Notes under the pieces: model-generated | Databases searched by the model: none | What the model saw: the letters and a program-made list of their open reading frames with translations, nothing else | Told to the model about the DNA's origin: nothing | Sequence record: PQ036202 | From: Escherichia phage GEP101 | Direction: 5' to 3' (one strand) | Length of the DNA stretch: 64,000 nucleotides | Part shown: positions 1-64,000 of the stretch, piece after piece | How positions within the stretch are numbered: position 1 is the stretch's first letter | How the letters are laid out: every line of letters starts with the position of its first letter | Program-made: the position numbers and the translations under genes

Positions 1-626
1 CTGCCTCTACATCACTTGTAAGCTCTATTAGCTCTGTAACAGACCCTACAATAAAGGATAAGCTTATTGCTGCTGGACTTACAACAGTTCTGCTTAATAG
101 CTTTACAACGAGTCTGACAAGCACTACATCAACCACTAAGACACTGACAGATTACGGTCAAAAGTCCATCGATGAGTTTTCATCACGTATGCAGGTAGCA
201 AAAGGATATTCCAATGTTATGGGTGCAGCAGGAGAGCAAGTCGGTTGTACACCATTTAGTGGTATTATGGGTGTTGCTACAGAGTACGGTCAAAAAGCTA
301 TTGACACAATTAACAGTACACTAGACGGTGTTAATGACGTATTAAGTGACTTACAAGATGCTATTGATAAAGGTCTTGATACTATTTCTGATTTAGCTAA
401 CCAAGCTGTTAGCAAGATTAATGAAGGTATCTCAAAGATTACAGCTTATGCAGATGAAGTTGTGCAGATGATTGAAGAAGAAGCTGCCCTTATTGCAGAG
501 TACCTTAAAACGAATATCAATGGGTTCTTAGCAGGTATCTTACCAGACTGGTTTGATGATGCTTGTAAAACTGGTGTGATTGATACTATTGCAACACCAG
601 AAATGAAGAACGCATTACAGAAATAA
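1..626 (+). CDS. hypothetical protein, 5-prime truncated at window edge
   Basis: Frame 3 is open from position 3 into the listed ORF 189..626 with no stop; no recognisable motif. Confidence 0.4.
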   Translation, partial: ASTSLVSSISSVTDPTIKDKLIAAGLTTVLLNSFTTSLTSTTSTTKTLTDYGQKSIDEFSSRMQVAKGYSNVMGAAGEQVGCTPFSGIMGVATEYGQKAIDTINSTLDGVNDVLSDLQDAIDKGLDTISDLANQAVSKINEGISKITAYADEVVQMIEEEAALIAEYLKTNINGFLAGILPDWFDDACKTGVIDTIATPEMKNALQK

Positions 627-627
627 T

Positions 628-720
628 GGAAGATTAACCCTAAAAGGTAAGGGAGCAGTTTGCTAAACTGCCAGTAGCTGAGAAATCGGTGTACCAGTTC
701 AAGTCTGGTATCTTCCTCCA
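628..720 (+). tRNA. tRNA-Ser (anticodon GCU), type II with long variable arm, CCA encoded
   Basis: Acceptor GGAAGAT/ATCTTCC, anticodon stem GCAGT/ACTGC with loop TTGCTAA, T-arm ACCAG-TTCAAGT-CTGGT, 21-nt variable arm, 3-prime TCCA; folded by hand. Confidence 0.55.
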
Positions 721-724
721 ATTT

Positions 725-800
725 GAATCCGTGACAGAAATGGCTATGTGCCTGTCTGCAAAACAGGTTTATAAGGGTTCGAGTCCCTTCGGATTCTCCA
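725..800 (+). tRNA. tRNA-Cys (anticodon GCA), 76 nt, CCA encoded
   Basis: Perfect 7-bp acceptor GAATCCG/CGGATTC, U8, anticodon stem CCTGT/ACAGG with loop CTGCAAA, T-arm AAGGG-TTCGAGT-CCCTT, discriminator U73 typical of tRNA-Cys. Confidence 0.65.
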
Positions 801-837
801 AGTTATTTTACTCTCTCTCAATTAAAATAATAATAAT

Positions 838-897
838 GCCCTGCTATAAGTATTCTTCCTTTCGCTACCGAAGAGTATTTTTAGACAGGGCTTTTTT
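838..897 (+). terminator. nested hairpin followed by T-run downstream of the tRNA pair
   Basis: Outer stem GCCCTG/CAGGGC, inner stem TATTCTTC/GAAGAGTA, then TTTTTT. Confidence 0.4.
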
Positions 898-962
898 ACA
901 GAGTTATACTTTATAAGAAGGCTTATACAGTATGTCTCTGACGTACATTGTGGTTTCTCCTT

Positions 963-986
963 GACGGTCTCTGTACCGTCTTTTTT
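963..986 (+). terminator. rho-independent terminator
   Basis: GACGGT-CTCTGT-ACCGTC hairpin followed by TTTTTT. Confidence 0.5.
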
Positions 987-1022
987 AAGGGGAAACATGG
1001 TTAATTATTTGGAGAAAACATA

Positions 1023-1223
1023 ATGAGTGAGACCGTTTATAAAGAACTTTATGAAGCTAACAAAAAGCTAGAATTTATGCAGAACACTATCATGGCAATT
1101 GCAGATAGATTGTCTGTAGCAACAGGTATTGATATCAAAGAAGCCTCTATGGATGCACTTCTTGATGCTGTTGATGCAAAGTTCGAAGTTAAGAAAGAAG
1201 AGACTGCTACAGACTCTGAATAA
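1023..1223 (+). CDS. hypothetical small protein upstream of terminase
   Basis: 66-aa ORF, ATG start, position immediately 5-prime of terL. Confidence 0.35.
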   Translation: MSETVYKELYEANKKLEFMQNTIMAIADRLSVATGIDIKEASMDALLDAVDAKFEVKKEETATDSE

Positions 1224-1244
1224 TTCTATTTGCGGAGGTGCTTA

Positions 1245-2846
1245 ATGGACTTAAATGCTGTTAAGCAGAAGCGAGTGGAAGATGTTAGGAAAGTCCTAGC
1301 TGGAGAGTTGGGGCTTTCTGATGAAGTAAAAGAAATTATCAAATCATTCGGTAAAGACCCCTCTAAATTCCTTCCAACTCAAATTCTGACTTTATTAAGA
1401 TACACACCAGACCAAGTTAGACTTATCTTCAAATTGATGACTGATAAGAACTATGTAGCCCCTCAGCCGGGTTCTCAAGAGGTCTTTTTAAATACTAATG
1501 CTGACTTGGTTTTATATGGTGGTGCTGCTGGTGCTGGTAAAACTGCTGCATTGTTAATGGACTCTTTAAGGTTTATTGAAGACCCTAACTATAATGCTGT
1601 ATATTTCCGTCGAAATACAACACAGTTACAAGGTGGTTTATGGCCTGCTGCAAAGAAACTATTTGGTAAGTTTGGTGGGGTTCCTCACGAGCAGAAGATG
1701 ACTATCACATTCCCTTCTGGGGCAACTATTAAGTTCACCTACCTAGAACTTGAAAAGCACGCTGAAGGCCATCAGGGTATTGAATACTCAGCTATCTACT
1801 TTGACGAAGGTACACACTTCTCTGCTTCACAGATTTCGTACCTACAGACCCGTCTACGTTCTGGTGCTGAAGGTGACTCATACATGAAGATTTCTATGAA
1901 CCCAGATAGAGACCACTTCATTTATGATTGGGTAGAACCCTTCTTAGATGAAGAAGGTTACCCAGACCCTGAGAAGTGCGGTCGTATTCGTTGGTATGTT
2001 ATGAATGATGGTGTGATGGTTTCTGATTGGGAAAGAGACAAGATTCTTGAAATGTTCCCTCTTGAGATTCCTCAGACATACACCTTCATCTCTGGTACGA
2101 TTGATGATAACCCAATTCTTGACTTCTTAGAACCTAAATATCGTGGTAAGTTGGAAAACAACACACCTGTAAACGTTGCAAGACTTCGTTTCGGTAACTG
2201 GAAGGCTCGTGCAGAAGGTTCAAACTATTGGCAAAGACAATGGTGTGAGATTGTTGATTCACTCCCAGAAGATGTGTTTGATGTCAGAGCATGGGACTTA
2301 GCAGCAACTTTACCATCTGAGATTAACCCTAATCCAGACTGGACAGCGGGTGTTAAGATGGGTAAATCTAAAAAAGACGGTTGCTATTATATCATTGATG
2401 TAGTAAGATTTAGAGATAGACCCTCTGGAGTCGAAACACAAATTAATTTGACTGCTGAAAGTGACGGTAAGCGAACTGGTATTTTTATCCCTCAAGACCC
2501 AGGCGCTGCTGGTAAATCCTATGCAACATCCCTCATCAGGAAACTTGCCGAGAAAGGTTATCGCGCAAGAGCTAAACCAACAAATAAAGATAAAGTTACC
2601 CGCTTTGCGGGATTTTCTGCTGCTTCTGAAGCTGGACTTGTAAAAGTCTTGAGAGGTAGTTGGAATGAAGCTTACTTTCAAGAACTTGAAGGTTTTTGTG
2701 GTGATGGTAAAACTAAAGATGACCAAGTGGATGCTACCAGTGATGCTTTCAACAGTCTTAACGAAGTTAAATTATTCAAGCCACCATCAATGGGTGCTCA
2801 CACAGACTTAGTGAGAGGAAACCCATATGAGGGGCTTAGACGTTGA
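1245..2846 (+). CDS. terL: terminase large subunit
   Basis: ATG at 1245 with GGAGG RBS (listed ORF starts at TTG 1230); P-loop-like LYGGAAGAGKTAALL, IYFDEGTHF Walker B-like, gene directly precedes portal. Confidence 0.75.
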   Translation: MDLNAVKQKRVEDVRKVLAGELGLSDEVKEIIKSFGKDPSKFLPTQILTLLRYTPDQVRLIFKLMTDKNYVAPQPGSQEVFLNTNADLVLYGGAAGAGKTAALLMDSLRFIEDPNYNAVYFRRNTTQLQGGLWPAAKKLFGKFGGVPHEQKMTITFPSGATIKFTYLELEKHAEGHQGIEYSAIYFDEGTHFSASQISYLQTRLRSGAEGDSYMKISMNPDRDHFIYDWVEPFLDEEGYPDPEKCGRIRWYVMNDGVMVSDWERDKILEMFPLEIPQTYTFISGTIDDNPILDFLEPKYRGKLENNTPVNVARLRFGNWKARAEGSNYWQRQWCEIVDSLPEDVFDVRAWDLAATLPSEINPNPDWTAGVKMGKSKKDGCYYIIDVVRFRDRPSGVETQINLTAESDGKRTGIFIPQDPGAAGKSYATSLIRKLAEKGYRARAKPTNKDKVTRFAGFSAASEAGLVKVLRGSWNEAYFQELEGFCGDGKTKDDQVDATSDAFNSLNEVKLFKPPSMGAHTDLVRGNPYEGLRR

Positions 2847-2862
2847 TAGCTAGGTGAGAAGA

Positions 2863-4329
2863 ATGGCAGAAATTACAGAAACACAAGAAAGCTTACCACC
2901 ATTTAGAATGGGTGAAGTAGGTTCTTTGGGTCTGAAGGTTAAGAATGGTAGAATCTATGAAGAACCTCGTCAGGCACTAAGGTTCCCTGAAAGTATTAAA
3001 ACTTTCCAATTAATGATGCGTGACCCTGCTGTAGCAGCATCTGTAAATATTATTAAGATGTTTGTCAGAAAAGTCAACTGGAGATTCGTACCTCCAAAGG
3101 GAAAAGAGCAAGACCCTAAAATGCTTGAAAGAGCAGACTTCTTTAATTCTTTAATGGATGACATGGAGCATGATTGGGCAGATTTTATTAACTCTGTAAT
3201 GTCATTCTGCACTTATGGGTTCTGTGTTAACGAAAAGGTTTATAAGAAACGTCAGGGTAAAAAAGGGAAGTACCAGTCAAAATTTGATGATGGTCTAATT
3301 GGGTGGGCTAAATTACCAATCAGAAACCAGTCAACACTTGATAAGTGGTATTTTGACGAAGACTTTAGAAAAGTTACTGGTGTCAGACAAAATCTAAGAA
3401 ATGTTTCACATATTGCTGGAGCAATTAATCTTGGAGAAAGACCACTAACAAGAAAACTCCCACGAGCTAAATTCATGCTGTTTAAGTATGATGATGAGTA
3501 TGGTAACCCAGAAGGTCGTTCACCATTACTTAATGCTTATGTACCGTGGAAGTATAAAGTACAGATTGAAGAGTACGAAGCTGTTGGTGTTTCAAGAGAC
3601 TTAGTAGGTATGCCAAAGATTGGTTTACCACCAGATTATCTGGATGAAAATGCCGAACCTGAAAAGAAAGCTTTCGTACAATACTGCAAAACTGTTGTTA
3701 ATGATATGATTGCTAATGACAGAGCAGGTTTAATCTGGCCTAGATATATCGACCCAGAAACTAAAGAGGATATCTTTGAGTTCTCATTAGTTTCTAGACA
3801 GGGTGCTAAAGCATATGACACAGGCTCTATTATTGACAGATATTCCAAGCAAATTATGATGGCATTTATGTCAGATGTTCTTGCTATGGGTCAGTCAAAA
3901 TACGGTTCATTCTCTCTTGCAGATTCTAAGACAAGCTTATTAGCAATGTCAGTAGATATTCTGCTGAAGCAAATTAAGAACGTAATTAACCGTGATTTAG
4001 TTGCACAGACTTATGCTCTTAATATGTGGGATGATGAAGAACATGTGCAAATCACATATGATGATATCGAAACTCCAGACCTTGAAGCAATTGGTTCTTA
4101 TATTCAGAAGACTGTTGCAGTAGGTGCTTTGGAAGTTGACAAAGAGCTATCTAACAAACTTAGAGAGCATATTGGTCTTCCTCCTGCTGATGAGTCTCAG
4201 CCAGTATCTGAAAAGCTTTCTCCGAATAGCCAAAGCCGTTCAGGAGATGGTTATAAGACCGCTGGAGAAGGTACTGCAAAGACACCTTCAGCGAAAGACC
4301 CAAGCACAGCAAATAAGGCAAATAAATAA
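2863..4329 (+). CDS. portal protein
   Basis: about 490 aa immediately after terL, low-complexity charged C-terminus; ATG at 2863 with AGGTGA RBS. Confidence 0.6.
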   Translation: MAEITETQESLPPFRMGEVGSLGLKVKNGRIYEEPRQALRFPESIKTFQLMMRDPAVAASVNIIKMFVRKVNWRFVPPKGKEQDPKMLERADFFNSLMDDMEHDWADFINSVMSFCTYGFCVNEKVYKKRQGKKGKYQSKFDDGLIGWAKLPIRNQSTLDKWYFDEDFRKVTGVRQNLRNVSHIAGAINLGERPLTRKLPRAKFMLFKYDDEYGNPEGRSPLLNAYVPWKYKVQIEEYEAVGVSRDLVGMPKIGLPPDYLDENAEPEKKAFVQYCKTVVNDMIANDRAGLIWPRYIDPETKEDIFEFSLVSRQGAKAYDTGSIIDRYSKQIMMAFMSDVLAMGQSKYGSFSLADSKTSLLAMSVDILLKQIKNVINRDLVAQTYALNMWDDEEHVQITYDDIETPDLEAIGSYIQKTVAVGALEVDKELSNKLREHIGLPPADESQPVSEKLSPNSQSRSGDGYKTAGEGTAKTPSAKDPSTANKANK

Positions 4330-4829
4330 TGGCTGAAGTTATCTCTATTTCAAATGCTACACGAGTGCATTCGTATAGAGGTGTCCTTATCATTACTGAT
4401 AAGCTATCTGTAGAGGCTGGCTCAAGGGTCAGCCTTTCAGGTTATGTTAGTGATGGTGGAATCTCTGACGTTTTCACTATTTGTAGGTTACTTGATGCAC
4501 CAATGAGTGGAAAACCGTTTATTTCAGGAAATTGTAGTGAAATTGTTAAAATTCCATTTGACAGTTCATGCCTTTTGGGTGTAAAGTTATATAACTGCGA
4601 GAATAAACGTATCAATGTTAATAGCATTGAAGCCGCTTTCATTACCCTCGACACTGCATTTCAATCTCCAATGACAGTTAATAAAGAAACAAACAGACTT
4701 GAATACATTTTTTCACAAAATGATTACAAAGTACTTGTCAAAGGTAAAGTATATGATATGATTGTAAATGTGGTAGATGAATCTGGTAACCATTCAACAG
4801 TCCTTAAACAAAAAGTAAGGTTTAATTAA
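4329..4829 (+). CDS. hypothetical protein (head module)
   Basis: ORF between portal and protease, start overlaps portal stop. Confidence 0.4.
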   Translation: MAEVISISNATRVHSYRGVLIITDKLSVEAGSRVSLSGYVSDGGISDVFTICRLLDAPMSGKPFISGNCSEIVKIPFDSSCLLGVKLYNCENKRINVNSIEAAFITLDTAFQSPMTVNKETNRLEYIFSQNDYKVLVKGKVYDMIVNVVDESGNHSTVLKQKVRFN

Positions 4830-5161
4830 TGGGAACATTAACTATTGATGGTAAGAATAAAATCCTCGCCACGCTAACCCCAACGACTATTATTTTACAC
4901 AATGTAGACCCAACGGCAGACCCTACAGCAAATAAGGTTACTCAGCCAGTGGCTATTTATTTTTCTGAACCGGATAATGGCTTAATTGCCTCAGAAGACA
5001 CAGTTAATATTACTGTTCCAGCTTCTGCAACGGTCTCACACTATAGCTTGTGGGATGCTAACGATAAATGCGTGGCAACTGGTGCTCTTAGCAAACCTCA
5101 ATTCTTTGCTGAAGAAGGTATCTATGTTATCTCTTCAGTCTCTGTAGATTTAAACAAATAG
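4829..5161 (+). CDS. hypothetical protein (head module)
   Basis: 110-aa ORF, start overlaps upstream stop. Confidence 0.4.
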   Translation: MGTLTIDGKNKILATLTPTTIILHNVDPTADPTANKVTQPVAIYFSEPDNGLIASEDTVNITVPASATVSHYSLWDANDKCVATGALSKPQFFAEEGIYVISSVSVDLNK

Positions 5162-5172
5162 GGTGAGTAAAA

Positions 5173-6519
5173 ATGAGTTCGAATATCTTCAGACTTGCTG
5201 ATAGATTATTCAACCAACCTTTACTAGCCACTGAATCATTAGCTCACTCAGCAGCAACTTATGTGAATAACAGATTGCTGGGTGATGTCCAAGCAGCAGT
5301 AAACTTTGATAAACCCAAAGGCGAAGCAAGAAGTCTTTTAAAAGTAAAAGATGATATTGCTATTATTCCTATTATGGGTGGTTTAACTCATCGTATGACA
5401 TTCATTGATGCAATGTGTACAGGTGGTTTAAGCTCTTATGAAGGTTTACGCAGAGGCTTTGACGAAGCTCTAGCAGATGAGTCAATCAAGACTATTGTTC
5501 TGCACATTGATTCTGGTGGTGGTGAAGCTTCAGGTTGCTTTGAATTAGCACGTCACATCATGGCTTCAAGAGGCCAAAAGAAAATTATTGCTTATGTAGA
5601 TGAGTTCGCTTGTTCCGCTGCATATGCCCTTGCATCTTCTGCTGAAGAAATTATTGCATCACCAGATGCAGATGTTGGTTCTATTGGTGTAATCATGGTT
5701 CATCAGGAATTAACTAAGGCATTTGAAAAGAATGGCGTAACAATTAACGTCATCAAAGCTGGTGAGTTTAAAGGTATGGGTTCACCATTCCAAGCACTTT
5801 CAGAAGAAAGCAAAGAAAGACTTCAAAAGAGAATTAATGATACCTACGCAACCTTTACAGGTTTTGTAGCTGAATCTCGTAATCTCTCTGAAGAAGCTGT
5901 AAAGAATACTGAGGCGAATGTTTATTCTGCTCAGGAAGCTCTTGAACTTGGTTTAATTAACTCAATCATGTCTCAAGATGATTTCTTAAATTACTTACAA
6001 GGTTCTGAAGAGGCTCCTGTAAGTTTAAACGTTAACAATTCAGGTGAAGAAATGACTGAACAAGAAAAGCAAGAACTAGAAGCTTTGCGTCTTCAGGTTG
6101 CTCAAATGAAAGCTAAAGAACAGGAAGCTGCTTTGTCAGATTTGACTAATAAGATTTCTGCTTCTGCTGAAGCTTTTGGATTTGATGCAAAAGAAGCTGC
6201 AACGACTATTTTAGGTGCTGGTCTTGATAACCCTCTGAGCGTTCTGTTTATGAATGCTATGGAAGGTGCTAACCAGAAACTTAATGAAACTATCGCATCC
6301 CATGCTTCTGCAATGGAAGAAAAAGAATCAGAAATTACCAAGCTGAAAGAAACTGCTGGTGCTGTTCTTGAACATTCCAATGCTATGGAAGAAGTGGGTA
6401 ATGACGGCGAAGCTGATTTGGTTGAAGAAGAAAAAGAACCAACTAAGAATGCTTCCGAAGACACCGCTGAACAACGCAAACTGGCTCTCCAGAATGCTCT
6501 AAAATCTCTTATCAAATAA
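5173..6519 (+). CDS. prohead protease (S49/SppA-like) fused to acidic coiled-coil scaffold-like C-terminal domain
   Basis: N-terminal half resembles S49 peptidases (IIPIMGG, CSAAYALASSAEEI, GSIGVIM); C-terminal half E/K/A-rich coiled coil like lambda C-Nu3. Confidence 0.7.
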   Translation: MSSNIFRLADRLFNQPLLATESLAHSAATYVNNRLLGDVQAAVNFDKPKGEARSLLKVKDDIAIIPIMGGLTHRMTFIDAMCTGGLSSYEGLRRGFDEALADESIKTIVLHIDSGGGEASGCFELARHIMASRGQKKIIAYVDEFACSAAYALASSAEEIIASPDADVGSIGVIMVHQELTKAFEKNGVTINVIKAGEFKGMGSPFQALSEESKERLQKRINDTYATFTGFVAESRNLSEEAVKNTEANVYSAQEALELGLINSIMSQDDFLNYLQGSEEAPVSLNVNNSGEEMTEQEKQELEALRLQVAQMKAKEQEAALSDLTNKISASAEAFGFDAKEAATTILGAGLDNPLSVLFMNAMEGANQKLNETIASHASAMEEKESEITKLKETAGAVLEHSNAMEEVGNDGEADLVEEEKEPTKNASEDTAEQRKLALQNALKSLIK

Positions 6520-6530
6520 GGAACACAACA

Positions 6531-6908
6531 ATGGCATATCAAGGTTTTACTAAGTTAGGTAAAAGAGAACCTCTGAATGATATCATTCTTTGGGAACAGG
6601 TTACCCCAACAGGCCACTCTCGTAAAGAGTACACTCCAGTTGCTTCAACAGAATACCGTGTAGGTGAAGTTCTGAAAGCAGATGGTACTAAGGTTACAGC
6701 AGGGCAAGAAGCTCAGGCTGACTCTGTATGTATCGTTAACTTTTATGCAGACTCACAACTGTCTTATCACGGTCAGTTGAAAGTGGTAGGTATCTACCGC
6801 GATGCAGAACTGAAAGACATGCTGACTCTTGAATCAAGCGTTAATGCTGATGAAGTCAAGAAGGCTCTGGCTGCTAAAGGTATTGATTTCGTACCAACTG
6901 GCCTGTAA
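6531..6908 (+). CDS. head decoration protein (gpD-like), tentative
   Basis: 125-aa ORF between protease and major capsid gene, as in lambda C-D-E order. Confidence 0.4.
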   Translation: MAYQGFTKLGKREPLNDIILWEQVTPTGHSRKEYTPVASTEYRVGEVLKADGTKVTAGQEAQADSVCIVNFYADSQLSYHGQLKVVGIYRDAELKDMLTLESSVNADEVKKALAAKGIDFVPTGL

Positions 6909-6941
6909 TAACAATAATAAGACATTCTGGAGAATTTTACA

Positions 6942-8054
6942 ATGTTGACTAATTCTGAAAAAAGCAGATTTTTCCTTGCTGACCTGACTGGTGAAGTCCA
7001 GTCTATCCCAAATACTTATGGGTATATTTCCAACTTAGGTCTGTTCCGTTCAGCACCAATCACCCAAACTACTTTCCTTATGGACTTGACTGATTGGGAT
7101 GTTAGCTTGCTTGATGCGGTAGACCGTGATAGCCGTAAAGCAGAGACTAGCGCACCTGAGCGTGTTCGTCAAATCAGCTTCCCAATGATGTACTTCAAAG
7201 AAGTTGAAAGCATCACTCCTGATGAAATTCAGGGTGTACGTCAGCCAGGCACTGCAAACGAGCTTACTACTGAAGCTGTAGTACGTGCTAAGAAGCTGAT
7301 GAAGATTCGTACCAAGTTTGATATTACTCGTGAGTTCCTGTTTATGCAAGCTCTGAAGGGTAAAGTTGTCGATGCTCGTGGTACTCTGTACGCTGACCTG
7401 TACAAGCAGTTCGACGTTGAGAAGAAGACTATTCACTTCGACCTTGACAACCCTAATGCTGACATCGACGCTGCTATTGAAGAACTGCGTATGCACATGG
7501 AAGACGAAGCTAAGACTGGCACTGTAATCAACGGTGAAGAAATTCACGTAGTTGTTGACCGTGTATTCTTCAGCAAACTGGTTAAGCATCCTAAGATTCG
7601 TGACGCTTATCTTGCACAACAGACTCCACTGGCTTGGCAGCAGATTACTGGTTCTCTGAGAACTGGTGGTACTGACGGCGTTCAGGCTCATATGAATACT
7701 TTCTACTACGGTGGTGTTAAGTTTGTCCAGTACAACGGTAAGTTCAAAGACAAGCGTGGTAAGGTTCACACTCTGGTTAGCATTGATGGTGTTACTCAGG
7801 ATGGAACTGTAGGTGTAGGACACGCCTTCCCTAACGTTTCTATGCTGGGTGAAGCAAACAACATCTTCGAAGTGGCATATGGTCCATGTCCTAAGATGGG
7901 TTATGCGAATACACTTGGTCAGGAACTATACGTATTCGAATACGAAAAAGACCGTGACGAAGGTATCGACTTTGAAGCTCACTCTTACATGCTGCCATAC
8001 TGTACTCGTCCTCAGTTGCTGGTAGACGTTCGTTCTGACGCTAAAGGTGGCTGA
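6942..8054 (+). CDS. major capsid protein (lambda gpE-like)
   Basis: 370 aa, position after protease/decoration genes, overall resemblance to gpE-family capsid proteins. Confidence 0.7.
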   Translation: MLTNSEKSRFFLADLTGEVQSIPNTYGYISNLGLFRSAPITQTTFLMDLTDWDVSLLDAVDRDSRKAETSAPERVRQISFPMMYFKEVESITPDEIQGVRQPGTANELTTEAVVRAKKLMKIRTKFDITREFLFMQALKGKVVDARGTLYADLYKQFDVEKKTIHFDLDNPNADIDAAIEELRMHMEDEAKTGTVINGEEIHVVVDRVFFSKLVKHPKIRDAYLAQQTPLAWQQITGSLRTGGTDGVQAHMNTFYYGGVKFVQYNGKFKDKRGKVHTLVSIDGVTQDGTVGVGHAFPNVSMLGEANNIFEVAYGPCPKMGYANTLGQELYVFEYEKDRDEGIDFEAHSYMLPYCTRPQLLVDVRSDAKGG

Positions 8055-8074
8055 TAAACTTAGGAGGGTTATGA

Positions 8075-8524
8075 ATGTGTTATACAGGCGACCCAGCCAA
8101 TAACCCTCTTGATAGAGTAAGAATCCTCTGCACAGACACCAATAATGATGAAATTCTTATTGAGCAGTCTGTGCTAGAGTGGTTCTATCTAGAATCTGGA
8201 AAGGATGAAAAGAAAGCAGCCATCAAAGCTCTTAAATATTTACTCTTTCAAGTAGCCAAGATGGGAGATGAGAAGGTTGGTGGTGTTTATTTACGTAACT
8301 CTTCCAGATTCAAATCTCTGAAAGCTGTTTATGACGACCTTGTTAAAAGCTCTGTTTCAGGACTACCCTATGCAGGTGGTATTAATCAGTGCGACATTGA
8401 TATGCGTCGTCAAAATCCTTGCTCTGTCAAGAAATACACAGAATATGGTGATGCTGCCAGATACGAAGGCAGAGATTACTGCAACCGTGTTAATGGCGTA
8501 TTTATTATCGAGCGAGATGAATAA
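8075..8524 (+). CDS. hypothetical protein (head completion/connector region)
   Basis: ORF in head-tail joining region. Confidence 0.35.
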   Translation: MCYTGDPANNPLDRVRILCTDTNNDEILIEQSVLEWFYLESGKDEKKAAIKALKYLLFQVAKMGDEKVGGVYLRNSSRFKSLKAVYDDLVKSSVSGLPYAGGINQCDIDMRRQNPCSVKKYTEYGDAARYEGRDYCNRVNGVFIIERDE

Positions 8525-9006
8525 TGGTTAAAAGGGTTATTCACCCCGCTAGAGCAAAATTAGTCGGGGCTATGAAGAACTTGCAAACGGCTAATGCTCA
8601 AGTTGGGTATTTTCAAGAACAAGGTCAACATAGCTCTGGTTTTTCTTATCCTGCTTTAATGTATTTACAAGAAGTTATTGGGGTTCCTTCAGCTTCTGGT
8701 AAAGTATATCGTAGGTTGTTTGAAATCACTATGATGCTAAACAGACAGACCTTGTTAGAGCAGACTAAGAAGAATCTATATAAGCAACTTAGCAGTCTCA
8801 ACACAGACCCTTCAAATACCTTAGAAGCATTTGCAAAGAATGCTCAGAAGGTAATTAAAAGAGGCTTTGGTAATTCTGCTATCCTTCCTCCTAACGCACC
8901 TTCCACAGTCAAGAAAAAAGGCTTTAATGCACCTCTTGTTGAGACAGGTGACTTAAGGGATAACCTTGCTTATAAAATTTCTACTAAGAAGGGTATTAAA
9001 AAATGA
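8524..9006 (+). CDS. hypothetical protein (head-tail connector region)
   Basis: ORF with overlapping start/stop in structural operon. Confidence 0.35.
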   Translation: MVKRVIHPARAKLVGAMKNLQTANAQVGYFQEQGQHSSGFSYPALMYLQEVIGVPSASGKVYRRLFEITMMLNRQTLLEQTKKNLYKQLSSLNTDPSNTLEAFAKNAQKVIKRGFGNSAILPPNAPSTVKKKGFNAPLVETGDLRDNLAYKISTKKGIKK

Positions 9007-9404
9007 GACTCTTAAACAGACACAGCTTTGTAGTAAAGCGTAAAGTCTCTGAAGATGGTTATTATAATGATGATGGTGATTGGGTAGCTTCACAAGATAT
9101 TGTAGAGGTTAACTGTAAAGGTAATATCCAGCCGTATATCAAAGGTTCTGTAAAGAATGGTACACAGATTGCTTTACCGGAAGGTATTAGACTTACCGAT
9201 ACAAGAATCCTGTATACCACATATAAACTTAGAACTTCAGATGATGTAGAGTGGAATGAGTCTGATATTGTTATGATTGATGGTCATGAGTATGAAGTAT
9301 TTATGACTATGGATTGGTCACAGCAATTAGCCCATACGTCCCATTATGAATATATCATTATTAGAAGGGATAAAATGAATGCAGTTAGAAACAGCAGAAC
9401 TTGA
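9003..9404 (+). CDS. hypothetical protein (head-tail connector region)
   Basis: ORF with overlapping start/stop in structural operon. Confidence 0.35.
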   Translation: MRLLNRHSFVVKRKVSEDGYYNDDGDWVASQDIVEVNCKGNIQPYIKGSVKNGTQIALPEGIRLTDTRILYTTYKLRTSDDVEWNESDIVMIDGHEYEVFMTMDWSQQLAHTSHYEYIIIRRDKMNAVRNSRT

Positions 9405-9978
9405 AAAAGGTCTAGTTAGAACCTTAGTGGATGTTATTGGTCACAGACTAGCTCGTGATAAAAATAATAGACCAAATGTAATTAGAGCTTACCCTTCTGA
9501 TAACTCAAATGACAAAGGTTTAAAACCTGACCAGCCATTTATTACCGTATATTGTCAAGATGCTGCAACACCTTATGGTTGGGTTCTTGATAAGTTTGTT
9601 GAGGATGATGTAGTTTGCTACAGAATTGCTTTTCAGATTCCAGTATTAATTACGGTAAATGGTAAAGGTGCTCACAGTATTATGCTTGAGCTTAAACAAC
9701 GATTAGAGATGAGTTCAGTCAGAGATTTAATTCTTGAAGAGACAGGAGCTACAGTCTTAGACACTGGAGCCATTCCAAATGACTATACTTATCTTAATAC
9801 AGATTTCGAAAATTCTGCACCTCTTGTTGTAACTCTTGTAAAAAATTCAGTCCTGAAAGATGAACGTGGAGGTATTATTGAACGTGTCATTGTTGATGGT
9901 GAATTAGTTTACGAGGAAGGACAAGAGCCACCAGAATATACTATCCATCTAGATGTAGACTCCAAAGGGGTAAAATAA
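9379..9978 (+). CDS. hypothetical protein (tail completion region)
   Basis: ORF preceding putative sheath gene. Confidence 0.35.
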   Translation: MQLETAELEKGLVRTLVDVIGHRLARDKNNRPNVIRAYPSDNSNDKGLKPDQPFITVYCQDAATPYGWVLDKFVEDDVVCYRIAFQIPVLITVNGKGAHSIMLELKQRLEMSSVRDLILEETGATVLDTGAIPNDYTYLNTDFENSAPLVVTLVKNSVLKDERGGIIERVIVDGELVYEEGQEPPEYTIHLDVDSKGVK

Positions 9979-11331
9979 ATGTGGAATCCAATTGTTAATG
10001 TAGATATTACATTGAACACCGCAGGAACTACAAGAGAAGGTTTTGGGCTACCGCTATTTTTAGCTTCAACAGATAACTTTGAAGAAAGAGTCCGTGGTTA
10101 CACTTCCTTAACTGAAGTTGCTGAAGATTTCGATGAAAATTCTGCTGCATATAAGGCTGCTAAACAACTTTGGAGTCAGACTCCTAAAGTAACTCAGCTT
10201 TATATTGGTAGACGTGCTATGCAGTACACTGTATCAATTCCTGACTCTGTTACTGAAAGTACCGATTATTTTTTAACTGTAGCTGTGGGCGGTGGAGTTT
10301 CTCAACCATTCCAGTACACTTCACAGTCAGAAGATACTGCTGAGAAGGTGTTACAGCAGCTTAAAACACAGATTGAAGCTGACCCAACAATTAAAGATAA
10401 GGTCACTGTGAATGTAACTGGTTCTGGTAGTTCAGCAACAATGATTATTACCAAATCTGTTGGCAATGATTTTGTGAAGGTTACTACTACAGCACAAACA
10501 GTGTCAATTGCAAGTACAACTGCTGATACAGCATCAACTGCTCTGGCAGCTATCGAAGCTTATTCAACTGACTGGTATTTCATTGCAGCAGAAGACAGAA
10601 CTCAACAGTTTGTCTTAGCAATGGCTTCTGAGATTCAAGCTCGCAAGAAGATTTTCTTCACAGCTAACTCTGATGTAGCAGCACTGCAAGGTACAGAATT
10701 AGCTAGTGCAAATGATGTTCCAGCACAGCTTGCTAAGAATCAGTACACTCGTACAGTTTGCTTGTGGCATCACACAGCAGCAGAAGACTATCCAGAAATG
10801 GCATACATTGCTTATGGTGCTCCATATGATGCAGGTTCAATTGCTTGGGGTAACGCACAGTTAACTGGTGTAGCTGCTTCTCTACAACCATCTAATCAGA
10901 GACCTCTGACAAGTATTCAGAAGTCTGCTTTAGATGCACGTCACTGTAACTTTATTGACCTTGATGGTGGTGTTCCAGTGGTTCGTAGAGGGATTACTTC
11001 TGGTGGGGAATGGATTGATATCATCCGTGGTGTTGACTGGTTAGAATCAGACCTGAAAACTTCTCTGAGAGACTTGCTAATTAACCAGAAGGGTGGTAAG
11101 ATTACTTATGATGATACTGGTATTACCCGTATTCGTCAAGTCATTGAAACCTCTCTACAAAGAGCAGTCAACAGAAACTTCCTGTCATCTTACACAGTTA
11201 ATGTTCCTAAAGCCTCTCAAGTTGCTTTAGCAGACAAGAAAGCTCGTATCCTGAAAGATGTTACCTTCTCAGGTATCTTAGCAGGGGCTATCTTGGATGT
11301 TGACTTGAAAGGTACAGTGGCTTACGAATAA
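9979..11331 (+). CDS. tail sheath protein (putative)
   Basis: 450 aa, followed by about 150-aa tube-sized gene, strong terminator, chaperone pair and tape measure, the canonical myovirus order. Confidence 0.5.
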   Translation: MWNPIVNVDITLNTAGTTREGFGLPLFLASTDNFEERVRGYTSLTEVAEDFDENSAAYKAAKQLWSQTPKVTQLYIGRRAMQYTVSIPDSVTESTDYFLTVAVGGGVSQPFQYTSQSEDTAEKVLQQLKTQIEADPTIKDKVTVNVTGSGSSATMIITKSVGNDFVKVTTTAQTVSIASTTADTASTALAAIEAYSTDWYFIAAEDRTQQFVLAMASEIQARKKIFFTANSDVAALQGTELASANDVPAQLAKNQYTRTVCLWHHTAAEDYPEMAYIAYGAPYDAGSIAWGNAQLTGVAASLQPSNQRPLTSIQKSALDARHCNFIDLDGGVPVVRRGITSGGEWIDIIRGVDWLESDLKTSLRDLLINQKGGKITYDDTGITRIRQVIETSLQRAVNRNFLSSYTVNVPKASQVALADKKARILKDVTFSGILAGAILDVDLKGTVAYE

Positions 11332-11346
11332 TAGAGGTAAATTGGA

Positions 11347-11793
11347 ATGGCTATGTATCAGCAATATTCCCCTAAAGACGTTGTATGTAGCTGGAACGGC
11401 ATTGCTATTGAAGGCTTTGCTCCAGATTCATTCTTACGTCTACAGAGAACATCACCACTTATCACACCAGTTGTAGGTGCGGGTGGTCAGGTTGCTCTGA
11501 CAAGAAATGCAGACAAGACAGGTACTATTGAGATTGAGCTAATGCAGACTTCTCTCTCTAATCAGATGCTTTCTGCAATTCAAGCTAAACAAGACAATAT
11601 GGAACTTGAAGAAGATATCTCTTCTAACTTCGTAATCTACGACCCATCAGGCTCTGTTCTGGCAACTGGTATTAATGCTTGGTTGCAGGAGCTACCACAG
11701 ATTGAACTTGGTCGTGACCAGAACTCTAAAACTTGGATTTTTGGTTGTGAGAAGCTAGACTACACTTCTACAATTCCAGCGTCAAGTGTTTAA
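11347..11793 (+). CDS. tail tube protein (putative)
   Basis: 148 aa, position between sheath and chaperones, followed by strong terminator. Confidence 0.5.
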   Translation: MAMYQQYSPKDVVCSWNGIAIEGFAPDSFLRLQRTSPLITPVVGAGGQVALTRNADKTGTIEIELMQTSLSNQMLSAIQAKQDNMELEEDISSNFVIYDPSGSVLATGINAWLQELPQIELGRDQNSKTWIFGCEKLDYTSTIPASSV

Positions 11794-11803
11794 TAAATCC
11801 TAT

Positions 11804-11840
11804 AAGGGGGAGACTTTAAAAGGTCTTCCCCTTTTTTGTT
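11804..11840 (+). terminator. rho-independent terminator after tube gene
   Basis: 11-bp stem (AAGGGGGAGAC / GTCTTCCCCTT) with 8-nt loop followed by TTTTGTTTCTTTT. Confidence 0.55.
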
Positions 11841-11866
11841 TCTTTTAAAAGTATTAAGGAATCACA

Positions 11867-12265
11867 ATGAAAACAGAAGCTAGAGTAATTAATGGTAAGA
11901 AAGTAAATATCGTTCTGCTTGGGGCAAGAGATGGTATTAAGATGTCTATGAAGTTGGGTAAAATTGTTGTTCCAACCTTTGCACAGATGCTGTCAAGTCT
12001 GACTGATAAAGACAAGAAAGAAGCTCCAATGGTTCCATTTAAAGAACTTGTTGAAGCTTGTTTTGACAGAATTGAAGAAATTAACCTTGAAGAAATGGCT
12101 ACCTTACTATTTCAAGGGGCGACTGTTGATGACTTCCCACTAAATATTGATACCTATTTCCAAGCAAACTACGGTGAATTTATTGACTACTTAGCATTTG
12201 CGCTGGAGGCAAACTTCGGAAGTTTTTTCGAAGCAAGCATTTTCAAAAGCCTAACTTCTCAGTAA
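11867..12265 (+). CDS. tail assembly chaperone (G-like)
   Basis: Position directly upstream of tape measure; contains slippery heptamer near its 3-prime end. Confidence 0.45.
   Translation: MKTEARVINGKKVNIVLLGARDGIKMSMKLGKIVVPTFAQMLSSLTDKDKKEAPMVPFKELVEACFDRIEEINLEEMATLLFQGATVDDFPLNIDTYFQANYGEFIDYLAFALEANFGSFFEASIFKSLTSQ
12223..12229 (+). other. candidate -1 programmed ribosomal frameshift slippery site T_TTT_TTC
   Basis: Heptamer TTTTTTC is in X_XXY_YYZ register of ORF 11867..12265; the -1 frame from 12229 is open into ORF 12268..12507. Confidence 0.45.
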
Positions 12266-12267
12266 AC

Positions 12268-12506
12268 ATGGGTAACACTCTACAGACACCACTAACTGAT
12301 GCTGCTGTAGAGGCAACCTATGAAGAAGCAGACGAGATGAAATTTGTGCTTGCTATTTATGGTATGGAAGGGTGTAAAGAAACACTTGACCAACTCTTTG
12401 CTATGACATTCTCTGATTTATTATCATTGAGACAATTTCTTGAGATTCAGAGGTCGTATAAAGAGGAAATTGCTTACAACGAACTTAGAAGAGCAGGAAA
12501 AATGTA

Positions 12507-12507
<1 letters not shown>
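12268..12507 (+). CDS. tail assembly chaperone frameshift extension (GT-like)
   Basis: 79-aa ORF in -1 frame relative to upstream chaperone, stop overlaps tape measure start. Confidence 0.4.
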
Positions 12508-17891
<5,384 letters not shown>

Positions 17892-17892
<1 letters not shown>

Positions 17893-19361
17893 TGGCAGGA
17901 TTAACTACAACAGGATTACAAACTCTAAGATATCAGGAGATTTTTGATAATATCAAATCAAGGCTTCTTAGAGATATTTCACCAAACCTTGACGTTTCTG
18001 AAGATAGCCAACTAGGTCTCTTCCTAGCTTCAATTGCAAGGTCTTTAGCGGATACTCATGAGATTCTATCAGAAGTCTATGACGGTGGAACAATTGACAA
18101 GGCCGAAGGCTTTAACCTTGATGATATTACAGCTTTAAATGCTGTATATAGATATGTTGCACAGGCAACAAGAGGTCAGGTAGAGTTTACTGGAACAACT
18201 GGTGCTACCATTCCTTCAACAACAAGATTAAGAAGTACTGCCGGAAACATCTTTTATCCAGTTAACAATATTACCCTTACCCCATCATATTGTGTTGAAG
18301 CTGTCCTTGAAGTTAACTCTTTACGAACTGATGCAGATTATGTTATTATTATTGATAACGTCATTTTCTCATATAAACCAACCTCATCAGATACAATCAC
18401 CACACTTCTAACAAAATTAGCAGAAGCTATTAATGGTGGTATTGTAGCAAAGGCAGAAGTCATTAATGATGGAGCAGCATTAAGAATCTATAAAGATGAG
18501 GGTGATATCATTGCAAGAACAAATCCTATGGTTGTCACTGCAACAACGTTTCTGACCTTTACAAAAATTACAACTATTTCAGATGTAGTAGCTGAAGAGG
18601 TAGGTGCTATCCCTGCTTTGGCTGGTACACTTATTGAGATTGAGACAACTGTTGATGGTCTTGACAGTATCTATAACAGGTATGACTTAACAACTGGTAG
18701 AAATGAAGAAACTGACACAGAACTTAGACAGAGGTATTTAGAATCTTTAGCAGTTACTGGTGTAGGGACTTTGGATGCAATTGTAGCTGCTGTTAAAAGA
18801 GTTCAAGGTGTCTCAGATGCTTCAGGTGTTGAAAATGATACTGAAGAGACAAACTCAGAAGGTCTTCCACCAAAATCTTTTAAGATTGTCGTAGTTGGTG
18901 GTCAAAATGATAATGTAGCTCAGGCAATTTGGGATACAAAACCTGCTGGTATTAGAGCTTATGGCTCAATTTTTGGTACAGCCTATGATTTAGGCGGTTT
19001 GGCACATAATATCTATTTTAGCAGACCAACACCAAAATACGCATTTGTTAAGGTCTCTTACTCTCTATATGATGAAGAAAGCTTGACAATCCCTGAAGAG
19101 GATATCAGAGACAGCATTGTACAAGGTATTAATGCCTACGGAAGAACGCTTAAGGTTGGTAATGATGTTATCCCTAACAGAATCTATGGACATATCTATG
19201 ACGTAATTAAAGGTATTGAGATTAATGAAGTCAAGGTGGCGTTATCAAACAGTCAATCAGTCTCACCTAGTGACGGACAATATACTACAGCAAGAATTAC
19301 TGTTGACGGTGACCAATATACTGTTTGGGAAAGTAGCCAGTATACCATCACTAAGGAGTAA
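17892..19361 (+). CDS. baseplate wedge protein (gpJ-like), tentative
   Basis: 489 aa, gene order. Confidence 0.4.
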
Positions 19362-19363
19362 TA

Positions 19364-20218
19364 ATGTTTGAAAAGATTGATAGTGTTTATTACAAAACAC
19401 TTGATGAACGAACTGTAACACAGTTTAAAGACAAGTTTATCTACACAAGTATCTTGAAAGCAATCACTGATGAGTTACAAACATTAGAGGATGTCTGCTG
19501 GCAGATGCACACAGAAAGAAATATTAGGACGTCAGTAGGCCAACAACTTGATAATATTGGCTCACTGATTAAAGTTCCTAGACCTTTAGGTGCTGATGAT
19601 GAAACATATAGAGCTATGCTTTATATCCAAATCTTCCTAAGACGCTCTGACACTACTCCAACATTCTTGCAAAAAGCAATTATGACACTATATGGTGCAA
19701 CTTTCTCTCAGATTTTTGAGCATATTACTCCTAAGACTGGTGGCATCGTTATCCGTATCAACACTAGAAAAAGCGTTCTAGATGCTGCATATACACTGTC
19801 AAAGATTTCTGCAACAACCACTGGTTCTGCTGTTATCTTAAGAGATGTTACTTTAAATGGGACTGCTTGGACACCTGTAGAGGTTGCTGATTCAGCACTT
19901 GCCATTGTTGATGATAAAGAGAACTGGTTCGTAACTGATGCTAACAGGGGTCTGGTCACAAATAACACTGGTGGCTCTCTGGAGTCTAACCTAGTAGGGA
20001 GTCTTGCAGATGCTGGTGTTATTGATGGTTACTTTAAGGTTGACAGAACAGCAAACTCACAGAGTGATGATTATATGAAAGTAGATAGGTCTAATAATAG
20101 CGGATATTTCATCGCTGGTAAAGAAGCTGTTGCAGGTGGTGCATACGGAATCATGGCTGAGGTTGCACAAATTGTCAAAGGCAGAAAAGATAAATCACAA
20201 CAAGAAGGAAATTCTTAA
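19364..20218 (+). CDS. baseplate/tail fibre attachment protein (gpI-like), tentative
   Basis: 284 aa, gene order before tail fibre genes. Confidence 0.35.
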
Positions 20219-20520
20219 TGGCAGTTTTAAATTGGTCTACAAATGAAGTGGATGCTGATGGTAATCAGTTAAAAGTTTTACCACCACCGGAAATTCAAGA
20301 GACAGGTCTTTTAAAGGGTGAGCCTATGGGTAGACAGTGGTTCAACTATATTATCAACTACCTGCTGAATAAAGTAAACGGCACTGTTGGTGAAGTTCGC
20401 TCATACGCAACTGAGCAACCAGATTTAGTGGCTAATGGCTGGAATCTAATTAAGTCTGAGACAGGGACTGCATCAACAAGCACAAGAAACCTTTACACAT
20501 ATGAATATGTAGGAGCTTAA
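20218..20520 (+). CDS. hypothetical protein
   Basis: 100-aa ORF between baseplate and fibre genes. Confidence 0.3.
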
Positions 20521-20522
20521 TA

Positions 20523-21698
20523 ATGGCAGCAGGTGAAATTCAAATTAGTGCCTTGCCACAAGCGGCCTTACCAATTGATTTGAGTGATATCTTCCATCTT
20601 AAGCAAGGTGTTGAGGATAAAAGATGTACGCTTGAACAGTTGTTAGCACCTCACACATCTTTGAGGAATAACCCTCATGGTGTAACTAAATCACAAGTTG
20701 GTCTTGATAATGTTATTAACTCACTCCAATTGGTCGCAGCTAATAACTTGTCAGACATTGTAGATGTTGCTGAGGCAAGAGCAAATCTACAGATTATGTC
20801 GTCAGATGAAGTGAATAACTTAATCCAGCAACATATTGACGACAAAAGTAACCCACACAATACAACGAAAGCACAGGTTGGGTTAAGTAATGTTCAGAAC
20901 TGGACAACATCCAACCTGTACAATGAAGATGCTGATAAGTATGCTACCGCGAGAGCAGTGAATAATCTATACAAAGCTATCCAAGCATCTTATCCAGTAG
21001 GAACTATTCATCTGTCTGTTAATTCTGCTAACCCATCCACTTACCTGCTTTGTGGAGGCACTTGGGAGTTAGTCTCTAAAGGTAGGGCGTTAGTTGGTTA
21101 TGATACAGATTCTCGACCTGTTGGTTCAACGTTTGGTTCTCAGACTGTAGCGTTAACAAATAATAATTTACCAACACATACTCACTCTATCTATTTAACA
21201 GGTGGTGGTCATACACACTCTGCAAGTGTATCTGTCTCCAGTTTTGATTATGGTTCAAGAAGTACATCAACTTTCGATTATGGTACGAAGGCAACCGATG
21301 GTGCTGGTGCTCACGCTCACACGTTTAGTGGTACAACAAGTAATGAGGGTAACCATAACCATAGAGTACCTATGAGGGGTAACGACAGAGGTGGGTCAAA
21401 CGCTATTACTGCATCCGCTGATGCTGGTGTTGGGTATGCTGTGTATACTGATTTGGCTGGTGCTCACACTCATAGCTTCTCAGGCACGACTGCATCATCT
21501 GGTTATCATAGCCATACTGTTGCAATTGGTGCTCACAGCCACACTGTTAATATTGGTTCACATAGTCATACAGGTACTGTTACTGTTTCTAGTTCAGAGC
21601 ATACACACTCAGGAACATCTGGTTCTGTTGGTGGTGGGCAGGCTTTCAGTGTTGAGCAGCCATCTTTTGTAGTATATGTGTGGCAGAGGACAGCTTAA
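20523..21698 (+). CDS. tail fibre protein with fibre repeats and HxH-rich C-terminal domain
   Basis: Repeated NPH..TK.QVGL.NV motifs, multiple H-x-H triplets (HTHS, AHAHTF, AHTHSF, HSHT, AHSHT, HSHT, EHTHS), C-terminus ...YVWQRTA. Confidence 0.6.
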   Translation: MAAGEIQISALPQAALPIDLSDIFHLKQGVEDKRCTLEQLLAPHTSLRNNPHGVTKSQVGLDNVINSLQLVAANNLSDIVDVAEARANLQIMSSDEVNNLIQQHIDDKSNPHNTTKAQVGLSNVQNWTTSNLYNEDADKYATARAVNNLYKAIQASYPVGTIHLSVNSANPSTYLLCGGTWELVSKGRALVGYDTDSRPVGSTFGSQTVALTNNNLPTHTHSIYLTGGGHTHSASVSVSSFDYGSRSTSTFDYGTKATDGAGAHAHTFSGTTSNEGNHNHRVPMRGNDRGGSNAITASADAGVGYAVYTDLAGAHTHSFSGTTASSGYHSHTVAIGAHSHTVNIGSHSHTGTVTVSSSEHTHSGTSGSVGGGQAFSVEQPSFVVYVWQRTA

Positions 21699-21707
21699 TT
21701 TCTTTAC

Positions 21708-21728
21708 AGGGGCTTTATAGCCCCTTTT
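21708..21728 (+). terminator. hairpin with short T-run between the two fibre genes
   Basis: AGGGGCT-TTAT-AGCCCCT followed by TTT. Confidence 0.4.
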
Positions 21729-21744
21729 CAGAGGAAAATTTATA

Positions 21745-24120
21745 ATGGCAGATTACAAATTGAGTCAACTAAACTCAATCGACACAATTCGTTCAGAAGA
21801 CCTATTGCACATCAGAGTTAAGAAAAGACCTGAAATGTTGGGCGATGAAGACCGTAGAATGACCTATCAAGACTTCTTAGCTTCCTTCAAACTAGAAAGG
21901 TTTGTTCAGATTGCTGGGAGTACTATGATTGGGGATTTAGGTATTGTCAAGTTACTTTACGGTGGCAAGGCTGTATTTGACCCAACAGATTCTTCTGAGA
22001 TTACTATTGGGGATATTTTAAAGGCTTTTAAAATTAACTCAAATGGTCTTAAACTCACTATTGCAGATGCTTCAAGGTCGGCAACTGTTTATCATACTTT
22101 GAATAAACCAAGCCCTAATGAACTTGGCATGAGAACTAATGAAGAGAATGATGCAAGATATTCAAGATTGGCTGTAAGTAACACCTTTAGAGAAGCTCAA
22201 ACTATTCTCTCTAATAATGAGACTCTTATTGTTAAAAATATCACAAAAGGTGTAGCACTCTATATTCGCGGTAAAGATGCTGATGGTACTAATAGATGGT
22301 ATCTTGGTAATGACCAAAATGGTACAGATAATTTTGTATTGAAGAATGTAAAAACTGGTGTCTCAATTGCTATGTTAGAAAATTTAGCGTCAGTCAATAG
22401 CACTCTTCAAATCACGGGTCAAGTTCAACCTTCAGATTTCTCTAACTTAGACGCTAGATACTTTACTCAGACAGTTGCTAATCAGAGATTTGCACAGTTA
22501 GCTGCTAATAATACTTTTAGCGGTGAAAATACATTCAGTAAAGCTGTTTCCGTAGTAGCTAATAAAGCTGCTATCATGCTACAGAATAAAGACTTAAATA
22601 GTGAGTTGTTCATCCTAGCAAGAGATAGTGAATACAATAATCTATGGTTTATTGGTAAAGGAGATACCAGTTCTGATATCACATTCTATGATTACAAGGG
22701 TGGTACATCTATTACCTTAAACTCGTCTGGCGCAGTATTTAATAAGAATGTAAAAATCACTGGACAAGTTCAACCTTCTGATTGGACTAACATTGACTCT
22801 AGATATATTCCGGCAGCAACATTAAGTACGATTGCAAGAACTAATGCACAAAATACTTTTAATGGTGTGCAGAAAGTTGTTACGGATAATGAAGCCCTAA
22901 TTGTGAAAAACTCTACTCAGAACAGACCATTGTATATCCGTGGTGTGGACACTGCTAATGTTTCAAGATGGTGGGTAGGTGTTGGTGGGGCAGATACTAA
23001 TGATGTAACCCTAAATAACAGTTTTTCTGGCACTCAGTTAGTTTTAGGTAACTCATCTGCAAGTATCAATAAGACATTATCTCTAGCTGGACAGGTTCAA
23101 CCAAGTGACTGGTCTAACATTGATGCAAGATATTACGGTAAAGCCGAAGCCGATGCGAAGTATATCTGGTCAACATCCAGAGGCGCAGTAAGAGAAGAGG
23201 ATGGTAGCGTAGCTTGGAATCAACCTTCAGGAATCTATACAGAGCTTATCAAGGGTGGTGGTTCGAGCCGTTTAGTATTAAACCTCTTCACGAACGCCTC
23301 AACCTCTACACCATCTGCACAATTGAGATTCGATTACAGAAATGGTGGAATGTGGTACAGAACAGCCAGAGACGCATTTGGTTTTGAGGCTGAATGGTCT
23401 AAGGTTTACACTGAAGCTCAGAAACCAACCCCTTCAGAGATTGGTGCATACACTAAAGCAGAAACTGACCAGAAGATTGCAGAAGCGATTAGTGACTCTA
23501 CAGACCTGAATAAAATCTATCCAGTAGGTATTGTGACGTGGTTTAACAGTAATGTTAACCCTAATACAGCACTTCCTGGGTTAACTTGGACGTACCTGAA
23601 CAATGGTGTTGGTAGAACTATTAGAATTGCAGCAGCTAATGGCTCAGATGTTGCTACAACTGGTGGTTCAGATTCTGTAGCGTTATCTGTTGGTAACTTA
23701 CCTTCACACACGCATAGTTTCTCTGCTACCACTTCGACGTTTGATTATGGCACTAAGTACACAGATGGTCAGGGTGCTCACGACCATGATAGAGGTAATA
23801 TGGAAATTCATGGTGATTTTGGTTTCTTCAGGAGTGACGCATCAAGCTTCTACACTGCTAGTGGGTCTTTTGCTATCTCAGGTTCACAAGCATCTAGGGG
23901 GTACACAGGTAATAACTTCACTTATGGTACTCCTGTTAACTTCTATGCCTCTAGAACTTGGACAGGTAGAACAAGTTGGGTAGGTGCTCATGCACATGGT
24001 GTAGGTATTGGTGCTCACAACCATACGGTAAGTGGTAACACTGGTGTTACAGGTTCTGGTTCAGCATTTAGTGTTACTAACCAGTTCTATAAGCTAATGG
24101 CTTGGGTAAGGACTGCTTAA
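21745..24120 (+). CDS. tail fibre protein with three internal repeats and HxH-rich C-terminal domain
   Basis: Three copies of ...GQVQPSD(F/W)(S/T)N(L/I)D(A/S)RY...; C-terminal SHTHSF, STFDYGTKYTDGQGAHDHD, AHAHGVGIGAHNHT, ending ...AWVRTA, homologous to C-terminus of 20523..21698. Confidence 0.65.
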   Translation: MADYKLSQLNSIDTIRSEDLLHIRVKKRPEMLGDEDRRMTYQDFLASFKLERFVQIAGSTMIGDLGIVKLLYGGKAVFDPTDSSEITIGDILKAFKINSNGLKLTIADASRSATVYHTLNKPSPNELGMRTNEENDARYSRLAVSNTFREAQTILSNNETLIVKNITKGVALYIRGKDADGTNRWYLGNDQNGTDNFVLKNVKTGVSIAMLENLASVNSTLQITGQVQPSDFSNLDARYFTQTVANQRFAQLAANNTFSGENTFSKAVSVVANKAAIMLQNKDLNSELFILARDSEYNNLWFIGKGDTSSDITFYDYKGGTSITLNSSGAVFNKNVKITGQVQPSDWTNIDSRYIPAATLSTIARTNAQNTFNGVQKVVTDNEALIVKNSTQNRPLYIRGVDTANVSRWWVGVGGADTNDVTLNNSFSGTQLVLGNSSASINKTLSLAGQVQPSDWSNIDARYYGKAEADAKYIWSTSRGAVREEDGSVAWNQPSGIYTELIKGGGSSRLVLNLFTNASTSTPSAQLRFDYRNGGMWYRTARDAFGFEAEWSKVYTEAQKPTPSEIGAYTKAETDQKIAEAISDSTDLNKIYPVGIVTWFNSNVNPNTALPGLTWTYLNNGVGRTIRIAAANGSDVATTGGSDSVALSVGNLPSHTHSFSATTSTFDYGTKYTDGQGAHDHDRGNMEIHGDFGFFRSDASSFYTASGSFAISGSQASRGYTGNNFTYGTPVNFYASRTWTGRTSWVGAHAHGVGIGAHNHTVSGNTGVTGSGSAFSVTNQFYKLMAWVRTA

Positions 24121-24199
24121 TCCCTTGTTGACTGATTGTTAAGATGGTGTTAATATTCTTTATGGGTATTCTCACCATCTTGGCTGATGAGGTGATTAA

Positions 24200-24397
24200 A
24201 TGCCTACAATCCTAGCAATTCTTCTAAAAAATCTAGGTAGCTTCTTCTGGAAACTCATTTTATCCCTTCTAAGTGAATACATGATTGAGAAAGTGTTCTT
24301 TAGACTTGCAAGATACCTTGCGAGTAAGACAGACACACCTATTGATGATGAGTTCGTAGATAACTTAGAAAAAGCTTTTAAGGGGGAGAATAAATGA
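24200..24397 (+). CDS. small hydrophobic protein
   Basis: 65 aa with hydrophobic N-terminal segment. Confidence 0.3.
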   Translation: MPTILAILLKNLGSFFWKLILSLLSEYMIEKVFFRLARYLASKTDTPIDDEFVDNLEKAFKGENK

Positions 24398-24765
24398 AGT
24401 GGCTAGAGGAAGCTTTTAAAAATAATATTGGTGCAATTGTAGTTGGTATTTTTAGTGTTATTGGGATGTATACCACCATGCAAGTTTCGGAAGGTAAACA
24501 AGAAGTGTCTATCACAACAAAGTTACAGCAGTTGGATAATTATTCCAAAAGTAATTATTCAGCTATTCGTGATTTACAGTCTGATATGAGGCTGCTTCAG
24601 CTAGGGATGGAGAACCAGAAAGTCCAGTTAGAGAATGTTAAGGGTGAGAACGCAAAACTTACTAAGACTCTTGATAAATTCTCTGATAGTGTGAACAATC
24701 TGGCTCAATCAGTATCAGCCCTCCAAGCTATTACTGAAAAGAACACAAAGAATACTGAAAAGTAA
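24394..24765 (+). CDS. membrane-anchored coiled-coil protein
   Basis: N-terminal TM-like segment IGAIVVGIFSVIGMY then coiled-coil-like sequence. Confidence 0.3.
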   Translation: MKWLEEAFKNNIGAIVVGIFSVIGMYTTMQVSEGKQEVSITTKLQQLDNYSKSNYSAIRDLQSDMRLLQLGMENQKVQLENVKGENAKLTKTLDKFSDSVNNLAQSVSALQAITEKNTKNTEK

Positions 24766-24770
24766 AGTTT

Positions 24771-24798
24771 AAGGCTCCTTTTTACGGGAGCCTTTTTT
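24771..24798. terminator. hairpin terminator between convergent transcription units
   Basis: AAGGCTCC-TTTTTACG-GGAGCCTT followed by TTTTTT on + strand; lies between end of + block and end of thyA on - strand. Confidence 0.5.
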
Positions 24799-24801
24799 GT
24801 T

Positions 24802-25701
24802 TTATTTACCTACTGATAAAGGTGCTTCAATCTTTCCTGCATGTTGGTAATTATTAATACCACCAATAAAATCACTTGCAGTGAGATGTTTTAAGTCACT
24901 TAAAGTATTAAGTGGGATACCAATCTCAAAAGTTGGTGCATGGAACTCTTCATTGTTCATCAGTTCATAAACCTGTTTCATATGGTTCTGATAAATCTGA
25001 GTATCTCCAAAGACACCTATCAAGTACCGTGGAGTGTATCCAGTCATCTTACAAAGAACTTCCAGAATAAAACCATAAGATGCAATATTAAACGGAAGTC
25101 CTAAAAAGGTGTCTACAGAACGTTGATACCATTGTAAGTCAACTTCACCCTCGTTAGTGATATAAATCTGAAACAGAACATGACAAGGTGCTAAAGCCAT
25201 TGAGTTTGCTGCAATATCTGCTGCATTCCAAGCATTAACAAGCATGTAACGGTCTGTGATATCACCCTTCATCTTTGTTACTAAGGTCTCTAACTGGTCT
25301 ACAACACAACCGTTATGGCCTTCAAAGTTTCTCCACTGGACCCCATAGATTCTTCCACCTGCATCCTCTAACCAATCTTGCTCAGAAGAATAATTAGAGC
25401 TTAACCAGCGTTTAAAATCATCTGACCAGATAGTCCAACGTTCTCCGTCATTTTCACCCCAAGTGCGATAACGGAGTTCGCCAAGCTTATTCTCACCATT
25501 CAGGAACCATAAAGCTTCCCCAATAACTTGCCGTGTAAACACCTGTTTAGATGTTAATAGCGGGAAACCAGTTCGCATATCAAAACGAAACTGAGGTGGA
25601 GCAAATGCAGAGATAACATCTCCAGTTCGTGTAGTACGCAGTTCACCAACGGATAAAACATGGTTCAGGATATTTTTGTAACTTGTATCTGCTTGTGACA
25701 T
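24802..25701 (-). CDS. thyA: thymidylate synthase
   Basis: Active-site region ALAPCHVLFQIYI...LQWYQRSVDTFLGLPFNIASYGFIL matches ThyA signature. Confidence 0.85.
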   Translation of the reverse strand: MSQADTSYKNILNHVLSVGELRTTRTGDVISAFAPPQFRFDMRTGFPLLTSKQVFTRQVIGEALWFLNGENKLGELRYRTWGENDGERWTIWSDDFKRWLSSNYSSEQDWLEDAGGRIYGVQWRNFEGHNGCVVDQLETLVTKMKGDITDRYMLVNAWNAADIAANSMALAPCHVLFQIYITNEGEVDLQWYQRSVDTFLGLPFNIASYGFILEVLCKMTGYTPRYLIGVFGDTQIYQNHMKQVYELMNNEEFHAPTFEIGIPLNTLSDLKHLTASDFIGGINNYQHAGKIEAPLSVGK

Positions 25702-25702
25702 A

Positions 25703-26248
25703 TCAAAAGTGTCCTTTTAATTGTGGAACATAAATTTCAAAAGTTGCTTTACCATCCTCTGATGGTTTTGACTGTACCTTTGTAAATACATGGTTATCAT
25801 ACAGCTTCTCAAAGAAGTTTTCAAAAGGTAAATGCACAGTGGCCTCTTCAGTAACTTTATGGAAAACTGTATGGAACACTACATCAGCATACGGTAAAGC
25901 ATTGACAAGGACACCTGCACCACCAATTACAAAGACATCTTCATCAATAGAGCTATCAAGATATTTCAAAAATGCTCCAAATGACTCTTTACTGGCTTTT
26001 GCATACATTACATCATCTTTGCCAAAGTCTATGCCTAAGTATGGTACAGAATTTGTTAAGATTAGGTTTGCACGTTCTGGTAAAGGTTTACTACCCAGAG
26101 TCTTAAAAGTCTCATTCCCCATCACTACTAAGTTGTTTTTAGTGAGTCTCTTAAACTCTTGCATATCCTGTTTATGTCGAGGCCACGGCATACCAGTTGG
26201 AGTACCAAACTCCCCATTTTCACCACTTGCAAAGATTAATTTAATCAT
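25703..26248 (-). CDS. folA: dihydrofolate reductase
   Basis: N-terminus MIKLIFA...GENG..G....MPW resembles DHFR; adjacent to thyA as in T4 frd-td. Confidence 0.8.
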   Translation of the reverse strand: MIKLIFASGENGEFGTPTGMPWPRHKQDMQEFKRLTKNNLVVMGNETFKTLGSKPLPERANLILTNSVPYLGIDFGKDDVMYAKASKESFGAFLKYLDSSIDEDVFVIGGAGVLVNALPYADVVFHTVFHKVTEEATVHLPFENFFEKLYDNHVFTKVQSKPSEDGKATFEIYVPQLKGHF

Positions 26249-26505
26249 TTTGTAAATCCTTTCTTAATGAACCAGTTGATAACATTCTTCACAGCTTTAT
26301 TGCTATGGTAGATTAAGTGTGGTGTAGGTTGGTATGAACCATAAGCCCAGAAAGCAATGATTTCACTACACCCTGTACACCTTGTACTCTCTTCAGCAAT
26401 ATGACCGTTGACTATTTCACTCACCTCACCCTGTAAGTCTGTACATCCACAATGTGGACAACGGATAGGTGCTCCATCAGACTCATAGCAGTGTTCAATT
26501 TTCAT
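26245..26505 (-). CDS. small zinc-ribbon-like protein
   Basis: CPHCGC ... CTGC cysteine pairs in 86-aa ORF. Confidence 0.4.
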   Translation of the reverse strand: MKIEHCYESDGAPIRCPHCGCTDLQGEVSEIVNGHIAEESTRCTGCSEIIAFWAYGSYQPTPHLIYHSNKAVKNVINWFIKKGFTK

Positions 26506-27021
26506 CTATTTAACCTCAAAAACTGGCTCAAGAACCAATATAAAGTCCACACAGTCATCTTCTTCATCCAGAATACCATCAAAGTTCTTAGGAACGAAGT
26601 CGAAGAGGCTCATAACAAAGCAGTCAGAAGTAACCCTAATAGTGCCTCCCATATTCTCTACAGTCAACACTGTACGGCTTTCTTTTACCTCTCTCAAGAG
26701 ATTACTCACAAAGTCATCTAGGAAGTACTTCATTAGTGACTTAAAGCCTTTAGGGTAGTCTGTACCAGAGTATGTTTCAATCTGAGGTACAAGCTTAACA
26801 TTTATGATAGTCTTTGCTAAGAATGTGCTAGAGAACATGCTATCAGGTAGCTTGCAAACAATCTTTCCAGTGCCTTCATGCTCAATCTCAACAAAACCAG
26901 CTTCGTCGCCACATGTAACTATTTTAAAAGATGCTTCATTCTCACACTGTGAAGCCATAAACTTTTTAAGCATCACTTTAAGGAAATCTGCATGAGCATC
27001 TTGTAAGTAGATATCAATCAT
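26506..27021 (-). CDS. hypothetical protein
   Basis: 171-aa ORF in leftward operon. Confidence 0.4.
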   Translation of the reverse strand: MIDIYLQDAHADFLKVMLKKFMASQCENEASFKIVTCGDEAGFVEIEHEGTGKIVCKLPDSMFSSTFLAKTIINVKLVPQIETYSGTDYPKGFKSLMKYFLDDFVSNLLREVKESRTVLTVENMGGTIRVTSDCFVMSLFDFVPKNFDGILDEEDDCVDFILVLEPVFEVK

Positions 27022-27034
27022 AGTTAATCACCTA

Positions 27035-27394
27035 TTATGGGAACAGACACTTGATGTCATCATTTTTGAAAACGAAACTTGTGTAGTTGTGACCATCAAC
27101 ATCCAGCCAAACAGCCTGAACATCTACACCATCAAGATTCTGGTAAAGCTCTTTGATGAAGTGGTCTTTTACAACCTGACTGCTAGTTGTTTCCAGCTTA
27201 ATGTTAGAGATTGCTGAACCTACAGCCATATAACCCATGACACGTTTCTTCTCAGTATGCTTAATCTTACCATCTTTGTAAGCCATAATGAGATTGGAAA
27301 GAATCTTCACACCATAATACTTTTCAAGGTGAGTAGGTACACCATAAAAACCTAATGCAAAGTTTTCAGAGTGGATAATGTTTTCACGTTTCAT
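27035..27394 (-). CDS. hypothetical protein
   Basis: 119-aa ORF in leftward operon. Confidence 0.4.
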   Translation of the reverse strand: MKRENIIHSENFALGFYGVPTHLEKYYGVKILSNLIMAYKDGKIKHTEKKRVMGYMAVGSAISNIKLETTSSQVVKDHFIKELYQNLDGVDVQAVWLDVDGHNYTSFVFKNDDIKCLFP

Positions 27395-27395
27395 A

Positions 27396-27695
27396 TTAAT
27401 CTGCCAGCCTTAAATTAAAATTAACACCAAATTTTTCGCATACCTCCAACATATACTCAAGGGATACATTACCAGTGAGGTGGATTATGTTGGATACACG
27501 AGCCTGAGAGATACCGCAAATTTTAGCAACTTGCTCTTGAGAAAGACCTCTGGATTTAATCTCTCTCTTAAAACGATGTGCAACGAAATCTCTCATTTCG
27601 TCTACATCCATTGGACAAATATAACTCTCCATTTCAGCCTCTCTGTCAGCCTCCCAATCATCTTGTGGAGCATAGGGGTCAAAAACCTCATTCAT
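27396..27695 (-). CDS. XRE-family helix-turn-helix transcriptional regulator
   Basis: LSQEQVAKICGISQARVSNI HTH motif; start taken at internal ATG 27695 to avoid overlap with upstream ORF. Confidence 0.6.
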   Translation of the reverse strand: MNEVFDPYAPQDDWEADREAEMESYICPMDVDEMRDFVAHRFKREIKSRGLSQEQVAKICGISQARVSNIIHLTGNVSLEYMLEVCEKFGVNFNLRLAD

Positions 27696-27900
27696 CTTTC
27701 TTCTTCCGTTTTCGTGAAGTGTCAATCAATGAATCTATGTTTGTAGCCCTAACCTTTTCACGTTCATCATTAAGATAATCATCAAGAGCCTTCTCAATCT
27801 GTGAATCATCTTGACAGATGACTGTAAAGACTGTAAAGCCGTCTGTATCATCAATTATCTTACCATAACCGCTTCTGGGATGTAACTTTTTAAGAGCCAT
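27688..27900 (-). CDS. hypothetical protein
   Basis: 70-aa ORF with basic C-terminus. Confidence 0.35.
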   Translation of the reverse strand: MALKKLHPRSGYGKIIDDTDGFTVFTVICQDDSQIEKALDDYLNDEREKVRATNIDSLIDTSRKRKKKDE

Positions 27901-27901
27901 A

Positions 27902-28285
27902 TCAAATACCTGTGCAGCTTCTGTTTTCTAAGAAATACTCAACACCATACATAGCTTTTTGCATCAAATCTTCTTTAAACTGGATACGATGATTGAGCAT
28001 AGCCTGTACATCAATATCCTCATGGTGCTTCTCTTTAATGTTTGCAGATTGCAGGAAATACTCTGCAAGAACACGATACTGATAGTCAGTTACTTTATCA
28101 GTCATCTCTGTTAAAGACTCTTCAGAGATTGGTTTAAGTAACTCACCATTAGCCAGAGCAACACCTTTAACAATCTGACAAGTATCTTCTGGAACACCTG
28201 ATAAGTCCACATTCGGGAGTTCTGTTGCATTGACTGGTAAATTCATTGCCATAACCATTGCAGCAGCTAATAAAATCTTTTTCAT
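27902..28285 (-). CDS. secreted/periplasmic protein with N-terminal signal peptide
   Basis: MKKILLAAAMVMAMNLPVNA signal-peptide-like N-terminus. Confidence 0.45.
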   Translation of the reverse strand: MKKILLAAAMVMAMNLPVNATELPNVDLSGVPEDTCQIVKGVALANGELLKPISEESLTEMTDKVTDYQYRVLAEYFLQSANIKEKHHEDIDVQAMLNHRIQFKEDLMQKAMYGVEYFLENRSCTGI

Positions 28286-28329
28286 AATGACCCCAAAGTT
28301 ATATTAAATTTTGTATTACATTGAGTATA

Positions 28330-28358
28330 AAAATAAGCTATAACACCTGACTTGTCAA
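28330..28358 (-). promoter_or_regulatory. candidate sigma70-like promoter (TTGACA-N17-TATTTT) for secreted-protein gene
   Basis: Minus-strand TTGACA at 28358..28353, weak -10 at 28335..28330. Confidence 0.3.
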
Positions 28359-28416
28359 CAGACTTTATAGCTTATTTGGCAGATTTTTTATAAGGCTACT
28401 GCCATCCTTCCATACA

Positions 28417-28436
28417 TTACCTTACCTTACCTTACC
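28417..28436. repeat. pentanucleotide tandem repeat (TTACC)x4 on + strand, GGTAA on - strand
   Basis: Direct read: TTACCTTACCTTACCTTACC in 302-bp intergenic region. Confidence 0.6.
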
Positions 28437-28553
28437 AGACCACACCATGCAAAACCAGACTTCACATCACCCGACTGTGCAATACTTCACTTAAAAACCC
28501 TCTTAAAAGACTCTTAAGTGATGCTGGTGAGTACCCGTTGGTTTATGCTGCTC

Positions 28554-28581
28554 AGTATACTCACCAAATTTTCTATGTCAA
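28554..28581 (-). promoter_or_regulatory. candidate sigma70-like promoter (TTGACA-N16-TATACT)
   Basis: Minus-strand TTGACA 28581..28576 and TATACT 28559..28554 just downstream of ligase stop. Confidence 0.35.
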
Positions 28582-28587
28582 CAACTT

Positions 28588-29688
28588 TTATTCATAATCT
28601 CGTATAACTAACCCAACAGGGAACTGTAAAGAACCTTTACGAGTCATCTTCTGGAACTGAACCGTCAAAGGTTTCCCGATAAACTCTTCAGGATGTTCAG
28701 CAAGATACTGTTTCTTCTCATGAGTAGTCTTCCATGAGACATCTACAAAGACGTTAGGAAGAGTCTCTACAACGAACTTGCCATGACCACGTTTATCGGT
28801 CTTTACACCAGTCACTTTAAACTCTTCAGTGTGCATCTTCTTGTGCTTAATCAAGAAGTATGAACGGTGACAACACTCATAGAAGGAGTCTTCAGAGATT
28901 GAACGGTACATTGCACCTTCAAACTGAGCTTCAACCCACTTATCATGGGCTTCATCAAACTCTTCCCAAGAATTTACACGACGAGACTTAACAGGAACAA
29001 CTTTACAGCCATCTCTGAAGTCATTCAATGGTGAAGTCTCAATAATGTCTCTACGCTCAGGCCACGTCTTAGTACTGTCACAAATATCGTACCAGTAGAA
29101 CTGGAGTAGATGTCGGTCTGGATTGTCAGCATTCTTAATCATAGACACAATATCTTCTAAGTCCCAACCATGAGCATAAATCTCACCATCAAAGTCTTCG
29201 ACTTGTGGATGCAATTTAAGCAACAAAAGCAAATCTGGGATTAGTTCTGCTGGGACGTTGTAAATAGTATTCTCACGAGAATAAGCCGTGAAGCTAACTA
29301 AATCAGCATCTCTTGAAATTCTACAACGAACACCATCAAGTTTCGGTTGAGCATCAGCAGGGAACTTCAAATACTTTGCATGACTAACCTTTGCAGCATC
29401 ATGAGCAAGCTGCACACCTACCTTCTCAGTATTCTGTGCAGACTCTTTTGTGTAAGCATAACCTTTGCGTTCAACTTGCTTTTTATACTTAGCAGCAACT
29501 TCAAAGAGAGCTTGCTGTTCAGCGTTACGCTCATTCTTTTTACCGATGTTTTTAGGTTCTGCTGTATACTCTTCAAACATCATCTTGCCATTTTCTTTAC
29601 CGTAGGTTGTAATAACTTTGTCACCTACAGCAACGCATGACCAGACGTTAAAAGAGCCGTCTTTATTTTGTTTGTACAGTATTGTCAT
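28588..29688 (-). CDS. ATP-dependent DNA ligase
   Basis: Adenylation motif KLDGVR (KxDG) and overall T7-like ligase size. Confidence 0.8.
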   Translation of the reverse strand: MTILYKQNKDGSFNVWSCVAVGDKVITTYGKENGKMMFEEYTAEPKNIGKKNERNAEQQALFEVAAKYKKQVERKGYAYTKESAQNTEKVGVQLAHDAAKVSHAKYLKFPADAQPKLDGVRCRISRDADLVSFTAYSRENTIYNVPAELIPDLLLLLKLHPQVEDFDGEIYAHGWDLEDIVSMIKNADNPDRHLLQFYWYDICDSTKTWPERRDIIETSPLNDFRDGCKVVPVKSRRVNSWEEFDEAHDKWVEAQFEGAMYRSISEDSFYECCHRSYFLIKHKKMHTEEFKVTGVKTDKRGHGKFVVETLPNVFVDVSWKTTHEKKQYLAEHPEEFIGKPLTVQFQKMTRKGSLQFPVGLVIRDYE

Positions 29689-29891
29689 TTTCTCTTACCA
29701 CCAATTTCTACGTCAATAACTTGAACATCACCAGCAACATCGAACTTATGGATGATGCTTTCCACAGTGTAAGTCCAACCATCAATGCGAACCAACTCAC
29801 CTTCCCGTGGGACTATTGGATTACGTTGAGCTACGGTTGTAGTGGAGTGAACAACATCATAACAGTAGATATAGTTTACTAGGACTTCCAT
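29685..29891 (-). CDS. hypothetical protein
   Basis: Start moved to internal ATG 29891 with GAGG RBS to remove overlap with lipoprotein gene. Confidence 0.35.
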   Translation of the reverse strand: MEVLVNYIYCYDVVHSTTTVAQRNPIVPREGELVRIDGWTYTVESIIHKFDVAGDVQVIDVEIGGKRK

Positions 29892-29901
29892 CTTGAAAAC
29901 C

Positions 29902-30138
29902 TCACTCAATAACAGTAGTGTGTGATTGACCATTTTTGCCATAGCTATAAGATGTTGTTGTTTGAGAGTTTGGACATCTGACAACAACAATATCTCTGCT
30001 TATGGCATCACCATGTAACTTATAGACTTTGCAATCTTGCATCTCTGGTGGGAGGCTATAAGAAGCATTTTTATCTTCATAAGAAGGGTTGCACCCAGCT
30101 AGAAAAATAACACCAAGTGCAATTACTGCTTTCCACAT
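29902..30138 (-). CDS. small lipoprotein
   Basis: MWKAVIALGVIFLAGC lipobox after ATG 30138 with AGGAGAGG RBS; 78 aa. Confidence 0.5.
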   Translation of the reverse strand: MWKAVIALGVIFLAGCNPSYEDKNASYSLPPEMQDCKVYKLHGDAISRDIVVVRCPNSQTTTSYSYGKNGQSHTTVIE

Positions 30139-30151
30139 AATACCTCTCCTA

Positions 30152-30307
30152 TTACTGTTCACGATGTTCTACTTCTCTGTACGTTCGTCGATAGTATATA
30201 ATAAGCTGTGCTAACTCGTTGCTTTTAACATCTGAACGTAGCAGTTGCCAATCAAAACCTTTACCAACTCTTCCATATAAGCTAAATAATTTTACTTTGC
30301 GTTTCAT
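30152..30307 (-). CDS. small hypothetical protein (51 aa), not in ORF track
   Basis: ATG at 30307 with GGGAG RBS; translation MKRKVKLFSLYGRVGKGFDWQLL... Confidence 0.3.
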   Translation of the reverse strand: MKRKVKLFSLYGRVGKGFDWQLLRSDVKSNELAQLIIYYRRTYREVEHREQ

Positions 30308-30324
30308 TTTGGTACTCCCAATAC

Positions 30325-30552
30325 TCAGAGGCCAATGCTAATACGTTCACCCTTGAGGACTCCTGTACGGTCTCTTGCAATCTTACCGTCAACAATAAGG
30401 ATATGCGCAGACTTTAAAGATTCACTATTAAAACCTTTTACGAACTTACTAGGCATCACCACAATAAGCATCTCTTGAATCAACTCTGGAGTATAGCAAT
30501 TGTCGTGAAGTTGCTGAATAACGTCTGCAAGTGTCATTTTTGATGTCTCCAA
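30325..30552 (-). CDS. hypothetical protein
   Basis: 75-aa ORF. Confidence 0.35.
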   Translation of the reverse strand: METSKMTLADVIQQLHDNCYTPELIQEMLIVVMPSKFVKGFNSESLKSAHILIVDGKIARDRTGVLKGERISIGL

Positions 30553-30743
30553 TACTCAATATCAATAAGTTCTTGTGCAATGCTTTTCAGATTACCTTTC
30601 AAGAAAACCTTCTCAGAACCTGAAAGAGATGAATTGTCAATTAACCTGTTCATTCTCTCAAACAACTTCTGCTTACGATTCTTGATAGTTTCCTTTGAAG
30701 CCCCTTTCATCATTGCTGCATGGGTTCTTCCACGGTGGCTCAT
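30534..30743 (-). CDS. hypothetical protein
   Basis: 69-aa basic ORF. Confidence 0.35.
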   Translation of the reverse strand: MSHRGRTHAAMMKGASKETIKNRKQKLFERMNRLIDNSSLSGSEKVFLKGNLKSIAQELIDIEYWRHQK

Positions 30744-30794
30744 AAGACCTCCTATATAAGATATTGTATAAGGTACTCTTCCCTGAGCACCTTG

Positions 30795-31328
30795 TCAAGA
30801 TAGTTTTGCAAACTCTCCGTGGAGTTTAATAGCAGCTTCACAGTAAGCTTTATGGGCTTCTTCTGGTGTGTCATGATAACCTAAAAACATCTTCTTACCT
30901 TTATAACTTATCTGTGCGACCCACTTACCAGACTTCTTCTTAAGACTTACACCCTTGTACCCAGATTTATTGGTGACTGGTTTACCTTTATTCCAAGCAC
31001 TTTGAAAGTCATCTGCTTCCCTTAAGTTTACAATCCTGTTGTCAAGTGAGTCTCCGTTGATATGGTCAATGATACCTTTTGGCATCTTGCCATACACGTA
31101 AAGCCATGCGAGTCTGTGTGCTTTATGTGCTTTCTTGTCAAAATAGATACTAACCTGTTTATGACCACTTGAATCAGTCTGGATATTACCTGCCACCTTT
31201 CCTGCATAATTACTGTTAAAAACACTAACAGCTCTTGATTTACCTTCTCTACGAAGCCAAGTAAAGACCCCTGTTTCGGGGTCATAGTGCAGCAGCTCCT
31301 TTAAACGTTTTTGTAAAATTAAATCCAT
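30795..31328 (-). CDS. HNH homing endonuclease with AP2-like DNA-binding domain
   Basis: IDHINGDSLDNRIVNLREA HNH motif; YKGVS...KWVAQISYKGKKMFLGYHDTPEEA AP2-like; start 3 nt after DNA polymerase stop. Confidence 0.75.
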   Translation of the reverse strand: MDLILQKRLKELLHYDPETGVFTWLRREGKSRAVSVFNSNYAGKVAGNIQTDSSGHKQVSIYFDKKAHKAHRLAWLYVYGKMPKGIIDHINGDSLDNRIVNLREADDFQSAWNKGKPVTNKSGYKGVSLKKKSGKWVAQISYKGKKMFLGYHDTPEEAHKAYCEAAIKLHGEFAKLS

Positions 31329-31331
31329 TAA

Positions 31332-31888
31332 TCAATGTACCTCATACCAGCTCTTACCAACCTTTGCTGTACCAGTTACAAGTGTTTCTTTCCTCAAACC
31401 TAAGTTTTTTGAAGCTTGTCCATACATCCAGTCAGCAATTGCTTTCATATCATGTGTCATACCCTCTGGACATTCCCAACTATTTTCATCGTGATATGCC
31501 AGAAGTAACCTTGCTCCGATAGCTGGTTTTCGAGCATTCAGTTTTGTCAGGCCATCTTCACAGGCTTTTCTTGCTGCTAGGTTGATGGCCTCATTCTGAA
31601 TCTGTGCTTCCGAACTCATCAGGAGGTAGTTCAGTAGTTTATGTGGAGATTTGCACCATATCCATGCTCCAGCGACCCTGATATAACCACCTTTAGCAAT
31701 TGAAGAGTTCTTCCCAAAAACCTCTTCCAGAGCCTTTTTAGACACCTTAAAATCAGCTTCTAAGCTATCAAGTAACTTCTTAATCTTTGGCAAACGCATA
31801 TAGTAAGTTTGTTTAGTCAATGCACCTTCTTCCGTAGATGATGCCTTGATAGTTTTTGCAAACTTCTCATCGCCAGCCCCGAACAATA
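31332..31888 (-). CDS. DNA polymerase family A, exon 2 (C-terminal, motif B second half and motif C)
   Basis: LFGAGDEKFAK aligns with T7 pol FLYGAGDEK; HDE motif C; no ATG at exon start (ORF track begins at TTG). Confidence 0.75.
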
Positions 31889-32156
31889 CATCTGGTCAAT
31901 ACACTCGCAAGGTGTACCAGTTCTCTTATGAACTTCTCCGCATTTCTACGGAGTGTCGGACTATATCACGTAGCAGTGATGCTACCGTTGCACTTGGGGA
32001 TGGCCATTAGCTTACCACCCTACTCTACTCAGTTCATACATTAAGTATGCTTTTCGATAGTCTCTGAACGTTCCTCTTAAGAGGCTTCGCTGCTGATTAC
32101 CATATCTTTCCAGACTTAGGCTTCCAGCAATTCACAACGTTTTACATGCGCCACTG
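31889..32156 (-). ncRNA. group I self-splicing intron (ORF-less) in DNA polymerase gene
   Basis: Minus-strand P/Q/R/S elements AATTGCTGGAA, AATCAGCAGC, GTTCAGAGACTATCG, GTGATATAGTCCG; IGS GCGCAT pairs exon end ATGCGT with U-G at splice site; terminal G. Confidence 0.8.
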
Positions 32157-34299
32157 ACGCATAAATGCCATTTTTGGCTTTCTTACGACCTTTTGTAATC
32201 TCGTGAAGAAGCTCCTCATCCTGCGTCTCCCTACAACGAACAATATCATCTTCCTTGTTTAGACCAAAGTAAATACTATTCAGTGTATGTGCATCAGTAC
32301 CTGTGTAGACTTCGTAGAGGTCATTCTCAGCATCATAACGAAGATACTTATCAGTTTCTGGATTGAGGTACTTATCGAGATGCTTGCAATAGTATCTTCC
32401 ATCCTCTTGCTTGGTAAATTCTACTGACTCTTTACCTTCAGTTACCGCTTTGGTGAAGTCTTTATCACCCATAAAGTTACACAGTAAAACAAGCTGTGCA
32501 GAGTTCTGGTCAACTGAAACGATATTAGTCCCTTCCTCGCAAATCCACACCTCCCTCATAGGTGCTCCATAGACAGCAGCACCAGACGGTACGTTTACAA
32601 TACCATATTGTGTCATACGTCCAGTTGAAGTACCAAATACCATTGCACCGGCACTAAGGCGACCATCAGGGCGAATCTGGTTCAACCAACCTTTTTCATC
32701 ATCCTTTGAGTTCTCAATAGTTCTACGTCGGTGCATCAAAGTGTAGTATTTCGCAATCTTCTGTCCAAGCTCACCTTCAATCGTATCATAAGATGATTCA
32801 GTAAGTTTTGGTGAAGTACGGATTAAGCAAGGCTCAAGCAAATCTGTGTACTTCTTCACAGACCAGTTATGCTCAATGTACTGGACACCTTCATGTTCAA
32901 CATAACTCAAACCACACCGTTCCACCATCTCATCCCACTTAGGATGCTTTGTAATCATCTTTTTGTTGTCTTTGAAACGACAAACTTTGACAGGACGACC
33001 GTCAGAGTCTTTCTTGTAGTTCCAGTCATCTGGAATCCAACCAACTGATTTCAAGTAGTCTTTAACAACTGCTACCTGAGTCATACGAGAAACTTCGAAC
33101 TCAATTGGTGTATATGGTGCATCAATCAAACCTGTGTAGCGACTTGACTCAAGCTCAAAGTGGTTAACGACATGGCTGTTATAGTACTTCACAGTTTTAA
33201 CTGTTTTTACTGGCTTCCAGTCTTTGCACTTCTTACCAATCTTTGCATTCAACTCATTGCAAATTGCACGAGCATCCTTCATTGCTACAAAACCTTCCTT
33301 GTACTCTTCACCAGTTACAGAGTTGGTTGGTGTATAGCAATTCCGCTTTTCAATGTTAAAAATCTTTGTAGTTGGCTTACCAAATGGCTTGATTTCATAT
33401 GTCTGCATCTCACCGTTACGTACCTGTTGACGATACTTTGTCTTAGGGTACTTGGTAATTCTTTTCAGTCCATCTGCATGACCAAATGCTTCAACATACT
33501 CATTCCAAGCTTTTGCAAACTCTTCTCCAGTGACTTTACCTTTGGTCTTAATAGTTGGAGGAAGATGTGGTTCAACTTCTGAAGCAAGCTCATTAGTCAA
33601 CTTGTCAAGTTCCTTTACATGAAACTCCATAAGCTCTTTATCAGCTTTCCAACCATTGATAGCCTGTTGACTCATCCAGAAAGATGTTTCTTTAGCTCGC
33701 ATGTAAGTCTCATAAGTGTCTATACCACACTTCTTAAGCTTGAGATACTCGTTATCAAGTGCCCGTTTAGTTTTGGCGTTGATACGGATATCTTCCACAA
33801 CACGAGTGAAGATTTCTGCATTCCACACACCCCAATGTTCAATCTCTGGTTTACGGACACCAACACGAGCACCCCATGCTGCCAAGCCATGAGCACCTTT
33901 ATAGCCCTTTGGAGTTGGTCTATCCATCCACTGAACACGAGACTGGATAAGAGAATCCTGAAAGAAATTACTCCACGGCTTACACTTTGGATTATCAAAG
34001 TTCCACAAATCAGGTGCAATGTGGTTGAAAACCCACCAGTCATAACCGAGACCGTTATGGATGCAAAGACGTTTTGCCTTTAACGCAAACTCAACACCTT
34101 CACGCAAACCACCCTTAATGTACTTGGTGTACTTGTGACCGAGGATAGGCTCATCTGTAAAGACCCATACAGGTGGCTCTTCATCGTCAGATTTATAGTC
34201 TGCGAAAGCCATGACGTGTACTTTAGTGAACTCAAGGAGTAAACCATCAGTTTCTGTATCACCAACTAAGTGTAAGTTTTTAAAATCTACGTTTTCCAT
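32157..34299 (-). CDS. DNA polymerase family A, exon 1 (3-5 exonuclease and polymerase motif A, first half of motif B)
   Basis: GDTETDGL exo motif (cf. Pol I DTETDSL), DQNSAQLVLL motif A-like, RKKAKNGIYA start of motif B; start at ATG 34299 with GAGGGA RBS. Confidence 0.8.
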
Positions 34300-34554
34300 T
34301 TCTACTCCCTCTAAATCATTAACCACATACATTACTGCAAAAAATTATAAAAAGCAAGTTGACAATGTACTTGACAAGGTGTTAATCTTTGCGAAGTGGG
34401 TTTTTACTTAAAAGGTTACTTAACAGTTTAACTATACAGATACTTTAAAACTCTTAAAAGATTATTTAATAGCTTTTAAAAGTTTTAAAGTATAACGTAT
34501 AGAATACGTTAAGATAAAAGATTAAAACTTAATAGTTACTTAAAAGAGGCTTAC

Positions 34555-34977
34555 ATGCAGAAAATGTTTGTTCACCCAGACATAGCTGACTTTGTTAGAG
34601 CTTTGCAGAAGTTGGAAGAACTTGACATTGCTGCTCAACGGGAATATGCTCACCATCACAGGAGAATGGTTGATATACAACATGAAATAGAGTTGTCTGA
34701 AAACTATGAAGATGACTTAAAATGCTCTGTATTTGAGCATATGAAAGATGTTGCTACAGCGAGACGTAAAGCTAAAGACACAGTTGCTTTACTAGATTCT
34801 CTTAAAAAGAGGTTGCAAAGTGGTACAGACCTGTGTAATCTAGCGTCACTGATTAACGATGTTGAAACTTCTTGGGATAGACATTACTATCCACGTTCTG
34901 AAAAGACACTTGACTTTTCTTCATCAGAAAACTTAAAATGCTCTAGAAAGAAACTTAACCAACTGAGAGAGAAATAA
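34555..34977 (+). CDS. hypothetical protein (first gene of rightward block)
   Basis: 140-aa ORF downstream of divergent AT-rich promoter region. Confidence 0.4.
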   Translation: MQKMFVHPDIADFVRALQKLEELDIAAQREYAHHHRRMVDIQHEIELSENYEDDLKCSVFEHMKDVATARRKAKDTVALLDSLKKRLQSGTDLCNLASLINDVETSWDRHYYPRSEKTLDFSSSENLKCSRKKLNQLREK

Positions 34978-34978
34978 T

Positions 34979-35779
34979 ATGAATACTACTGTAGACCAGA
35001 TGCTTAAAGAAAAAGGTATTGACGAAGCATTCTTAATCAATGCCGTAGAAAGCATGGCTATGATTCTTCGTGGAAACAACTACACAGAACAGTTTATGCC
35101 TGCAAGCTATAACTTGCCTAAAGACAAGTCTGATAACGGTGCTTTTGCAGAACAGGTTAATATGATGCTGTGTGACAAAACACTTGCTTTAGCATCTATC
35201 GTTGTAGGTGTTGATGCTCTCGCAGAGTTCATTTTTTATGAGATGCAGAAAAATGACTATATTGCCATGACCTCTGAAGAAAAAGACTTGCTACTGCTCT
35301 TAGGTTATGATGAGCTAGTTGACCTGTTAATTTCGTCAACAAGTGCTGTTATGGCTGCTCTTGAGAAGCGAATGGAAGAGAAGCTGTCACGATATGAAAA
35401 ACTTGATTGGGGTGTAGAAGAGTTAAACCCACGAATCAAAGAGATTATCCAGCAAACCAAAGATTCTTTGGAAGAAGCTGTTAAAGATGATTCCGTAGCT
35501 GATGTAGAACCACTACAGGTGAAGGTCGCTCTAATGATTCCAGCTATTTCTACAATGATGAATATCGTTGCACTAATCCAACTTTCACAGATGATGGGTG
35601 TGAGTATGGAGTTCATTGAGGAGATGACTGGTGGTGTCAGTATGCAAGCAATCAATGATGTTTTGGTGAACATTGGTGCTTCAATCATTGAAGAGAAACT
35701 ACGCATTAACTTCGGTGATGATTTTGTGAAGCAACTCTCAGCTATGGCTGAAAAAGAGTCTGCTGAGCAACTGCACTAA
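34979..35779 (+). CDS. hypothetical acidic protein
   Basis: 266-aa ORF. Confidence 0.4.
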   Translation: MNTTVDQMLKEKGIDEAFLINAVESMAMILRGNNYTEQFMPASYNLPKDKSDNGAFAEQVNMMLCDKTLALASIVVGVDALAEFIFYEMQKNDYIAMTSEEKDLLLLLGYDELVDLLISSTSAVMAALEKRMEEKLSRYEKLDWGVEELNPRIKEIIQQTKDSLEEAVKDDSVADVEPLQVKVALMIPAISTMMNIVALIQLSQMMGVSMEFIEEMTGGVSMQAINDVLVNIGASIIEEKLRINFGDDFVKQLSAMAEKESAEQLH

Positions 35780-35796
35780 GTCTTTATAAACCCTAC

Positions 35797-35821
35797 AAGC
35801 CTCCTTAGTTGGGGGCTTTTT
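35797..35821 (+). terminator. rho-independent terminator
   Basis: AAGCCTCC-TTAGTT-GGGGGCTT followed by TTTT. Confidence 0.45.
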
Positions 35822-35840
35822 AGTAATTAAGGGAGATAAA

Positions 35841-36584
35841 ATGAGTAATATTATTGCATTTACTGGAAAGGCGCGTTCTGGAAAAGATACCTCATGTTCT
35901 ATTGTGAAGAATATCCTAGAAGATGAGTATGGCTACAATGTTGCAGTAATGGCCTATGCAGACAATCTTAAGCTATCTGCATCAAAGATATTTGACCTGA
36001 CTTGGAATGACCTGTACGGTGAAACTAAAGAGACTCCACAGGTCTTTGATTTATCATACTCTGAACTTATGACTAAAGTTACGGAAGCTATGGAGTTCAC
36101 CTTCAGAGATGAACGTTACCATATGGACTTTAAGCTTATGTCAGAGTTAACCGGACGATTAATCATGGAACTTAAGAAGGTCGCTAAACCGACTCTATTG
36201 ACACGTCTGGGATTTAGCAAAAAGTATAAATTCTCATCAAGACAAATTCAACAGATTTGGGGCACTGAAGTAATCCGTAAAGTTATGGGTGACAAGTTCT
36301 GGTCTAAAGACCTTGAAAAAAGAATGGTAAACTTCTTTGACGTTTGCTCACTCAGGAATCAAGAAGGTGTTGTTTTAATCAGTGACTTAAGGTTTGACTC
36401 TGAAGCTGAGTGGCTGAGTAGATTTGCACACCAAACTATTGAAGTAAAAAGAGACAATGTGGACAAGGTTTCATCACATGTTTCAGAAAATGGAATTTCT
36501 ACCAAATATGCGCGTGACATTATCCATAATAATGGTACTCTTGAAGACCTTGAAAGCAAGCTAAGAGCTATCCTGAAAATTTAA
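35841..36584 (+). CDS. deoxynucleoside monophosphate kinase
   Basis: N-terminal P-loop IIAFTGKARSGKDT resembles T4 gp1 dNMP kinase (LIFLSGVKRSGKDT). Confidence 0.6.
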   Translation: MSNIIAFTGKARSGKDTSCSIVKNILEDEYGYNVAVMAYADNLKLSASKIFDLTWNDLYGETKETPQVFDLSYSELMTKVTEAMEFTFRDERYHMDFKLMSELTGRLIMELKKVAKPTLLTRLGFSKKYKFSSRQIQQIWGTEVIRKVMGDKFWSKDLEKRMVNFFDVCSLRNQEGVVLISDLRFDSEAEWLSRFAHQTIEVKRDNVDKVSSHVSENGISTKYARDIIHNNGTLEDLESKLRAILKI

Positions 36585-36592
36585 AAGAGAGA

Positions 36593-36793
36593 ATGAAGAT
36601 GAGAGTAAAAGATAATTTTAAAGTTATTGACCATCGTTTAGTGGAACTCTCATCTCTTTCCAATGAGGTAATGATTGAACGTCTTAAGAGAGTTGAATCA
36701 CGAAGGAAAGAGATTGCAGATGAAATTCATGAACTGGACAAGATTGAAAATGGATTGAAGGCAGAACTACAACGAAGAGGTGCTAATGTCTAA
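36593..36793 (+). CDS. hypothetical coiled-coil protein
   Basis: 66-aa ORF. Confidence 0.35.
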   Translation: MKMRVKDNFKVIDHRLVELSSLSNEVMIERLKRVESRRKEIADEIHELDKIENGLKAELQRRGANV

Positions 36794-38771
36794 AGGTCGT
36801 AAATTGAAAGAGGCTGGTCAGTTTATTGGTCATTGTGCATGTCCACGTTGTGGCTCATCAGATGCTGGTTCAATCTACCACCATGACGATGATTCTTATT
36901 CGATGACTTGCTTTAGCTGTAACAAAGGTTTCCCAGAGTGGGATTTTGATAAAGGACAAATCGTGAGCACTTATTCTACTGGTTCAGATAATAAAAACCG
37001 TACTTTCCGTGGAATGGATTTAGATGATGTAAAAGAAAACCTAGAAGCAATGGACTTGAAAGACAGGAAGATTCCTGCAAAAGTTCTTGAACGCTTAGGT
37101 ATCAAGGTTGACATTGACAGTGACGGCGAAATTGACGCACATTTCTATCCAACTTACAAACGTAATGAAGATGGCAAGCTAGAACATGTTGGCTACCGTG
37201 TTCGTCACCGTTACCCAGAAGACCATCCAAAAGAACACCTGCGTGGTAAGCTAAAAGACTTTTCAGGTGGTGTTGGAGACATTAAAGGTGAACTGGCAAT
37301 GTTCGGTTCATGGATTGCTCCAGAAGGTGGGAACCGACTGTTCATCTGGGAAGGTGAGATGGAATGTGCGACAGCTATCTACATGACTTCTTTGGCGATT
37401 AAAGATAAGTCTCGTCGTAAGAATTACTGTCACGTATCTGTTCCATCAGGTGCAAACATTAAGTCTATCAAAGACAACTATCAGTACATCACATCATTTG
37501 ATGAGATTTACTTGTGCTTTGATAACGATGAAGCAGGTGCTAAAGCTACCAAAGAGGCTGCTGGTATCCTACCTATTGAGAAGGTTCGTTTGTTCCAGTA
37601 TCCAGAGGGTGTAAAAGACCTTAATGAATGGTGGACAAAGTTCTACAAAGAGAAAGACACAGTTCTGGAAGGATTTAAACAGCGTATCTACAACGCACCT
37701 CGTTACTGCCCTGCTGGTATCAAGAACTTTGCAGATGGTTTTGAGGCAATGAAGAATCGTGGTCAGATTCCATTGATTCCTTTCCCAGAATCTTTCGGGG
37801 ATTTGAACAGGTTGACTTATGGTGGTTATGGTTTAGGTGAGATTACAACTCTGGCAGCACCATCTTCAGTAGGTAAATCAGCATACACCCGTGAAATGAT
37901 TTACACTGCTTGGAAGGAAACCGATTACAATATTGGTGTAATTCCAGTTGAAGATACCTATGAAGAGTTGATGGAGATGCTCTGTGCAATTCATCTAAGC
38001 AAGCAGATTTCTGAGATTCCTTATGATGAACGTGATTGGGATGAATTGAAGGAAGCACACGCAGAACTATCTAAAGGTCGTCGTATCCATATCGTTGACC
38101 ATCAAGGGGCAATTGACCAAGATAACCTACTGGAATTTGTTGACTATCTTGTTAACAGCTTAGATTGCAAGATTATCATTCTTGACCCTATCACGTTAGC
38201 TCTGTCACGTTCAGATACGGATGAAGAGGAAGTTTTGTCTGAGCTATTGCGTCGTTGCAAACGCTACCAGTATGCACAGGTAAACGTATGTCACGTTCGT
38301 AAGAGTGCAGGTGGTCAGAAAGCTAACTCTGAAGGTGGAGATATCTCTGAAGAGGATATTAAGGGTTCTGGTGCATACTTCCAGATTTCCATGAACAACA
38401 TTCTGTTAATGCGTAACAAGGTTGACCCAGACCCAGTTAAGAAAAACTTGACAAAAATCAAGTTAACTAAGTGTCGTCGTCATGGTAAGTCAACAGGTAT
38501 TGCTGGTCATACTTGGTACAATCCAGATACAGGACGTCTCATCAAAGCTTCTGGATGTGGTGTTGATATTGATGGTGCAGCAGAAAATATTCGTCAACAG
38601 TTTGGTATTGGTGAAGCTGAAGACCATTATGATGACTCTTTGCCTCATTATGAGGATGAAGTGTTTGACCGTGAGACTGGTGAAGTCTATACTGAAGAAC
38701 AGCGTCAAAGCTCAACGATTCCACCTGTATTAAGTGAGGATGCAGATGACTGCCCGTTTGAAACTGAGTGA
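36786..38771 (+). CDS. DNA primase/helicase (T7 gp4-like)
   Basis: N-terminal zinc-binding CPRCGSSD...CFSCNKGF, central TOPRIM-like region, helicase Walker A AAPSSVGKSAYT; ATG 36786. Confidence 0.8.
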   Translation: MSKGRKLKEAGQFIGHCACPRCGSSDAGSIYHHDDDSYSMTCFSCNKGFPEWDFDKGQIVSTYSTGSDNKNRTFRGMDLDDVKENLEAMDLKDRKIPAKVLERLGIKVDIDSDGEIDAHFYPTYKRNEDGKLEHVGYRVRHRYPEDHPKEHLRGKLKDFSGGVGDIKGELAMFGSWIAPEGGNRLFIWEGEMECATAIYMTSLAIKDKSRRKNYCHVSVPSGANIKSIKDNYQYITSFDEIYLCFDNDEAGAKATKEAAGILPIEKVRLFQYPEGVKDLNEWWTKFYKEKDTVLEGFKQRIYNAPRYCPAGIKNFADGFEAMKNRGQIPLIPFPESFGDLNRLTYGGYGLGEITTLAAPSSVGKSAYTREMIYTAWKETDYNIGVIPVEDTYEELMEMLCAIHLSKQISEIPYDERDWDELKEAHAELSKGRRIHIVDHQGAIDQDNLLEFVDYLVNSLDCKIIILDPITLALSRSDTDEEEVLSELLRRCKRYQYAQVNVCHVRKSAGGQKANSEGGDISEEDIKGSGAYFQISMNNILLMRNKVDPDPVKKNLTKIKLTKCRRHGKSTGIAGHTWYNPDTGRLIKASGCGVDIDGAAENIRQQFGIGEAEDHYDDSLPHYEDEVFDRETGEVYTEEQRQSSTIPPVLSEDADDCPFETE

Positions 38772-39027
38772 TAGTTATAAAAGAGAGGGGTTCATACCCT
38801 TCTTTGAAGAAAAAAGTTTAAATGAATTTCAGGAAGAGTGTTTGACAAAGATTGATAGGTTCTATAGAATGCTCCTCATGAAATGCAATGGGGAGGTTGA
38901 GATAAAAGAAGATTTCTACCAAAGCACGATTACAGTCATCGTTGCACTGCCTCAGCATAATATCAGTTGGCTGTTTATAATTAAAGAAAATGTGTTTGAA
39001 TATCAAGTATATCGGAGAATATCATGA
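38746..39027 (+). CDS. hypothetical protein
   Basis: ATG 38746 with GAGGA RBS; overlaps helicase 3-prime end; contains an internal consensus promoter so protein-coding status uncertain. Confidence 0.3.
   Translation: MTARLKLSDSYKREGFIPFFEEKSLNEFQEECLTKIDRFYRMLLMKCNGEVEIKEDFYQSTITVIVALPQHNISWLFIIKENVFEYQVYRRIS
38842..38870 (+). promoter_or_regulatory. sigma70-like promoter TTGACA-N17-TAGAAT
   Basis: Exact TTGACA 38842..38847 and TAGAAT 38865..38870. Confidence 0.3.
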
Positions 39028-39175
39028 AACACTCTAAAGCATTTGAAAAAGTTTTTGGGGATTCCTTAAAAGCCACTGCTGGTAAACCAGCAAAATACTA
39101 TGAAGAGAAGCGTGTAAGAACTGGAAAAACTGCACGTAAAGCAGCTTCTAAAGATAAGCACAACTTCCAGTAATT
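39026..39175 (+). CDS. small basic protein (49 aa), not in ORF track
   Basis: ATG overlapping upstream stop (ATGA), GGAGAA RBS; MKHSKAFEKVFGDSLKATAGKPAKYYEEKRVRTGK... Confidence 0.3.
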
Positions 39176-39180
39176 AATGT

Positions 39181-39209
39181 TTGACAATAGAGTATCAACA
39201 AATTAGAAT
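39181..39209 (+). promoter_or_regulatory. sigma70-like promoter TTGACA-N17-TAGAAT upstream of SSB-like gene
   Basis: Exact TTGACA 39181..39186, 17-nt spacer, TAGAAT 39204..39209, gene start 39246. Confidence 0.5.
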
Positions 39210-39245
39210 TGGTACTCTTCATAAATTGAGATAGAGGTTTAAATA

Positions 39246-40103
39246 ATGTCTAAAGTTGTTAAAATGAAAGCTCCGGTAGAGAAGTACAATGGTACTGAAC
39301 GTCAAACTCTGCGTTACCTGCTGAAAGATGTTTGGTTTTATTACCTGAACACTTCACCACGTCCGGCAAAAGGTAAATCCATTGATAAGAAATTCCCAGG
39401 AAAAGATTGTAACTACAGTGTTTCAATTCTGGCAGAAGATGGTAACAAGCTGTTTAAAGAGTTTACTAAGTCTAAGAAAAACCCAGAAGGTTGGGATAAA
39501 GTTACTACTGAAGCAGTTGATGCAGATGACTTCGAAGAGAAGTTTGGTTGCAAACCACCATTCGAAGCAGATACTTACCATATCTTGAAAGTAAGTCGTG
39601 CAGCAGCTTATAAAGACGGTGCTGTATGGACAGCTAAACAGTCATTCCCTGTAATGCTGATTGAAGAAGTAAACGGTAAGCGTGTAGCTGTTAAACAGCC
39701 GATGAAGAAAATCAAAGCTCAAGCATCTGACAAACACGAAGATGACAAGAACTATGATGTAATTCATCCAGACATTGCAGTCGGTAACGGTTCTTTTGGT
39801 AGTGTGATTCTTTCTACTCACTTCTACACTTTTGAGAACAATGTTCTGACAAAACCTATTCAGGAACAGTTTATCATTGACACTCTTGTACCTTACAATG
39901 GTGGTAACGGTGCTAACGGCGAACCTGAACTGGATGAAGATGAACTGGCTATGCTTGGTCTTGATGGTGTTGAAGATAACGGTGAAATCACTGAAGAAGA
40001 CGCAAAAGACCACAAACCTTCTAATGATTCTGATGATGGTGACGATGAAGATTTGCCAGACCCAGATGACGAAGAAGATGAAGACTTCGATACAGAAGAC
40101 TAA
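39246..40103 (+). CDS. single-stranded DNA-binding protein (putative), acidic C-terminal tail
   Basis: C-terminus DDGDDEDLPDPDDEEDEDFDTED typical of phage SSBs; placement in replication cluster. Confidence 0.45.
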   Translation: MSKVVKMKAPVEKYNGTERQTLRYLLKDVWFYYLNTSPRPAKGKSIDKKFPGKDCNYSVSILAEDGNKLFKEFTKSKKNPEGWDKVTTEAVDADDFEEKFGCKPPFEADTYHILKVSRAAAYKDGAVWTAKQSFPVMLIEEVNGKRVAVKQPMKKIKAQASDKHEDDKNYDVIHPDIAVGNGSFGSVILSTHFYTFENNVLTKPIQEQFIIDTLVPYNGGNGANGEPELDEDELAMLGLDGVEDNGEITEEDAKDHKPSNDSDDGDDEDLPDPDDEEDEDFDTED

Positions 40104-40120
40104 TCTCTGAAAGTTACTTT

Positions 40121-40149
40121 AAAGCCCTGTACTCAGTATGGGGCTTTTT
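40121..40149 (+). terminator. rho-independent terminator
   Basis: AAAGCCCTGTA-CTCAG-TATGGGGCTTT hairpin with T-run. Confidence 0.45.
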
Positions 40150-40165
40150 CATATGGAGAGTCACA

Positions 40166-41206
40166 ATGGAGAAGTATACGCTAACAAAACTTCCCGATTC
40201 AGTTACACATGTCTTTATTGACTCTGACAGTATTGCCTATAAAGGTGCTTGTGTAGTTGAGAAAGCAAAATATAAATACGTCAATAAACTCACAGCAGAA
40301 GAATCTGAACCATTTGATAATGCAAAAGATGCCGCAAGATGGTTAGCAGACCAGAGAATCCTTGTAGAAGAGCTTGGCCTAGCATTTGATGAAGATGAAT
40401 GGGAAAGACAGACTTGGAAAGAAGCTAAGAGTGAAAAAGAAGCTATCATGGCTACTCAGCAAGTTCTTCAGGAATGGCTTAAGGTTGTTGGTAAAGAAAG
40501 AACTTGGGTAGGTTACTTAACAGAGAAGGGTGTACATAAACATAAAGACGTTAAAGGTCTTGAGCACCAATATCAAGGTAACCGTAAAGATGCTGTCACA
40601 CCAACACACTTAGTTGCTTGTCGTGAATATCTTCTGTCAAGACCAGAGTTTAAATTGATTCTTGATGGATTTGAAGCTGACTCTATCGTTATCGCTAAAG
40701 CTGAAAAGATGGGTAAAAAGGCTGCCTTAATGAGTATTGATAAAGACCTTCGCCAAGCTGAAGGTACTTACTGCATTGATATGACCTATGAAAAATCACC
40801 TTTAATTTTCATTGCTGATAACAACGTTGGTGAAATTTGGGATTGTCCAATAAAATCGACACCAAAAGCTAAGAAGACAGTTGGAGTAGGTTTTAAATTT
40901 CTTTGCTATCAAGCTGTGGCTGGTGATAATGCGGATAACTACTTCGGTTTAAAAGGTGTTGGTAAAGCTGCTGTGATGAAGGCTCTTGAAGGGAAAACAA
41001 CTTACAAAGAGTGTCTTGATGCAATTTACGAGCTATATGCTAAGAAAGACTCCTACACTTATGTATCATGGGATGGTCAGACAATCACCAGAACACCCCT
41101 AGAGTTAATGCAGCAACACTTTTTCTTAGCTTATCAGGAAAGAAATAAGAAAGACGATTTCTCTTTTAAGAAATATAATTGGGAGCCGTGTATGAATGAA
41201 GATTAA
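40166..41206 (+). CDS. 5-prime to 3-prime exonuclease / flap endonuclease (RNase H-like)
   Basis: N-terminal VFIDSDSIAYKG and downstream MSIDKDLRQ resemble FEN/Pol I 5-prime nuclease motifs. Confidence 0.55.
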   Translation: MEKYTLTKLPDSVTHVFIDSDSIAYKGACVVEKAKYKYVNKLTAEESEPFDNAKDAARWLADQRILVEELGLAFDEDEWERQTWKEAKSEKEAIMATQQVLQEWLKVVGKERTWVGYLTEKGVHKHKDVKGLEHQYQGNRKDAVTPTHLVACREYLLSRPEFKLILDGFEADSIVIAKAEKMGKKAALMSIDKDLRQAEGTYCIDMTYEKSPLIFIADNNVGEIWDCPIKSTPKAKKTVGVGFKFLCYQAVAGDNADNYFGLKGVGKAAVMKALEGKTTYKECLDAIYELYAKKDSYTYVSWDGQTITRTPLELMQQHFFLAYQERNKKDDFSFKKYNWEPCMNED

Positions 41207-41693
41207 AGGGTTTGGTAATTGTCCCACCTATGGTCATTGGGTATCTTTATGTGGGGAAGTTGACCCCACTAAACATTTTGGTTTTGTCTATTTAGTACAC
41301 TGTAAGAAAACCGGACAATATTACATAGGAAAGAAACAGTTTAACAGTGTTACCAAAAGAAAAGTTGCTGGTAAGACTCGGAAGAAGGTAGTCACTAAGG
41401 AAAGTGATTGGATGACTTATGAGACTTCTTCTGAGTATGTTAAAAAAGATATTGAGAGCTTTGGAAAAGAATTTTTTGACTTTTACATTATCCAAACCTA
41501 CTACACGAAAGGTGGTCTAGTTTATGGTGAAGCAAACCTCCAACATAAATTCGATGTAATGACAAAAAGGATTGACTCTAAGCTCAGACTCTTCTACAAT
41601 GCCAACATTGCAGCAATTAAGTTTATCACTAAAGAAACTTATGAAGATGCTGAAAAAAGAATCCATAAGGTAATGAAAGCAAACTGTGCTTGA
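41196..41693 (+). CDS. GIY-YIG family endonuclease (putative free-standing homing endonuclease)
   Basis: FGFVYLVHCKKTGQYYIGKK matches GIY...YIG motif spacing. Confidence 0.5.
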   Translation: MKIKGFGNCPTYGHWVSLCGEVDPTKHFGFVYLVHCKKTGQYYIGKKQFNSVTKRKVAGKTRKKVVTKESDWMTYETSSEYVKKDIESFGKEFFDFYIIQTYYTKGGLVYGEANLQHKFDVMTKRIDSKLRLFYNANIAAIKFITKETYEDAEKRIHKVMKANCA

Positions 41694-41699
41694 TAACTA

Positions 41700-41963
41700 T
41701 TGAGAGAGAATAAAATGTTTAACAAAAGTAAAGCTGTGAGTCATGTAGCAAAGGTTGACAGCAAGATTGAAGAACTTGAGCGCATTCTTGCAAATGCCAG
41801 AGAGTCAATAATTAAAGAAGTTGAAGCTGTTGAATCTCAAATGCAGCACCTAATGCTCAAACGTCAAGAGTTACGTGAGCATCTGGAATATATTGAAACA
41901 CGAGAGCTAAAGGTTAACAGATATTTTAAGGAGTCCAAATGTTTAACTCAAGAGAATCAGTAA
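41700..41963 (+). CDS. hypothetical coiled-coil protein
   Basis: 87-aa ORF. Confidence 0.35.
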   Translation: MRENKMFNKSKAVSHVAKVDSKIEELERILANARESIIKEVEAVESQMQHLMLKRQELREHLEYIETRELKVNRYFKESKCLTQENQ

Positions 41964-42694
41964 AAAACTGGAACCTTCGTTGTGGAAACACTCAAAAGCA
42001 ACCTTACAGTGATGAGTATTGGGAATCTTTGAAATCCCAGTCTCTGTGTATGCTTGAAGAAGCAAAAGAGCTTGTAAAAGCAATTGAAGAGAAAGACCCC
42101 ATTGAGACACTGGATGCTCAAGCAGATTTGCAATATGTTCTTGATGGTTTGATTTACCTGTCACAACATGACCATAATGGTGCTATGAAAGCTGTTTGTC
42201 ATAATAATGACCTGAAGTATACAGACGACTATGAAGAAGCTTTAAAACGTCTTGCAGATGTTGAGAAGCGTACTGGTCAAGAGTGTGTTATCAGAATGTC
42301 AGTAGTTGATGGTAAAGAGTGGTATGCAATTGTTCGTGCAGCCGATGGGAAGATTATGAAGCAATCAAATCTCCCTAAAGTACAGCTTGGTGAATACATT
42401 GTAGAGCTTGAAAGCCAAGAACTTTTTGTGGTAGTATCTGAGACATGCGTTATCTGCAAAGGTATTGTAAGTAGCTTAAAGGATTTGGGTGTAGATGGTT
42501 TTGTAGAAGTTAGTCCAATTACCTCTAAAGCAGATAAAGATTTCTGTAAAGAGAATGGACTATGGATTGCAGATATTGTCTACTACGATGGTGAGCAGTT
42601 CCATGTAACCTCATACCCGAAACTGAATTATGATGCTAATAACCTGAAGTGCTGGTTAAAAGGGGTTGGTTATAATGGATTCACAGAACATTAA
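41939..42694 (+). CDS. hypothetical protein, possible MazG-like NTP pyrophosphohydrolase N-terminal domain
   Basis: LEEAKELVKAIEE...ETLDAQADLQYVLDG resembles MazG EExxE/D-rich helices; weak. Confidence 0.3.
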   Translation: MFNSRESVKNWNLRCGNTQKQPYSDEYWESLKSQSLCMLEEAKELVKAIEEKDPIETLDAQADLQYVLDGLIYLSQHDHNGAMKAVCHNNDLKYTDDYEEALKRLADVEKRTGQECVIRMSVVDGKEWYAIVRAADGKIMKQSNLPKVQLGEYIVELESQELFVVVSETCVICKGIVSSLKDLGVDGFVEVSPITSKADKDFCKENGLWIADIVYYDGEQFHVTSYPKLNYDANNLKCWLKGVGYNGFTEH

Positions 42695-42998
42695 TAAAGA
42701 AGGTGTGGCTCAGAAGAGCCACTTCTCAAACTACAATATCTCTATGACGGTGTTTATGTATGACCCGTTACTTGAGAAGTATGGTGAGACTCCAGATACA
42801 CTTCTGGATAATGAACAAGTTTTAAAAGCAGTCCTGTACAAATATGGGATTGATATTGAGAAAGAGTATTCCTTTGAAATCTGCCTACACAGAAATACTT
42901 TTGGGAAAGTTGTGATGGCTCCACTCTTCATGGGTGTAGAAAGAACTGACTATGGTTGGCTATATCTAAAAAGAAACTTGGAGAAATACCGTGTCTAA
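42666..42998 (+). CDS. hypothetical protein
   Basis: 110-aa ORF. Confidence 0.35.
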   Translation: MVIMDSQNINKEGVAQKSHFSNYNISMTVFMYDPLLEKYGETPDTLLDNEQVLKAVLYKYGIDIEKEYSFEICLHRNTFGKVVMAPLFMGVERTDYGWLYLKRNLEKYRV

Positions 42999-43329
42999 AG
43001 CAAAAAAGCTATCTTATGATGACATTATCTCAGGTGCTAAATTAGGTGTTGATAGTATCGGACAAGATGTTAAGCACGGAGACACAGTTATGTACTGCGA
43101 TGACCGAAGAGGGAGAAGTGCAATCTTGTTTGGAAGAATTGTTTGCAAGATGCGAGGTAATTACGTTGTTGCAGACATGGATGTGAATGCCACACAAAAA
43201 CTTGAAACAATTTTGGATGATAATACATCATCATGGTTCTCCCTAAATTGTATGCACACTTCTTCAGTCACAAAAGTAAGTGATAAGTTTTACGATATGT
43301 GGCAGAATGAGCAAATTTTCAAGATTTAA
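42991..43329 (+). CDS. hypothetical protein
   Basis: 112-aa ORF. Confidence 0.35.
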   Translation: MSKAKKLSYDDIISGAKLGVDSIGQDVKHGDTVMYCDDRRGRSAILFGRIVCKMRGNYVVADMDVNATQKLETILDDNTSSWFSLNCMHTSSVTKVSDKFYDMWQNEQIFKI

Positions 43330-43333
43330 ACTA

Positions 43334-43357
43334 GGGAGCCTCTTCGGAGGCTCTTTT
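43334..43357 (+). terminator. rho-independent terminator (UUCG loop)
   Basis: GGGAGCCTC-TTCG-GAGGCTCTT followed by TTTT. Confidence 0.55.
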
Positions 43358-43375
43358 CATCTGTAGGATTTAAAA

Positions 43376-45610
43376 ATGATTAAGACAATTAAAAAATCAA
43401 ACGGTACAGTAGTAAGCTTTGACCCAGAAAGACTGAATAAGTGGGCATCATGGGCAGACAAGCGTGGAATTATCTGGTCAGAAGTCACTATGGAAGCTAT
43501 GAAACGTGTCTATGAGGGTTGCACTACAAAAGAGATGCACCAAGCCATGATTGATGTTTGTGTTGATAAACAAACTCAAGAGTACTCAGACATGGCTGGA
43601 CGACTACTTCTGGGTATTATCTACAAAGAAGCCTTTGGAGGCTTTACTAAGGTTCCTACGCTGGTCACCTTCGTTAAAAATATGGAGAGAGCAGGGCTTT
43701 GGGAGAAGATGGACTATTCTCAGGAAGAGCTTGAATACCTGCAAGGTTATATCGTGCACTCAAAAGATATCTCTTACGGTTATGCAGTCCTGAAACAGTT
43801 CAGAGACAAGTATGGTATCCGTGATATTAAAACGGGAAGACTTTTTGAGTCACCACAGTTTATGTTTATGGGTATGGCTATGAAAGCCTTTGAGAAGCAA
43901 CCAAAGCACCGTAGGCTGCAAGATGTGATTAAGCTGTACACTTACCTATCTGACCTGAAGATTAACGCTCCTACGCCTTATCTGAATGGTTTAAGAGCTA
44001 CTAAATCAGGTTATGCGTCATGCTGTTTGATTAAGGCAAATGATACCGCTGAATCTCTAGGTATTGCTGCAAAGGTTGCCTATGACATGACCACAAAGCA
44101 AGCTGGTATTGGGATGCTGATGGAGACTCGCACTATTGGTGATGGTATCCGTCAAAACACTATTGAGCACATGGGTAAACTACCTTATTACAAGCTTGTA
44201 CGTTCATCTGTAGAGGCAAACAAACAGAAGAGTCGTGGTGGTTCAGCTAATAACTTCTACACTGCTCTAGACCCGCAGATTGAAGATTTACTGCGTTTGA
44301 AGCACCCGACAACGGTTCCTTCGAAACGTATTAATGAGATGGACTACTCATTCGGCACAAATGATTATTTCTGGCAGTGTGTTCAATATGATACAGACTG
44401 GTTGCTATTCTCTTACAAGGATGCACCAAAACTTTATGACATGTTCTACACAGCATCTGCTGATGAGTTTGCTATGGCAGTTGGTCACGCAGTCCATTCA
44501 GGTGTTAAGCACAGACGGGTGAAGGCTCGTGAAATTGCTAAACTGTTTATCCAGCAGCGTTATGCAACAGGTCGTGTGTATCCATTCTTCACGAATAATG
44601 CAAACACACATACACCATTTAAAGAACCTTTGAAGATGTCAAATCTTTGTATGGAAATTGTGTTGCCAGTGTACGGCTTTGAGAAAGAGACAGACCTTTA
44701 CAGAGATGATGCTGTGAAAGAGGATGGTGAGGTAGCTCTTTGCTTCCTAGCTAGTTTGGTTGCAGGGAGAATTTCAGAAGATGAATACGCTGACGTTGCT
44801 TATTATGCTCTTGCAATGGTTGACTCCGTTATCGACCTTATGGATTATCCGTATCCGTCGATGTGCAACCATGTTCAGAAGCGTCGTTCTGTTGGGATTG
44901 GCCTTACAAATGTGGCTCATTACCTTGCGAAAAACTACGTGAACTACTCTTCAAGAGCAGGTAAGACAAAGCTTCATGAGCTTGCTGAAATGCACTCTTA
45001 CTACTTACACGAAGCTTCTTTAAGACTTGCTAAAGAACGTGGTGTGCCTGAGTATATGCAGTTCACTAAGTATCCTGAAGGTTGGGTTCCTCCGAAAACA
45101 GCTAACAGGAAGATTGATGAGAAGCATGATGCAAAACTTCGTTATGATTGGGATGACTTAGCACAACGTATTAAAGAAAATGGTGGAATCCGTAACTCTG
45201 TATTAGAAGCTTACATGCCTAATGAGAGTTCTTCACTGGCAACTAATACGACAAATGGCTTGTATCCAATTCGTGACTTTATTTTAACTAAAAAGTCTGC
45301 AACTGGTAACGTACTGTTTATTGTTCCAGATTACGAAGAGTTGAAGTATGTCTATGAAATTGCTTGGGATATTGACACCTTTGACCTGATTGATTGTTAT
45401 GCAATTGTTCAAAAGTTCACTGGTCAAGCTATCTCTTCAGATTTCTATGTTGACTATGCAAAGTCTAAGAAGGTATCATTGGCTCAAGCTTTGAAGTACA
45501 TGATTTATGCCAACTCAGTAGGTATGAAAACCATGTACTACCTTAACAGTCGCATTGGTGTAGGTAAATCTGCACTGCAAGATGCTTATTGCGAGGGTTG
45601 TGGTGTTTAG
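43376..45610 (+). CDS. nrdA: ribonucleotide reductase class Ia alpha subunit
   Basis: N-terminal ATP-cone, NLCMEI active-site motif, C-terminal CEGCG. Confidence 0.85.
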   Translation: MIKTIKKSNGTVVSFDPERLNKWASWADKRGIIWSEVTMEAMKRVYEGCTTKEMHQAMIDVCVDKQTQEYSDMAGRLLLGIIYKEAFGGFTKVPTLVTFVKNMERAGLWEKMDYSQEELEYLQGYIVHSKDISYGYAVLKQFRDKYGIRDIKTGRLFESPQFMFMGMAMKAFEKQPKHRRLQDVIKLYTYLSDLKINAPTPYLNGLRATKSGYASCCLIKANDTAESLGIAAKVAYDMTTKQAGIGMLMETRTIGDGIRQNTIEHMGKLPYYKLVRSSVEANKQKSRGGSANNFYTALDPQIEDLLRLKHPTTVPSKRINEMDYSFGTNDYFWQCVQYDTDWLLFSYKDAPKLYDMFYTASADEFAMAVGHAVHSGVKHRRVKAREIAKLFIQQRYATGRVYPFFTNNANTHTPFKEPLKMSNLCMEIVLPVYGFEKETDLYRDDAVKEDGEVALCFLASLVAGRISEDEYADVAYYALAMVDSVIDLMDYPYPSMCNHVQKRRSVGIGLTNVAHYLAKNYVNYSSRAGKTKLHELAEMHSYYLHEASLRLAKERGVPEYMQFTKYPEGWVPPKTANRKIDEKHDAKLRYDWDDLAQRIKENGGIRNSVLEAYMPNESSSLATNTTNGLYPIRDFILTKKSATGNVLFIVPDYEELKYVYEIAWDIDTFDLIDCYAIVQKFTGQAISSDFYVDYAKSKKVSLAQALKYMIYANSVGMKTMYYLNSRIGVGKSALQDAYCEGCGV

Positions 45611-45665
45611 TTTTAATAACTATGAGGGTCGTAAAAGACCCTCTAAAATTAACTTTGGAGAGACC

Positions 45666-45923
45666 ATGAGAGATTTAATAGAAAAACATGAACGACCTAT
45701 ATACTTGCTCCACAAGCCTCGAAAAACGATGTACTATGTGAGTAGCACAGATATGATGATAAAACAAAAGGATGACTCATGGGTTGCTGGTATCTCTTAC
45801 ATCTCTACAGCAGATGGTAAAATCTACGCAAGACCTTATGAGATGTTCAACAAAGAAAATTGGGAAGTTTTAGACAGAAAACAAGCCTCAGAAATGATAA
45901 AGAAAGGAGAAATCACGCTATGA
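45666..45923 (+). CDS. hypothetical protein between nrdA and nrdB
   Basis: ATG 45666 with GGAGAG RBS; 85 aa. Confidence 0.35.
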   Translation: MRDLIEKHERPIYLLHKPRKTMYYVSSTDMMIKQKDDSWVAGISYISTADGKIYARPYEMFNKENWEVLDRKQASEMIKKGEITL

Positions 45924-46993
45924 TTAACCAGCACCCAATCTTTTTAGGTGGTGAGAGAAAAACTTTTGACTCACTTAATAAACACTACCCAAAAATCTTT
46001 GAACTTTATAAACAACAAAAAGCACAAGACTGGTCAGAAGATGAGTTCCCTTTTGAACAATCACGTCTTGATTTTGAGAGTGTTCCAGCATCTATGTCAG
46101 GTGTAATGCTTGAGATTCTTAAGTGGCAATGGGAAGCAGATACCCAAGTTGCTAAGAGCTTGGCATTTGCCTTTGCACCATTTATCTCTGATGACATCTA
46201 TGCAACTGCAATTATGAAGCAGTCTGAGATTGAAAACCTACATGCTCTTACTTACTCGGAGATTGTCAGACAATGTATTAAAAACCCTGAAACAATCTTA
46301 GATGAGATTAACCAGAATGTTGCTGTACAAGACCGATTAAAAACTGTGAATCGTGTTCTTGAAGAATTACTGGATGAAGGGATAAACTATCGACTGAGTT
46401 ATGTGCGTGACTCGCTTCTGGACAAAGACCCTTTACACTTCCATAAAGTGATTCTGAAAGGTCTATTTGCAGTGACTGCACTTGAAGGTATTTCTTTTAT
46501 GGCATCCTTTGCATGTACTTTTGCACTTGATGCTCAAGATAAATTTCAAGGTATTGCTCAAGCTGTACAGAAAATTATGCTTGACGAAATCCTTCACACT
46601 AAAATTGATATTGAAGTTTTAAAAGAAACTTTAAGAGATGATGAGTGGCAAAAAGCTTTCCAACAAATTCTTCCAGAGATTAAAGTAATCTTAGATGAAG
46701 TAGTTGAAAGTGAAGAAAAATGGTCGTATTATATCTTCTCCGAAGGACGTGCTGTAGTTGGTTTAAATACAAAACTTCTTCATGAGTGGGTTTACTATAA
46801 TGCTGCCCCACTGTATGATATGTTTAGCATTCCCAGAGATTTTGTAGCTCCTAAAGAACCACCTTTGAAGTATATGATTAAGAAGATGGAAATTGATAAA
46901 GAGCAGAATGCTAATCAGGAGCAACAGAACGGTGCGTATTTATTAAATACTGTTGTAGACGATTTGAATAGTGGATTTTTAGAGGTTCCTTAA
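45920..46993 (+). CDS. nrdB: ribonucleotide reductase class Ia beta subunit
   Basis: Two E..H iron-ligand motifs (EIENLHALTYSEIV, DEILHTKI); ATG 45920 with AAAGGAGA RBS. Confidence 0.8.
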   Translation: MINQHPIFLGGERKTFDSLNKHYPKIFELYKQQKAQDWSEDEFPFEQSRLDFESVPASMSGVMLEILKWQWEADTQVAKSLAFAFAPFISDDIYATAIMKQSEIENLHALTYSEIVRQCIKNPETILDEINQNVAVQDRLKTVNRVLEELLDEGINYRLSYVRDSLLDKDPLHFHKVILKGLFAVTALEGISFMASFACTFALDAQDKFQGIAQAVQKIMLDEILHTKIDIEVLKETLRDDEWQKAFQQILPEIKVILDEVVESEEKWSYYIFSEGRAVVGLNTKLLHEWVYYNAAPLYDMFSIPRDFVAPKEPPLKYMIKKMEIDKEQNANQEQQNGAYLLNTVVDDLNSGFLEVP

Positions 46994-47235
46994 TGACTTA
47001 TGTAATTTACTCCAAAACTGGATGCCCTCAGTGTGAGACTGCAAAGAATTTTGCAAAAGCTCGTGGTATTGACCATGTTGTGAGAATGTTAGGGCAGGAC
47101 TATGAGCTATCGGAACTAATGGACATTGCACAGATGCCAGTTCGTCAGATGCCATTCATCATGAAAACTGATGGACAAAACCTAAAACCTGTTGGGACGC
47201 TACAGAATTTTATGGCAGAGGTGAATAATGCTTAA
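46993..47235 (+). CDS. glutaredoxin/NrdH-like redoxin
   Basis: CPQC active site near N-terminus, 80 aa, adjacent to nrdAB. Confidence 0.6.
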   Translation: MTYVIYSKTGCPQCETAKNFAKARGIDHVVRMLGQDYELSELMDIAQMPVRQMPFIMKTDGQNLKPVGTLQNFMAEVNNA

Positions 47236-47434
47236 ACGCCTTTGGGAAGGCTTGGTTATTGATGCACCAGCTATTGTGATTGGTATGCTTGTTGTTAACC
47301 TATTTACTGATTTTGAACAAGGTTCATTGTTTGGAGCCATGTTACTATGGGTTATCTTTGAAATATTAGAAATACAGTTAGGCATCACTGAAAAACTAAG
47401 AGAACTCTTTTCGAAGTTTTCTAAAAAGATTTAA
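47228..47434 (+). CDS. small membrane protein
   Basis: Hydrophobic 68-aa ORF. Confidence 0.3.
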   Translation: MLKRLWEGLVIDAPAIVIGMLVVNLFTDFEQGSLFGAMLLWVIFEILEIQLGITEKLRELFSKFSKKI

Positions 47435-47438
47435 AATG

Positions 47439-47464
47439 AAAGGGTCTCTTCGGAGACCTTTTTA
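47439..47464 (+). terminator. rho-independent terminator (UUCG loop)
   Basis: AAAGGGTCTC-TTCG-GAGACCTTT followed by TTTT. Confidence 0.55.
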
Positions 47465-47482
47465 TCATGTAAAGGGGCAATA

Positions 47483-49627
47483 ATGAACAAAGTACAAATT
47501 ATTAAAAAGAATGGCTCACTTGAAGAACCGGATATCAAAAAAGTTTTAGCAGCAGTAACTAAGTCAGCTAACAGGGTTGGATATAAAGAACTTCCACCAG
47601 ATGTTACCCAAGCTCTTGAGTCAGCATTTATGAGGATTCTGGTAAAGTCCACTAAGCAGAATAACTTACTTATCTCAGTAAATGATATTCACAGCATTGT
47701 TGAGGGTGCTTTGGCAGAAGTCAATCACGAGATTTATGAATCTTATTCAACATACAGAAATTACCGTAAAGAAGTCGCTCAAAATTGGGATGAGCTTTAC
47801 CAAAAGACCAGAGACACACTCTTCTTAGGTGACCGTGAAAATGCTAACTTTGACAGTAGTTTAATTTCTACAAAAGGTTCAATCATTCGTGGTTACTTGA
47901 CTAAAGAAATCTTTAAACAGTACCATTTAACACCAGAGGAACTTGAAGCCATTGAAAAAGGGTTTATCTATATCCACGATTTAAGAGACCTGATTTTTGG
48001 TGGTATCAACTGTTGCCTGTTTGACATTGGTAAAGTACTGAAAGGTGGCTTTGAAATGTCTGGCATTGAATACTGTGAACCGAAGTCTGTACTGTCAGCC
48101 TTACAAGTTATCGGTGATGTAGTTCTTTCAGCAACTGCACAGCAATTTGGTGGATTTACTTTAGCAGAGATTGATAAGGTGCTTGTACCGTATGCTAAGA
48201 AGTCTCTACGCTATCATGCTGAGAAAGCAGCATCTTACGGTATTCCTAAAGAACATTACCATAACTATGTCATGGAGCAGCTACAGATTGAATTAACTCA
48301 AGGCTTCCAGTCACTAGAGATGAAACTAAATACTGTACCTTGTAGCCGTGGTGATTTTGCATTCACAACTTTAACATTTGGTTTACTTGACTCAGACATG
48401 TCTAATGAAGACAACCGGCTACAATACATGATTGCAAACACCATTCTTGATGTTCGCATGAATGGACAAGGTAAGAGTAAGAAGCCTGTTGTATTCCCTA
48501 AACTGGTTTATATTCATGACCAGAAGAGACACGATGAGAATATCTGTCAAGGCCAACTGTACAGTAAAGCTATTGAGTGTTGCTCTAAAGCAATGTATCC
48601 AGATTTCTTAAGCGTATCTGGTCATGGTGCTGTAGCAGAGGCTTTTGAGCGTTCTGGCAAGGTAATTTCACCGATGGGTTGCAGAGCTTTCTTATCCCCA
48701 TATCTTAACGAGAATGGAGAAGAGTTCTACGTTGGTCGTGCTAATATTGGTGCTGTATCTTTGAACTTGCCAATGATTTACCAGTATTCTAAAGAGAGTG
48801 GTTTAGATTTCTGGAAAGAGCTTGATAAGTACCTAGAGATGATTCGCAGCTTCCACAAGAAACGCTACGAAATGATTGCTAATATGCCAGCAAGTTCTAA
48901 CCCTCTTGCATTCACACAAGGTGGTCTGTACAAAGGGACTAAGAAACCTACTGACAAGGTTGGCTGGGATATTGTGAAGTCTTTCACAGCTTCTTTTGGG
49001 GTTACTGCGCTTGATGAGTTATCTGTTCTTGCTGAGGGTAAACGACTTCATGAAGTTGGAAGCTGTAGTTTTGCATACGATGTTCTAGCATACATTAACA
49101 TGAAAACTGAAGAGTTTAAGGATGAAGATGGCTTCTTGTATGCAGTCTATGGCACTCCAGCAGAATCACTTTGTGGGACTCAGCTAAAACAGTTCAGAGA
49201 AATGTTTGGTGTTATCAAAGGCGTTTCTGACAAGGAATACTTTACAAACAGTTTCCATATGAATGTTGCAGCAGACATCTCACCATTTGAGAAGCAGGAC
49301 TTAGAAGAGCCATTCTTCCATATCTGTAGAGGTGGCAGAATCCAGTATGTAAGGGTAGCTAACCCAGAAAACTTAACAGCACTTAAAAGTTGTATTACAA
49401 GAGGCATGTTGAAAGGCTTTTATCAGGGACTTAACTTTGACTTAGCAATCTGTGAACATTGTGGTAACAGACCAAAGGCTGATGTTGAAGAATGTGAAGT
49501 TTGCCATTCACATGATATCTCTGTGATTAACAGGGTGTGCGGGTACTTGGGGTGGACTAAGATTAAAGGCGAATCCCGAATGAATGATGCAAAAATTGCT
49601 GAGATTCGTGACAGGATTTCTATGTAA
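47483..49627 (+). CDS. nrdD: anaerobic ribonucleoside-triphosphate reductase
   Basis: N-terminal ATP-cone, C-terminal Zn-ribbon CEHCG...CEVCH and glycyl radical motif RVCGYLG. Confidence 0.85.
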   Translation: MNKVQIIKKNGSLEEPDIKKVLAAVTKSANRVGYKELPPDVTQALESAFMRILVKSTKQNNLLISVNDIHSIVEGALAEVNHEIYESYSTYRNYRKEVAQNWDELYQKTRDTLFLGDRENANFDSSLISTKGSIIRGYLTKEIFKQYHLTPEELEAIEKGFIYIHDLRDLIFGGINCCLFDIGKVLKGGFEMSGIEYCEPKSVLSALQVIGDVVLSATAQQFGGFTLAEIDKVLVPYAKKSLRYHAEKAASYGIPKEHYHNYVMEQLQIELTQGFQSLEMKLNTVPCSRGDFAFTTLTFGLLDSDMSNEDNRLQYMIANTILDVRMNGQGKSKKPVVFPKLVYIHDQKRHDENICQGQLYSKAIECCSKAMYPDFLSVSGHGAVAEAFERSGKVISPMGCRAFLSPYLNENGEEFYVGRANIGAVSLNLPMIYQYSKESGLDFWKELDKYLEMIRSFHKKRYEMIANMPASSNPLAFTQGGLYKGTKKPTDKVGWDIVKSFTASFGVTALDELSVLAEGKRLHEVGSCSFAYDVLAYINMKTEEFKDEDGFLYAVYGTPAESLCGTQLKQFREMFGVIKGVSDKEYFTNSFHMNVAADISPFEKQDLEEPFFHICRGGRIQYVRVANPENLTALKSCITRGMLKGFYQGLNFDLAICEHCGNRPKADVEECEVCHSHDISVINRVCGYLGWTKIKGESRMNDAKIAEIRDRISM

Positions 49628-49635
49628 AACTTGAC

Positions 49636-49676
49636 AAGGTGGTGTGAGTCTTGATAGGCTTACATCACCTTTTTTA
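49636..49676 (+). terminator. hairpin plus T-run after nrdD (overlaps a TTGACA box)
   Basis: AAGGTG ... CACCTT stem with TTTTTT at 49670..49675. Confidence 0.4.
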
Positions 49677-49780
49677 TTGGATGTTAGACATGGCAGAGAA
49701 TATTATTGGGTTGTTCATAGGTTCTGTTTTACTAGGGTTCTTTTAGGACTTTCTTATTGTGAATTGAGAGATAAGTTAAA

Positions 49781-49981
49781 ATGTTTAAAATATCAAAAAC
49801 GTTGATATACATACTCCACATTCTAATCTTCTTCTTTGGGGTTAGTGTTATGGTATGGGGTTTTTCAGACCCACAATGGAGTTTATCATATCATGGGCAA
49901 ATGGATTTATGGTCATGCTTCAAACCATTTTTAGGGTTAGCTATAGCATTCAGTGCATTACCAACTAAGGTGAAATTATGA
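49781..49981 (+). CDS. small membrane protein
   Basis: Hydrophobic 66-aa ORF. Confidence 0.3.
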   Translation: MFKISKTLIYILHILIFFFGVSVMVWGFSDPQWSLSYHGQMDLWSCFKPFLGLAIAFSALPTKVKL

Positions 49982-50373
49982 TTAAGTTGAACAAAAAACA
50001 GCTAGAGTGGATTAAAGATTACGCCTCAGAGTGTGGCTCTTGCGAAAAGAATCACGTAAGATATTCAACATTCCATATAACCTTCACATTGTACATCAGT
50101 AACAGTGTTCTAAGTGATTCCGTAGAAGACGGTGTAGTATTGCCTAATGAGTTACTTGATAAACTAGCTGTAGTCACTGGAACTTGGTCTGAAGAAGATG
50201 GTCACGAACTCTCTGATGATGTTGTCTTCTGCACTCTTGAAAACATTATGAATCCAGAGTACATTATGCTAATGACGTGTGCACAAGACTGTGTACCATT
50301 ACAAAACTTCATTAAAGAACACTGTGAAGAATTTATTACTAAACAGGTTCCTTGTCAGGTAGTGTTTGAATAA
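49978..50373 (+). CDS. hypothetical protein
   Basis: 131-aa ORF. Confidence 0.35.
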   Translation: MIKLNKKQLEWIKDYASECGSCEKNHVRYSTFHITFTLYISNSVLSDSVEDGVVLPNELLDKLAVVTGTWSEEDGHELSDDVVFCTLENIMNPEYIMLMTCAQDCVPLQNFIKEHCEEFITKQVPCQVVFE

Positions 50374-50408
50374 GTAAAACAATTAAATAATATTGGTGAG
50401 GTAACTAG

Positions 50409-50894
50409 ATGAATTACATGGAGATTCGACCATTTGACACAGCTAATGGTGAAGGGGTTCGGGTAAGCCTCTTCGTAGCTGGCTGTAAACATCACTGTGA
50501 AGGCTGCTTTAACAGGGAGTCTTGGAAGTTTAATGCTGGTAAAGAGTTTACTTATGCAAACCTCTACGGCATCATTAAATTAATGGATGATGAGGCCATC
50601 AGTGGGTTGTCAATACTCGGTGGAGAACCTCTTGATGACAGAAACATTCAAGAAGTCACCAACATATGTAAACGTATTAAAACTGTTTACCCAGAAAAGT
50701 CTATCTGGCTCTGGACAGGTTTTCAGTTACACGAAAAAATTCATCTAGATGTGATGAAATATGTTGACGTGGTGATTGATGGTAAGTATGATTCTTCTAA
50801 ACCAACAGTTAAACCATATCGTGGTTCTGATAACCAAAACCTCTGGAGAAAAGAGTATGGATGGCAAGGCGATTGTCAATGGCGAGCAGAGTAA
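50409..50894 (+). CDS. nrdG: anaerobic RNR activating enzyme (radical SAM)
   Basis: CKHHCEGC CxxxCxxC-type cluster motif, about 160 aa, adjacent to nrdD. Confidence 0.75.
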   Translation: MNYMEIRPFDTANGEGVRVSLFVAGCKHHCEGCFNRESWKFNAGKEFTYANLYGIIKLMDDEAISGLSILGGEPLDDRNIQEVTNICKRIKTVYPEKSIWLWTGFQLHEKIHLDVMKYVDVVIDGKYDSSKPTVKPYRGSDNQNLWRKEYGWQGDCQWRAE

Positions 50895-50931
50895 ATCTCG
50901 TCGTAAAATTGGTTACGGGAAAGGTGAGATA

Positions 50932-51234
50932 ATGGTTATCTCTTTTAACAGTGCTTTATTAGGTACTTATAAGGTTAAGACTGAACTCCTTGATGAGTGG
51001 AAAAAGTATACAAACTCACTCTTCGGTAATGTTGGAATGGAAGCCTTAGCAGAGATTGAGAAGGCTGGAACATTCGAAGTTGTTGGTAAAGGCCACTTTA
51101 CAATGTTCTACAAAACAAATTTAAACGTTGGTGACAGTATTGTTGGTGTCACTGAAGAAGAACTTAAAACATTTTGTGAAAAGATTGAGAGAGATGCGAA
51201 ATGGGAATCTGGAACAGTTTTAAATCAAAAATAA
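50932..51234 (+). CDS. hypothetical protein
   Basis: Start moved to ATG 50932 with AAGGTGAG RBS. Confidence 0.35.
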   Translation: MVISFNSALLGTYKVKTELLDEWKKYTNSLFGNVGMEALAEIEKAGTFEVVGKGHFTMFYKTNLNVGDSIVGVTEEELKTFCEKIERDAKWESGTVLNQK

Positions 51235-51458
51235 AAGCAGCACTGGCATCACTAGGTATGCTCACTGGTGTTGACGTTACTCATCTCATGCAGAACTTCA
51301 AGATGGATGAGAAGCTGGCTAATGAGATTATGAAAAGTATCTATGTAGGCCGTGGTAAAGGTGGTAAGAAACAAGCCCACCGTCCGTCTGGTGCAGCAGC
51401 TATTAAACGAGCAGCTAAGAAAGCTCGTAACCGTAAACGTAACAAGAAGGCTAAATAA
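51201..51458 (+). CDS. small basic protein
   Basis: 85 aa, K/R-rich C-terminus. Confidence 0.3.
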   Translation: MGIWNSFKSKIKAALASLGMLTGVDVTHLMQNFKMDEKLANEIMKSIYVGRGKGGKKQAHRPSGAAAIKRAAKKARNRKRNKKAK

Positions 51459-51460
51459 TC

Positions 51461-51781
51461 ATGAGCAAAGTTTATAACACTCGTAAATTACAGATTTTCG
51501 TACTGTGCCAGTTTATGGCTAGAGAGTATAACTGCTACTATTGTGGTACAGGGTTCATTAGTGATAATGACGGCTCATATCTACCATTCAAAGAGGCTGT
51601 AAAACTCTTCAATGAAGAGAAAAGCTCTAAGAAAGATATTGAAAAGGTTAAGCTAACCTACAGCAAGAAAGATAAGAAGATTATCTGCCTAGATAACTTT
51701 GTAAAAGTTACTGGAGAAGCAAAAGAGTTTATGGATGAGAGTGAGATTTCATTCACAAGCATCTTGAAAGTAGCTCAGTAA
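51461..51781 (+). CDS. hypothetical protein
   Basis: 106-aa ORF. Confidence 0.35.
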   Translation: MSKVYNTRKLQIFVLCQFMAREYNCYYCGTGFISDNDGSYLPFKEAVKLFNEEKSSKKDIEKVKLTYSKKDKKIICLDNFVKVTGEAKEFMDESEISFTSILKVAQ

Positions 51782-51792
51782 ACAGATACTAT

Positions 51793-51822
51793 AAGGGGAC
51801 TGTAAAGGTTCCCTTTTTATTT
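51793..51822 (+). terminator. rho-independent terminator
   Basis: AAGGGGACT-GTAAA-GGTTCCCTT hairpin followed by TTTATTTT. Confidence 0.4.
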
Positions 51823-51832
51823 TGGAGATAAT

Positions 51833-51949
51833 ATGTATCTGTCAAATCTGAAACGTTCTGCTGCAATGTCTGTCCTAAGACTGAGCTTTGAAGAACGTCA
51901 AGAGTTCATTGATTCCCACCAATACGACCCTTCTAACTCGAATTACTGA
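51833..51949 (+). CDS. very small hypothetical ORF (38 aa)
   Basis: ATG 51833 with GGAGA RBS. Confidence 0.25.
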   Translation: MYLSNLKRSAAMSVLRLSFEERQEFIDSHQYDPSNSNY

Positions 51950-51970
51950 TTAGAAAGATTCAAAATGATA

Positions 51971-52000
51971 TTGACGGACTCGTCAAAGATTGGCTATAGT
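51971..52000 (+). promoter_or_regulatory. candidate promoter TTGACG-N18-TATAGT with embedded palindrome TTGACGgactCGTCAA
   Basis: Direct read upstream of methyltransferase gene. Confidence 0.35.
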
Positions 52001-52033
52001 TAGCTCATTGGAACGAAACACAACGGAGTAAAA

Positions 52034-52755
52034 ATGATGGATATTAAAACAGAGAATGCGTGGTTAATGTTTGGTGACTGTCTGGAGCGCATGAAAGAAA
52101 TACCGGACGGTAGCGTGGATATGATTTTGTGTGATTTGCCGTATGGTACGACGCGGAATAAATGGGATTTAGTAATACCTTTCGATAAACTTTGGGCAGA
52201 GTATAAGCGGGTGTGTAGCGGCGCCGTGGTTCTCACTGCCGCGCAGCCCTTCACCTCCGCCCTTATAATGAGTAACCAAAAGGATTTCAAGTATACGTGG
52301 GTGTGGGATAAGGCTACAGCACCGGTTTTCTTAATGCTAAAAAGCAGCCCCTTCGCCAGACAGAAGATATTGTCGTTTTCGGTAAGGTTAAGACTTACAA
52401 TCCAATAATGGAAGTTAGGGGAAAGCCACGCAAGAAAGGAGGGCATAATAAGCCAGGAGGCTCTGATAACTACGGCCGGTTCGGTGACGCAGTTTCTGTC
52501 AATAACGAATATTACCCTACCAATCTGTTGCGCATATCCAACGCGGTGCGCAAGGGTAGGCTGCACCCTACACAGAAGCCAGTGGCCTTGATGGAATACC
52601 TTATCAAGACGTACACCAACGAAGGGGATGTGGTTCTTGATAACTGCATGGGCAGCGGTACAACTGGTGTGGCATGTCGCAACACAAACCGTAAATTCAT
52701 CGGTATTGAAATGGACCCGACTTATTACGGCATTGCGTGTGGGAGAATTTTATGA
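52034..52755 (+). pseudogene. beta-class N6A/N4C DNA methyltransferase, interrupted by a frameshift near 52312..52330
   Basis: Frame A (52034..52408) has DLPYG motif IV-like and VWDK; frame B (open from 52312 to 52755) has HPTQKP and VLDNCMGSGTTGVAC SAM-binding motif I. Confidence 0.65.
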
Positions 52756-52928
52756 CACCAACACTCCTCGAATGGCAACGTAAGCACGGTATCACGGCTG
52801 AGGCTCTGGCTGACCTTGTGACAAAACCAGTACCAGATGGCATAGGTAAATGTTCAGTGATTTATCACGTTGTAGACCCTGCAAAATGCAAATCTGCAAT
52901 GGCAGTAACAAACGTAACTTTTGATTGA
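52737..52928 (+). CDS. hypothetical protein
   Basis: 63-aa ORF overlapping methyltransferase 3-prime end. Confidence 0.3.
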   Translation: MWENFMTPTLLEWQRKHGITAEALADLVTKPVPDGIGKCSVIYHVVDPAKCKSAMAVTNVTFD

Positions 52929-52942
52929 GAGAGAGAGAAACT

Positions 52943-53824
52943 ATGAAAACATCTATCCGTGTTACAGTTCATTCACCAACTAAAGGGACTCATGAAGAAG
53001 AGTTTAACATCATCCAATTCCCTTCTGGTGAGATTGGTGGACACTTTTCACCAGAGTTTGTTGATTTTACTACCTATGCAGCATCATCTATCAACAATGT
53101 GATTATGATTGTAAAAGGCTATGATAAAGATATATTGTTTGCTGTGGCACTTGCTAAAGAGGCAGTGGACAACTTAGTACCTCATAAGTTTGCTATGAAG
53201 ACTGTTATCTTTTACTATTTACCAAATGCACGTTATGACCGTCACATGTTTAAAGGTGATGCAGCAGCTTTGAAAGTGTTTGCACAACAGGTTAATGCAA
53301 TGGGTTTTGATGCAGTCTGTGCAGTTGACCCTCACAGTTATGTGCCAGATAACCTGTTTAACTGCTTCCAGAGCATTCCTCAAAAGGAAATTGCAGTCCA
53401 CTATGCAAATGACCCACTGGTTGATTACTTAGTAGCCCCAGATGCAGGTGCTTCTAAGAAGATTGCAGAAACTGCTAAAGAAGTGGATAAACCATACATC
53501 ACAATGTCTAAAGTACGTAACCTTAAGACTGGTGAAATTACTGGTATGCGAATCCTTGATGATGTTGATTTGACCGATAAAACTGTTATGATTCTCGATG
53601 ATATCTGTGATGGTGGTCGAACCTTCATAGAAGCAGCTAAACATCTTCGTGAAGCAGGTGCAAAACGTGTGGAACTCTATGTAACTCATGGTATCTTCTC
53701 TAAAGGTGTTGAAAACTTACTTGACAATGGTATTGACCATATCTACACTACAAACTCTTTAGGGGAAGCTAAAGACCGTGGCTTAACACATTATGCCCAA
53801 GTTACTGTAGCAAACCTTGATTAA
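52943..53824 (+). CDS. ribose-phosphate pyrophosphokinase-like enzyme (Prs family; candidate NARP1 Adps)
   Basis: PRPP-binding-like motif VMILDDICDGGRTF; ATG 52943; immediately upstream of NAMPT homologue. Confidence 0.75.
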   Translation: MKTSIRVTVHSPTKGTHEEEFNIIQFPSGEIGGHFSPEFVDFTTYAASSINNVIMIVKGYDKDILFAVALAKEAVDNLVPHKFAMKTVIFYYLPNARYDRHMFKGDAAALKVFAQQVNAMGFDAVCAVDPHSYVPDNLFNCFQSIPQKEIAVHYANDPLVDYLVAPDAGASKKIAETAKEVDKPYITMSKVRNLKTGEITGMRILDDVDLTDKTVMILDDICDGGRTFIEAAKHLREAGAKRVELYVTHGIFSKGVENLLDNGIDHIYTTNSLGEAKDRGLTHYAQVTVANLD

Positions 53825-53831
53825 AACTTTA

Positions 53832-53854
53832 TAGGGGCTTTTAAGCCCCATTTT
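53832..53854 (+). terminator. hairpin with short T-run
   Basis: TAGGGGC-TTTTAA-GCCCCA followed by TTTT. Confidence 0.35.
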
Positions 53855-53869
53855 GAGAGAGATTAAAAG

Positions 53870-55651
53870 ATGACTAAATCACTTTATGCAGTGCCAGCAG
53901 GTTTAAACGCAGATGCTTACAAGGCATCACATATATATCAGTATCCAGATGCCACACAGTACCTTATGCTGAACCTGACACCACGTAGTGATAAATGGTT
54001 TAACAGTCCTTTAGCCATTGACGGTGTAGTTGCTTTTGGTATTCAACGTTTTGTTAAAGATTATTTAATAGACCACTGGAATGCCACCTTCTTTGAACGT
54101 GACAAAAAAGAAGCAATTGACGAAATCTTAGAAGTCATGAACGGTGTTCTGGGTAAAGATGCTATTGGTCGAGAACACTGGGAAGCACTACATGACTTAG
54201 GTTATCTACCAGTTGAAGTGTACGCTGTAGAAGAAGGCACAGTTGTACCTATGCGTGTACCAATGATTGTCTTCCAGAACACTGTTTCAGGTTTCCATTG
54301 GGTAGCTGGGTATCTGGAAGATGCTTTCTCTGCTGAGATTTGGAAGGCTTGTACCATTGCAACTATTGCATTGCACTACAAACGTATCTGTAAGAAGTGG
54401 TCTGACCTTACTTGTGACAATGACTTGCATTTGCCTTATCAGTGCCATGACTTTGCTATGCGTGGTATGTCTGGCTTTACTGATGACGCATTTAACGCTG
54501 TAGGCCACTTAACCAGCTTTAAAGGAACTGATAGCTTCCCTGCTGTATATACAGCTAAACGAATCTATGGACAGTCCTACCCAATCTCTGATATTGGCAG
54601 CTCTGTACCAGCCACTGAACACTCTGTAATGTGTGCAAACATTGCTTGGGAAGGTGGTAATGAGTTGATTGAAGAAGAAAGACGCTTTAAAGGTGAGTTA
54701 CAAACCTTCCGTCGTTTCTTAACAGAAACTTACCCAACTGGTATTGCAAGTGTTGTTTCAGACACTTATAATTTCTGGAGAACTGTATCAGAAATCTTAC
54801 CAGCACTTCGTAAAGAGATTATGGAACGTGATGGTAAACTGGTAATTCGTCCTGACTCTGGAGACCCTGTACATATTGTCACAGGTTATAAAGCAATCCA
54901 CTTAGAGTGTGCTAAAAAGGCTTATTACGAACACCTAAGCAAGCTGGAAGCCAGCGACACAAAGTTGAATGCTGTTCTGAACATGAATCTTGAAGACATT
55001 CACTATATTATGGCTGGGTGGTTACGTACAGAAGGCTATGAAATGGTGGTTGACAGAGAAGACTTTGAAGTAGCTGATACAGTGCTTCTGAAAGATGCCT
55101 ACATCAATGGCTCTGCAAACGTTGTAACACGTCCTGTAGCAGAGATTGATGGGGCTATTAAGACCCTGTATAACATCTTTGGAGGGACTATCAACTCTAA
55201 AGGCTTTAAGGTACTGGATGAGCACATTGGCCTTATCTATGGTGACTCTATCACGTTGGAACGTGCAAACGAAATCCTGAAGCGTTTGTATGAAATGGGT
55301 TTTGCAAGCTCTAACGTAGTGTTTGGTGTAGGTTCTTACACTTACCAGTACATGACTCGTGACACCTTTGCATTTGCTGTCAAAGCAACTCTTGCAAGCA
55401 TTGGTGGTAAAGAGATTATGCTTGCAAAAGACCCTAAAACAGATAGCGGTGTTAAGAAGTCTGCTTTTGGTGGTGTAGCACCTATGTGGGATGGTGATAA
55501 GCTGAAAGCTGTAGATGGCTATGGATTCCAGAGCTTTGCAGATGTGCTTGAACATCCAGCTTGTGCTTTACGTTTAATCTTTAGTGACTCTGAGCAGTTC
55601 GGTTACACAACTCTTGGTGATATTCGAAATAATATTGACAAGCAGCTTTAA
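53870..55651 (+). CDS. nicotinamide phosphoribosyltransferase family protein (candidate NARP1 Namat)
   Basis: DFAMRGMSG, SVPATEHSV, VVSDTYN, IRPDSGDP motifs characteristic of the NAMPT family. Confidence 0.85.
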   Translation: MTKSLYAVPAGLNADAYKASHIYQYPDATQYLMLNLTPRSDKWFNSPLAIDGVVAFGIQRFVKDYLIDHWNATFFERDKKEAIDEILEVMNGVLGKDAIGREHWEALHDLGYLPVEVYAVEEGTVVPMRVPMIVFQNTVSGFHWVAGYLEDAFSAEIWKACTIATIALHYKRICKKWSDLTCDNDLHLPYQCHDFAMRGMSGFTDDAFNAVGHLTSFKGTDSFPAVYTAKRIYGQSYPISDIGSSVPATEHSVMCANIAWEGGNELIEEERRFKGELQTFRRFLTETYPTGIASVVSDTYNFWRTVSEILPALRKEIMERDGKLVIRPDSGDPVHIVTGYKAIHLECAKKAYYEHLSKLEASDTKLNAVLNMNLEDIHYIMAGWLRTEGYEMVVDREDFEVADTVLLKDAYINGSANVVTRPVAEIDGAIKTLYNIFGGTINSKGFKVLDEHIGLIYGDSITLERANEILKRLYEMGFASSNVVFGVGSYTYQYMTRDTFAFAVKATLASIGGKEIMLAKDPKTDSGVKKSAFGGVAPMWDGDKLKAVDGYGFQSFADVLEHPACALRLIFSDSEQFGYTTLGDIRNNIDKQL

Positions 55652-55662
55652 AAGTATATGAT
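55635..55662 (+). promoter_or_regulatory. candidate promoter TTGACA-N16-TATGAT
   Basis: Direct read at 3-prime end of NAMPT gene, upstream of 55705 ORF. Confidence 0.35.
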
Positions 55663-55690
55663 AAGAGGCTCCTACGGGAGCCTTTTTAAT
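55663..55690 (+). terminator. rho-independent terminator
   Basis: AAGAGGCTCC-TACG-GGAGCCTTTT hairpin followed by T-run. Confidence 0.5.
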
Positions 55691-55704
55691 TTCTGGAGAG
55701 GATT

Positions 55705-56040
55705 ATGAAAATCAAAGAGATGAATATCAATATTGTCTTAGAAGAACGTTGGGAGAACATCAAGAAGCCTGAAAATGGTCATAAGTTCCTCAACAAAATC
55801 TTAGTAGCAGCTAAAGAAGAACTGACTGGCAAGGTTGCAGCAGCAATCACAATAAAGGTGTGTGTAAAGGGTCTTCCAGACAATCACCAATTTGCACTTG
55901 ACGAGTTTAAAGAAAGCTTCTACAATCCAAACAAACAGATGTTTGAAAGTAACTTTGCAGTATCTACAAGTATCGTCCATGACAGAAGCTTTATCCTTTA
56001 CAAGAATATGAGAGGTGAGTCATGCAAGCATATTGGATAG
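55705..56040 (+). CDS. hypothetical protein
   Basis: 111-aa ORF. Confidence 0.35.
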   Translation: MKIKEMNINIVLEERWENIKKPENGHKFLNKILVAAKEELTGKVAAAITIKVCVKGLPDNHQFALDEFKESFYNPNKQMFESNFAVSTSIVHDRSFILYKNMRGESCKHIG

Positions 56041-56198
56041 AAATTTTACTGTCACTTGGTAGTGTAGCAGTCTTTGTTTACCTTCTTTGCAAGTACTACG
56101 CAGAGCACAAAAAATGTGACTTCTGTAATGGAGAGGGCTATACAAGAGCAGGTTGCTGCCCTATGTGTGGTGGTTCTGGTAAAATGTTTAATAAGTAA
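56022..56198 (+). CDS. small membrane-anchored zinc-finger protein (58 aa), not in ORF track
   Basis: ATG 56022 with GAGGTGA RBS; hydrophobic N-terminus then CDFCNGEGY...CCPMCGGSG (DnaJ-type CxxCxGxG). Confidence 0.35.
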   Translation: MQAYWIEILLSLGSVAVFVYLLCKYYAEHKKCDFCNGEGYTRAGCCPMCGGSGKMFNK

Positions 56199-56226
56199 TT
56201 CAACAGTAAACTAAGAGGAAAGTATT

Positions 56227-58593
56227 ATGCGCATGGTAAACGACCACGCAGAAGTGATTAAGAGTTCAACTTCTTTAGAGACGTCGCAAGCACAGATTAC
56301 AATGACACCTGAAATGTTCAGCCTTCTGAGTTCTGGTGTATATACATTTAAAGAGCGAGCAGTAATTCGAGAACTGTCATGTAACGCAGTAGATGCTCAG
56401 AAAGAAGCTGGAAAAGAGAACATCCCGTTCCATGTGCATTTACCTACTCGTTTTGAACCTTACTTTGAAGTCCGTGATTTTGGAACTGGATTGACTCATG
56501 ATAAAGTTATGAGTTTGTATCTAAACTACGGGGCTTCTACAAAGAATGACTCTAATGACTACATTGGTGCAATGGGTATCGGTTCAAAATCTCCATTTGC
56601 AATTGCTCAGTCATTCACAGTATCTAGCTATGTTGATGGTATTGTTAATAAGTACTCTGTTTACCTTGAGAATGGTATCCCTCAAGTAACTAAGCTGACC
56701 ACCAACCCAACAAAAGAACCTAACGGTTTAGCTGTACGTGTAGCAGTTGCTGACCATCGTATCTCAAAGTTCTTTGAAGAAGCTGGTCACGTATACTCAT
56801 ACTTTGCTGTAAAACCAGAAAGTAATATCGAGTATGACGATGTATTAGCAGATATGAATGTCATTGCCCGTGAAGAAGGTATTTATGATGCCATGATTCA
56901 TAAGCAAAGCTGGCGCTCTAGCAGTAACAGGACAGGGTTTAATGTGGTGATGGGTAACATTGCCTATCCAGTTAACATGGAAGCATTACTTGGTGATGAT
57001 TTCTTCAAAATCTTGCCAGAATTTTTCCGTAGGAGTGTAGACCTTGTAAACATCTACATGCCTATTGGTTCAGTTGCTATAGCAGCTTCTCGTGAAGCTT
57101 TGCAGATGAATGATACGACAAAAAATGCTATCATTGAAGCTACTAAAAAGATAACTGAAGCAATCACAAAGGATGTTATCAAGAAAGTTAATAACCAACC
57201 TACACTCATGGATGCTGCACAGGCTTATGCTGAGTTACGTTTAAACTCACGAGAGATGTTTAATGCTGTGTGTCCAAAGCTAGAGTGGGGAGGCGTGAAG
57301 CTTGATTCTTTGGAAGAAGAATTGCTAAACATTCGTCGTGGAATTATCTACGCAGAAGACGGCTCAGTCATTTACGAACGTGACGGTAAAGGCAATATTA
57401 AGGTTGATAGGAACGGGAACAATATCCCTAGAGTGGATTACCTTTATGACCCAGTTGCTTATGTCAAGTTCAACTCTTTAGAGAGTAAGATTCGTGCAAC
57501 ATCACTTTCCTACACTCAAGAGGCAAGTATGTTCAATATCTTTGGCGCAATGCGTAAAAGCCAAATTGAACAGTTTTTGTTTGTCATAAATGACCGTCGC
57601 AATAAAAACGGTACTGAGAAGACTGTAGGACGCAATCAAATCTTGCGTGGTGCATGTCGAGACTATGCCAGTGAGTCGGATATGTTTCACAGATACAATG
57701 GTATTGTCTTTGTATTCTCTACTGAGGAAGAGCTAGATGATTTAATCAATCTGCACAAACTTGATAAAAGCTTGTTAAAGATTGTGAAGATGTCTGATAA
57801 GGAACATCATTATCAGCGTAAAGAAGCTGTAAGAGGTGTTGTAAAACTTTGGAAAGCTGTTCCAGCAGAAGGTGTAGCTTCATACACAGAGGTGTCAGAA
57901 GACTTAGACACGATTGAAGAGCCTCAGCTTTATATTAAGGCAGTTGGTGACACAGTTGATGGCGAATGTTTTTGCTCATCTCCAGAAGATGTAGCTAAGT
58001 CAGTTGCTAATGTTACAGGTAAGACAGTCTATGTTTTCCGAAAAGCAAATTGGAAAAAGATACCAGAAGACTGGATTGAAGTAGATGAGAAGCTCTTGAA
58101 CGACAGCTTAACTGATGTTCACTGGATTAATCATAACAGGTATATGACACGTATCTATATCAATGGTGTCCTAGACCTTACAAGCAGTTGGATTATTGCC
58201 AGAAACTTTACTTTCAATAACAGGAAGATTTCTCGTGGTTATTGCTATTCACGAGACACAAACAAAACTATCTTCTTAGAAGGTAATGAAGATGCTGTTG
58301 AGGCAATGTTCGGTAAAATCCAATACGTTGCTGCACCATTTGCATACACTTACACTATTAGTGTGTTGCAAGATTTGAAAAGGTGTCTTGACAACGATAC
58401 AAAGCTGTACAAGAAAATCAAGAAGGCTGGTGACCGTATGGTTATTAAGGTGACAAACTATCTTTTAAAAAGAAAACAAGAAAACTTCTTGCTTTCTCAT
58501 TTAGATTGGAATAAAGTGTCACCCATCGAAGTGAGTAAGTTCTTAGGCTTTGATGTGAAGTGTGTTCCAGAAGGGACTACAATTTACGATTAA
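56227..58593 (+). CDS. GHKL-type ATPase domain protein, rIIA-like
   Basis: Bergerat-fold motifs RELSCNAVDA (N box), VRDFGTGL (G1), GAMGIGSKS (G2) near N-terminus; 788 aa followed by a 368-aa gene. Confidence 0.55.
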   Translation: MRMVNDHAEVIKSSTSLETSQAQITMTPEMFSLLSSGVYTFKERAVIRELSCNAVDAQKEAGKENIPFHVHLPTRFEPYFEVRDFGTGLTHDKVMSLYLNYGASTKNDSNDYIGAMGIGSKSPFAIAQSFTVSSYVDGIVNKYSVYLENGIPQVTKLTTNPTKEPNGLAVRVAVADHRISKFFEEAGHVYSYFAVKPESNIEYDDVLADMNVIAREEGIYDAMIHKQSWRSSSNRTGFNVVMGNIAYPVNMEALLGDDFFKILPEFFRRSVDLVNIYMPIGSVAIAASREALQMNDTTKNAIIEATKKITEAITKDVIKKVNNQPTLMDAAQAYAELRLNSREMFNAVCPKLEWGGVKLDSLEEELLNIRRGIIYAEDGSVIYERDGKGNIKVDRNGNNIPRVDYLYDPVAYVKFNSLESKIRATSLSYTQEASMFNIFGAMRKSQIEQFLFVINDRRNKNGTEKTVGRNQILRGACRDYASESDMFHRYNGIVFVFSTEEELDDLINLHKLDKSLLKIVKMSDKEHHYQRKEAVRGVVKLWKAVPAEGVASYTEVSEDLDTIEEPQLYIKAVGDTVDGECFCSSPEDVAKSVANVTGKTVYVFRKANWKKIPEDWIEVDEKLLNDSLTDVHWINHNRYMTRIYINGVLDLTSSWIIARNFTFNNRKISRGYCYSRDTNKTIFLEGNEDAVEAMFGKIQYVAAPFAYTYTISVLQDLKRCLDNDTKLYKKIKKAGDRMVIKVTNYLLKRKQENFLLSHLDWNKVSPIEVSKFLGFDVKCVPEGTTIYD

Positions 58594-58598
58594 AGTGT

Positions 58599-58628
58599 TT
58601 GACAAGGGGCTTCAAAGCCCCTTAGAAT
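58599..58628 (+). promoter_or_regulatory. sigma70-like promoter TTGACA-N18-TAGAAT with hairpin in spacer
   Basis: Exact TTGACA 58599..58604 and TAGAAT 58623..58628; spacer contains GGGGCTTCAAAGCCCC. Confidence 0.4.
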
Positions 58629-58674
58629 AACCTCACAAAATGATTTATTAACTAACAAGAGAGAGAGTAATAAG

Positions 58675-59781
58675 ATGACTACTAAAACTAAAGCACAGAT
58701 TGACGCAGAAATTTACAAACTGGTTAAAGAAGGTAAGCTGACTAAAACAGCTATTGCACAGAAGTTCAATACTTCAACCCGTTCAGTTGGTCGTGCTGTA
58801 GAGCGTCATGAAGCAACCTTAAAAGGTAAGAAAAAGGTAGTTTCTAAACCAGCTACAAAGACTTTGAAACAAGTTGCCAAGACCTTTAAAAAGAAAGCTG
58901 ACAAACCAGTTGAAAAGGTTGTTAAAGACACTGTACAGAAAGCTCCAGTAAATAAACTGCATGAAGCTATGCAGAAAGATGACAAGATTGAGTACATGAT
59001 TACTGGTGACTCTGTAATTATGACTTATGGTTCAGAATCTGAAATTGTTGAGTCCACTCATCCGAACTATCAAGAGATTGTAGTTCATGTTGTGAAAGGT
59101 GAGTTCAAGAAAGCCTTTGAACTGATGAACATTCGTAAGTCTATCGAAAACTTCACTCAGGGTGCTATCACAATCAAAGGTGATAAGCTATTCTACGGTG
59201 CTGTTGAGATGCGTTCTACTCTGGTTGACCGTATCCTTCACATGATGAAGACTGGTGATAAAGGTTTTGAACGACTTGTAATGTTCTTCGAAAAACTGAT
59301 GGAAAACCCATCTAAAGGCTCTGTAGAACAACTGTGGGGATTCATATCTCACCTTGATGTTGAAATTGATGAAGAAGGTTACATTATCGGTTGGAAAAAG
59401 GTACAAAGTAAAGCTGACGGTTCTCTGGTAGACAGCCACACCCATAAAGTACCTAATGACTTGGGTAACCTAGTTGAGATGCCTCGTTGGATGGTTGATA
59501 ATGACCCTAACCGCACTTGCTCTCAGGGTTTACATGTTGGTGCATGGGGATATGTATCATGTTTTGGAGGTGATACCATTCTGAAAGTTCGTGTCCATCC
59601 ACGAGATGTTGTATCTGTTCCGACTGATTACAATGATATGAAGATGCGTGTATCAGCTTATGAGTCTTTTGCGATTGTTGACAGCAACCGTAAAGTTATC
59701 AAGGCTCACTCCGGCTCTGGTGGGTATCGTGTAGTGATTGGTTCTCACGGTGAGTTAATCTCCAAGACAGTACGCGTTTAA
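58675..59781 (+). CDS. hypothetical protein, possible rIIB-like partner
   Basis: Position immediately after rIIA-like gene; basic N-terminus; no motif verified. Confidence 0.35.
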   Translation: MTTKTKAQIDAEIYKLVKEGKLTKTAIAQKFNTSTRSVGRAVERHEATLKGKKKVVSKPATKTLKQVAKTFKKKADKPVEKVVKDTVQKAPVNKLHEAMQKDDKIEYMITGDSVIMTYGSESEIVESTHPNYQEIVVHVVKGEFKKAFELMNIRKSIENFTQGAITIKGDKLFYGAVEMRSTLVDRILHMMKTGDKGFERLVMFFEKLMENPSKGSVEQLWGFISHLDVEIDEEGYIIGWKKVQSKADGSLVDSHTHKVPNDLGNLVEMPRWMVDNDPNRTCSQGLHVGAWGYVSCFGGDTILKVRVHPRDVVSVPTDYNDMKMRVSAYESFAIVDSNRKVIKAHSGSGGYRVVIGSHGELISKTVRV

Positions 59782-59792
59782 TAGTTTACAAT

Positions 59793-59816
59793 AGGCTACT
59801 TCGGTAGCCTTTTTTG
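59793..59816 (+). terminator. rho-independent terminator (UUCG loop)
   Basis: AGGCTAC-TTCG-GTAGCCT followed by TTTTT. Confidence 0.55.
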
Positions 59817-59830
59817 ATATGGGAGGATGA

Positions 59831-60730
59831 ATGGCTAAAGCAGAACTTGATAAATACTACACACCAGATGAAGTAATAAGAGTGTGTGAATATAAGCTAC
59901 AAAAGGTCTTTAAAGGCTCTATTTCGTGCATTATAGACCCCTGTGCAGGTGACGGAAGATGGAAAGATTCTTTTAAGAGGGTTTGTCAAGATGTTGTGCT
60001 ATACGACATCGAACCAGACTCTGAGGATGTTAGTACAAGAGACTTCCTGAAAGATGACTTAGAGATTCCAGATAAACCTTTTGCGATTGTTACCAACCCT
60101 CCATTTGGTAAGGCAAATAGTCTGTCTACAAAGTTCTTTAACAAGGCTGCTACAATGAATCCAGACTACATTTGCTTCTTAGTTCCTATTAACTTTGGGA
60201 AGAAGAATCTTAGCAGACTTAGCAGAGAGTACACCTGCATTGACGAAGTAGAACTACCTAACCTTCATTTTGAAAGGATTGATGGAGTTACCTACTCAGC
60301 AAAAGAGTCGTCACTACGCTGTAACTTCCAAATCTGGAAGAGACAAAAGCGGACAGATGAAACTTGTAAGATTGTTCCTGTGATAGTTGATGGTGTAAGA
60401 GTCTATAAGCGTGAGAAATTCACACTATACAGGCCACCATGTCACAAGATTGATGGTAAAGAACAGCCAGTAGGTGTTTTAGGCAAACTGGATGGAAAAG
60501 ATTTGTTCACGATTATTACACATGGTCGTAAGGCTGGTACTGTGAAGGTCTTTGAACCAGATAAAGATAAGGTGTCTGTGAAACAATTTATCGAGCCTCA
60601 CATAGAAGGGCTTTACTCAGCAATCAAACAGGATTGGTTCGAAGATTTAAGAGATGGTTTTGCGCTGAGTTATGCAGGTTCGATAAATTCACAGGAAATC
60701 ATAGAAACCATAGAAAAACATTTGCATTAA
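59831..60730 (+). CDS. gamma-class N6-adenine DNA methyltransferase
   Basis: YYTPDEV, DPCAGDG (motif I) and NPPF (motif IV) in gamma order. Confidence 0.65.
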   Translation: MAKAELDKYYTPDEVIRVCEYKLQKVFKGSISCIIDPCAGDGRWKDSFKRVCQDVVLYDIEPDSEDVSTRDFLKDDLEIPDKPFAIVTNPPFGKANSLSTKFFNKAATMNPDYICFLVPINFGKKNLSRLSREYTCIDEVELPNLHFERIDGVTYSAKESSLRCNFQIWKRQKRTDETCKIVPVIVDGVRVYKREKFTLYRPPCHKIDGKEQPVGVLGKLDGKDLFTIITHGRKAGTVKVFEPDKDKVSVKQFIEPHIEGLYSAIKQDWFEDLRDGFALSYAGSINSQEIIETIEKHLH

Positions 60731-60785
60731 TAAAAGAATGTGTGTAGTATACCTGTAAACAAACCAAGTAGATGAGAGAGTAATC

Positions 60786-61625
60786 ATGAAATTCAAAGAG
60801 TTCCAGAGCAAAACACCTTGTAAGATTGATTTCGTTTGTGGTGTAGCCTCATTCTTCATGGGGTACATGGACTGGGCTAACTGTGCAAAACCTTACTCAG
60901 CAAACCGTAGCATCGAGCGACGTATTACAAAACCATATCTTAATGAAGACCTTCGTGAGGTGGATTTACGTTCCCGTGTTACGGGTGTACTGTTCAATGG
61001 AGAAGTTATCAACATTGATTCTCATGCTCGTGTAGAGAACTGGAAGAATGGTAAATTAGGTGCTCCCAAGAACGGCCTTGTCTATGTGACCCTGTTTGCT
61101 GTTAATTCACAGGAAGAAGTAGATTTCCTCTACGACCAAGAAAACTCACTGGACTCACGAGCTACGAATGGTGACCAAATTACAACTGCAATACTACGCT
61201 CTGGTTATAAGCCACAGACAGCGTTCACCAAGAAATTTACTGGTGCTGGTGTGTGGGCCTTATTAGGTCTCCGTGGATGCCTTGATGAAGCATTTGTACT
61301 CTATCAAGAAGAGCTTAAACTTATTGATGCACTTGGCATTGATAAGGATGAGATGGATAAGTACAAAGAGAAGACTGTAAATGGTGTTAAGCAGAAGTGT
61401 GAACTGCGTAAAAAGTACTCTGCTCCAATTATGGCAGCAATGCTTAAGAGCTTCAAAGAAAACCCTGAAAAGGCTACAAAGTTCTGGTTGGACTACCGTG
61501 ATGATGATGAGTCTGTAAGCAGCTTCTTAGATGCCATGAAGACCCAGTATGACCAGAATGGTGGTGTGTTTCAAGGTTATGTAATGTCACAAGCTGACGT
61601 TGCATTTAGAGCTTATAAGGACTGA
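60786..61625 (+). CDS. hypothetical protein
   Basis: 279-aa ORF. Confidence 0.35.
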   Translation: MKFKEFQSKTPCKIDFVCGVASFFMGYMDWANCAKPYSANRSIERRITKPYLNEDLREVDLRSRVTGVLFNGEVINIDSHARVENWKNGKLGAPKNGLVYVTLFAVNSQEEVDFLYDQENSLDSRATNGDQITTAILRSGYKPQTAFTKKFTGAGVWALLGLRGCLDEAFVLYQEELKLIDALGIDKDEMDKYKEKTVNGVKQKCELRKKYSAPIMAAMLKSFKENPEKATKFWLDYRDDDESVSSFLDAMKTQYDQNGGVFQGYVMSQADVAFRAYKD

Positions 61626-61860
61626 TATGCAAGTTAAAAAGATGATGGTAAGAGTTGCTCTCAAGTATCTGGGGGCAGCTACACAATACGAAGTAGCAGA
61701 GTACCTCTCTGCAAAGTTTGGTAAAAAATATCTCCCATCGGATTTTACACAGACTTTTATAGACTTAGAGAAGACGAAGACTATCACTAAGTTACCTGTT
61801 AAGCGTCGTAACTTTCGTAATGGGAAACCTACAGGTTTTGGGAACCTCTACGTAATGTAA
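61600..61860 (+). CDS. hypothetical protein
   Basis: 86-aa ORF. Confidence 0.3.
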   Translation: MHLELIRTDMQVKKMMVRVALKYLGAATQYEVAEYLSAKFGKKYLPSDFTQTFIDLEKTKTITKLPVKRRNFRNGKPTGFGNLYVM

Positions 61861-61863
61861 CTA

Positions 61864-61888
61864 AAAGGCTGCTTCGGCGGCCTTTTTT
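61864..61888 (+). terminator. rho-independent terminator (UUCG loop)
   Basis: AAAGGCTGC-TTCG-GCGGCCTTT followed by TTTTTT. Confidence 0.5.
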
Positions 61889-61890
61889 AT

Positions 61891-61918
61891 TTGTATTTTG
61901 TGCAGAGTGCTGTATAAT
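61891..61918 (+). promoter_or_regulatory. candidate promoter TTGTAT-N16-TATAAT
   Basis: Consensus -10 TATAAT at 61913..61918 upstream of lytic transglycosylase gene. Confidence 0.4.
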
Positions 61919-61949
61919 TGTTGTCACGATAAACTAAACAGGAGAACCA

Positions 61950-62498
61950 ATGAAGAAGTTGATTCTAGGTTTGTGCTTAATGTTTACAGCACACTTATCT
62001 TATGCAGTTGACTGCCCAGAGCTATCAATTAGCCAAAAAGTAAATATGTTAAAAGCTTACCAGTATGGTGAGAATAATATGGGTAAAGGGTGGGGCATCA
62101 CTCTAGCTGCTATAGCCTTACAAGAGTCAGAGTTAGGTCTGAATATGGAGAATAAAAAGACCCATGACTATGGTATCTTCCAGAATCACTTGAAGACTGT
62201 TGTAAAGCGTAACAAAATCAGTCCTAATGTGGCTAAAAAGAAACTCTTAAAAGATTTTGACTATGCTGCAAAGGAAACACACAAAGAGCTTGAGTTTTGG
62301 ACGAAGGTACATGGTCAACCAAAGTCAAAGAAGACTTTACAAAAAGTTTTAGCGTCATATAATGCTGGGTATTCGTACAAAATCCCTAAAGCTAAGAAAT
62401 ATTCTCAGGATGTCTATAACAATATGAAAGTTATCGCTCAATGTGAATTTGCAACAAACATTTCTAAGGTAAATCATGAAAAAATTAAGAAAGTTTGA
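61950..62498 (+). CDS. secreted lytic transglycosylase (SLT domain), candidate endolysin
   Basis: Signal peptide MKKLILGLCLMFTAHLSYA; SLT motifs ALQESELG, YGIFQ, ASYNAGYS. Confidence 0.6.
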   Translation: MKKLILGLCLMFTAHLSYAVDCPELSISQKVNMLKAYQYGENNMGKGWGITLAAIALQESELGLNMENKKTHDYGIFQNHLKTVVKRNKISPNVAKKKLLKDFDYAAKETHKELEFWTKVHGQPKSKKTLQKVLASYNAGYSYKIPKAKKYSQDVYNNMKVIAQCEFATNISKVNHEKIKKV

Positions 62499-63171
62499 TG
62501 AAGTACTGTGTCATGCTTATGACTTGCATCCTCATGAGTTAGGTCTTGATTCCTGTGTATGGACGTCAGAACAGTGCAGGGATTTTGAAGACACTGCAAG
62601 AGAAGTTGTATGTTCACTTGAAGAGTTCCACACATCAGAACCAATCGTGAACGTTGTGGACAAAGAGACTGGACAAACTGTAGGAGTGAGACGTGACAGT
62701 CTAGTCATAGTCAATAAAGACCTTGTAGAAAAAGGTAACCTCATCTTAGCAGATATTGATGGCGTTCTTACAAATTTTAATCACGAAGATTACTCCACAG
62801 AGTTGACTGACGGGTCATTTTCACAGTACACTAATCTTCTTGACTCTGTAAGAGCAAAACCAACATACATTTTCAATATCATTGATGCAATTGCTAATCA
62901 TGCTACTATCGGACTCTTGACAGCAAGAGGTGAAACTCAGAGAATACCTACTGAGATGTTCTTGAGGCACAATATAGAGCATGATTACATGCTTTTTATG
63001 CGTGGTTTTGGAACTAACTCTCTAAGTGCAGAAAGTTTAAAAGTGAGGATGATTCAGTCTTGCATTCTGCCTTACTTTAATATAGTATGTTTTATAGAAG
63101 ATACAGAGAAGAATGTTCAGAAGGTAAACAGAATCCTTCCACACATTAAAACCATGTTAGTTAAACATTGA
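62476..63171 (+). CDS. HAD-superfamily hydrolase (putative phosphatase/nucleotidase)
   Basis: LILADIDGVLTNF matches HAD motif I DxDG(T/V). Confidence 0.4.
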   Translation: MKKLRKFDEVLCHAYDLHPHELGLDSCVWTSEQCRDFEDTAREVVCSLEEFHTSEPIVNVVDKETGQTVGVRRDSLVIVNKDLVEKGNLILADIDGVLTNFNHEDYSTELTDGSFSQYTNLLDSVRAKPTYIFNIIDAIANHATIGLLTARGETQRIPTEMFLRHNIEHDYMLFMRGFGTNSLSAESLKVRMIQSCILPYFNIVCFIEDTEKNVQKVNRILPHIKTMLVKH

Positions 63172-63181
63172 GAGAAAACTT

Positions 63182-63646
63182 ATGAACAATATCATTACGG
63201 TAGCACTGGACGTTACGGAAAACAAATCTGAAGTAGTTCGTAACATTATCAAGAGCAACTTTGAGGGTAAAATCTTCCGTGCTGTCAATGTAAAAGCAGA
63301 CGGGAACATCCGGGAATATCGTGCTCTTCTGAATGTTAAGAAACATGTCAAAGGTGCTGGTTCAACGACTGCACACAAAGAAAACCTGATGACTATCTAT
63401 GATATGGGTATGGCTTCAGAGTTAGGTGCTGAAGGTATTGTTAAAGAAGGTGCTCCGTATCGCTCTTTCAATCTGGAAACTGCTCTTATGCTTTCCTTTA
63501 CAAGTGGTTCTAAAACAACTACTTATCTCTTTACTGATGCTGCAACGGTATCTGCTATTAAGGATAGCACTGTCAAAGCTGGGGTAGCTGCTGCTGCAAA
63601 AGCTTCTTCGATGGCTGCAAATGTCCTTGCTAAAGTCCTCAGTTAA
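63182..63646 (+). CDS. hypothetical protein
   Basis: 154-aa ORF. Confidence 0.35.
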   Translation: MNNIITVALDVTENKSEVVRNIIKSNFEGKIFRAVNVKADGNIREYRALLNVKKHVKGAGSTTAHKENLMTIYDMGMASELGAEGIVKEGAPYRSFNLETALMLSFTSGSKTTTYLFTDAATVSAIKDSTVKAGVAAAAKASSMAANVLAKVLS

Positions 63647-63657
63647 GGTTAAGATAC

Positions 63658-63679
63658 AGGCTCCTTCGGGAGCCTTTTT
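63658..63679 (+). terminator. rho-independent terminator (UUCG loop)
   Basis: AGGCTCC-TTCG-GGAGCCT followed by TTTTT. Confidence 0.5.
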
Positions 63680-63698
63680 CATTTCAGGAGGTTGTTAA

Positions 63699-64000
63699 AT
63701 GACATTTAAAGAGTTCTGTCAAGCTACTTTCATAATTGTTTTCTTAGTTGGGGCAGGTGTCTGGGGAGGATACTCCTACAGAGACTACCAAGTTGCTGAA
63801 GCTGAGCTAAACAATGAGAAACTGATAAGTGTCGCTAAAGATGCTTATCAGGAAGGTTTAGTCACACTCAGCACCAATTACAAAAATGATTTGAAAGACG
63901 TGCTTGCTAAGAATAAGCATACAAAAGAGGTACTAACATATGAAAAAACTAAGCCAGAGTTTTATAATGTTTGTGTTACTGATAATTATGTCAGGGTGTT
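63699..64000 (+). CDS. membrane-anchored protein, 3-prime truncated at window edge (possible i-spanin-like)
   Basis: ATG 63699 with AGGAGG RBS; hydrophobic segment FIIVFLVGAGVWGG then charged helical region; runs off window. Confidence 0.35.
   Translation, partial: MTFKEFCQATFIIVFLVGAGVWGGYSYRDYQVAEAELNNEKLISVAKDAYQEGLVTLSTNYKNDLKDVLAKNKHTKEVLTYEKTKPEFYNVCVTDNYVRV

Follow-up and report, generated by a model that had tools for sequence, protein, structure and literature searches.

Two tRNA genes lie in tandem near the start of the 64,000-nucleotide stretch of Escherichia phage GEP101 DNA that was analysed as a whole (the window): a class II tRNA-Ser(GCU) gene at 628..720 and a tRNA-Cys(GCA) gene at 725..800, both on the plus strand and separated by the 4-nt spacer ATTT (721..724, +). 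On their 5′ side, 3..626 (+) is occupied by the 3′ part (207 codons) of an ORF of approximately 245 aa that matched Pfam DUF7217 (E = 1.1e-76) and phrog_2114; its TAA stop codon (624-626) lies 1 nt before the first base of tRNA-Ser. On their 3′ side, hairpins at 838-986 are followed by a 66-aa ORF (1023..1223, +; phrog_4397, E = 6e-41) directly 5′ of the gene for the large terminase subunit (1245..2846, +; Pfam Terminase_6N and Terminase_6C; phrog_979, E = 4e-233), with which the packaging module starts. The portal gene (2863..4329) lies downstream of the large terminase gene.

Nucleotide identity and a gene order like that of genus members identified the source of the window as a Felixounavirus (Felix O1 group). 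Positions 400-1300 of the window were 99.7% identical to Salmonella phage SP3_SHan-2021, reached at least 95% identity in over 200 phage records, most of which come from Escherichia, Salmonella, and Shigella hosts, and were covered to at least 80% by 252 records; the assignment of the relatives to Felixounavirus refers to those annotated relatives that were examined. In phage SME50 (MT887289), tRNA-Ser-GCT t024 and tRNA-Cys-GCA t025 are the same genes in the same position with the same neighbours; the region was 99.0% identical, and the tandem unit differed by one base. They are the last two (nos. 24 and 25) in an array of 25 tRNAs, and the other 23 tRNAs lie directly upstream, set apart from the pair by the single 245-aa DUF7217 ORF. 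Since the window opens inside this dividing ORF, 109 nt from its start, only two tRNAs are seen in it. The earlier note had thus placed the tandem tRNAs correctly, immediately upstream of the packaging module, but they are the tail of an approximately 25-gene array and not an isolated pair. No material difference was found from the other members of Felixounavirus that carry the array, although the Ser gene is inconsistently annotated among them.

The order tRNA-Phe, DUF7217 ORF, tRNA-Ser, tRNA-Cys, 66-aa ORF, and TerL was kept in Felixounavirus, in Mooglevirus (Sf15 and Mijalis), and in Suspvirus (mistaenkt). The records of SME50, Sf15, mistaenkt, and Mijalis all contain a full-length DUF7217 homologue between tRNA-Phe and tRNA-Ser and carry the 66-aa ORF as a CDS. 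The Ser-Cys spacer was 6-7 nt in Mooglevirus- and Suspvirus-like relatives, compared with 4 nt here, and in Sf15 and Mijalis, which belong to the other genus Mooglevirus, the acceptor stem of tRNA-Cys differed but was fully compensated. We also considered the DUF7217 ORF as the Felix O1 structural protein Gp49 and rejected this assignment owing to a numbering misfit, as Gp49 is a 51-kDa protein and TerL is gp52 in the Felix O1 paper.

The pair itself is already known. Many Felixounavirus records carry both genes as annotated features, and a 2025 study (PMC12482277) analysed their orthologues in the Shigella phage Sf14 (Mooglevirus), where they are tRNAs 24 (Ser-GCT) and 25 (Cys-GCA) and lie at the end of a set of 26 tRNAs. 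For Felix O1, tRNA-Cys was reported in 2010 as tRNA no. 22 (Cys-GCA, 30105..30180; PMC3185647). In the Felix O1 record, ARAGORN found an unannotated tRNA-Ser at the position corresponding to 30008..30100.

Structure and conservation of the two tRNA genes

ARAGORN reported exactly two tRNAs in the whole 64-kb window, Ser(gct) at 628..720 and Cys(gca) at 725..800, both on the plus strand, and both genes were also recognised by the Rfam tRNA model (RF00005; gathering score, 29). The match of tRNA-Ser extended over 628..717 (46.2 bits, E = 1.1e-6) and that of tRNA-Cys over 725..797 (56.4 bits, E = 1.8e-9), with zero non-canonical pairs in either alignment. The two tRNAs that the earlier note had read from the sequence, the 4-nt separation, and the CCA encoded by each gene were all confirmed.

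tRNA-Ser has a 7-bp acceptor stem (628-634/710-716), a D arm with G18 and G19 at 646-647, the anticodon GCT at 662-664 in the loop UUGCUAA, and the T loop UUCAAGU. Its variable region (672-692) is 21 nt long and contains a 5-bp stem (677-681/686-690) with a GAAA loop, which makes it a class II arm. The Rfam alignment placed one additional base between positions 9 and 10. The discriminator is T717 (U73), followed by the encoded CCA at 718-720. A GCU anticodon decodes AGY codons.

In tRNA-Cys, the 7-bp acceptor stem is formed by 725-731/790-796, G18 and G19 of the D arm are located at 742-743, the anticodon GCA (758-760) lies in the loop CUGCAAA, and the T loop is UUCGAGU; the discriminator T797 (U73) precedes the encoded CCA at 798-800. 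In both tRNAs, U33 is present in the 7-nt anticodon loop and the T loop conforms to UUCRANY. The GCA anticodon and U73 are identity elements for cysteinyl-tRNA synthetase (CysRS), and U73 was found in 57 of the 58 distinct viral Cys-GCA sequences sampled. The G15:G48 pair, which also matters for CysRS, is present in E. coli cysT together with A13·A22, whereas the phage tRNA has A739 (position 15) opposite U772 (position 48) and G13·A22.

The discriminator of tRNA-Ser differs from the G73 of E. coli serV, and the call had been regarded as less certain on this account. The base is indeed U, but the lowered confidence proved unfounded. U73 and CCA occurred together in all Ounavirinae copies of the gene and also in Epseptimavirus and Novosibvirus, while the Mydovirus copy has G73; these are three phage groups that keep U73 with covarying stems. 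Of the distinct viral Ser-GCU sequences, 74 had an acceptor stem that could be scored; their discriminator was G in 55 sequences, U in 13, and A in 6. U73 is therefore a conserved minority state and no mark of decay. Because G73 is a minor determinant for E. coli seryl-tRNA synthetase (SerRS), U73 makes tRNA-Ser less typical without undoing the Ser assignment. For the Sf14 orthologue, the isotype models of tRNAscan-SE gave a score for Cys (42.4) slightly above that for Ser (38.8) (PMC12482277). According to the notes in the Sf15 GenBank record, tRNAscan-SE calls both the Ser and the Cys genes.

Two collections of homologues were made. For the first, viral contigs were scanned for exact patterns of the two anticodon arms; at least 120 contigs matched the Ser arm and 52 the Cys arm, and the matches recognised as tRNAs were all typed by ARAGORN as Ser-gct (96) or Cys-gca (41). 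A second set consisted of tRNA-Ser homologues from Epseptimavirus, Mydovirus, Kolesnikvirus, and Novosibvirus records. In the alignment of 18 Ser sequences, covering the cloverleaf and the variable arm, 98.1% of cells were paired and 18 of the 26 pairs showed compensatory change; none of 500 shuffles scored as high, and slid partners were paired in only 37-48% of cells. The variable arm covaried in its own right (90.9% of cells paired). The 17 Cys sequences gave similar values, with 98.8% of cells paired and compensatory change in 15 of 19 pairs, which were not reached by any of 500 shuffles. The changes affected all four stems and the variable arm of tRNA-Ser as well as the stems of tRNA-Cys, and came from Ounavirinae, Demerecviridae, Vequintavirinae, and uncultured viral contigs. 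Both cloverleaves are far beyond chance. We concluded that the two tRNA genes at 628..800 are real, as established by their identity, structure, conservation, and genomic context.

The tRNA-Ser(GCU) genes of the Epseptimavirus GreteKellenberger (T5-like), the Novosibvirus Stubb, and the Mydovirus KB57 showed global identities of 82-89% to that of the window. Their acceptor stem is almost unchanged (GGAAGAU/AUCUUCC; Stubb has one compensated pair change), their D arm and anticodon loop are the same, and the copies in Epseptimavirus and Novosibvirus share U73. Compensatory changes distinguish the anticodon, variable, and T stems, and the Mydovirus copy differs in its G73. The neighbourhood is also different: the next gene is tRNA-Met, or there is none within 80 nt, instead of tRNA-Cys as here. 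Since the acceptor stem and D arm are nearly invariant across unrelated phage families, tRNA-Ser appears to have moved between such families.

Capture of the pair from the host in recent times was considered and rejected. No match to 628-800 was found by blastn in 5,426 complete E. coli genomes, and the genes are only about 60% identical to serV and cysT in global alignment (55 of 93 positions for Ser and 46 of 76 for Cys). E. coli serV and cysT have the same anticodons and also encode CCA, serV is likewise class II, and cysT likewise has U73; however, the two host genes sit in different operons, unlike the adjoining phage pair. The two genes are long-standing phage genes.

Codon usage and the role of the pair

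We hold with high confidence that 628..800 contains two functional phage tRNA genes, the last two of the approximately 25-gene Felixounavirus array, which most likely serve to complete the tRNA set of the phage. For co-transcription, processing, charging, and the physiological role, we infer the following course. The pair would share a rightward transcript with the DUF7217 ORF and tRNA array that lie upstream, because no promoter-like site was found within 1-627 and the stop codon of the ORF is 1 nt from tRNA-Ser. RNase P would cleave at the 5′ end of each tRNA, also parting the pair, and host 3′ exonucleases would trim the 4-nt trailer of tRNA-Ser and the trailer of tRNA-Cys back to the encoded CCA; no CCA addition step would be needed, since both genes encode it. 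Close-set tRNA genes are likewise processed from one precursor in the tRNA dimers of phage T4 and in polycistronic tRNA operons of E. coli, the latter being separated by RNase P. The two tRNAs here are also a few nt apart on one strand and presumably share a transcript; the conserved hairpins 838-897 and 963-986 would be where this transcript ends or undergoes processing. tRNA-Ser would then be charged by host SerRS via its long variable arm, and tRNA-Cys by host CysRS via U73 and the GCA anticodon. By adding the decoding of AGY (Ser) and UGY (Cys) codons, the pair would extend the phage tRNA set to 19 of the 20 amino acids and help sustain phage translation as the host tRNA supply drops during infection. 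The 25 tRNAs of SME50 indeed cover every amino acid except Trp, and tRNAs for Cys and the AGY box come from this pair only. In Sf14, the orthologous set also spans 19 amino acids and has the same anticodon loops in this pair; the authors of that study found that codon compensation fails and preferred the view that the phage relies on its own tRNAs while the tRNA genes of the host are being destroyed (PMC12482277). Genome-wide knockouts in the Felixounavirus Bas63 showed its tRNA genes to be mostly dispensable on laboratory hosts (bioRxiv 10.1101/2024.10.10.617714), and therefore any benefit of the pair would be conditional.

A different role had been suggested by the earlier note, which pointed to phage tRNAs matching codons that are enriched in late genes relative to the host; the pair would then be kept for an excess of AGC/AGU and UGC/UGU codons and would speed the synthesis of structural proteins. 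Codon usage was compared between 71 non-overlapping ORFs of the window (18,968 codons) and a sample of 64 annotated E. coli K-12 genes (15,169 codons). AGC was used 7.1 times per 1000 codons in the phage and 15.1 times in the E. coli sample, AGU 11.0 and 6.9 times, and AGY in total 18.0 and 22.0 times, respectively; Cys codons amounted to 12.7 per 1000 in the phage and 8.6 in the sample. AGU and UGU thus occur in the phage at approximately 1.6-1.8 times the frequency of the sample, and Ser and Cys were reported as over-represented amino acids in the Felix O1 proteome (PMC3185647), both of which fit compensation. The same is true of the major capsid ORF (6942..8054), in which AGC accounts for 8 of 16 Ser codons, compared with 11% genome-wide; however, it was the only AGC-rich ORF among the structural genes. 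Within the phage, AGY codons amounted to 19.6 per 1000 in the structural block and 17.0 elsewhere. Cys codons showed the reverse of late enrichment, with 6.6 per 1000 in the block and 16.6 outside it. The literature on relatives also argues against compensation: AGC and TGC are used significantly less in Sf14 than in its host (PMC12482277), and Ser-AGC and Cys-TGC are absent from the list of seven Felix O1 tRNAs expected to aid translation (PMC3185647). Late-gene enrichment relative to the host does not account for the Ser-Cys pair, and the correction of codon bias in general seems unlikely to be the reason for its retention. Completion of a nearly self-sufficient tRNA set is the more plausible role.

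We also considered the possibility that the pair serves counter-defence, with the phage copies replacing, or acting as decoys for, host tRNA-Ser(GCU) and tRNA-Cys that a defence nuclease aimed at tRNAs cleaves or depletes, and resisting it through altered anticodon loops. The bases at loop position 32 are in fact swapped between the phage genes and E. coli serV and cysT (Ser, UUGCUAA in the phage and CUGCUAA in the host; Cys, CUGCAAA and UUGCAAA), a difference also described for Sf14 (PMC12482277). Phage tRNAs neutralise PARIS and retron effectors (PMC11464382, PMC11555353), the idea of altered anticodon loops is in print (PMC10264068), and the Ser anticodon arm was identical in at least 120 viral contigs although the tRNA bodies were otherwise divergent. 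On the other hand, no enterobacterial defence nuclease directed against tRNA-Ser(GCU) or tRNA-Cys was found in the literature, and the analysis of loop mutations in the orthologous Sf14 set ruled out escape from anticodon nucleases (PMC12482277). A function in counter-defence is accordingly judged quite doubtful.

Far less probable is the view that tRNA-Ser is a decaying pseudo-tRNA, marked by U73 and an odd D-arm junction and carried along with a tRNA-Cys that alone is functional. It could appeal to annotation. The original tRNAscan-SE analysis of Felix O1 missed the Ser gene (PMC3185647), and the Felix O1 record is featureless at this place. Among the 30 closest records, five annotate tRNA-Cys alone and one gives the second tRNA as 'tRNA-OTHER'; the same label is used for tRNA-Ser in Phage NBSal004 and Salmonella phage Stitch, and the copy in Yersinia phage phiR2-01 is labelled tRNA-Pseudo-GCT. 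No other element of the locus, however, is as conserved as this gene, which shows 95-97% identity between genera compared with 65-79% for the flanking ORFs. The compensatory changes in 18 of its 26 pairs, with 98.1% of cells paired, and the retention of U73 with CCA in three unrelated phage groups argue likewise against decay.

Two ORFs overlap the tRNA genes, at 446..721 (-) and 689..916 (+), and both had been thought to be spurious. This was borne out in the relatives. The ORF at 689..916 gave a full-length match to phrog_20550 (E = 6e-53) and no match to Pfam, and is the counterpart of ORF113 in the Felix O1 GenBank record. Its frame through tRNA-Cys is shifted in Sf15, because the Ser-Cys spacer varies by 2-3 nt between genera; it is interrupted by stops in mistaenkt and Mijalis, and its GTG start is lost. 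The ORF at 446..721 had no family match and contains stops in relatives. The ORF at 689..916 is mis-called, and its conservation belongs to the underlying tRNA and hairpin. That the interval is protein-coding through either or both of these ORFs and matches a cloverleaf incidentally can thus be dismissed as next to impossible, even with phrog_20550 and ORF113 in its favour, since repeated annotation of one tRNA-overlapping ORF accounts for that family.

A conserved structured block downstream of the tRNA genes

Three hairpins and two U runs lie in the region 838..986, within which an invariant promoter-like site is also embedded. The first hairpin (H1, 838-891, +) is followed by a run of six U residues (892-897); together, at 838..897, they would form an intrinsic terminator or a processing site with which the tRNA transcription unit ends. 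It is long and bulged, with a predicted folding energy of -25.4 kcal/mol (z = -5.7), and none of 200 shuffles folded as well. Across three genera, H1 was 95-97% identical, with one compensatory pair (U-A to C-G). The second hairpin (H2, 899..940, +) has 17 pairs in the RNAalifold consensus, also with one compensatory pair; it excludes, and is excluded by, a smaller hairpin at 930-946, and all four bases were found among relatives at its loop position 921. The third (H3, 963-980, +), detected by the terminator scan, is followed by a run of six T residues (981-986) to give a terminator-like element at 963..986, 37 nt upstream of the 66-aa ORF. H3 was 95.8% identical across genera and is labelled as a terminator in the record of Citrobacter phage Mijalis. 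A candidate sigma-70-like promoter, TAGACA-17-TATACT (882..910, +), agrees with the consensus at 10 of 12 positions and overlaps both H1 (3′ arm) and H2 (5′ arm). Both of its hexamers were invariant in an alignment of five sequences from Felixounavirus, Suspvirus, and Mooglevirus.

The earlier note had described 838..897 and 963..986 as hairpin terminators. Both hairpins are real, each being a G+C-rich stem-loop with a U run directly after it, and termination, the part of the claim that goes beyond structure, would be the simplest reading of them. Neither site appears in the terminator table for Felix O1 (PMC3185647). H1 and H3 are far more conserved than plain terminators require. The block as a whole showed 89-97% identity across three Ounavirinae genera, compared with 65-79% for the adjoining ORFs, and its variation among 25 distinct relatives was confined to loops, bulges, and two compensated stem changes. 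This degree of conservation suggests an additional role.

Other causes of this conservation were excluded, namely a known Rfam family, protein coding, and a genome terminus. A permissive Rfam search of 560-1260 gave, besides the tRNAs, sub-threshold chance matches only. A hidden protein gene at 822..998 (-) was considered, as its frame is open in relatives, but nearly all substitutions change the amino acid (by inspection), the start codon is not conserved, and no family match was obtained. As for a genome end or packaging site, the 581-bp terminal repeat of the Felixounavirus Pr103Blw had no match in the window. The region is present twice, 38.5 kb apart, in MG969407.1 (UNVERIFIED), which we attribute to an assembly artefact.

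Implications for Felixounavirus genomes

These results bear on annotation as well as on function. A large share of Felixounavirus records, that of Felix O1 among them, lack the Ser(GCU) gene or give it a wrong label, and the spurious ORF across tRNA-Cys has spread into a PHROG family. The codon-compensation rationale is unsuited to the Ser-Cys pair. The tRNA-Ser(GCU) with U73 may be a phage-specific isoacceptor that is exchanged between unrelated phage families. The one mildly new element is the conserved, structured stretch (838-986) that separates the tRNAs from the terminase operon. We raise only tentatively, as an unlikely explanation, that this block of approximately 150 nt is an undescribed structured regulatory or processing RNA that goes beyond two simple terminators. 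It may, for example, control whether transcription continues from the tRNA unit into the packaging operon, as a switch of the terminator/antiterminator or RNase III type.

Relatives and annotation of the tRNA pair

The anticodon arm of the tRNA-Ser(GCU) gene (628..720, + strand), the 17-nt sequence GCAGUUUGCUAAACUGC, is shared without change by at least 120 viral contigs, which range from 4.6 to 494 kb (loci L002–L121). The tRNA-Ser bodies around this shared arm were otherwise very different, comprising 60 distinct sequences. The adjacency of Ser(GCU) and Cys(GCA) was also observed in a second lineage (loci L022, L031, and L107), whose Ser tRNA has A73. Contigs of uncultured viruses, several of which are large, also contained tRNAs of 82–92 nt with a Cys (GCA) anticodon: L133 (13287..13378), L159 (6687..6778), L156 (3638..3725), L047, L112, L024, L100, and L137. 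In the sequences inspected (82–92 nt; L133, L159, L156, and L137), the variable region is long and the discriminator is U.

In the Felix O1 reference record (AF320576.1), which carries no tRNA-Ser feature, ARAGORN found the tRNA-Ser gene at 30008..30100 (1009..1101 of locus L174). Among the 30 closest records, both tRNAs were annotated in 12, tRNA-Cys alone in 5, and neither in 12; the second tRNA was named "tRNA-OTHER" in one. The region is labeled tRNA-Ala in UAB_69, and the Ser copy is labeled tRNA-Pseudo-GCT in Yersinia phage phiR2-01.

The earlier note had remarked that phage tRNAs often match codons enriched in late genes. This argument gained some support at the major capsid ORF (6942..8054, + strand), where AGC accounted for 8 of the 16 Ser codons and AGT for none, and nowhere else; this ORF differed from every other structural ORF in its AGC/AGT usage.

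Group I intron and a region present twice in a Salmonella phage record

The DNA polymerase gene is split by a group I intron at 31936..32219 on the minus strand (Rfam RF00028, 62.1 bits, E=2.4e-13). In the annotations of relatives, two "DNA polymerase" CDSs and an adjoining HNH endonuclease are present; in the window, HNH_3 and AP2 domains are encoded by an ORF at 30795..31328 on the minus strand. Alignment through the intron segment was confined to a minority of Felixounavirus records, and the upstream exon was the sole part matched in many records, including Moogle and Sf15. Introns are absent according to the Felix O1 paper (PMC3185647).

An UNVERIFIED Salmonella phage record, MG969407.1 (L170/L171), contained the region corresponding to 1–3000 of the window twice. 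The copies lie 38.5 kb apart and share about 95% identity, which suggests that the assembly is chimeric or mixed rather than that the record has a terminal repeat.

Sequences flanking and overlapping the tRNA pair

Downstream of tRNA-Cys(GCA) (725..800, + strand) lies a non-coding block at 838..986 on the plus strand, with three hairpins (838–891; 899–940 or 930–946; 963–980) and two U runs. It also contains a promoter-like site (882–910) that is invariant. Its identity between Felixounavirus, Mooglevirus, and Suspvirus was 89–97%, against 65–79% for the flanking ORFs. A search of the block against Rfam gave no match, and both a protein-coding reading and a genome end at this position were rejected.

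The ORF at 689..916 on the plus strand, which is ORF113 of Felix O1, covers the 3′ end of tRNA-Ser, the whole tRNA-Cys, and most of the first hairpin; it is spurious. Since the full-length model of phrog_20550 corresponds to this ORF, the family seems to have arisen from misannotation.

A gene for a DUF7217 protein (3..626, + strand) also lies within the tRNA array, and its product is annotated inconsistently as a membrane, structural, or receptor-binding protein. Its stop codon is located 1 nt upstream of tRNA-Ser, and RNase P cleavage would therefore set the 3′ end of the DUF7217 mRNA.

What the first reader, a model, noticed from the sequence alone, without database searches (positions are those of the whole stretch)
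12223..12229. Canonical -1 slippery heptamer linking the two tail chaperone ORFs
T_TTT_TTC sits in the X_XXY_YYZ register 36 nt before the stop of ORF 11867..12265, and the -1 frame is open from 12229 straight into ORF 12268..12507. This reproduces the conserved G/GT frameshift of tail assembly chaperones and supports the tape-measure assignment of the next gene. No downstream stimulatory structure was verified.
Basis: seen in the sequence. Interest (0 to 1): 0.4.

Follow-up and report, generated by a model that had tools for sequence, protein, structure and literature searches.

The report
Felix O1-type tail chaperone frameshift
The window is a Felix O1-like phage, and the T_TTT_TTC site is a real, strongly conserved programmed -1 frameshift signal that fuses its two tail assembly chaperone reading frames; the feature is ordinary and already annotated in sister phages.

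Summary
TTTTTTC lies at 12223-12229 in the X_XXY_YYZ register of ORF 11867..12265. The -1 frame is open from 12187 to the stop at 12505-12507, which overlaps the tape measure ATG (12507).

The window is a Felixounavirus, 97.6% identical to Escherichia phage ZX4221. The upstream ORF is a Pfam Phage_TAC_15 chaperone and the next gene is a tape measure protein.

T_TTT_TTC or T_TTT_TTT sits at the homologous Phe-Phe position, in register, in all 53 related loci examined (about 17 lineages). These go down to 26% protein identity. Each has a 79-123 codon -1 extension ending at or near the tape measure start. In several lineages the conserved T-part lies upstream of any start codon, so only a frameshift can express it. 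The window's ATG at 12268 has no Shine-Dalgarno sequence.

I found no downstream stimulatory structure. A Shine-Dalgarno-like GGAGG lies 13 nt upstream and recurs at that spot in most lineages, so it is a plausible dnaX-type stimulator.

The frameshift is already annotated as a joined CDS in Salmonella phage Mushroom and Citrobacter phage Mordin. It is also described in print for Moogle and Michonne. No experimental proof was found.

Verdict: interpretation supported, already known, low interest.

The parts
11804..11843 (+). Intrinsic terminator-like hairpin plus T tract between the tail tube gene and the chaperone gene. It probably lowers transcription into the chaperone and tape measure genes.
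   Evidence: 13-bp stem with 6 GC pairs followed by TTTTTGTTTCT. The same site is annotated as a Rho-independent terminator in wV8 and Mordin.
11856..11860 (+). Shine-Dalgarno sequence (AAGGA) of the chaperone gene G, 6 nt before ATG 11867.
   Evidence: Sequence. Anti-SD duplex -6.1 kcal/mol, comparable to neighbouring genes.
11867..12265 (+). G: tail assembly chaperone, zero-frame product of 132 aa.
   Evidence: Pfam PF21822 Phage_TAC_15, E = 1.2e-19, 71.5 bits against a cut-off of 22. PHROG 1613 tail assembly chaperone, 2.7e-48.
12205..12209 (+). Internal Shine-Dalgarno-like GGAGG, 13 nt upstream of the heptamer. Candidate 5' stimulator of the -1 shift (inferred).
   Evidence: Anti-SD duplex -9.3 kcal/mol, within the top 0.2-0.3% of the window. 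The known working distance for -1 frameshifting is 9-14 nt (PMC5009743 section 36). SD-like motifs occur at the same spot in 13-14 of 18 lineages. A synonymous-codon shuffle test gives Fisher p = 5e-4.
12223..12229 (+). Slippery heptamer T_TTT_TTC. Phe-tRNAs on UUU (P site) and UUC (A site) re-pair with UUU and UUU in the -1 frame.
   Evidence: Invariant GTTTTTT core in the alignment of 11 divergent relatives. Present in register in all 53 related loci examined.
12221..12248 (+). 28-nt block AGTTTTTTCGAAGCAAGCATTTTCAAAA. It is identical in Felixounavirus, LPML1 and the Erwinia Kolesnikviruses, although their G proteins share only about 40-47% identity.
   Evidence: Codon identity given the same amino acid is 1.00 here, against 0.35-0.7 elsewhere in the gene.
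12229..12507 (+). T part: -1 frame continuation of 92 codons plus the stop TAA at 12505-12507, which overlaps the tape measure ATG by one base. It includes the annotated 'ORF 12268..12507'.
   Evidence: PHROG 4963 tail assembly chaperone, 2.8e-55. ATG 12268 has no SD (+0.6 kcal/mol).
12507..14735 (+). Tape measure protein gene (742 aa).
   Evidence: Pfam PF20155 TMP_3, 63.8 bits against a cut-off of 41. PHROG 4036, E = 0.
9979..11793 (+). Tail sheath (9979..11331) and tail tube (11347..11793) genes immediately upstream. They define the contractile-tail gene order.
   Evidence: DUF3383 and PHROG 205 tail sheath. KPP10_Orf10 and PHROG 280.

Best explanation
A programmed -1 ribosomal frameshift yields two tail assembly chaperones from one mRNA.

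Most ribosomes translate 11867..12265 and release G (132 aa). A minority slip back one base on T_TTT_TTC (12223-12229) while the two Phe-tRNAs occupy UUU and UUC. They then read 12229..12504 in the -1 frame and release a 213-aa GT fusion (...EANFGSFF-RSKHFQKPNFSVNMGNTL...) at the TAA that overlaps the tape measure start codon.

By analogy with lambda G/GT and P2 E/E+E', the shared G part coats the tape measure protein. The T part recruits tube (and here sheath-tail) assembly, and neither protein ends up in the virion.

The slip is probably helped by the internal GGAGG 13 nt upstream pairing with the 16S rRNA tail, as in dnaX and IS elements, rather than by a downstream RNA structure.

Shown here: the anatomy, the homology and the conservation. 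Inferred: the slip itself, the G:GT ratio, the role of the SD-like element and the roles of the two proteins.
For: 1. Register and open frame are confirmed.

2. G is a Pfam Phage_TAC_15 member and lies between the tube and tape measure genes.

3. T_TTT_TTC or T_TTT_TTT is in register at the homologous Phe-Phe position in all 53 related loci examined (about 17 lineages). These comprise Felixounavirus, Mooglevirus, LPML1, Kolesnikvirus, Pectobacterium Wc4-1, Alteromonas PT11-V22, Vequintavirinae and 11 uncultured IMG/VR relatives at 26-35% identity. Each has a -1 extension of 79-123 codons that ends at or near the tape measure start. The base before the run stays T even where the codon changes (AGT, TCT, TGT).

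4. The conserved T-part sequence lies upstream of the first possible start codon in several phages. That first start is at T codon 55 in phiEa104 and MM7, 60 in PT11-V22, 63 in PBES02 and 27 in LPML1. Independent initiation cannot make it there.

5. ATG 12268 has no SD (+0.6 kcal/mol, against -4.8 to -7.9 for neighbouring genes) and its position is not conserved.

6. Synonymous sites are frozen around the slip site.

7. UUY A-site codons and all-pyrimidine heptamers are shift-prone in E. coli (PMC4066793).

8. An SD-like element lies within the 9-14 nt range.

9. Joined CDSs of exactly the predicted length exist: 213 aa in Mushroom and 212 aa in Mordin. The frameshift is stated in print for Moogle and Michonne.
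Against: - I found no protein-level evidence for the fusion in any Felix O1-like phage.
- No stimulatory structure lies downstream: z-scores run from -1.6 to +1.0 and the consensus fold energy is -0.28 kcal/mol. This is not required, however.
- The window does have an ATG (12268) two bases after the G stop, so some free T protein made by termination-reinitiation cannot be excluded.
- The Phe-Phe dipeptide is invariant at the protein level, so part of the heptamer's conservation could reflect protein constraint.
- The SD-like element is missing in LPML1, Kolesnikvirus and PBES02. The lineages in its statistical test are not independent.
- One of the two search patterns that recovered the distant relatives required Phe-Phe. 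This biases the amino acids recovered, but not the codon choice.
Confidence: 0.88

Rival explanations
1. These are two separate genes, as most GenBank and RefSeq records annotate them. G ends at 12265, and a 79-aa T protein is started independently at ATG 12268, perhaps by termination-reinitiation across TAAACATG. On this view the heptamer is only the coding of a conserved Phe-Phe.
For: wV8 RefSeq and most of the roughly 300 related records list two CDSs. The ATG lies 2 nt after the G stop. Phe-Phe is invariant in the protein alignment. PHROG 4963 models the 79-aa ORF as a stand-alone family.
Against: No SD precedes 12268 (+0.6 kcal/mol). The ATG shifts position or is absent in relatives, and conserved T residues precede any start codon in phiEa104, MM7, PT11-V22, PBES02 and LPML1. 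Codon choice (TTT TTY preceded by T) is fixed in every lineage, although TTT-first Phe-Phe pairs are otherwise rare: 5 of 22 in this phage.
Confidence: 0.06
2. Transcriptional slippage: RNA polymerase adds one U in the T6 run (T7 in some relatives). Normal translation of the longer mRNA would then give the same GT protein.
For: The slip site is a homopolymer run. Several distant relatives have seven Ts. The protein product would be identical to that of ribosomal slippage.
Against: Productive bacterial transcriptional slippage is described for runs of about 9 A or T (PMC5009743); here there are only 6. The run keeps the exact codon register in every lineage, and a positioned SD-like element accompanies it. 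Both matter only to the ribosome.
Confidence: 0.04
3. The heptamer is a chance or neutral feature with no recoding, and the -1 ORF is non-functional.
For: About 0.09 in-register heptamers of any kind are expected in the overlap by chance.
Against: The heptamer, the frame layout and the T-part protein sequence are conserved across about 17 lineages down to 26% identity.
Confidence: 0.02

Closest known systems
Annotated frameshifted 'tape measure chaperone' of Salmonella phage Mushroom (KP143762, Felixounavirus), Citrobacter phage Mordin (KT363872) and phages Moogle and Michonne (Mooglevirus)
   Same: This is the same gene pair, with the G protein 99% identical in Mushroom and 74% in Mordin. The heptamer, the overlap and the fusion length (213 and 212 aa) are the same. 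The join is annotated, and the frameshift is stated in the genome announcements.
   Different: Nothing of substance. Those records are predictions too, without protein evidence.
Phage lambda G/GT tail assembly chaperones (Levin 1993; Xu, Hendrix and Duda 2004; summarised in PMC5009743)
   Same: Two overlapping ORFs lie just upstream of the tape measure gene. A -1 slip near the end of the first ORF gives a minor fusion product. No strong downstream structure is present (for the lambda description).
   Different: Lambda uses G_GGA_AAG and is a siphovirus. There is no detectable sequence similarity, and G here belongs to Pfam Phage_TAC_15. The G:GT ratio of this phage is unknown (about 30:1 in lambda).
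Phage P2 E/E+E' (contractile-tail phage frameshift)
   Same: It is a myovirus, and from my own knowledge (not retrieved here) its slip site is a T-run, T_TTT_TTG. The chaperone pair lies between the tube and tape measure genes. The review reports frameshift efficiency 2-3 fold higher than in lambda.
   Different: No sequence homology was detected. The last base of the heptamer differs. P2 has a different sheath and tube family.
E. coli dnaX and IS3/IS911 -1 frameshift cassettes
   Same: A slippery heptamer is preceded by an internal Shine-Dalgarno-like sequence within the 9-14 nt distance. Here GGAGG lies 13 nt upstream.
   Different: dnaX and the IS elements also use a 3' stem-loop or pseudoknot, and none is found here. 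The heptamer is U-rich rather than A_AAA_AAG. The function of the SD-like element here is untested, and it is absent in some lineages.
T4-like tail assembly chaperones (Vladimirov, Gautam and Davidson 2022, listed in the references of PMC10885494)
   Same: They chaperone the tape measure protein of a contractile tail.
   Different: [quoted passage not shown] This phage keeps the classical frameshift layout.

Membership tests
G/GT-type tail assembly chaperone pair with programmed -1 frameshift | The gene pair sits directly upstream of the tape measure gene and downstream of the major tail (tube) gene. | tested here: met
   The order is sheath 9979..11331, tube 11347..11793, G 11867..12265, T ..12507, tape measure 12507..14735. 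Family assignments come from Pfam and PHROGs.
G/GT-type tail assembly chaperone pair with programmed -1 frameshift | The second ORF is in the -1 frame and overlaps the 3' end of the first. | tested here: met
   The -1 frame is open 12187..12507, a 76-nt overlap with G.
G/GT-type tail assembly chaperone pair with programmed -1 frameshift | A slippery heptamer X_XXY_YYZ lies in the zero-frame register inside the overlap. | tested here: met
   T_TTT_TTC at 12223-12229 is the only in-register heptamer in the overlap.
G/GT-type tail assembly chaperone pair with programmed -1 frameshift | The slip site and two-frame layout are conserved among divergent relatives. | tested here: met
   All 53 related loci examined (about 17 lineages, 26-100% identity) keep T_TTT_TTY in register with a 79-123 codon extension.
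G/GT-type tail assembly chaperone pair with programmed -1 frameshift | The downstream ORF lacks its own translation start signals. | tested here: met
   There is no SD before ATG 12268 (+0.6 kcal/mol). In five lineages no start codon precedes the conserved T sequence. The window does have an ATG, so this holds for the family and only probably for the window.
G/GT-type tail assembly chaperone pair with programmed -1 frameshift | Two proteins, G and a minor GT fusion, are actually made. | not testable with these tools
   This needs a western blot or mass spectrometry of infected cells. None of the papers I read reports it.
G/GT-type tail assembly chaperone pair with programmed -1 frameshift | Both products are needed for tail assembly and are absent from virions. 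| not tested
   The VpaE1 virion proteome paper lists 22 structural proteins, but the table was not readable and the text does not mention chaperones.
Pfam PF21822 Phage_TAC_15 | HMM score above the curated gathering threshold. | tested here: met
   71.5 bits against a cut-off of 22, residues 9-124 on profile positions 1-124 of 127. All 92 database homologues carry PF21822.
XkdN/YqbN-like tail chaperone fold | Structural similarity of the G domain to a solved chaperone of this class. | tested here: inconclusive
   [not shown]
dnaX/IS-type stimulated -1 frameshift cassette | An internal SD-like sequence lies 9-14 nt 5' of the heptamer. | tested here: met
   GGAGG at 12205-12209, with 13 nt between it and the heptamer and a -9.3 kcal/mol duplex. 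Its function is untested.
dnaX/IS-type stimulated -1 frameshift cassette | A stable stem-loop or pseudoknot lies 5-9 nt 3' of the heptamer. | tested here: not met
   No fold is better than shuffled sequence in 11 relatives. The alifold energy is -0.28 kcal/mol. There is no Rfam match.

The most novel reading that the evidence does not exclude
In this chaperone family the frameshift signal may be a two-part cassette. A positioned internal Shine-Dalgarno-like motif (GGAGG, AAGGAG, AGGGAG or GGAGGTGA, about 10-13 nt upstream) together with T_TTT_TTY would set the G:GT ratio without any 3' structure. Lineages that lost the motif by a GAG-to-GAA change (Kolesnikvirus, LPML1, PBES02) would then run at a different ratio or rely on the frozen 28-nt block downstream. 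That would make it a natural series for studying how SD-anti-SD pairing tunes a viral frameshift.
Probability: 0.4. Interest if true: 0.3.

Novelty: already known. Interest (0 to 1): 0.12.

Why it matters
The practical value is for annotation. Most of the roughly 300 Felix O1-like records, including RefSeq wV8, list two separate chaperone CDSs and omit the 213-aa fusion. The comparative data here justify annotating the join at 12229.

The site also confirms independently that 12507..14735 is the tape measure gene. Biologically it adds one more well-conserved case to a rule known since 2004.

The only mildly new point is the recurrent, correctly spaced SD-like motif with no 3' structure. If functional, it would show that a phage chaperone frameshift can be tuned in the same way as dnaX and IS elements.

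Tried and rejected
- **Downstream stimulatory structure.** RNAfold of +4..+50 and +4..+70 in 11 relatives gave z-scores from -1.6 to +1.0. RNAalifold gave -0.28 kcal/mol with no covariation. A hairpin at 12267-12322 (part of a fold with z = -2.1) starts 38 nt after the heptamer, and its 5' arm is not conserved. I rejected it as a stimulator.
- **Hairpin that includes the heptamer** (CUUCGGAA/UUCGAAG). The whole 12190-12290 fold containing it is no better than shuffled sequence (z = 0.23), and a ribosome on the site would melt it.
- **Weak terminator-like hairpin at 12203-12219**. It has 6 pairs, two of them G-U, and is not conserved in the Erwinia phages. I treated it as chance.
- **Rfam.** No frameshift element appears at either the gathering or the E <= 1 threshold.
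- **PDB sequence search and NCBIfam with the GT fusion.** Nothing significant.
- **Foldseek against PDB.** No hit with E < 1.
- **Scan of bacterial genome contigs for prophage relatives.** Nothing found.
- **Second long-extension heptamer at 51219.** This is an ordinary gene overlap, because the next gene starts at ATG 51201, upstream of the heptamer.
- **Protein database search with the fusion.** It returned only 124-136 aa G-type entries, so fused forms are essentially absent from gene-caller output.

Full report
**What the window is.** Region 9979-14735 is 97.6% identical over its full length to Escherichia phage ZX4221. It is 96-97% identical to wV8 and many other Felixounavirus genomes. 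The finding therefore lies in the tail module of a Felix O1-like myophage.

**Check of the observation.** The bases at 12223-12229 are TTTTTTC.
- ORF 11867..12265 places codons at 12224-12226 (TTT) and 12227-12229 (TTC), with the T at 12223 as the third base of AGT. The site is in the X_XXY_YYZ register.
- The -1 frame is open from 12187. It reads FF-RSKHFQKPNFSVN-MGNTL... through the annotated ORF 12268..12507 to TAA 12505-12507, which overlaps the ATG of the next gene at 12507.
- The predicted fusion is 213 aa.
- All the coordinates and the '36 nt before the stop' statement are correct.

**Is it more than chance?**
- In-register heptamers of the general form XXXYYYZ are common: 63 in 66 long + strand ORFs, or 3.67 per 1000 codons. 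About 0.09 would be expected in the 25-codon overlap. The heptamer alone is weak evidence.
- Only this heptamer and one other give a -1 extension longer than 27 codons. At the other (51219), the next gene has its own ATG upstream of the heptamer.
- TTTTTTC is depleted in the window: 12 found against 26.8 +/- 5.2 expected, with only 2 on the coding strand.
- Of 22 Phe-Phe codon pairs in long ORFs, only this one is T_TTT_TTC.

**Identity of the genes.**
- ORF 11867..12265 matches Pfam Phage_TAC_15 (71.5 bits, cut-off 22) and PHROG 1613, tail assembly chaperone.
- The 79-aa ORF matches PHROG 4963, tail assembly chaperone.
- 12507..14735 matches Pfam TMP_3 and PHROG 4036, tape measure protein.
- The two genes upstream are the sheath (DUF3383, PHROG 205) and the tube (KPP10_Orf10, PHROG 280).
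- A strong terminator-like hairpin at 11804-11833 separates the tube gene from the chaperone gene. It is annotated as a terminator in wV8 and Mordin.

**Comparative evidence.** I fetched loci from GenBank phages and from IMG/VR.
- In every one of the 53 related loci examined, T_TTT_TTC or T_TTT_TTT sits in register at the homologous Phe-Phe position. The -1 frame is open for 79-123 codons, to or near the tape measure start.
- The set spans Felixounavirus, 80% relatives, Mooglevirus (74%), LPML1 (47%), Pectobacterium Wc4-1 (43%), Erwinia Kolesnikvirus (40%), Alteromonas PT11-V22 (33%) and Vequintavirinae (28-30%). It also includes eleven uncultured relatives at 26-35% identity.
- The base before the T run remains T even when the codon family changes (AGT, TCT, TGT).
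- The alignment of 11 divergent sequences has an invariant GTTTTTT core.
- One of the two search patterns used to find the distant loci required Phe-Phe. This biases the amino acids recovered, but not the codon choice or the register.

**Frameshift versus separate genes.** The translated -1 frame aligns across lineages from the slip site onward.
- The first possible start codon in that frame is at T codon 55 in phiEa104 and MM7, 60 in PT11-V22, 63 in PBES02 and 27 in LPML1. Each lies downstream of conserved T-part residues. In those phages the T part can be expressed only as a continuation of G.
- In the window an ATG exists at 12268, but it has no Shine-Dalgarno complementarity. Its duplex energy is +0.6 kcal/mol, against -4.8 to -7.9 for eight neighbouring genes.
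- The position of this ATG is not conserved even in 74-80% relatives.
- Synonymous sites are frozen around the slip site. Codon identity given the same amino acid is 1.00 in the 9-codon window at 12218, against 0.35-0.7 elsewhere. This is as expected for a recoding site followed by a dual-coding overlap.

**Stimulatory elements: downstream.** No downstream structure is present.
- The 47- and 67-nt segments after the heptamer fold no better than shuffled sequence in any of 11 relatives (z from -1.6 to +1.0).
- The consensus fold has an energy of -0.28 kcal/mol.
- Rfam has no match.
- A hairpin at 12267-12322 is too far away, and its 5' arm is not conserved.

**Stimulatory elements: upstream.** GGAGG at 12205-12209 lies 13 nt before the heptamer.
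- Its pairing energy with the 16S rRNA 3' end (-9.3 kcal/mol) is within the top 0.2-0.3% of the window.
- The distance falls in the 9-14 nt range reported for SD stimulators of -1 frameshifting (PMC5009743, section 36).
- SD-like motifs of different sequence occupy the same position in 13-14 of 18 lineages: GGAGG, AAGGAG, AGGGAG, CGGGAG, GGAGGTGA and GAGGT. They are absent where the conserved Glu codon is GAA instead of GAG, namely in LPML1, Kolesnikvirus and PBES02.
- A synonymous-codon shuffle test gives p = 0.03-0.2 in the lineages that carry the motif (0.6-1.0 in the three that lack it) and Fisher p = 5e-4 over 17 lineages, which are not independent.
- I regard a dnaX/IS-like 5' stimulator as plausible (about 0.4-0.5) but unproven.
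- Published rules for E. coli place UUY A-site codons and all-pyrimidine heptamers among the shift-prone motifs (PMC4066793).

**Prior knowledge.**
- The frameshift is annotated as a two-piece joined CDS in Salmonella phage Mushroom. Mushroom is in the same genus, and its G protein is 99% identical. Its span of 641 nt gives 213 aa with a -1 slip, matching my prediction.
- It is also annotated in Citrobacter phage Mordin (212 aa).
- Most other records, including RefSeq wV8, list two separate CDSs.
- I found no experimental demonstration in this phage group.

**Verdict.** The feature is an already known, already annotated member of the classical tail chaperone frameshift class.
- Confidence that a programmed -1 ribosomal frameshift at 12223-12229 produces a GT fusion: about 0.88.
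- Rivals: separately initiated T (0.06), transcriptional slippage on the T run (0.04), no function (0.02).
- Interest is low. The only modest addition is the recurrent, correctly spaced SD-like motif without a 3' structure.

Noticed in passing
window 31936-32219 (- strand), with ORFs 31332..31886 and 32116..34332 (- strand): There is a group I intron here (Rfam RF00028, 62.1 bits against a gathering score of 50). Relatives annotate this region as a split DNA polymerase plus an HNH or homing endonuclease. Only 114 of 256 related records cover at least 80% of this region, so the insertion may be variable (I did not check which part is missing).
   Followed up: partly
window 11804-11843: A strong intrinsic terminator-like hairpin (13-bp stem plus T tract) lies between the tail tube gene and the chaperone gene. 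It probably lowers expression of the chaperone and tape measure genes relative to sheath and tube. It is annotated as a terminator in wV8 and Mordin.
   Followed up: partly
window 12221-12248: The 28-nt block AGTTTTTTCGAAGCAAGCATTTTCAAAA is identical in phages whose G proteins share only 40-47% identity (Felixounavirus, LPML1, Erwinia Kolesnikvirus). Dual coding may explain this, but a cis role in frameshifting is not excluded. Pectobacterium Wc4-1 diverges after GAAGCA.
   Followed up: partly
window 51219-51225 (ORF 50776..51234; next ORF 51201..51458): This is the only other in-register heptamer (T_TTA_AAT) with a long -1 extension (77 codons). The downstream gene has its own ATG at 51201, before the heptamer, so it looks like an ordinary gene overlap.
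   Followed up: partly
whole window, both strands: TTTTTTC is under-represented: 12 found against 26.8 +/- 5.2 expected. It is strongly skewed away from the + strand (2 against 10), which carries the structural module examined. Phe-Phe pairs avoid TTT as the first codon (5 of 22, despite 57% TTT usage). This suggests selection against accidental slippery runs.
   Followed up: partly
[not shown]
   Followed up: no
L041 (OK283618.1, 'Listeria phage LPML1'): This record is labelled as a Listeria phage. It is classified in Ounavirinae, and its slip-site cassette is nearly identical to those of the Erwinia and enterobacterial phages, so the host label looks doubtful.
   Followed up: no
L036 (NC_015292.1, Erwinia phage phiEa104) 1-972: The tail sheath gene is annotated as two adjacent CDSs (35347-36114 and 36119-36706). 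This suggests a sequencing frameshift or a stop in the record. In the same record the T part is annotated only from an internal ATG (37 aa), which truncates the conserved sequence.
   Followed up: no
window 628-797: Two tRNA genes (Rfam RF00005, 46 and 56 bits) lie near the start of the window, upstream of the structural module.
   Followed up: no

Follow-up and report, generated by a model that had tools for sequence, protein, structure and literature searches.

Two adjacent genes of Escherichia phage GEP101 very probably encode two baseplate fibres, each a homotrimer ending in a tip of the T4 gp37 type, with a needle riveted by metal ions and with two unrelated heads that most likely bind different lipopolysaccharide (LPS) epitopes. 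The analysis shows the homology, the register of the motifs, the pairing of descending and ascending strands and the limits of the cassettes; the trimeric state, the metal occupancy, the LPS receptor and the difference in specificity are what we infer. The analysis covers one strand of 64,000 nucleotides from record PQ036202, hereafter the window.

The fibre locus

By its sequence the window comes from a Felixounavirus, that is, an E. coli myophage resembling Felix O1. Over bases 1-25000 it has 96-97% identity to Felixounaviruses of E. coli O157 such as JN01, and the closest relatives of the phage infect E. coli O157/STEC, whereas the host of Felix O1 (NC_005282) is Salmonella. The gene order at the fibre locus (two wedge genes, a gene for a 100-aa protein, the short and long tail fibre genes STF and LTF, genes for 65-aa and 123-aa proteins, and then td and frd on the opposite strand) is identical in Felix O1, JN01 and Bas63. 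Both fibre reading frames lie at the positions first read from the letters:

20218..20520, + strand: probable long-fibre platform, 100 aa (equivalent of Bas63 gp25), placed by synteny only, its role taken from PMC12609058
20523..21698, + strand: gene of the short tail fibre (STF), 391 aa, orthologous to Felix O1 gp76, Bas63 gp26 and Sf14 gp52
21745..24120, + strand: gene of the long tail fibre (LTF), 791 aa, orthologous to Felix O1 gp77, Bas63 gp27 and Sf14 gp53

Synteny and end-to-end similarity identify STF and LTF as the orthologues of the Felixounavirus fibre pair (gp76/gp77 in Felix O1, gp26/gp27 in Bas63), with 83-100% identity to Felix O1 outside variable cassettes. STF matches PHROG 2097, 'tail fiber protein' (E=1.4e-132), and LTF matches PHROG 4277 over its full length (1312.7 bits, E reported as 0). 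The 100-aa protein agrees in position and length with Felix O1 ORF75 and with bas63_0025 of Bas63, and falls into PHROG 4141 (E=4e-61), a family without functional annotation in PHROG.

A gp37-type tip on both fibres

The sequence-only reading had proposed that the two proteins share a C-terminal module dense in HxH motifs. BLASTP aligns STF residues 157-391 with LTF residues 592-791 (34% identity, 22% gaps, E=2e-21), and the example segments from which homology had been proposed pair in this alignment; they are present in the proteins as quoted except for one letter (TFDYGTKATDG..., not SFDYGTK...). The motif occurs nine times in STF and four times in LTF, against means of 1.43 and 0.14 in composition-preserving shuffles, none of which (0/5000) reached the observed counts. 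The similar W.RTA ends are there as described (VWQRTA and AWVRTA). Across 50 homologues the W of the terminal W.R.A is invariant and the R is kept in at least 90%; T4 gp37 has a similar hydrophobic-R-x-A end. The terminal W.R.A also resembles the end of T4 gp10, YRWIRIA. The parts of STF are as follows:

20670..20906, + strand: STF shaft, with two copies of NPHxxTKxQVGLxNVxN (aa 50-68 and 110-128)
20982..21176, + strand: STF collar (aa 154-218), with a fold like the C-terminus of T4 gp10, from Pfam Gp10_C (PF21939), PDB 2FKK and 2XGF
21177..21362, + strand: STF descending needle strand (aa 219-280), with HxH at 219, 230, 264 and 278 and two FDYG repeats, in alignment with its T4 gp37 counterpart
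21363..21464, + strand: STF head (aa 281-314, 34 aa) between the HxH arrays, the predicted receptor-contacting tip and a variable cassette
21465..21608, + strand: STF ascending needle strand (aa 315-362), with HxH at 315, 329, 338, 347 and 360
21609..21695, + strand: STF return segment at the C-terminus, closing with VWQRTA, from the conservation of the terminal W.R.A

In T4 the gp37 tip consists of collar, needle and head, and seven HxH motifs coordinate Fe on the trimer axis (PMC12609058). STF follows this plan closely: residues 146-362 match the tip structure 2XGF with E=1.3e-24, and all seven T4 motifs have an STF counterpart, six in an ungapped block of 103 residues and the seventh in the block before it. 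Four of the ascending STF motifs align with ascending motifs of T4 gp37, and the head, 34 residues between its flanking HxH against 35 in T4, falls in an alignment block that holds no indel. Compared with T4, STF carries two additional HxH near the collar. The collar itself is recognised by Gp10_C (aa 154-276, 67.7 bits, gathering cutoff 27), the collar domain common to T4 gp10, gp11, gp12 and gp37, and by the gp10 structure 2FKK (E=2.4e-6); upstream, aa 96-132 are matched by many PHROG tail-fibre families.

The LTF tip is shorter in its needle and larger in its head:

23500..23706, + strand: LTF collar (aa 586-654)
23707..23787, + strand: LTF descending needle strand (aa 655-681), with HTH655, one FDYG repeat and HDH679
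23788..23988, + strand: LTF head (aa 682-748, 67 aa) of the DRGNMEI...ASGSF...ASRTWTG family, between the HxH arrays
23989..24024, + strand: LTF ascending needle strand (aa 749-760), with HAH749 and HNH758
24025..24117, + strand: LTF return segment at the C-terminus, closing with AWVRTA, from conservation and AF2

LTF matches 2XGF with E=4.2e-5 on its own, and a profile built from 50 homologues reaches E=1.8e-14, so that the assignment of both tips to the gp37 type, made from the letters, holds. Gp10_C scores 24.9 bits on LTF, slightly below its curated cutoff of 27, and close homologues carry precomputed PF21939 matches. HAH749 and HNH758 align with HSH338 and HSH347 of STF and through STF with the last two T4 motifs; together with HDH679 they correspond, again by way of the STF alignments, to T4 motifs 2, 6 and 7. 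Because just three of the seven T4 motifs have counterparts, LTF conforms only partly to the T4 HxH register. Of the needle it retains no more than the part next to the collar, and it has an extra collar-proximal HxH (NLPxHxH), a possible metal site, that is absent in T4. Among the 50 homologues (identity down to 32%) H679 and H681 are invariant, and all four motifs are at least 90% conserved.

An indirect test by sequence argues that at the head the chain turns back on itself, with descending and ascending strands paired. In 48 homologues, counts of descending FDYG repeats rise with those of 9-aa HxH rungs on the ascending strand (Spearman 0.87, p=7e-16), and descending 12-15-aa HxH rungs covary in number with ascending ones (rho 0.83). 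The HxH spacings of STF are mirror-like about the head (11, 34, 14 / head / 14, 9, 9, 13), and in a single-chain AF2 model of LTF the last residues are predicted, with a pLDDT of 93, to pack with the collar.

The long T4 fibre of about 1450 Å is built of four proteins, of which gp37 forms the tip, and requires the chaperones gp38 and gp57A. Here, by comparison, the tip caps single-protein fibres. We found no chaperone gene adjoining the fibre genes in the list of open reading frames or by PHROG, including none of the Mu U or P2 G type; Sf14 likewise has none beside its fibres (PMC11821841).

Two unrelated heads

It is exactly between the HxH arrays that identity to relatives breaks down, whereas collar and C-terminus retain 90-100%. 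The STF head is only 33-36% identical to that of Felix O1, against 83-96% for the rest of the protein, and at least four head types occur on STF among relatives. In LTF the boundary lies at about aa 681, the point up to which Felix O1 and many others align; residues 691-750 are 16-23% identical to Felix O1, and the C-terminal segment has 90-100% identity to its counterparts in Felix O1 and Bas63. This pattern points to the head as the putative specificity cassette. The LTF head is 19% aromatic and has no HxH motif. It belongs to a small conserved family (consensus HxHxRGTMEITG...ASGAF...FxASRTWTGxTS...HxH) with 34 matching cluster representatives among 1.84 billion proteins; no Pfam model matched it and no relative was found in the PDB.

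Two other accounts of the likeness between the tips have to be weighed, namely chance composition and recent copying from one gene to the other. Under the former the HxH segments would be low-complexity His/Gly/Ser/Thr repeats with neither ancestry nor fold in common, and the region is indeed compositionally biased, with large HMMER bias terms for the 2XGF matches. Yet the BLASTP value was obtained with composition-based statistics, the alignment takes in the collar (YPVG...W...G), which is not repetitive, as well as the C-terminal strand, the block aligned to T4 gp37 is ungapped, the HxH positions are kept in 50 homologues, and the shuffles never reached the observed counts. We therefore rejected compositional coincidence, which we regard as next to impossible. 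The latter account, gene conversion or recombination that left both fibres with essentially the same tip and the same receptor, has precedent among Felixounaviruses: the two fibre genes of Felix O1 have 270 nt of needle and head in common at 81% identity, and between the two fibres the head peptides agree at 95% of residues in Felix O1 and at 81-100% in three relatives. In the window, however, DNA similarity between the two genes is confined to a single stretch of 52 nt at 75% identity, the protein modules show the gapped 34% identity given above, and the heads, of 34 and 67 aa, are unrelated (29% identity in a forced global alignment). Recent domain exchange between these genes, which the sequence-only reading had offered as one explanation, is thus rejected for this genome and strikes us as very improbable. 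Related phages have fibres with either two identical or two unrelated heads, and the window is of the second kind.

Proposed working of the fibre pair

We favour a pair of metal-riveted fibres with different targets. Each fibre would be a homotrimer with the receptor-binding tip at its end, STF being about 430 Å and LTF about 630 Å long if they resemble Bas63 and Sf14, on which these lengths were measured. The chain would leave the gp10-like collar, descend a thin beta-needle, form a small distal head, then climb back along the needle and end in the collar through its W.RTA strand. The HxH motifs are predicted, by homology, to coordinate metal: at each one the three chains would contribute six histidines caging one ion on the three-fold axis, as with Fe(II) in T4 gp37. 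These ions would rivet the three intertwined chains, and the needle histidines would therefore be structural, leaving receptor contact to the head between the arrays. STF would present its 34-aa head on a full-length T4-like needle with nine HxH, and LTF its larger, aromatic-rich 67-aa head of a different family on a needle truncated to four. The two unrelated heads, with which the dual receptor specificity suggested in the sequence-only reading would fit, most likely recognise two different LPS epitopes; the LPS core is the receptor in this genus (PMC8594841, PMC4690856), though it was termed 'elusive' in PMC8594841.

The tips might instead serve successive steps on one host, and not a wider host range, if labour were divided as in T4, with LTF making the first reversible contact and STF, as a functional analogue of gp12, binding irreversibly and triggering contraction. 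Consistent with this, LTF of Bas63 sits on the wedge 1 platform and STF on wedge 2 (PMC12609058), two fibre lengths fit sequential contact, the STF scaffold is near-constant across relatives while LTF tips have at least two architectures, and the collar is a member of the gp10/gp11/gp12 superfamily. With T4 gp12 (Zn-binding receptor domain, 1OCY/1PDI) we found no specific similarity of sequence or fold beyond the shared collar. Such a division of labour is possible, but we do not think it probable, and prefer two different LPS epitopes. A more particular proposal, which we advance only tentatively, is that the 67-aa head represents an uncharacterised family of receptor-binding domains that has replaced the distal two-thirds of a gp37-type needle and that, paired with the T4-like head of STF, would give two different glycan specificities. 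Phages of the window's lineage were mostly isolated on E. coli O157/STEC, Shigella flexneri and Citrobacter; in the Felix O1 clade, by contrast, both fibres bear the same head.

Comparison with known fibres

The tip architecture is already known, and this pair adds no new kind of system. Similarity of both fibres to T4 gp37 was reported for Felix O1 in 2010, at the C-termini (PMC3185647), and for VpaE1 in 2015 (PMC4690856); in Felix O1, ORF76 bears the annotation 'Putative tail fiber protein GP37'. The structural description came in 2025 with the cryo-EM of Bas63 (Escherichia phage JohannRWettstein), both of whose fibres have a baseplate-binding N-terminus, a gp37-like collar, an HxH needle and a head, LTF also having five tandem beta-domains (PMC12609058). 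Bas63 gp26/gp27 share with the window the genus, gene order and two-fibre design, at 74% (STF) and 68% (LTF) overall identity, and differ at the tips. Bas63 STF has seven HxH and three FDYG and lacks the distal descending HxH, whereas window STF has nine in a T4-like register; Bas63 LTF has six HxH together with HHNH at 692-695, and its head, about 32 aa long, is from another family than the 67-aa head here. The heads of the two phages are 13-26% identical. The STF needle of Felix O1 equals that of the window in its nine HxH and in every spacing, but both Felix O1 fibres bear a near-identical 31-aa head, and its LTF has six HxH. The Sf14 fibres, of 391 and 792 aa (PMC11821841), are similar in size.

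Outside the genus, the LTF tip module is 40-50% identical over 99% of its length to prophage proteins of Erwinia, Mixta, Serratia, Photorhabdus and Providencia (PF21939, 'phage baseplate protein', 200-350 aa), which share its HxH positions and terminal W.R.A. Unlike LTF, they stand on short P2-like shafts (PF03406, PF12571) and have two to nine HxH and heads mostly of 31-37 aa.

The LTF shaft and exchangeable cassettes

The LTF shaft consists of five tandem domains with conserved linkers:

21745..22149, + strand: baseplate-binding region at the N-terminus, together with the first shaft domain (aa 1-135), from conservation, with the role taken from Bas63 cryo-EM (PMC12609058)
22150..23169, + strand: repeats R1 (aa 136-245), R2 (aa 246-360) and R3 (aa 361-475), each ending in GQVQPSD[FW]xNxDxRY
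23170..23499, + strand: fifth shaft domain D5 (aa 476-585), like Mu S, P2 gpH and P1 S, an exchangeable cassette, from Pfam gp37_C and PDB 8JU3

The three central domains are the repeats already noticed from the letters. They are 32-42% identical to one another (BLASTP E = 2.5e-21, 1e-30 and 4e-24), so the repetition is confirmed, whereas the period of roughly 120 aa needs correction to 115 and 109 aa because the three copies of GQVQPSD[FW]xN[LI]DxRY lie at aa 225, 340 and 449. Pfam gp37_trimer (PF20744) matches LTF in three stretches (223.9 bits, E=1.7e-67, above the gathering cutoff), and R2 resembles T7 gp17 (4A0T/4A0U, E about 5e-6). A diverged N-terminal domain (about aa 55-135) precedes R1, and the Mu S/P2 gpH-like domain follows R3. 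Residues 1-135 are 86-100% identical to Felix O1, ECOH1 and Bas63; in R1 to R3, domain cores are variable (about 30% identity to Felix O1) and linkers conserved.

D5 matches Pfam gp37_C (PF12604, 61.6 bits, E=8e-17, above the gathering cutoff), and its residues 480-579 match Mu fibre S (8JU3, E=5.1e-23). By tblastn the top match is DE17 (83.5%), with Peduovirus H and P7 S also found; P2-like and P7 fibres are 41-46% identical to it. In the closest backbone relatives another domain takes its place. In contrast to Mu S, P2 gpH and P1 S, LTF carries this domain within its shaft, ahead of a tip of the gp37 type, which Mu-type fibres lack (PMC11821841).

Fibre tips determine which bacteria can be infected, and Felix O1-like phages are used in Salmonella diagnostics and E. 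coli O157 biocontrol. If head type tracks LPS core type, these fibres would make a compact natural model in which sequence reveals host range. The exchangeable cassettes are the heads, at aa 281-314 of STF and aa 682-748 of LTF, together with D5 and the R1 and R2 cores, and this map, with the pattern of identical or unrelated heads, should be useful for designing fibre swaps and for predicting host range from sequence.

Gene order at the fibre locus

The window, which is a Felixounavirus, carries its two fibre genes next to each other on the plus strand, between baseplate genes and two small ORFs:

20523..21698, plus strand: short tail fibre (STF) ORF, 391 aa
21745..24120, plus strand: long tail fibre (LTF) ORF, 791 aa, adjoining STF
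5' of the fibre ORFs: baseplate gene for a Baseplate_J wedge protein, 489 aa
5' of the fibre ORFs: baseplate protein, 284 aa
5' of the fibre ORFs: 100-aa protein, grouped with the baseplate genes
24200-24397 and 24394-24765, 3' of LTF: small ORFs of 65 and 123 aa, matching PHROG 402 and 4038, both families of unknown function
24771-24794, 3' of the small ORFs: strong hairpin terminator, at the strand switch into the minus-strand td/frd genes
Beyond that terminator, minus strand: thymidylate synthase and dihydrofolate reductase genes (td/frd)
628-800, left end of the window: tRNA-Ser(GCT) and tRNA-Cys(GCA) genes

This gene order is the same in the window, Felix O1, JN01 and Bas63, and no fibre-chaperone gene adjoins STF or LTF. 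Identity to E. coli O157 phages such as JN01 is 96-97% across bases 1-25000, whereas the fibre region reaches only ~91%, with 75-90% coverage, showing that divergence is concentrated in the fibres and the rest of the genome is conserved. The two tRNA genes presumably belong to the tRNA cluster that Felix O1-like phages typically carry. One of the two small ORFs is annotated as a holin in relatives (in JN01, the 123-aa gene). The 46-nt gap from the STF stop to the LTF start holds a GC-rich hairpin followed by TTTT (GGGGCT-ttat-AGCCCC-TTTT, 21709-21728), which falls under the T-run threshold of the terminator scanner and could serve as a weak terminator or attenuator at this junction.

Both fibres end in a gp37-type tip

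A sequence-only reading of this DNA had proposed that both fibres end in a homologous module dense in His-x-His (HxH) triplets, like the tip of T4 gp37. The homology was borne out by BLASTP (STF aa 157-391 against LTF aa 592-791, 34% identity, E=2e-21), as was the motif density: STF has nine HxH motifs and LTF four, where shuffling predicts 1.4 and 0.14; the observed counts were reached in 0 of 5000 shuffles. The peptides quoted as examples are present, one of them with a mis-read letter, and both proteins do end in W.RTA.

The likeness to gp37 is also correct. STF matches 2XGF, the T4 gp37 tip solved by crystallography, at E=1.3e-24. Each of the seven T4 HxH motifs lies opposite an STF HxH motif, six of them within one ungapped block of 103 residues, and the head that separates the descending from the ascending array (34 residues in STF, 35 in T4 gp37) aligns with no indel. 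N-terminal to the needle, the STF collar matches Pfam Gp10_C (67.7 bits) and also T4 gp10. LTF matched 2XGF at 4.2e-5 on its own and at 1.8e-14 as a profile of 50 homologues of aa 586-791. In that alignment, which reaches down to 32% overall identity, HDH679/681 is invariant, and conservation is 90% or more for the remaining three LTF HxH motifs and for the terminal W and R. Since these terminal residues are conserved and T4 gp10 ends in YRWIRIA, W.RTA can be read as the conserved last strand that returns the chain into the collar. NCBIfam has a model for neither protein. STF is no orthologue of gp12. In the STF shaft, the motif NPHxxTKxQVGLxNVxN occurs twice (20670-20726 and 20850-20906; aa 50-68 and 110-128); matches to a large number of unrelated PHROG tail-fibre families are confined to this stretch, so that it looks like a fibre module in wide use.

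A fibre pair with gp37-type tips is an already known system. The Felix O1 genome paper (2010, PMC3185647) noted a C-terminal resemblance to T4 gp37 in both gp76 and gp77 (in the Felix O1 record, ORF76 is named 'Putative tail fiber protein GP37'), and the VpaE1 paper (2015, PMC4690856) reported the same for gp74 and gp75. According to the cryo-EM study of Sf14 (2025, PMC11821841), its fibres are 391 and 792 aa long and contain domains resembling T7 gp17, Mu gp49 and gp10_C. In Bas63 (cryo-EM, 2025, PMC12609058), STF gp26 and LTF gp27 each carry a gp37-like collar, HxH needle and head, with seven HxH motifs in STF and six in LTF, five beta-helix repeat domains in LTF, and tips that vary across the genus; the motif counts agree with the Bas63 sequence (MZ501086). 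Window and Bas63 proteins are 74% (STF) and 68% (LTF) identical, but their heads only 13-26%.

The two halves of the needle co-vary

From sequence alone, we asked whether the descending and ascending halves of the needle co-vary in length, as a fold-back would require, in 48 homologues. Homologues with more descending ~10-aa FDYGTK repeats also had more ascending 9-aa GAHxHTV rungs (Spearman 0.87, p=7e-16), the counts being 1:1 in 19 homologues and 2:2 in 16, and descending HxH rungs of 12-15 aa tracked the ascending ones (rho 0.83). The HxH spacings of STF are mirror-like about the head (11, 34, 14 / head / 14, 9, 9, 13). Both observations are what an up-and-down hairpin needle predicts. Among the 50 LTF homologues, each distal 14-aa descending HxH rung is accompanied by a 14-aa ascending one, and the total per chain ranges from 2 to 9 HxH motifs. 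The gp37-type needle behaves as a modular ladder, in which one more descending FDYGTK repeat (~10 aa) comes with one more ascending GAHxHTV rung (9 aa).

The LTF shaft contains three repeats and a swapped domain

Whole-protein self-BLAST of LTF at 1e-3 returned the identity match only; the repeats emerged from segment-by-segment comparison. As had been proposed, there are three, R1 to R3 (aa 136-245, 246-360 and 361-475; pairwise E of 2.5e-21, 1e-30 and 4e-24, 32-42% identity), although the period is 109-115 aa rather than roughly 120. They occupy the middle of a tandem series of five shaft domains, between which lie conserved linkers of the P[ST][PD] type (aa 122, 229, 344, 453 and 561), and Pfam gp37_trimer matches LTF three times. 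The fifth domain, D5 (23170-23499, aa 476-585), is homologous to fibre domains of Mu S, P2 gpH and P1/P7 S. D5 is a swapped cassette too: in its place the closest backbone relatives (JN01, ZX4221, KEP2 and ECOH1) have a different domain, ~58 aa longer.

The LTF head belongs to a 67-aa family

Felix O1 and many others match the window LTF at ~92% as far as HDH679-681, where the match ends, marking a cassette boundary. While LTF of Felix O1, Bas63 and most relatives has six HxH motifs (spacings 24, 14 / 14, 9) and a head of 31-45 aa, that of the window, ECOH1, HY02-like and a few other E. coli phages has four (24 / 9) and a head of 67 aa (23788-23988, aa 682-748 in the window, with 13 aromatic and 27 Gly/Ser/Thr residues). 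An exhaustive search of 1.84 billion proteins gave 34 cluster representatives of this head at E<=1e-3, with the consensus RGTMEITG...ASGAF...ASRTWTG and ~15 near-invariant positions (R683, G684, M686, I688, G690, G707, F709, F733, A735, S736, W739, G741, T743 and the flanking His). No Pfam model covers it, and searching the PDB with the head alone, by sequence and by profile, found no solved structure, the profile matches ending at the HxH flanks. Within the phage collection, most phages with the 67-aa head had E. coli O157/STEC, Shigella flexneri or Citrobacter as isolation host. One hypothesis, suggested by core-type distributions, is that the R3 LPS core type underlies the link to O157/STEC/Shigella hosts.

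One head or two

The sequence-only reading had offered dual receptor specificity or recent domain exchange to explain the paired tips. Recent exchange between STF and LTF is excluded for the window genome, where a single stretch of 52 nt at 75% identity is all that the two genes have in common and the heads are unrelated. The Felix O1 genes (NC_005282, 1514-2680 and 2731-5079), by contrast, share 270 nt over needle and head at 81% identity. Their head peptides are 95% identical, and those of three relatives (L016, L018 and L020) are 100%, 84% and 81% identical; the peptide, present in nearly the same form on the short and the long fibre of each of these four phages, is GGRYGGDSIGGKxRVxVSGTEQVSSVAGDHSH. 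The near-identical heads and the 270-nt block suggest intragenomic tip exchange in this Salmonella clade, whereas E. coli-type relatives, the window included, have unrelated STF and LTF heads. The genus therefore includes phages that carry one head on both fibres as well as phages with two different heads. This contrast and the uncharacterised 67-aa head family are modest leads.

Dual specificity of STF and LTF is plausible. Each fibre would be a homotrimer whose axial HxH triplets cage metal ions, riveting the needle together (up to nine sites per short fibre and four per long fibre), and whose head binds the receptor; T4 gp37 HxH motifs bind iron, as summarised in PMC12609058. Genetics on Bas63 (PMC8594841) and VpaE1 (PMC4690856) define the receptor of the genus only as LPS core. 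In a 2026 receptor-screen preprint, Felixounavirus appears only in a list of clades with established use of O-polysaccharide or LPS moieties, and the abstract of a preprint on O157:H7 adsorption (PMC13419801) does not mention it. That the two heads are unrelated suggests two epitopes, which the fibres might engage in sequence, as the T4 long and short tail fibres do, or as alternatives.

Mosaicism of the fibre genes

Compared with JN01, the closest backbone relative, DNA identity is ~98% in the flanks, 77-87% in the STF needle and head (21208-21477), ~50% in the R1 and R2 cores, 51-68% over the end of R3 and D5, and 60-70% in the LTF head (23728-23997). The LTF tip is best matched by phage ECOH1 (97.5%) and D5 by phage DE17 (83.5%); neither is a single source, as ECOH1 has a different, larger D5 and the DE17 tip is only 81% identical. 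In two relatives, one EC6-like (541 aa) and one Si3-like (453 aa), the long-fibre frame is shortened downstream of position 6170 of their own records, either by a frameshift or by sequencing error; the EC6 long fibre is annotated as two hypothetical proteins.

Follow-up and report, generated by a model that had tools for sequence, protein, structure and literature searches.

A putative orphan vrRNA gene after DNA ligase in a Felix O1-like phage, with a guide that may be directed against vipr

Introduction

VIPR (Viral Interference Programmable Repeat) was described in 2026 in two preprints from the same laboratory (bioRxiv 10.64898/2026.04.26.720920 and 10.64898/2026.04.26.720927). It is an RNA-guided DNA-binding system, older than CRISPR, that operates in conflicts of phage against phage, and it comprises a small RAMP-like protein termed Vipr (an ancestral RAMP), an accessory vap and vrRNAs of ~100 nt (10.64898/2026.04.26.720920, 10.64898/2026.04.26.720927). 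In a vrRNA, 9–16 YNNGG (GGY/NN) repeats precede a 3′ tail that is invariant and, in the SUSP1 clade, a pseudoknot. One Vipr protomer binds each GGY, producing a helical filament that covers at least 12 units, and the NN dinucleotides pair with double-stranded DNA, every third target base being skipped, with the result that transcription is repressed (10.64898/2026.04.26.720920, 10.64898/2026.04.26.720927). According to the structural one of the two preprints (10.64898/2026.04.26.720920 / 10.64898/2026.04.26.720927), unwinding of the DNA begins in the pseudoknot-proximal part (subunits 8–12) and moves 3′ to 5′. The SUSP1 vrRNAs were detected as ~100-nt RNAs by small-RNA sequencing and co-purify with Vipr. 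Guides of the SUSP1 clade are reported to act against a satellite phage, named as the main SUSP1 target, some vrRNAs of the P. fulva clade target other VIPR systems, and satellite-encoded vrRNAs are also mentioned (10.64898/2026.04.26.720920, 10.64898/2026.04.26.720927).

In SUSP1, a member of the Ounavirinae, the locus reads ligase, vrRNA1, vipr (195 aa), vap1 (146 aa), vrRNA2, vrRNA3, vrRNA4 and a homologue of ORF87. The pipeline by which VIPR was discovered takes the Vipr protein as its starting point and therefore cannot see guide RNAs where a genome lacks Vipr.

Phages also carry orphan CRISPR mini-arrays, solitary repeat units and RNA anti-CRISPRs, in which a guide-like RNA without an effector exploits or jams the effector of another element. 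The locus described here resembles these elements in having a guide- or repeat-like RNA without an effector of its own and in its apparent place in inter-element conflict. It differs from them in its pentamer code and pseudoknot cap, in belonging with another effector family and in an expected outcome of repression instead of cleavage. A further likeness, by analogy only, is to the TRAP sites in the trp leader RNA of Bacillus, where 9–11 (G/U)AG triplets are separated by spacers of 2–3 nt and each triplet binds one subunit. Both have a conserved triplet every 5 nt, free spacers and one protein subunit per triplet. In contrast to the TRAP sites, the triplet here is GGY and not GAG or UAG, the cognate protein forms a helical RAMP filament and not an 11-mer ring, and the spacers carry base-pairing information.

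The interval between DNA ligase and ORF87

The window is the whole stretch of DNA analysed, 64,000 nt of the ~86-kb genome of Escherichia phage GEP101 (PQ036202), a Felix O1-like phage (Felixounavirus, Ounavirinae); 22 kb of the genome lie outside it. The initial annotation had pointed to a long non-coding stretch after the ligase stop, and this is borne out by an interval of 302 nt (28286..28587). It is bounded on one side by the stop codon of the ATP-dependent DNA ligase (28588..29688, minus strand) and on the other by the start of the next leftward gene, a homologue of Felix O1 ORF87 (27902..28285, minus strand). The 502 bases around the repeat have matches in 251 phage records, Felix O1 itself being ~92% identical. 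The distance from ligase to ORF87 in relatives ranges from 261 nt (EcF-vB) up to 2132 nt, and the long versions contain as many as five arrays, each of them on the transcribed strand. The elements recognised in the window are the following.

28554..28581, minus strand: promoter P1, TTGACA-16-TATACT, agreeing with the consensus at 11 of 12 positions, immediately past the ligase stop codon
28525..28566, minus strand: hairpin GGTGAGTA ... TACTCACC, 9-nt arms, 100% complementary, conserved
28487..28521, minus strand: leader hairpin CACTTAAGAGTCTTTTAAGAGGGTTTTTAAGTG, an inverted repeat conserved in relatives
28412..28491, minus strand: vrRNA-like guide array of 16 in-phase pentamers, the clearest 13 units being 28476..28412
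28417..28436, minus strand: (GGTAA)4, inserted relative to the guide of IME338 and Felix O1, without a match to the vipr target
28378..28411, minus strand: invariant 34-nt 3′ tail GGAAGGAUGGCAGUAGCCUUAUAAAAAAUCUGCC (GGAAGGATGGCAGTAGCCTTATAAAAAATCTGCC), predicted to form an H-type pseudoknot
28331..28377, minus strand: perfect 13-bp hairpin followed by a U-rich run, near-identical in all relatives
28330..28358, minus strand: promoter P2, TTGACA-17-TATTTT, 10 of 12 matches, conserved, predicted for gene 27902..28285

Across 23 related IMG/VR contigs and 14 GenBank phages, little changes on either side of the array: P1, the two hairpins, the 34 nt 3′ of it, the hairpin of 13 bp and P2 are nearly invariant. 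The interval has no further copies within the 64-kb window, and BLAST of its DNA against 5,426 complete E. coli genomes gave no match. A search of 27000..30000 against Rfam at a permissive threshold returned chance-level snoRNA and miRNA matches only, with no CRISPR-DR or other family.

Two minus-strand promoters had been proposed, and both P1 and P2 are sigma-70-like and the best two of six found in a scan of 2 kb (4.9 in shuffles). Both hexamers of P1 are kept in relatives, and the same sequence lies upstream of SUSP1 vrRNA1. P1 is likely, on sequence grounds, to be the start of the vrRNA-carrying transcript. The hairpin at 28525..28566 appears in the minimum-free-energy fold. Its 5′ arm shares sequence with the -10 element of P1, and the hairpin would therefore form only in RNA that reads through from the ligase gene. 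The leader hairpin includes the proposed inverted repeat CACTTAA/TTAAGTG, which is present at 28487–28494 and 28514–28521. The leader sequence of ~34 nt occurs as a direct repeat in SUSP1, once before vrRNA1 and once before vrRNA4, and thus brackets the vipr–vap1 cassette. We infer that the leader hairpin serves in RNA processing or as a recombination site. Cassette shuffling by promoter/stem-loop elements (PeSL), as in T4, is relevant here only in so far as the 34-nt leader repeat can mediate gain or loss of the cassette.

At the other end, the inverted repeat GCTATAA/TTATAGC is part of a perfect 13-nt pair, AAATAAGCTATAA / TTATAGCTTATTT (28331–28343 and 28365–28377). Judged from its sequence, this hairpin is probably the terminator of the vrRNA transcript; its stem contains too little G+C to be picked up by a terminator scan, and its loop holds the -35 element of P2. 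The folding energy calculated for the entire interval departs only mildly from that of shuffles (z about -2.5), and that of array, tail and terminator together is not unusual (z -1.4). Within the array itself secondary structure is not pronounced, which is what one would expect of a guide bound by protein. The inverted repeats of the initial annotation are thus real, and the structured part that matters is a different one, the conserved 3′ pseudoknot tail. The idea of a long structured leader is not supported, for the array is separated from the next gene by P2 (28358..28330).

Two other functions were considered for the interval. A genome terminus or terminal repeat was suggested by the record of phage pinkbiff, which starts in the interval and annotates repeat regions; the 'repeat_region' features of pinkbiff are the arrays themselves, and record starts differ between genomes. 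A replication origin or R-loop element was suggested by the G-rich non-template strand after a promoter. The GC skew tracks gene orientation and shows no switch here, and the idea gave way to the match to VIPR.

The pentamer array

The perfect pentanucleotide repeat reported initially occupies exactly 28417..28436, with (TTACC)4 on the plus strand and (GGTAA)4 on the minus strand, which is the transcribed one. It is only the core of a degenerate nGY-NN (GGY-NN) array of 13–16 units (28491/28476..28412, minus strand), in which the variable NN would be the guide information. From 28491 on the minus strand, units 1–8 read AGTGA AGTAT TGCAC AGTCG GGTGA TGTGA AGTCT GGTTT, and units 9–16, to 28412, read TGCAT GGTGT GGTCT GGTAA GGTAA GGTAA GGTAA TGTAT. 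The second position is G in all 16 units and the third is a pyrimidine in all 16, the first is G in 8/16, and positions 4 and 5 are free. An in-phase GT recurs with a period of 5 in 11–12 of 12–13 successive units, the next-best run anywhere on both strands of the 64 kb being 6, and the array is unique within the window. That half of the units lack G at the first position is a point against function; the functional SUSP1 vrRNA4 is likewise, with G in 6 of its 12 units.

Among 68 distinct arrays of relatives, G is found at the first position in 0.69–0.84 of units (never C) and at the second in ~0.99, the third is T (0.88) or C (0.12), and positions 4 and 5 are free; the values for positions 2 and 3 are partly fixed by the procedure of array extraction. 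Between phages whose flanks are >90% identical, the NN and the number of units differ and the GGY phase is kept. The matches listed for the exact pattern (GGTNN)6GGT in IMG/VR include similar degenerate arrays in numerous unrelated viral contigs, where tandem series of many arrays are frequent.

The suggestion that the repeat is variable in length is upheld by comparison of copy numbers, there being four GGTAA units here, three in relatives L004, L018, L019 and L025, and at most two elsewhere. The guide of the window exceeds those of IME338 and Felix O1 by four GGTAA units, placed directly before the constant last unit. The 3′ module GGTAA GGTAA GGTAA TGTAT is also present in L004, and it ends the last vrRNA of the VIPR-carrying loci L012, L018, L019 and L022. 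The (GGTAA)4 is probably an extension by slippage or by in-phase recombination, adjoining the tail. No other orphan array in the sample is as long as this one of 16 units, the others having 8–13; that of EcF-vB is shortened to 8.

Several other classes of repeat do not describe this array. A simple microsatellite fails, as in the window and in relatives the 9–12 flanking units keep positions 2 and 3 while positions 1, 4 and 5 vary. A CRISPR array has direct repeats of ~23–50 nt with unique spacers, and an RNA anti-CRISPR may have a single such repeat; 28200..28700 contains no direct repeats of that type and there is no Rfam CRISPR-DR match. For a TRAP-type attenuator the triplets are unsuitable, being GGU or GGC (also AGU and UGU) and never GAG or UAG, and the host range is enterobacterial. 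The 5-nt period had also brought a TRAP-like site for a ring protein and a two-tetrad G-quadruplex into consideration. Both were set aside, since conservation concerns G at position 2 and a pyrimidine at position 3 and not simply GG, and since the published Vipr filament accounts for the pattern.

The pseudoknot tail

The 34-nt tail is identical to that of SUSP1 vrRNA4. In stem 1, AAGG (28409..28406) pairs with CCUU (28395..28392), and in stem 2, GGCAG (28403..28399) pairs with CUGCC (28382..28378), all 9/9 pairs of the predicted pseudoknot being intact in the window. Across three classes of tail, both partners vary in 7/9 pairs, and pairing is kept in 99.1% of cells. Slid pairings used as controls are paired in 31–46%, and 0/500 shuffles reach the observed score. 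The pseudoknot is thus a predicted structure supported by compensatory changes.

A putative orphan vrRNA of the SUSP1 type

Array, pseudoknot tail and position identify the interval, at the level of sequence, as encoding a vrRNA of a type II VIPR like that of SUSP1. The window array is a tandem of GGY/NN units within the range of 9–16, with GGY conserved and NN hypervariable, and it is capped by the invariant pseudoknot 3′ tail. With SUSP1 vrRNA4 it shares a GGY-NN array in this range, an identical tail and a near-identical leader and terminator/promoter hairpins. The strand and the position between DNA ligase and the ORF87 homologue are likewise those of the SUSP1 VIPR locus. In contrast to SUSP1, the window has no flanking vipr and vap genes, it has one vrRNA in place of four, and (GGTAA)4 is inserted beside the tail. 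Homology to the SUSP1 vrRNAs supports two of the options that had been offered for the region. A small RNA is to be expected, the SUSP1 vrRNAs being ~100-nt RNAs by small-RNA sequencing, and so is a protein-binding array, the SUSP1 vrRNAs binding Vipr with one protomer per pentamer.

Searches for the protein components were negative. SUSP1 Vipr and Vap1 gave nothing by tblastn against the 64-kb window, and a Vipr profile built from 120 homologues (37–99% identity) gave a best E of 0.82 against the six-frame ORFs of the window, the SUSP1 Vipr control giving 2.5e-86. IME338, whose complete genome shares 94.4% identity with the window across 59 kb and whose guide is almost the same, contains no vipr and no vap1 anywhere in that genome and, of GGY-NN arrays, just this one. 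The vrRNA of the window is therefore considered an orphan, since vipr and vap1 are absent from the 64 kb and from this complete relative. Among the ~251 Ounavirinae records with this interval, vipr is present in about 118. Roughly half of the group, Felix O1 included, would thus be in the orphan state on sequence evidence.

The vipr–vap1 DNA is also absent by BLAST from 5,426 complete E. coli genomes, and the targets considered below are therefore phage-borne genes.

Guide matches to vipr

Targets were sought by the published 1-nt-skip rule, each GGY being replaced by one wildcard. A first scan covered 314 kb of Ounavirinae DNA, and a later one covered 16 vipr–vap1 operons with 300 shuffled guides for each guide; the sample was small, with 17 orphan arrays in ~7 guide families and 16 VIPR-carrying loci. 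In the unbiased scan of 314 kb, the top matches of several orphan guides all fall inside the vipr gene of VIPR-carrying relatives. The matches are the following.

Window guide units 2–11, 28437..28486, minus strand: AT AC CG GA GA CT TT AT GT CT, 19/20 against vipr nt 469–497
Felix O1, skuden and DE17 guides: the same site, vipr nt 469–497, 20/22
IME338 guide: the same site, vipr nt 469–497, 19/22
JH2 guide: vipr nt 1–29, opposite strand, covering the start codon, 19/20
EC6 guide: vipr nt 37–62, 16/18
ULIM9 guide: vipr nt 362–396, 20/24
L004 guide: vipr, borderline

The site of window units 2–11 corresponds to vipr codons 157–166 (ITREELLMVL), with the 19/20 match being to the L016 allele. None of the 300 shuffles reaches 19, the maximum being 16. 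The NN fall on codon positions 1 and 2 and the skipped base on the wobble position. Over its full length, the window array matches vipr at 24/32 (75%) or 19/26 (73%) positions, and the cut-off in the preprint is 80%. The last five units (GGTAA x4 and TGTAT) match at 4/10 positions. Sibling orphan guides match vipr at 83–95%, values that shuffled guides never reach. The two orphan families of OPT-SAL01 and Tf have no vipr match in the 16 operons. In its own window the guide has no self-target, the best value of 17/26 being that of shuffles, and exact-pattern scans of IMG/VR and JGI metagenomes gave no perfect target.

The 46 distinct vrRNAs of the 16 VIPR-carrying loci include none that matches vipr–vap1 at >75%, most being at 53–68%. 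Since such guides are absent from the VIPR-carrying loci, the vipr-directed guides would not be leftovers of an autoregulatory guide of any of these complete loci. The guides of the SUSP1 clade are reported to target a satellite phage, whereas the window guide matches vipr itself. In being vrRNAs against a rival VIPR, and in sitting on elements with vrRNAs of their own, the orphan guides would resemble those of the P. fulva clade and of satellites. In the main text of the preprint, however, the latter belong to complete VIPR loci or to satellites, and the carrier here is a lytic phage without Vipr.

Covariation of guides and targets

The guide alleles follow those of vipr. Codon 159 of vipr is AAA, AGA or CGA, and the corresponding guide unit carries AA (Felix O1 and DE17), AG (IME338 and P219) or CG (the window). 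At codon 163, vipr has TTG or CTG and the guides have TT or CT. Of the non-wobble polymorphisms of vipr, 9/15 lie in the four target sites, which make up 81/392 of the non-wobble positions (hypergeometric p = 7.8e-4), and wobble polymorphisms are not enriched there (p = 0.19).

A match in the opposite direction was also found. The upstream vrRNA of the VIPR-carrying L019 matches window positions 15216..15247 at 20/22, and no shuffle of 500 exceeds 17. The site lies inside gene 14735..15532, just after the tape-measure gene, and the NN fall on codon positions 2 and 3, not 1 and 2. A scan for a perfect target of this guide was negative. On its sequence, the match would supply a motive, namely that a VIPR-carrying relative has a guide aimed at a phage like this one.

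Proposed mechanism and alternatives

The best reading of the locus, and one to which we give slightly better than even odds, is that of a guide acting in trans against the VIPR of a rival, an orphan vrRNA that spells vipr. Transcription of the vrRNA would start at P1 and stop at the 13-bp hairpin. Where a VIPR-carrying relative infects the same cell, the Vipr of this rival would load the vrRNA and be directed onto the rival's own vipr–vap1 operon, the expression of which would be lowered. The orphan vrRNA could also soak up Vipr protomers of the rival, and either way the rival's VIPR would be blunted. As the target is the effector gene itself, the guide has a target only where the effector gene is also present, and a guide without an effector therefore makes sense. 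The model needs co-infection with a VIPR-carrying phage, and repression of vipr through Vipr limits itself.

In the group at large, it is an evenly balanced proposition that about half of the Felix O1-like phages have dropped the VIPR proteins and keep one guide against the vipr of their relatives, using the enemy's effector. The counterpart, that VIPR-carrying relatives in turn hold guides against structural genes of such phages, may with equal probability be true or false. An allele-for-allele arms race visible in the sequences, which forms part of the same reading, is given an even chance. The (GGTAA)4 insertion may weaken the guide of the window or merely add Vipr-binding capacity. This copy is perhaps weakened because the non-matching units adjoin the pseudoknot, where unwinding of the DNA starts. 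The functional claim for this particular copy is held at about one half, mainly because its full-array match of 73–75% is below 80%.

The locus could instead be an inert relic, in which the vipr–vap1 cassette was lost by recombination between the 34-nt leaders and the vrRNA gene, whether still transcribed or just persisting, is idle, with (GGTAA)4 as unconstrained slippage. There is no Vipr in cis, and recombination from leader to leader in a SUSP1-like locus would give exactly the solo architecture that is seen. The window array looks chimeric, with a 5′ part of the IME338 type and a 3′ module of the L018 type, the array of EcF-vB is cut down to 8 units, and the non-matching units of the window lie at the pseudoknot-proximal end where unwinding begins. 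However, promoter, leader, tail and terminator are near-invariant while the NN turn over and GGY is kept, which is hard to reconcile with an idle gene. Four independent families of orphan guides converge on four different sites of one 588-nt gene, and none of the VIPR-carrying phages (46 vrRNAs, 16 loci) has such a guide to serve as a passive source. The tracking of vipr alleles by guide alleles and the excess of non-wobble polymorphism at the target sites likewise speak against an idle vrRNA, which is considered unlikely.

Titration alone is a more doubtful explanation still. A string of GGY that acts purely as a decoy for the rival's Vipr protomers, with the NN irrelevant and the extra GGTAA units as capacity, fits the ratio of one protomer per repeat in filaments of at least 12 units, the length of the window array (the longest of the orphan arrays sampled, 16 against 8–13) and the perfect GGU of the inserted units. 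It leaves unexplained that the NN of several orphan families spell vipr in frame and co-vary with vipr alleles. Such an effect is compatible with the trans-acting guide as an addition and not as a replacement. Least credible, and very improbable, is an ordinary regulatory spacer that would end the ligase operon with a terminator, supply the next gene with a promoter and a structured 5′ leader, and contain a microsatellite by chance. Promoter-like and hairpin elements are present and the interval folds mildly better than shuffles (z about -2.5), yet the GGY phase of period 5 spans 65–80 nt, has no equal elsewhere in the 64 kb and persists in relatives as the rest of each unit changes. The position of P2 downstream of the array leaves the array outside the leader of the next gene's own promoter. 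The architecture equals that of experimentally defined vrRNAs, and an Rfam match is lacking.

Significance and annotation

Elements of this class were introduced by the 2026 preprints and have no family in Rfam. The main texts of the preprints contain neither 'orphan' nor 'Felix', and their supplementary data could list orphan vrRNAs. Relative to those main texts, what is new here is the orphan state in phages without vipr and the apparent direction of orphan guides at vipr. The locus indicates that there are orphan vrRNAs, that a classic group of phages, Felix O1 among them, commonly has them, and that they are apparently aimed at vipr. If the trans-acting reading is true, this would be a counter-measure consisting of only ~115 nt of RNA (a 16-unit array and a 34-nt tail) and a natural case of guide-only parasitism of an RNA-guided effector. 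It would also provide a readable record of guide–target co-evolution that is open to direct test with the published SUSP1 reagents.

For annotation, intergenic 'repeats' of the Felix O1 type would be vrRNA genes, and changes in copy number would alter the guide. Among the genome records examined, the region is blank, a 'repeat_region' or a 'hypothetical protein', and never a vrRNA. Small ORFs in the interval make no case for a gene, the longest being of 8–28 codons on either strand. A few deposited records annotate short 'hypothetical proteins' within it.

Possible cassette mobility and two-array loci

The leader of approximately 34 nt CACTTAAGAGTCTTCTAAGAGGGTTTTTAAGTGA (window 28487..28521) is present as a direct repeat in phage SUSP1, where its copies flank vrRNA1-vipr-vap1-vrRNA2-vrRNA3 on both sides. 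This repeat would be a ready-made site for homologous recombination between co-infecting phages, through which the whole cassette could be lost or gained. An intermediate architecture is found in five other loci (L007, L011, L017, L021 and L025), which have two vrRNA-like arrays, one with a T2-type and the other with a T4-type tail, in a ligase-ORF87 interval of 420-608 nt from which both vipr and vap1 are absent. The guides of these five loci gave no match to vipr (at most 75%).

A candidate protospacer in the window

The upstream vrRNA of the VIPR-carrying relative L019 (IMGVR_UViG_3300045988_009865) has the guide NN series CT GC AG CT CT CC CG AT AT GT GA and matches one site in the window.

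15216..15247, + strand, candidate protospacer within ORF 14735..15532

Under the 1-nt-skip rule 20/22 positions agree here, and 18/22 in the same gene of the close relative IME338; none of 500 shuffles gave more than 17 matches for this guide on the window. The guide reads codon positions 2-3 at this site, the usual phase being 1-2. No perfect target for it was found in IMG/VR.

Related arrays and their annotation

Among the matches listed, degenerate GGTNN arrays occur in long tandem series in many unrelated IMG/VR contigs, presumably representing other VIPR types. L124 (3233-4394) carries at least 17 arrays and L046 (2212-3406) carries 13; further series are found in L036, L035, L043, L052, L056, L117, L123, L131 and L146. 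Each array in L124 and L046 ends with GGTAA GGAAT GGTTT. In four GenBank records, MN850603 (pinkbiff), MN850647 (tootiki), PV659053 (P219) and OQ850288 (ULIM9), vrRNA arrays are currently labelled 'repeat_region' or spanned by short 'hypothetical protein' CDSs, annotations that vrRNA genes could replace.

Other features of the window

30795..31328, - strand, HNH/AP2-type homing-endonuclease ORF adjoining the DNA-polymerase fragment
31332..31886, DNA-polymerase fragment adjoining the HNH/AP2-type ORF
21500..21571, 27-nt tandem repeat, 2.7 copies, 73% match, TRF score 81

A homing-endonuclease ORF beside the DNA polymerase is typical for the Felix O1-like phage group; the annotation of IME338 assigns two ORFs to the polymerase and places one for an HNH endonuclease directly downstream of both. 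The 27-nt repeat, which has the top TRF score among the tandem repeats of the window, probably lies within a tail-fibre gene, judging from its position.

Follow-up and report, generated by a model that had tools for sequence, protein, structure and literature searches.

This locus raises the question of whether a free-standing endonuclease gene and a group I intron that are close neighbours at a phage DNA polymerase gene move together and, if so, by what route. In the window (the whole stretch of 64,000 nucleotides analysed here, from Escherichia phage GEP101), a gene for a predicted HNH-AP2 homing endonuclease directly follows a polymerase gene that is interrupted by an intron without an open reading frame (ORF). 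The first-pass annotation had read this as the arrangement proposed for collaborative (trans) homing, and the arrangement does match the published scheme (PMC3984707). Collaborative homing is known from two experimental cases (PMC3984707), and how introns and endonuclease genes first meet is still argued from those two cases.

The source DNA was identified as that of a Felix O1-like myovirus (Felixounavirus), with a 5-kb region matching 260 GenBank phage records, mostly at 90-98% identity. Counts were obtained from designed BLAST queries and from 47 related Felixounavirus-group loci that were fetched along with one further locus, that of phage T3; the fetched loci were oriented on the polymerase gene. 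Three records, MG065664 and MG065668 ('Campylobacter phage A132/A126') and GU169904 ('Staphylococcus phage SA1'), carried a Felixounavirus polymerase, intron and endonuclease at 96-100% identity and look like mislabelled or contaminated entries. Two adjoining tRNA genes were also recorded in the window, at 628-717 and 725-797 on the plus strand (46 and 56 bits, Rfam).

The endonuclease gene (30795..31328, minus strand), referred to as the window-type allele, encodes 177 aa from an ATG start. Both of its Pfam domains scored above their cut-offs, with HNH_3 (PF13392) at aa 69-104 reaching 54.4 bits (cut-off 24.8; E=9.3e-15) and AP2 (PF00847) at aa 122-171 reaching 47.2 bits (cut-off 33.3; E=2.7e-12), and the protein matched phrog_99, an HNH endonuclease group, at E=1.9e-72. 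The motif IDHINGDSLDNRIVNLREA occupies aa 87-105. When 49 homologues were aligned to the protein, D88, H89, N101, L102, R103 and N113 were invariant across the 50 family members and N97 was at least 90% conserved. The first-pass annotation had named missing catalytic residues as what would refute it; D88, H89, N101 and N113 are intact and, with the ORF of 177 aa also intact, the call of a genuine free-standing HNH-AP2 gene was borne out. By alignment, the predicted active site is the H-N-N site of the I-HmuI group. The family is large, with 7,822 database proteins at E<1e-3, and tblastn found neither endonuclease paralogues nor an Endonuclease VII gene elsewhere within the window.

An AlphaFold2 model of the protein (pLDDT 95.6) was matched by Foldseek to I-HmuI (1u3e_M) with a probability of 1.00 over 176 columns, which is the full length, and the beta-beta-alpha-metal fold is present in this predicted structure; the TM-score to 1u3e was just 0.40 because the domains are arranged differently. 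The C-terminal third of the model superposed on the plant AP2 structures 1gcc and 7et4 (Foldseek; rmsd 0.8-1.1 A over 50-54 residues), and phmmer gave matches to WRI1 and ERF96. The product is thus probably an I-HmuI-like HNH nuclease, either a nickase or a cleavase, and the best explanation of its predicted specificity is that the C-terminal AP2 domain would supply DNA binding. Among window-type copies pN/pS was 0.1-0.3, and seven of the eight local copies were intact, the remaining one (phage D1-2) being frameshifted; purifying selection on the gene is supported by these data.

A hairpin with a perfect 6-bp stem (GACCCC-GAAACA-GGGGTC, followed by UUU; 31266..31283, minus strand) lies over codons 16-21 of the endonuclease gene (DPETGV, within the motif YDPETGVF) and was flagged as terminator-like by the promoter/terminator scan. 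The stem is preserved in divergent alleles with differing loops, the encoded residues are conserved in the protein too, and a stretch of ~39 nt at the hairpin retains 94-97% identity in alleles whose DNA has elsewhere diverged beyond alignment. This stretch could be an attenuator, a recombination boundary or plain protein-level conservation.

At the junction with the polymerase gene, the stop codon TGA (31334..31332) is followed by the spacer TTA (31331..31329) and the endonuclease ATG at 31328, and the 3-nt gap given in the first-pass annotation is exact. A putative GAGG Shine-Dalgarno sequence for the endonuclease gene (31343..31340, minus strand), read from the sequence, lies within the last polymerase codons, with 11 nt between it and the ATG. 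Empty sites read TAA TTA GTA TTGACAAGG, and filled sites read TGA TTA ATG...TCTTGACAAGG, with ~530 nt in place of GTA and boundaries that are exact to the nucleotide. At the right-hand boundary of the insertion, the hexamer TTGACA (30793..30798, minus strand), placed by sequence comparison, overlaps the endonuclease stop codon; it is also present in empty sites, so the hexamer upstream of the next gene is preserved by the insertion. A sigma-70 promoter regenerated at this hexamer was considered and rejected, given that the promoter scan made no call there and that the spacing to TATACA is 22 nt. The endonuclease ORF is a separate one, outside the intron and any intein, between the polymerase stop codon and the next gene.

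Of 28 unselected Felixounavirus loci from IMG/VR, 12 had nothing in the slot after the polymerase stop codon, and the remainder carried a gene with HNH_3 and AP2 domains. Proteins encoded in the slot were 46-51%, 73%, 83% or at least 96% identical to the window protein, which gives approximately seven allelic types. The window-type allele was found in ~41 GenBank records, with 12 more carrying a variant that is 85-87% identical in DNA. GenBank already labels the gene 'HNH homing endonuclease, AP2/ERF domain' in the Mushroom record. On the other side of the gene, the run of small ORFs that extends to the DNA ligase gene (~29700-30790, minus strand) shows whole-gene indels among relatives and only intermittent BLAST segments, a pattern that marks it as a second, apparently cassette-like variable region adjoining the endonuclease slot.

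The polymerase gene itself was resolved into two exons and an intron. Exon 1 (32157..34332, minus strand) was defined by its ORF and a Pfam DNA_pol_A match and is annotated as DNA polymerase in relatives, where the start is placed at 34299, 33 nt further in. Exon 2 (31332..31888, minus strand; 184 codons and a stop codon) carries motif C (YHDE) and matches the C-terminal part of DNA_pol_A. Between them, in polymerase motif B, lies a group I intron of 268 nt (31889..32156, minus strand), which was the window's only match to Intron_gpI (RF00028), at 62.1 bits and E=2.4e-13, the gathering score being 50. Intron and exon boundaries were set against the intron-less polymerase of phage bumzen. The last base of exon 1 is U and that of the intron is G, and removal of the intron yields ...KNGIYA/LLFGAGDEK... 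(the slash marks the junction), which is Pol A motif B with the frame restored. No sense-strand ORF was found in the 268 nt, and the exon-1 frame stops 13 codons in, in agreement with the ORF-less intron that the first-pass annotation had placed in the polymerase gene. On these features the intron appears to be splicing-competent, and the Meda record in GenBank annotates its polymerase gene as spliced.

The P1 helix (32146..32162, minus strand) was derived by hand from the pairing of exon AUGCGU (32162..32157) with the guide GCGCAU (32151..32146), and has a U.G pair at the 5' splice site; a P10 candidate, likewise derived by hand, pairs intron nt 1-5 (32156..32152) with UAUUG of exon 2 (31888..31884). 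The junction TATGCGT/TATTG is common to all intron-containing alleles and absent from intron-less alleles, because of the needs of P1 and P10 pairing. By our own mapping, the insertion site in motif B corresponds to ~763/764 in E. coli Pol I numbering. When five intron copies were folded thermodynamically to a consensus, the resulting structure paired both intron ends, lacked the group I core and had one compensatory pair, and the Rfam model was therefore used instead. Comparison of ORF-less and ORF-containing forms of the intron gave one compensatory change in a P8-like hairpin and one in P6 (C-G against U-A). Antisense to the intron are two ORFs of 54 and 62 aa (31846-32044, plus strand), the equivalent of which is annotated 'hypothetical protein' in phage L27; these are very likely spurious, lying over a structured intron.

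The identical 268-nt ORF-less intron was found in 44 GenBank phage records. A second form, of ~800 nt, occurs in JH2, Salmonella virus VSe102, Si3 and others; its P6 loop holds an ORF of 161 aa that is of Endonuclease VII type (PF02945, E=6e-20), and its core is 96-98% identical to the ORF-less intron. The ORF lies at 3113-3598 of the VSe102 locus (L039) and is also present in loci L009, L011, L016, L017 and L022, and the 311-nt intron of phage Mushroom (L038) is a deletion remnant of it. The equivalent position in the window is the P6 loop at ~32077-32080, which is a clean CCUC-UUAA-GAGG hairpin. Intron-core haplotypes are common to the ORF-containing and ORF-less forms, a sign of recombination among the intron copies. 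In the window, the intron with ~20 nt of each flank forms an island of ~45 nt that is identical to an ORF-containing-intron phage and is set inside the endonuclease-linked haplotype. It follows that this genome was the recipient of the window intron, that the incoming tract was short and left out the endonuclease gene, and that at least this acquisition was not driven by the genome's own endonuclease. The ends of the tract differ in other window-type carriers, which points to repeated independent intron acquisitions.

The endonuclease gene is part of a divergent haplotype block (30795..32527, minus strand) that begins at motif A, ~370 nt before the intron site, and ends where the gene ends. 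In a sliding comparison, identity to close relatives dropped from 93-100% to 72-84% over the stretch that starts ~370-400 nt before the intron site and reaches as far as the polymerase stop codon, the rest of the polymerase gene being 93-100% identical to the same relatives. Of 300 phage records, only 51 matched exon 2 at 90% identity or more, and 246 did so at 60-80%. The linked polymerase 3' block of ~0.95 kb accompanied the window-type allele in all eight local copies, the 167-aa allele is accompanied around motif C by a haplotype unique to it, and the region is finely mosaic, being made up of deeply diverged haplotypes. Phages HMD-P8 (L034) and SP116 (L006) combine the window-type polymerase 3' haplotype with another endonuclease allele (183 aa and 171 aa, respectively). 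The switch coincides with the polymerase stop codon in HMD-P8 and, in SP116, comes no more than ~25 nt ahead of it, so that alleles can replace one another without conversion of the polymerase gene. A linked divergent block is the pattern expected of homing with co-conversion, and can be read as its likely signature. The hallmarks of a homing gene are present at this locus in the form of precise presence or absence, purifying selection and divergent flanks. As a recombination hot spot, the polymerase 3' end is an unsuitable phylogenetic marker in Felixounavirus.

The explanation that we favour, and hold to be somewhat better than an even bet, is that the ORF is a free-standing gene for an active homing endonuclease and competes with other alleles, and that it would convert the polymerase 3' end while the intron hitch-hikes. 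All alleles occupy one slot, which lies after the Felixounavirus family-A polymerase stop codon and before the next gene. In a mixed infection, the enzyme would cut a polymerase allele without the endonuclease gene, somewhere in the last ~1 kb, and repair off the donor genome would copy the endonuclease gene and the adjoining polymerase 3' segment. The ORF-less intron, 557 nt upstream, could hitch-hike because it lies inside the co-converted segment. This would be trans homing in the broad sense, like that of T4 mobE and I-TevIII, and a cut at the intron insertion site would not be required. Trans and collaborative homing are themselves established mechanisms (PMC2790892, PMC3984707); for the present locus, nuclease activity, cut position and the direction of conversion are what we infer.

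All 44 records with the ORF-less intron had an HNH-AP2 gene at the slot (41 checked, three inferred from near-identical sister records), an association that is confounded by the 557-nt linkage and by shared ancestry and that comprises approximately four independent combinations of allele and ORF-less intron. The intron was present in 31 of the 41 window-type records; the other 13 ORF-less-intron records had a different HNH-AP2 allele, as seen by annotation in nine (including the BPS17L1 RefSeq duplicate) and by BLAST in one, and inferred in three. Among the same 44 records, no ORF-less intron stood beside an empty site, against four of six loci examined for ORF-containing introns.

These counts bear on a narrower form of collaborative homing, in which the window-type enzyme cuts uninterrupted motif B at the intron site, the intron and the gene spread as a unit, and the carrier is protected by the intron or by a heavily synonymously substituted insertion site. 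It would account for the missing combination of ORF-less intron and empty site, and also for the insertion sites themselves: the common uninterrupted site was found in none of the 41 window-type records, where it is either interrupted (31) or of 'bumzen-type' (10), with nine synonymous changes in 30 nt, and the common insertion site was present in all eight local loci with an empty slot and no intron. The geometry is like that in T3, where 10 nt separate the polymerase stop codon from gene 5.3, and the two published cases fit the scheme (PMC3984707). However, the variants that are 85-87% identical in DNA (SP22, Bas63, DaR-2019b, SapYZU01) coexist with an uninterrupted common-type site, as do the 171-, 176- and 183/187-aa alleles and the 73%-identical allele, and the ~45-nt tract brought in the window intron without the endonuclease gene. 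The bumzen-type site does not exceed the divergence of the rest of the linked block (~20-25%) and need not be a selected resistance allele, and exon changes at the splice site are accounted for by P1/P10 pairing. Around the insertion site, the window and bumzen differ at 11 synonymous positions in 36 nt; a reading of these as a resistance allele was rejected, since they are in part P1/P10 exon needs and for the rest match the 20-25% divergence of the block. The first-pass proposal of collaborative homing is supported in part, the occurrence of all ORF-less introns with an HNH-AP2 gene being compatible with it, while three results speak against strict cutting at the intron site, namely the variants with the common site, the ~45-nt intron island and the Endonuclease VII gene in the same intron. 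We regard strict cutting at that site, with spread as a unit, as unlikely.

The last of these results also suggests that the intron might spread independently of HNH-AP2, by the intron-borne Endonuclease VII-type gene or by ordinary recombination, with the two elements merely neighbours in a hot spot and the ORF-less form arising or persisting through recombination between intron copies. The 161-aa Endonuclease_7 ORF that the same intron carries in sibling phages (JH2, VSe102, Si3 and others, with the 311-nt remnant in Mushroom) would be a classical homing route for it; core haplotypes cross the ORF-containing and ORF-less forms, and the flanks of the window intron are identical to those of an ORF-containing-intron phage. 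Yet a donor with the ORF should deliver an intron with the ORF, and the 268-nt form, which has a P6 hairpin of its own and the compensatory C-G/U-A change, occurs with four different endonuclease alleles; nor was it ever seen beside an empty site, where four of six ORF-containing loci were. Such independence is a real but lesser possibility. It would be more surprising still if the protein had been domesticated, as an AP2-type regulator or a replication or packaging accessory, or were an inert relic kept through linkage. Translational coupling to the polymerase gene over the 3-nt gap, the role of plant AP2 domains as transcription-factor domains, and the D1-2 copy, frameshifted without obvious harm, would fit such a fate. 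Invariant catalytic residues and purifying selection argue against it, as do the dispensability of the gene, with the slot empty in 12 of 28 related loci, and the multiple allele replacements and mosaic flanks that are typical of homing endonuclease genes; we consider it very improbable. An active allele that converts the polymerase 3' end with the intron as a passenger remains the preferred reading.

A bolder version can be stated, to which we give little credence at present: that ORF-less introns here survive only in cis to an HNH-AP2 nuclease, that the window-type and 167-aa alleles target motif B, that the intron is both immunity element and passenger, and that alleles compete for the slot, each protecting its own polymerase haplotype. 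If such obligate cis linkage were true, this would be obligate collaborative homing on a population scale and with multiple alleles, with all stages of the intron and endonuclease life cycle in cultured coliphages. The locus shows each state, from the empty site through approximately seven HNH-AP2 alleles, the ORF-less intron and the Endonuclease VII intron to a deletion remnant. The carriers are easily grown phages of E. coli and Salmonella that are more than 90% identical elsewhere, and together make a tractable natural test system.

Felix O1 itself is said to have been listed among phages with HNH-AP2 genes by Magnani et al. in 2004. The HNH-AP2 architecture of phage proteins has been on record since 2004 (PMC5029118, PMC2248197), with such endonucleases described from phages, cyanobacteria and ciliates (Magnani et al. 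2004, via PMC5029118) and from Xanthomonas oryzae phages (PMC2248197). The two-domain architecture is the same there, and these reports deal with that architecture and with gene decay. The literature searched contained no account of the polymerase-linked Felixounavirus HNH-AP2 locus, its alleles or its relation to the intron, and no cleavage, splicing or cross experiments on this phage group.

T3 gene 5.3 (F-TslI) was reportedly described by Bonocora and Shub in 2009, together with I-TslI, the endonuclease of the PhiI/W31 polymerase intron. Gene 5.3, the closest parallel in print, likewise follows the stop codon of a family-A polymerase in a virulent coliphage (after 10 nt, against 3 nt here), and its relatives, like Felixounavirus, have a group I intron in the polymerase gene. 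The gene 5.3 protein is 101 aa long and lacks an AP2 domain, unlike the 177-aa HNH-AP2 endonuclease, and close kinship, prompted by a GenBank record named 'gene 5.3 protein', was rejected on a pairwise BLASTP E-value of 0.006 over 28 aa. In PhiI the intron-borne and free-standing nucleases are homologous, whereas in Felixounavirus the intron-borne one is of Endonuclease VII type. The Felixounavirus site in motif B (~763/764, own mapping) also differs from sites 674 and 676 and from site 881 of Pol I, which we take to be motif C. Site 881 is that of the PhiI/W31 intron in E. coli Pol I numbering, and 674 and 676 are the other published phage polymerase intron sites (PMC3428280). T3/PhiI has been put forward as a case of collaborative homing (PMC3984707). 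The founding example is F-CphI of cyanophage S-PM2 with an ORF-less psbA intron (Zeng et al. 2009; PMC6083498). F-CphI, whose motif is that of Endonuclease VII, has been shown by experiment to cut where the intron inserts, and contrasts with the predicted Felixounavirus enzyme, which is HNH-AP2. Both F-CphI and T3/PhiI cut at the intron insertion site (PMC3984707), and we doubt that the Felixounavirus enzyme would do the same.

The solved structure nearest to the nuclease portion (1u3e) is from the pair I-HmuI and I-HmuII, encoded in the polymerase introns of SPO1 and SP82, which belong to the same HNH_3 family, have the H-N-N site and also act on phage family-A polymerase genes. These two competing enzymes exclude each other's flanking markers (Goodrich-Blair and Shub 1996, cited in PMC3428280), much like the multi-allelic mosaic of Felixounavirus. 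They differ in being intron-encoded at site 674, in having another C-terminal DNA-binding domain and in being known nickases, where the Felixounavirus nuclease is predicted only. In phage T4, mobE promotes trans homing of the defunct I-TevIII intron (PMC2790892). The T4 system involves the gene nrdB, an intron with a decayed endonuclease gene and a MobE protein without AP2, as opposed to the polymerase gene, the clean ORF-less loop and the HNH-AP2 protein of Felixounavirus; with a free-standing HNH enzyme that cuts a conserved neighbour gene and co-conversion that carries an immobile intron, it is the closest to the mechanism favoured here.
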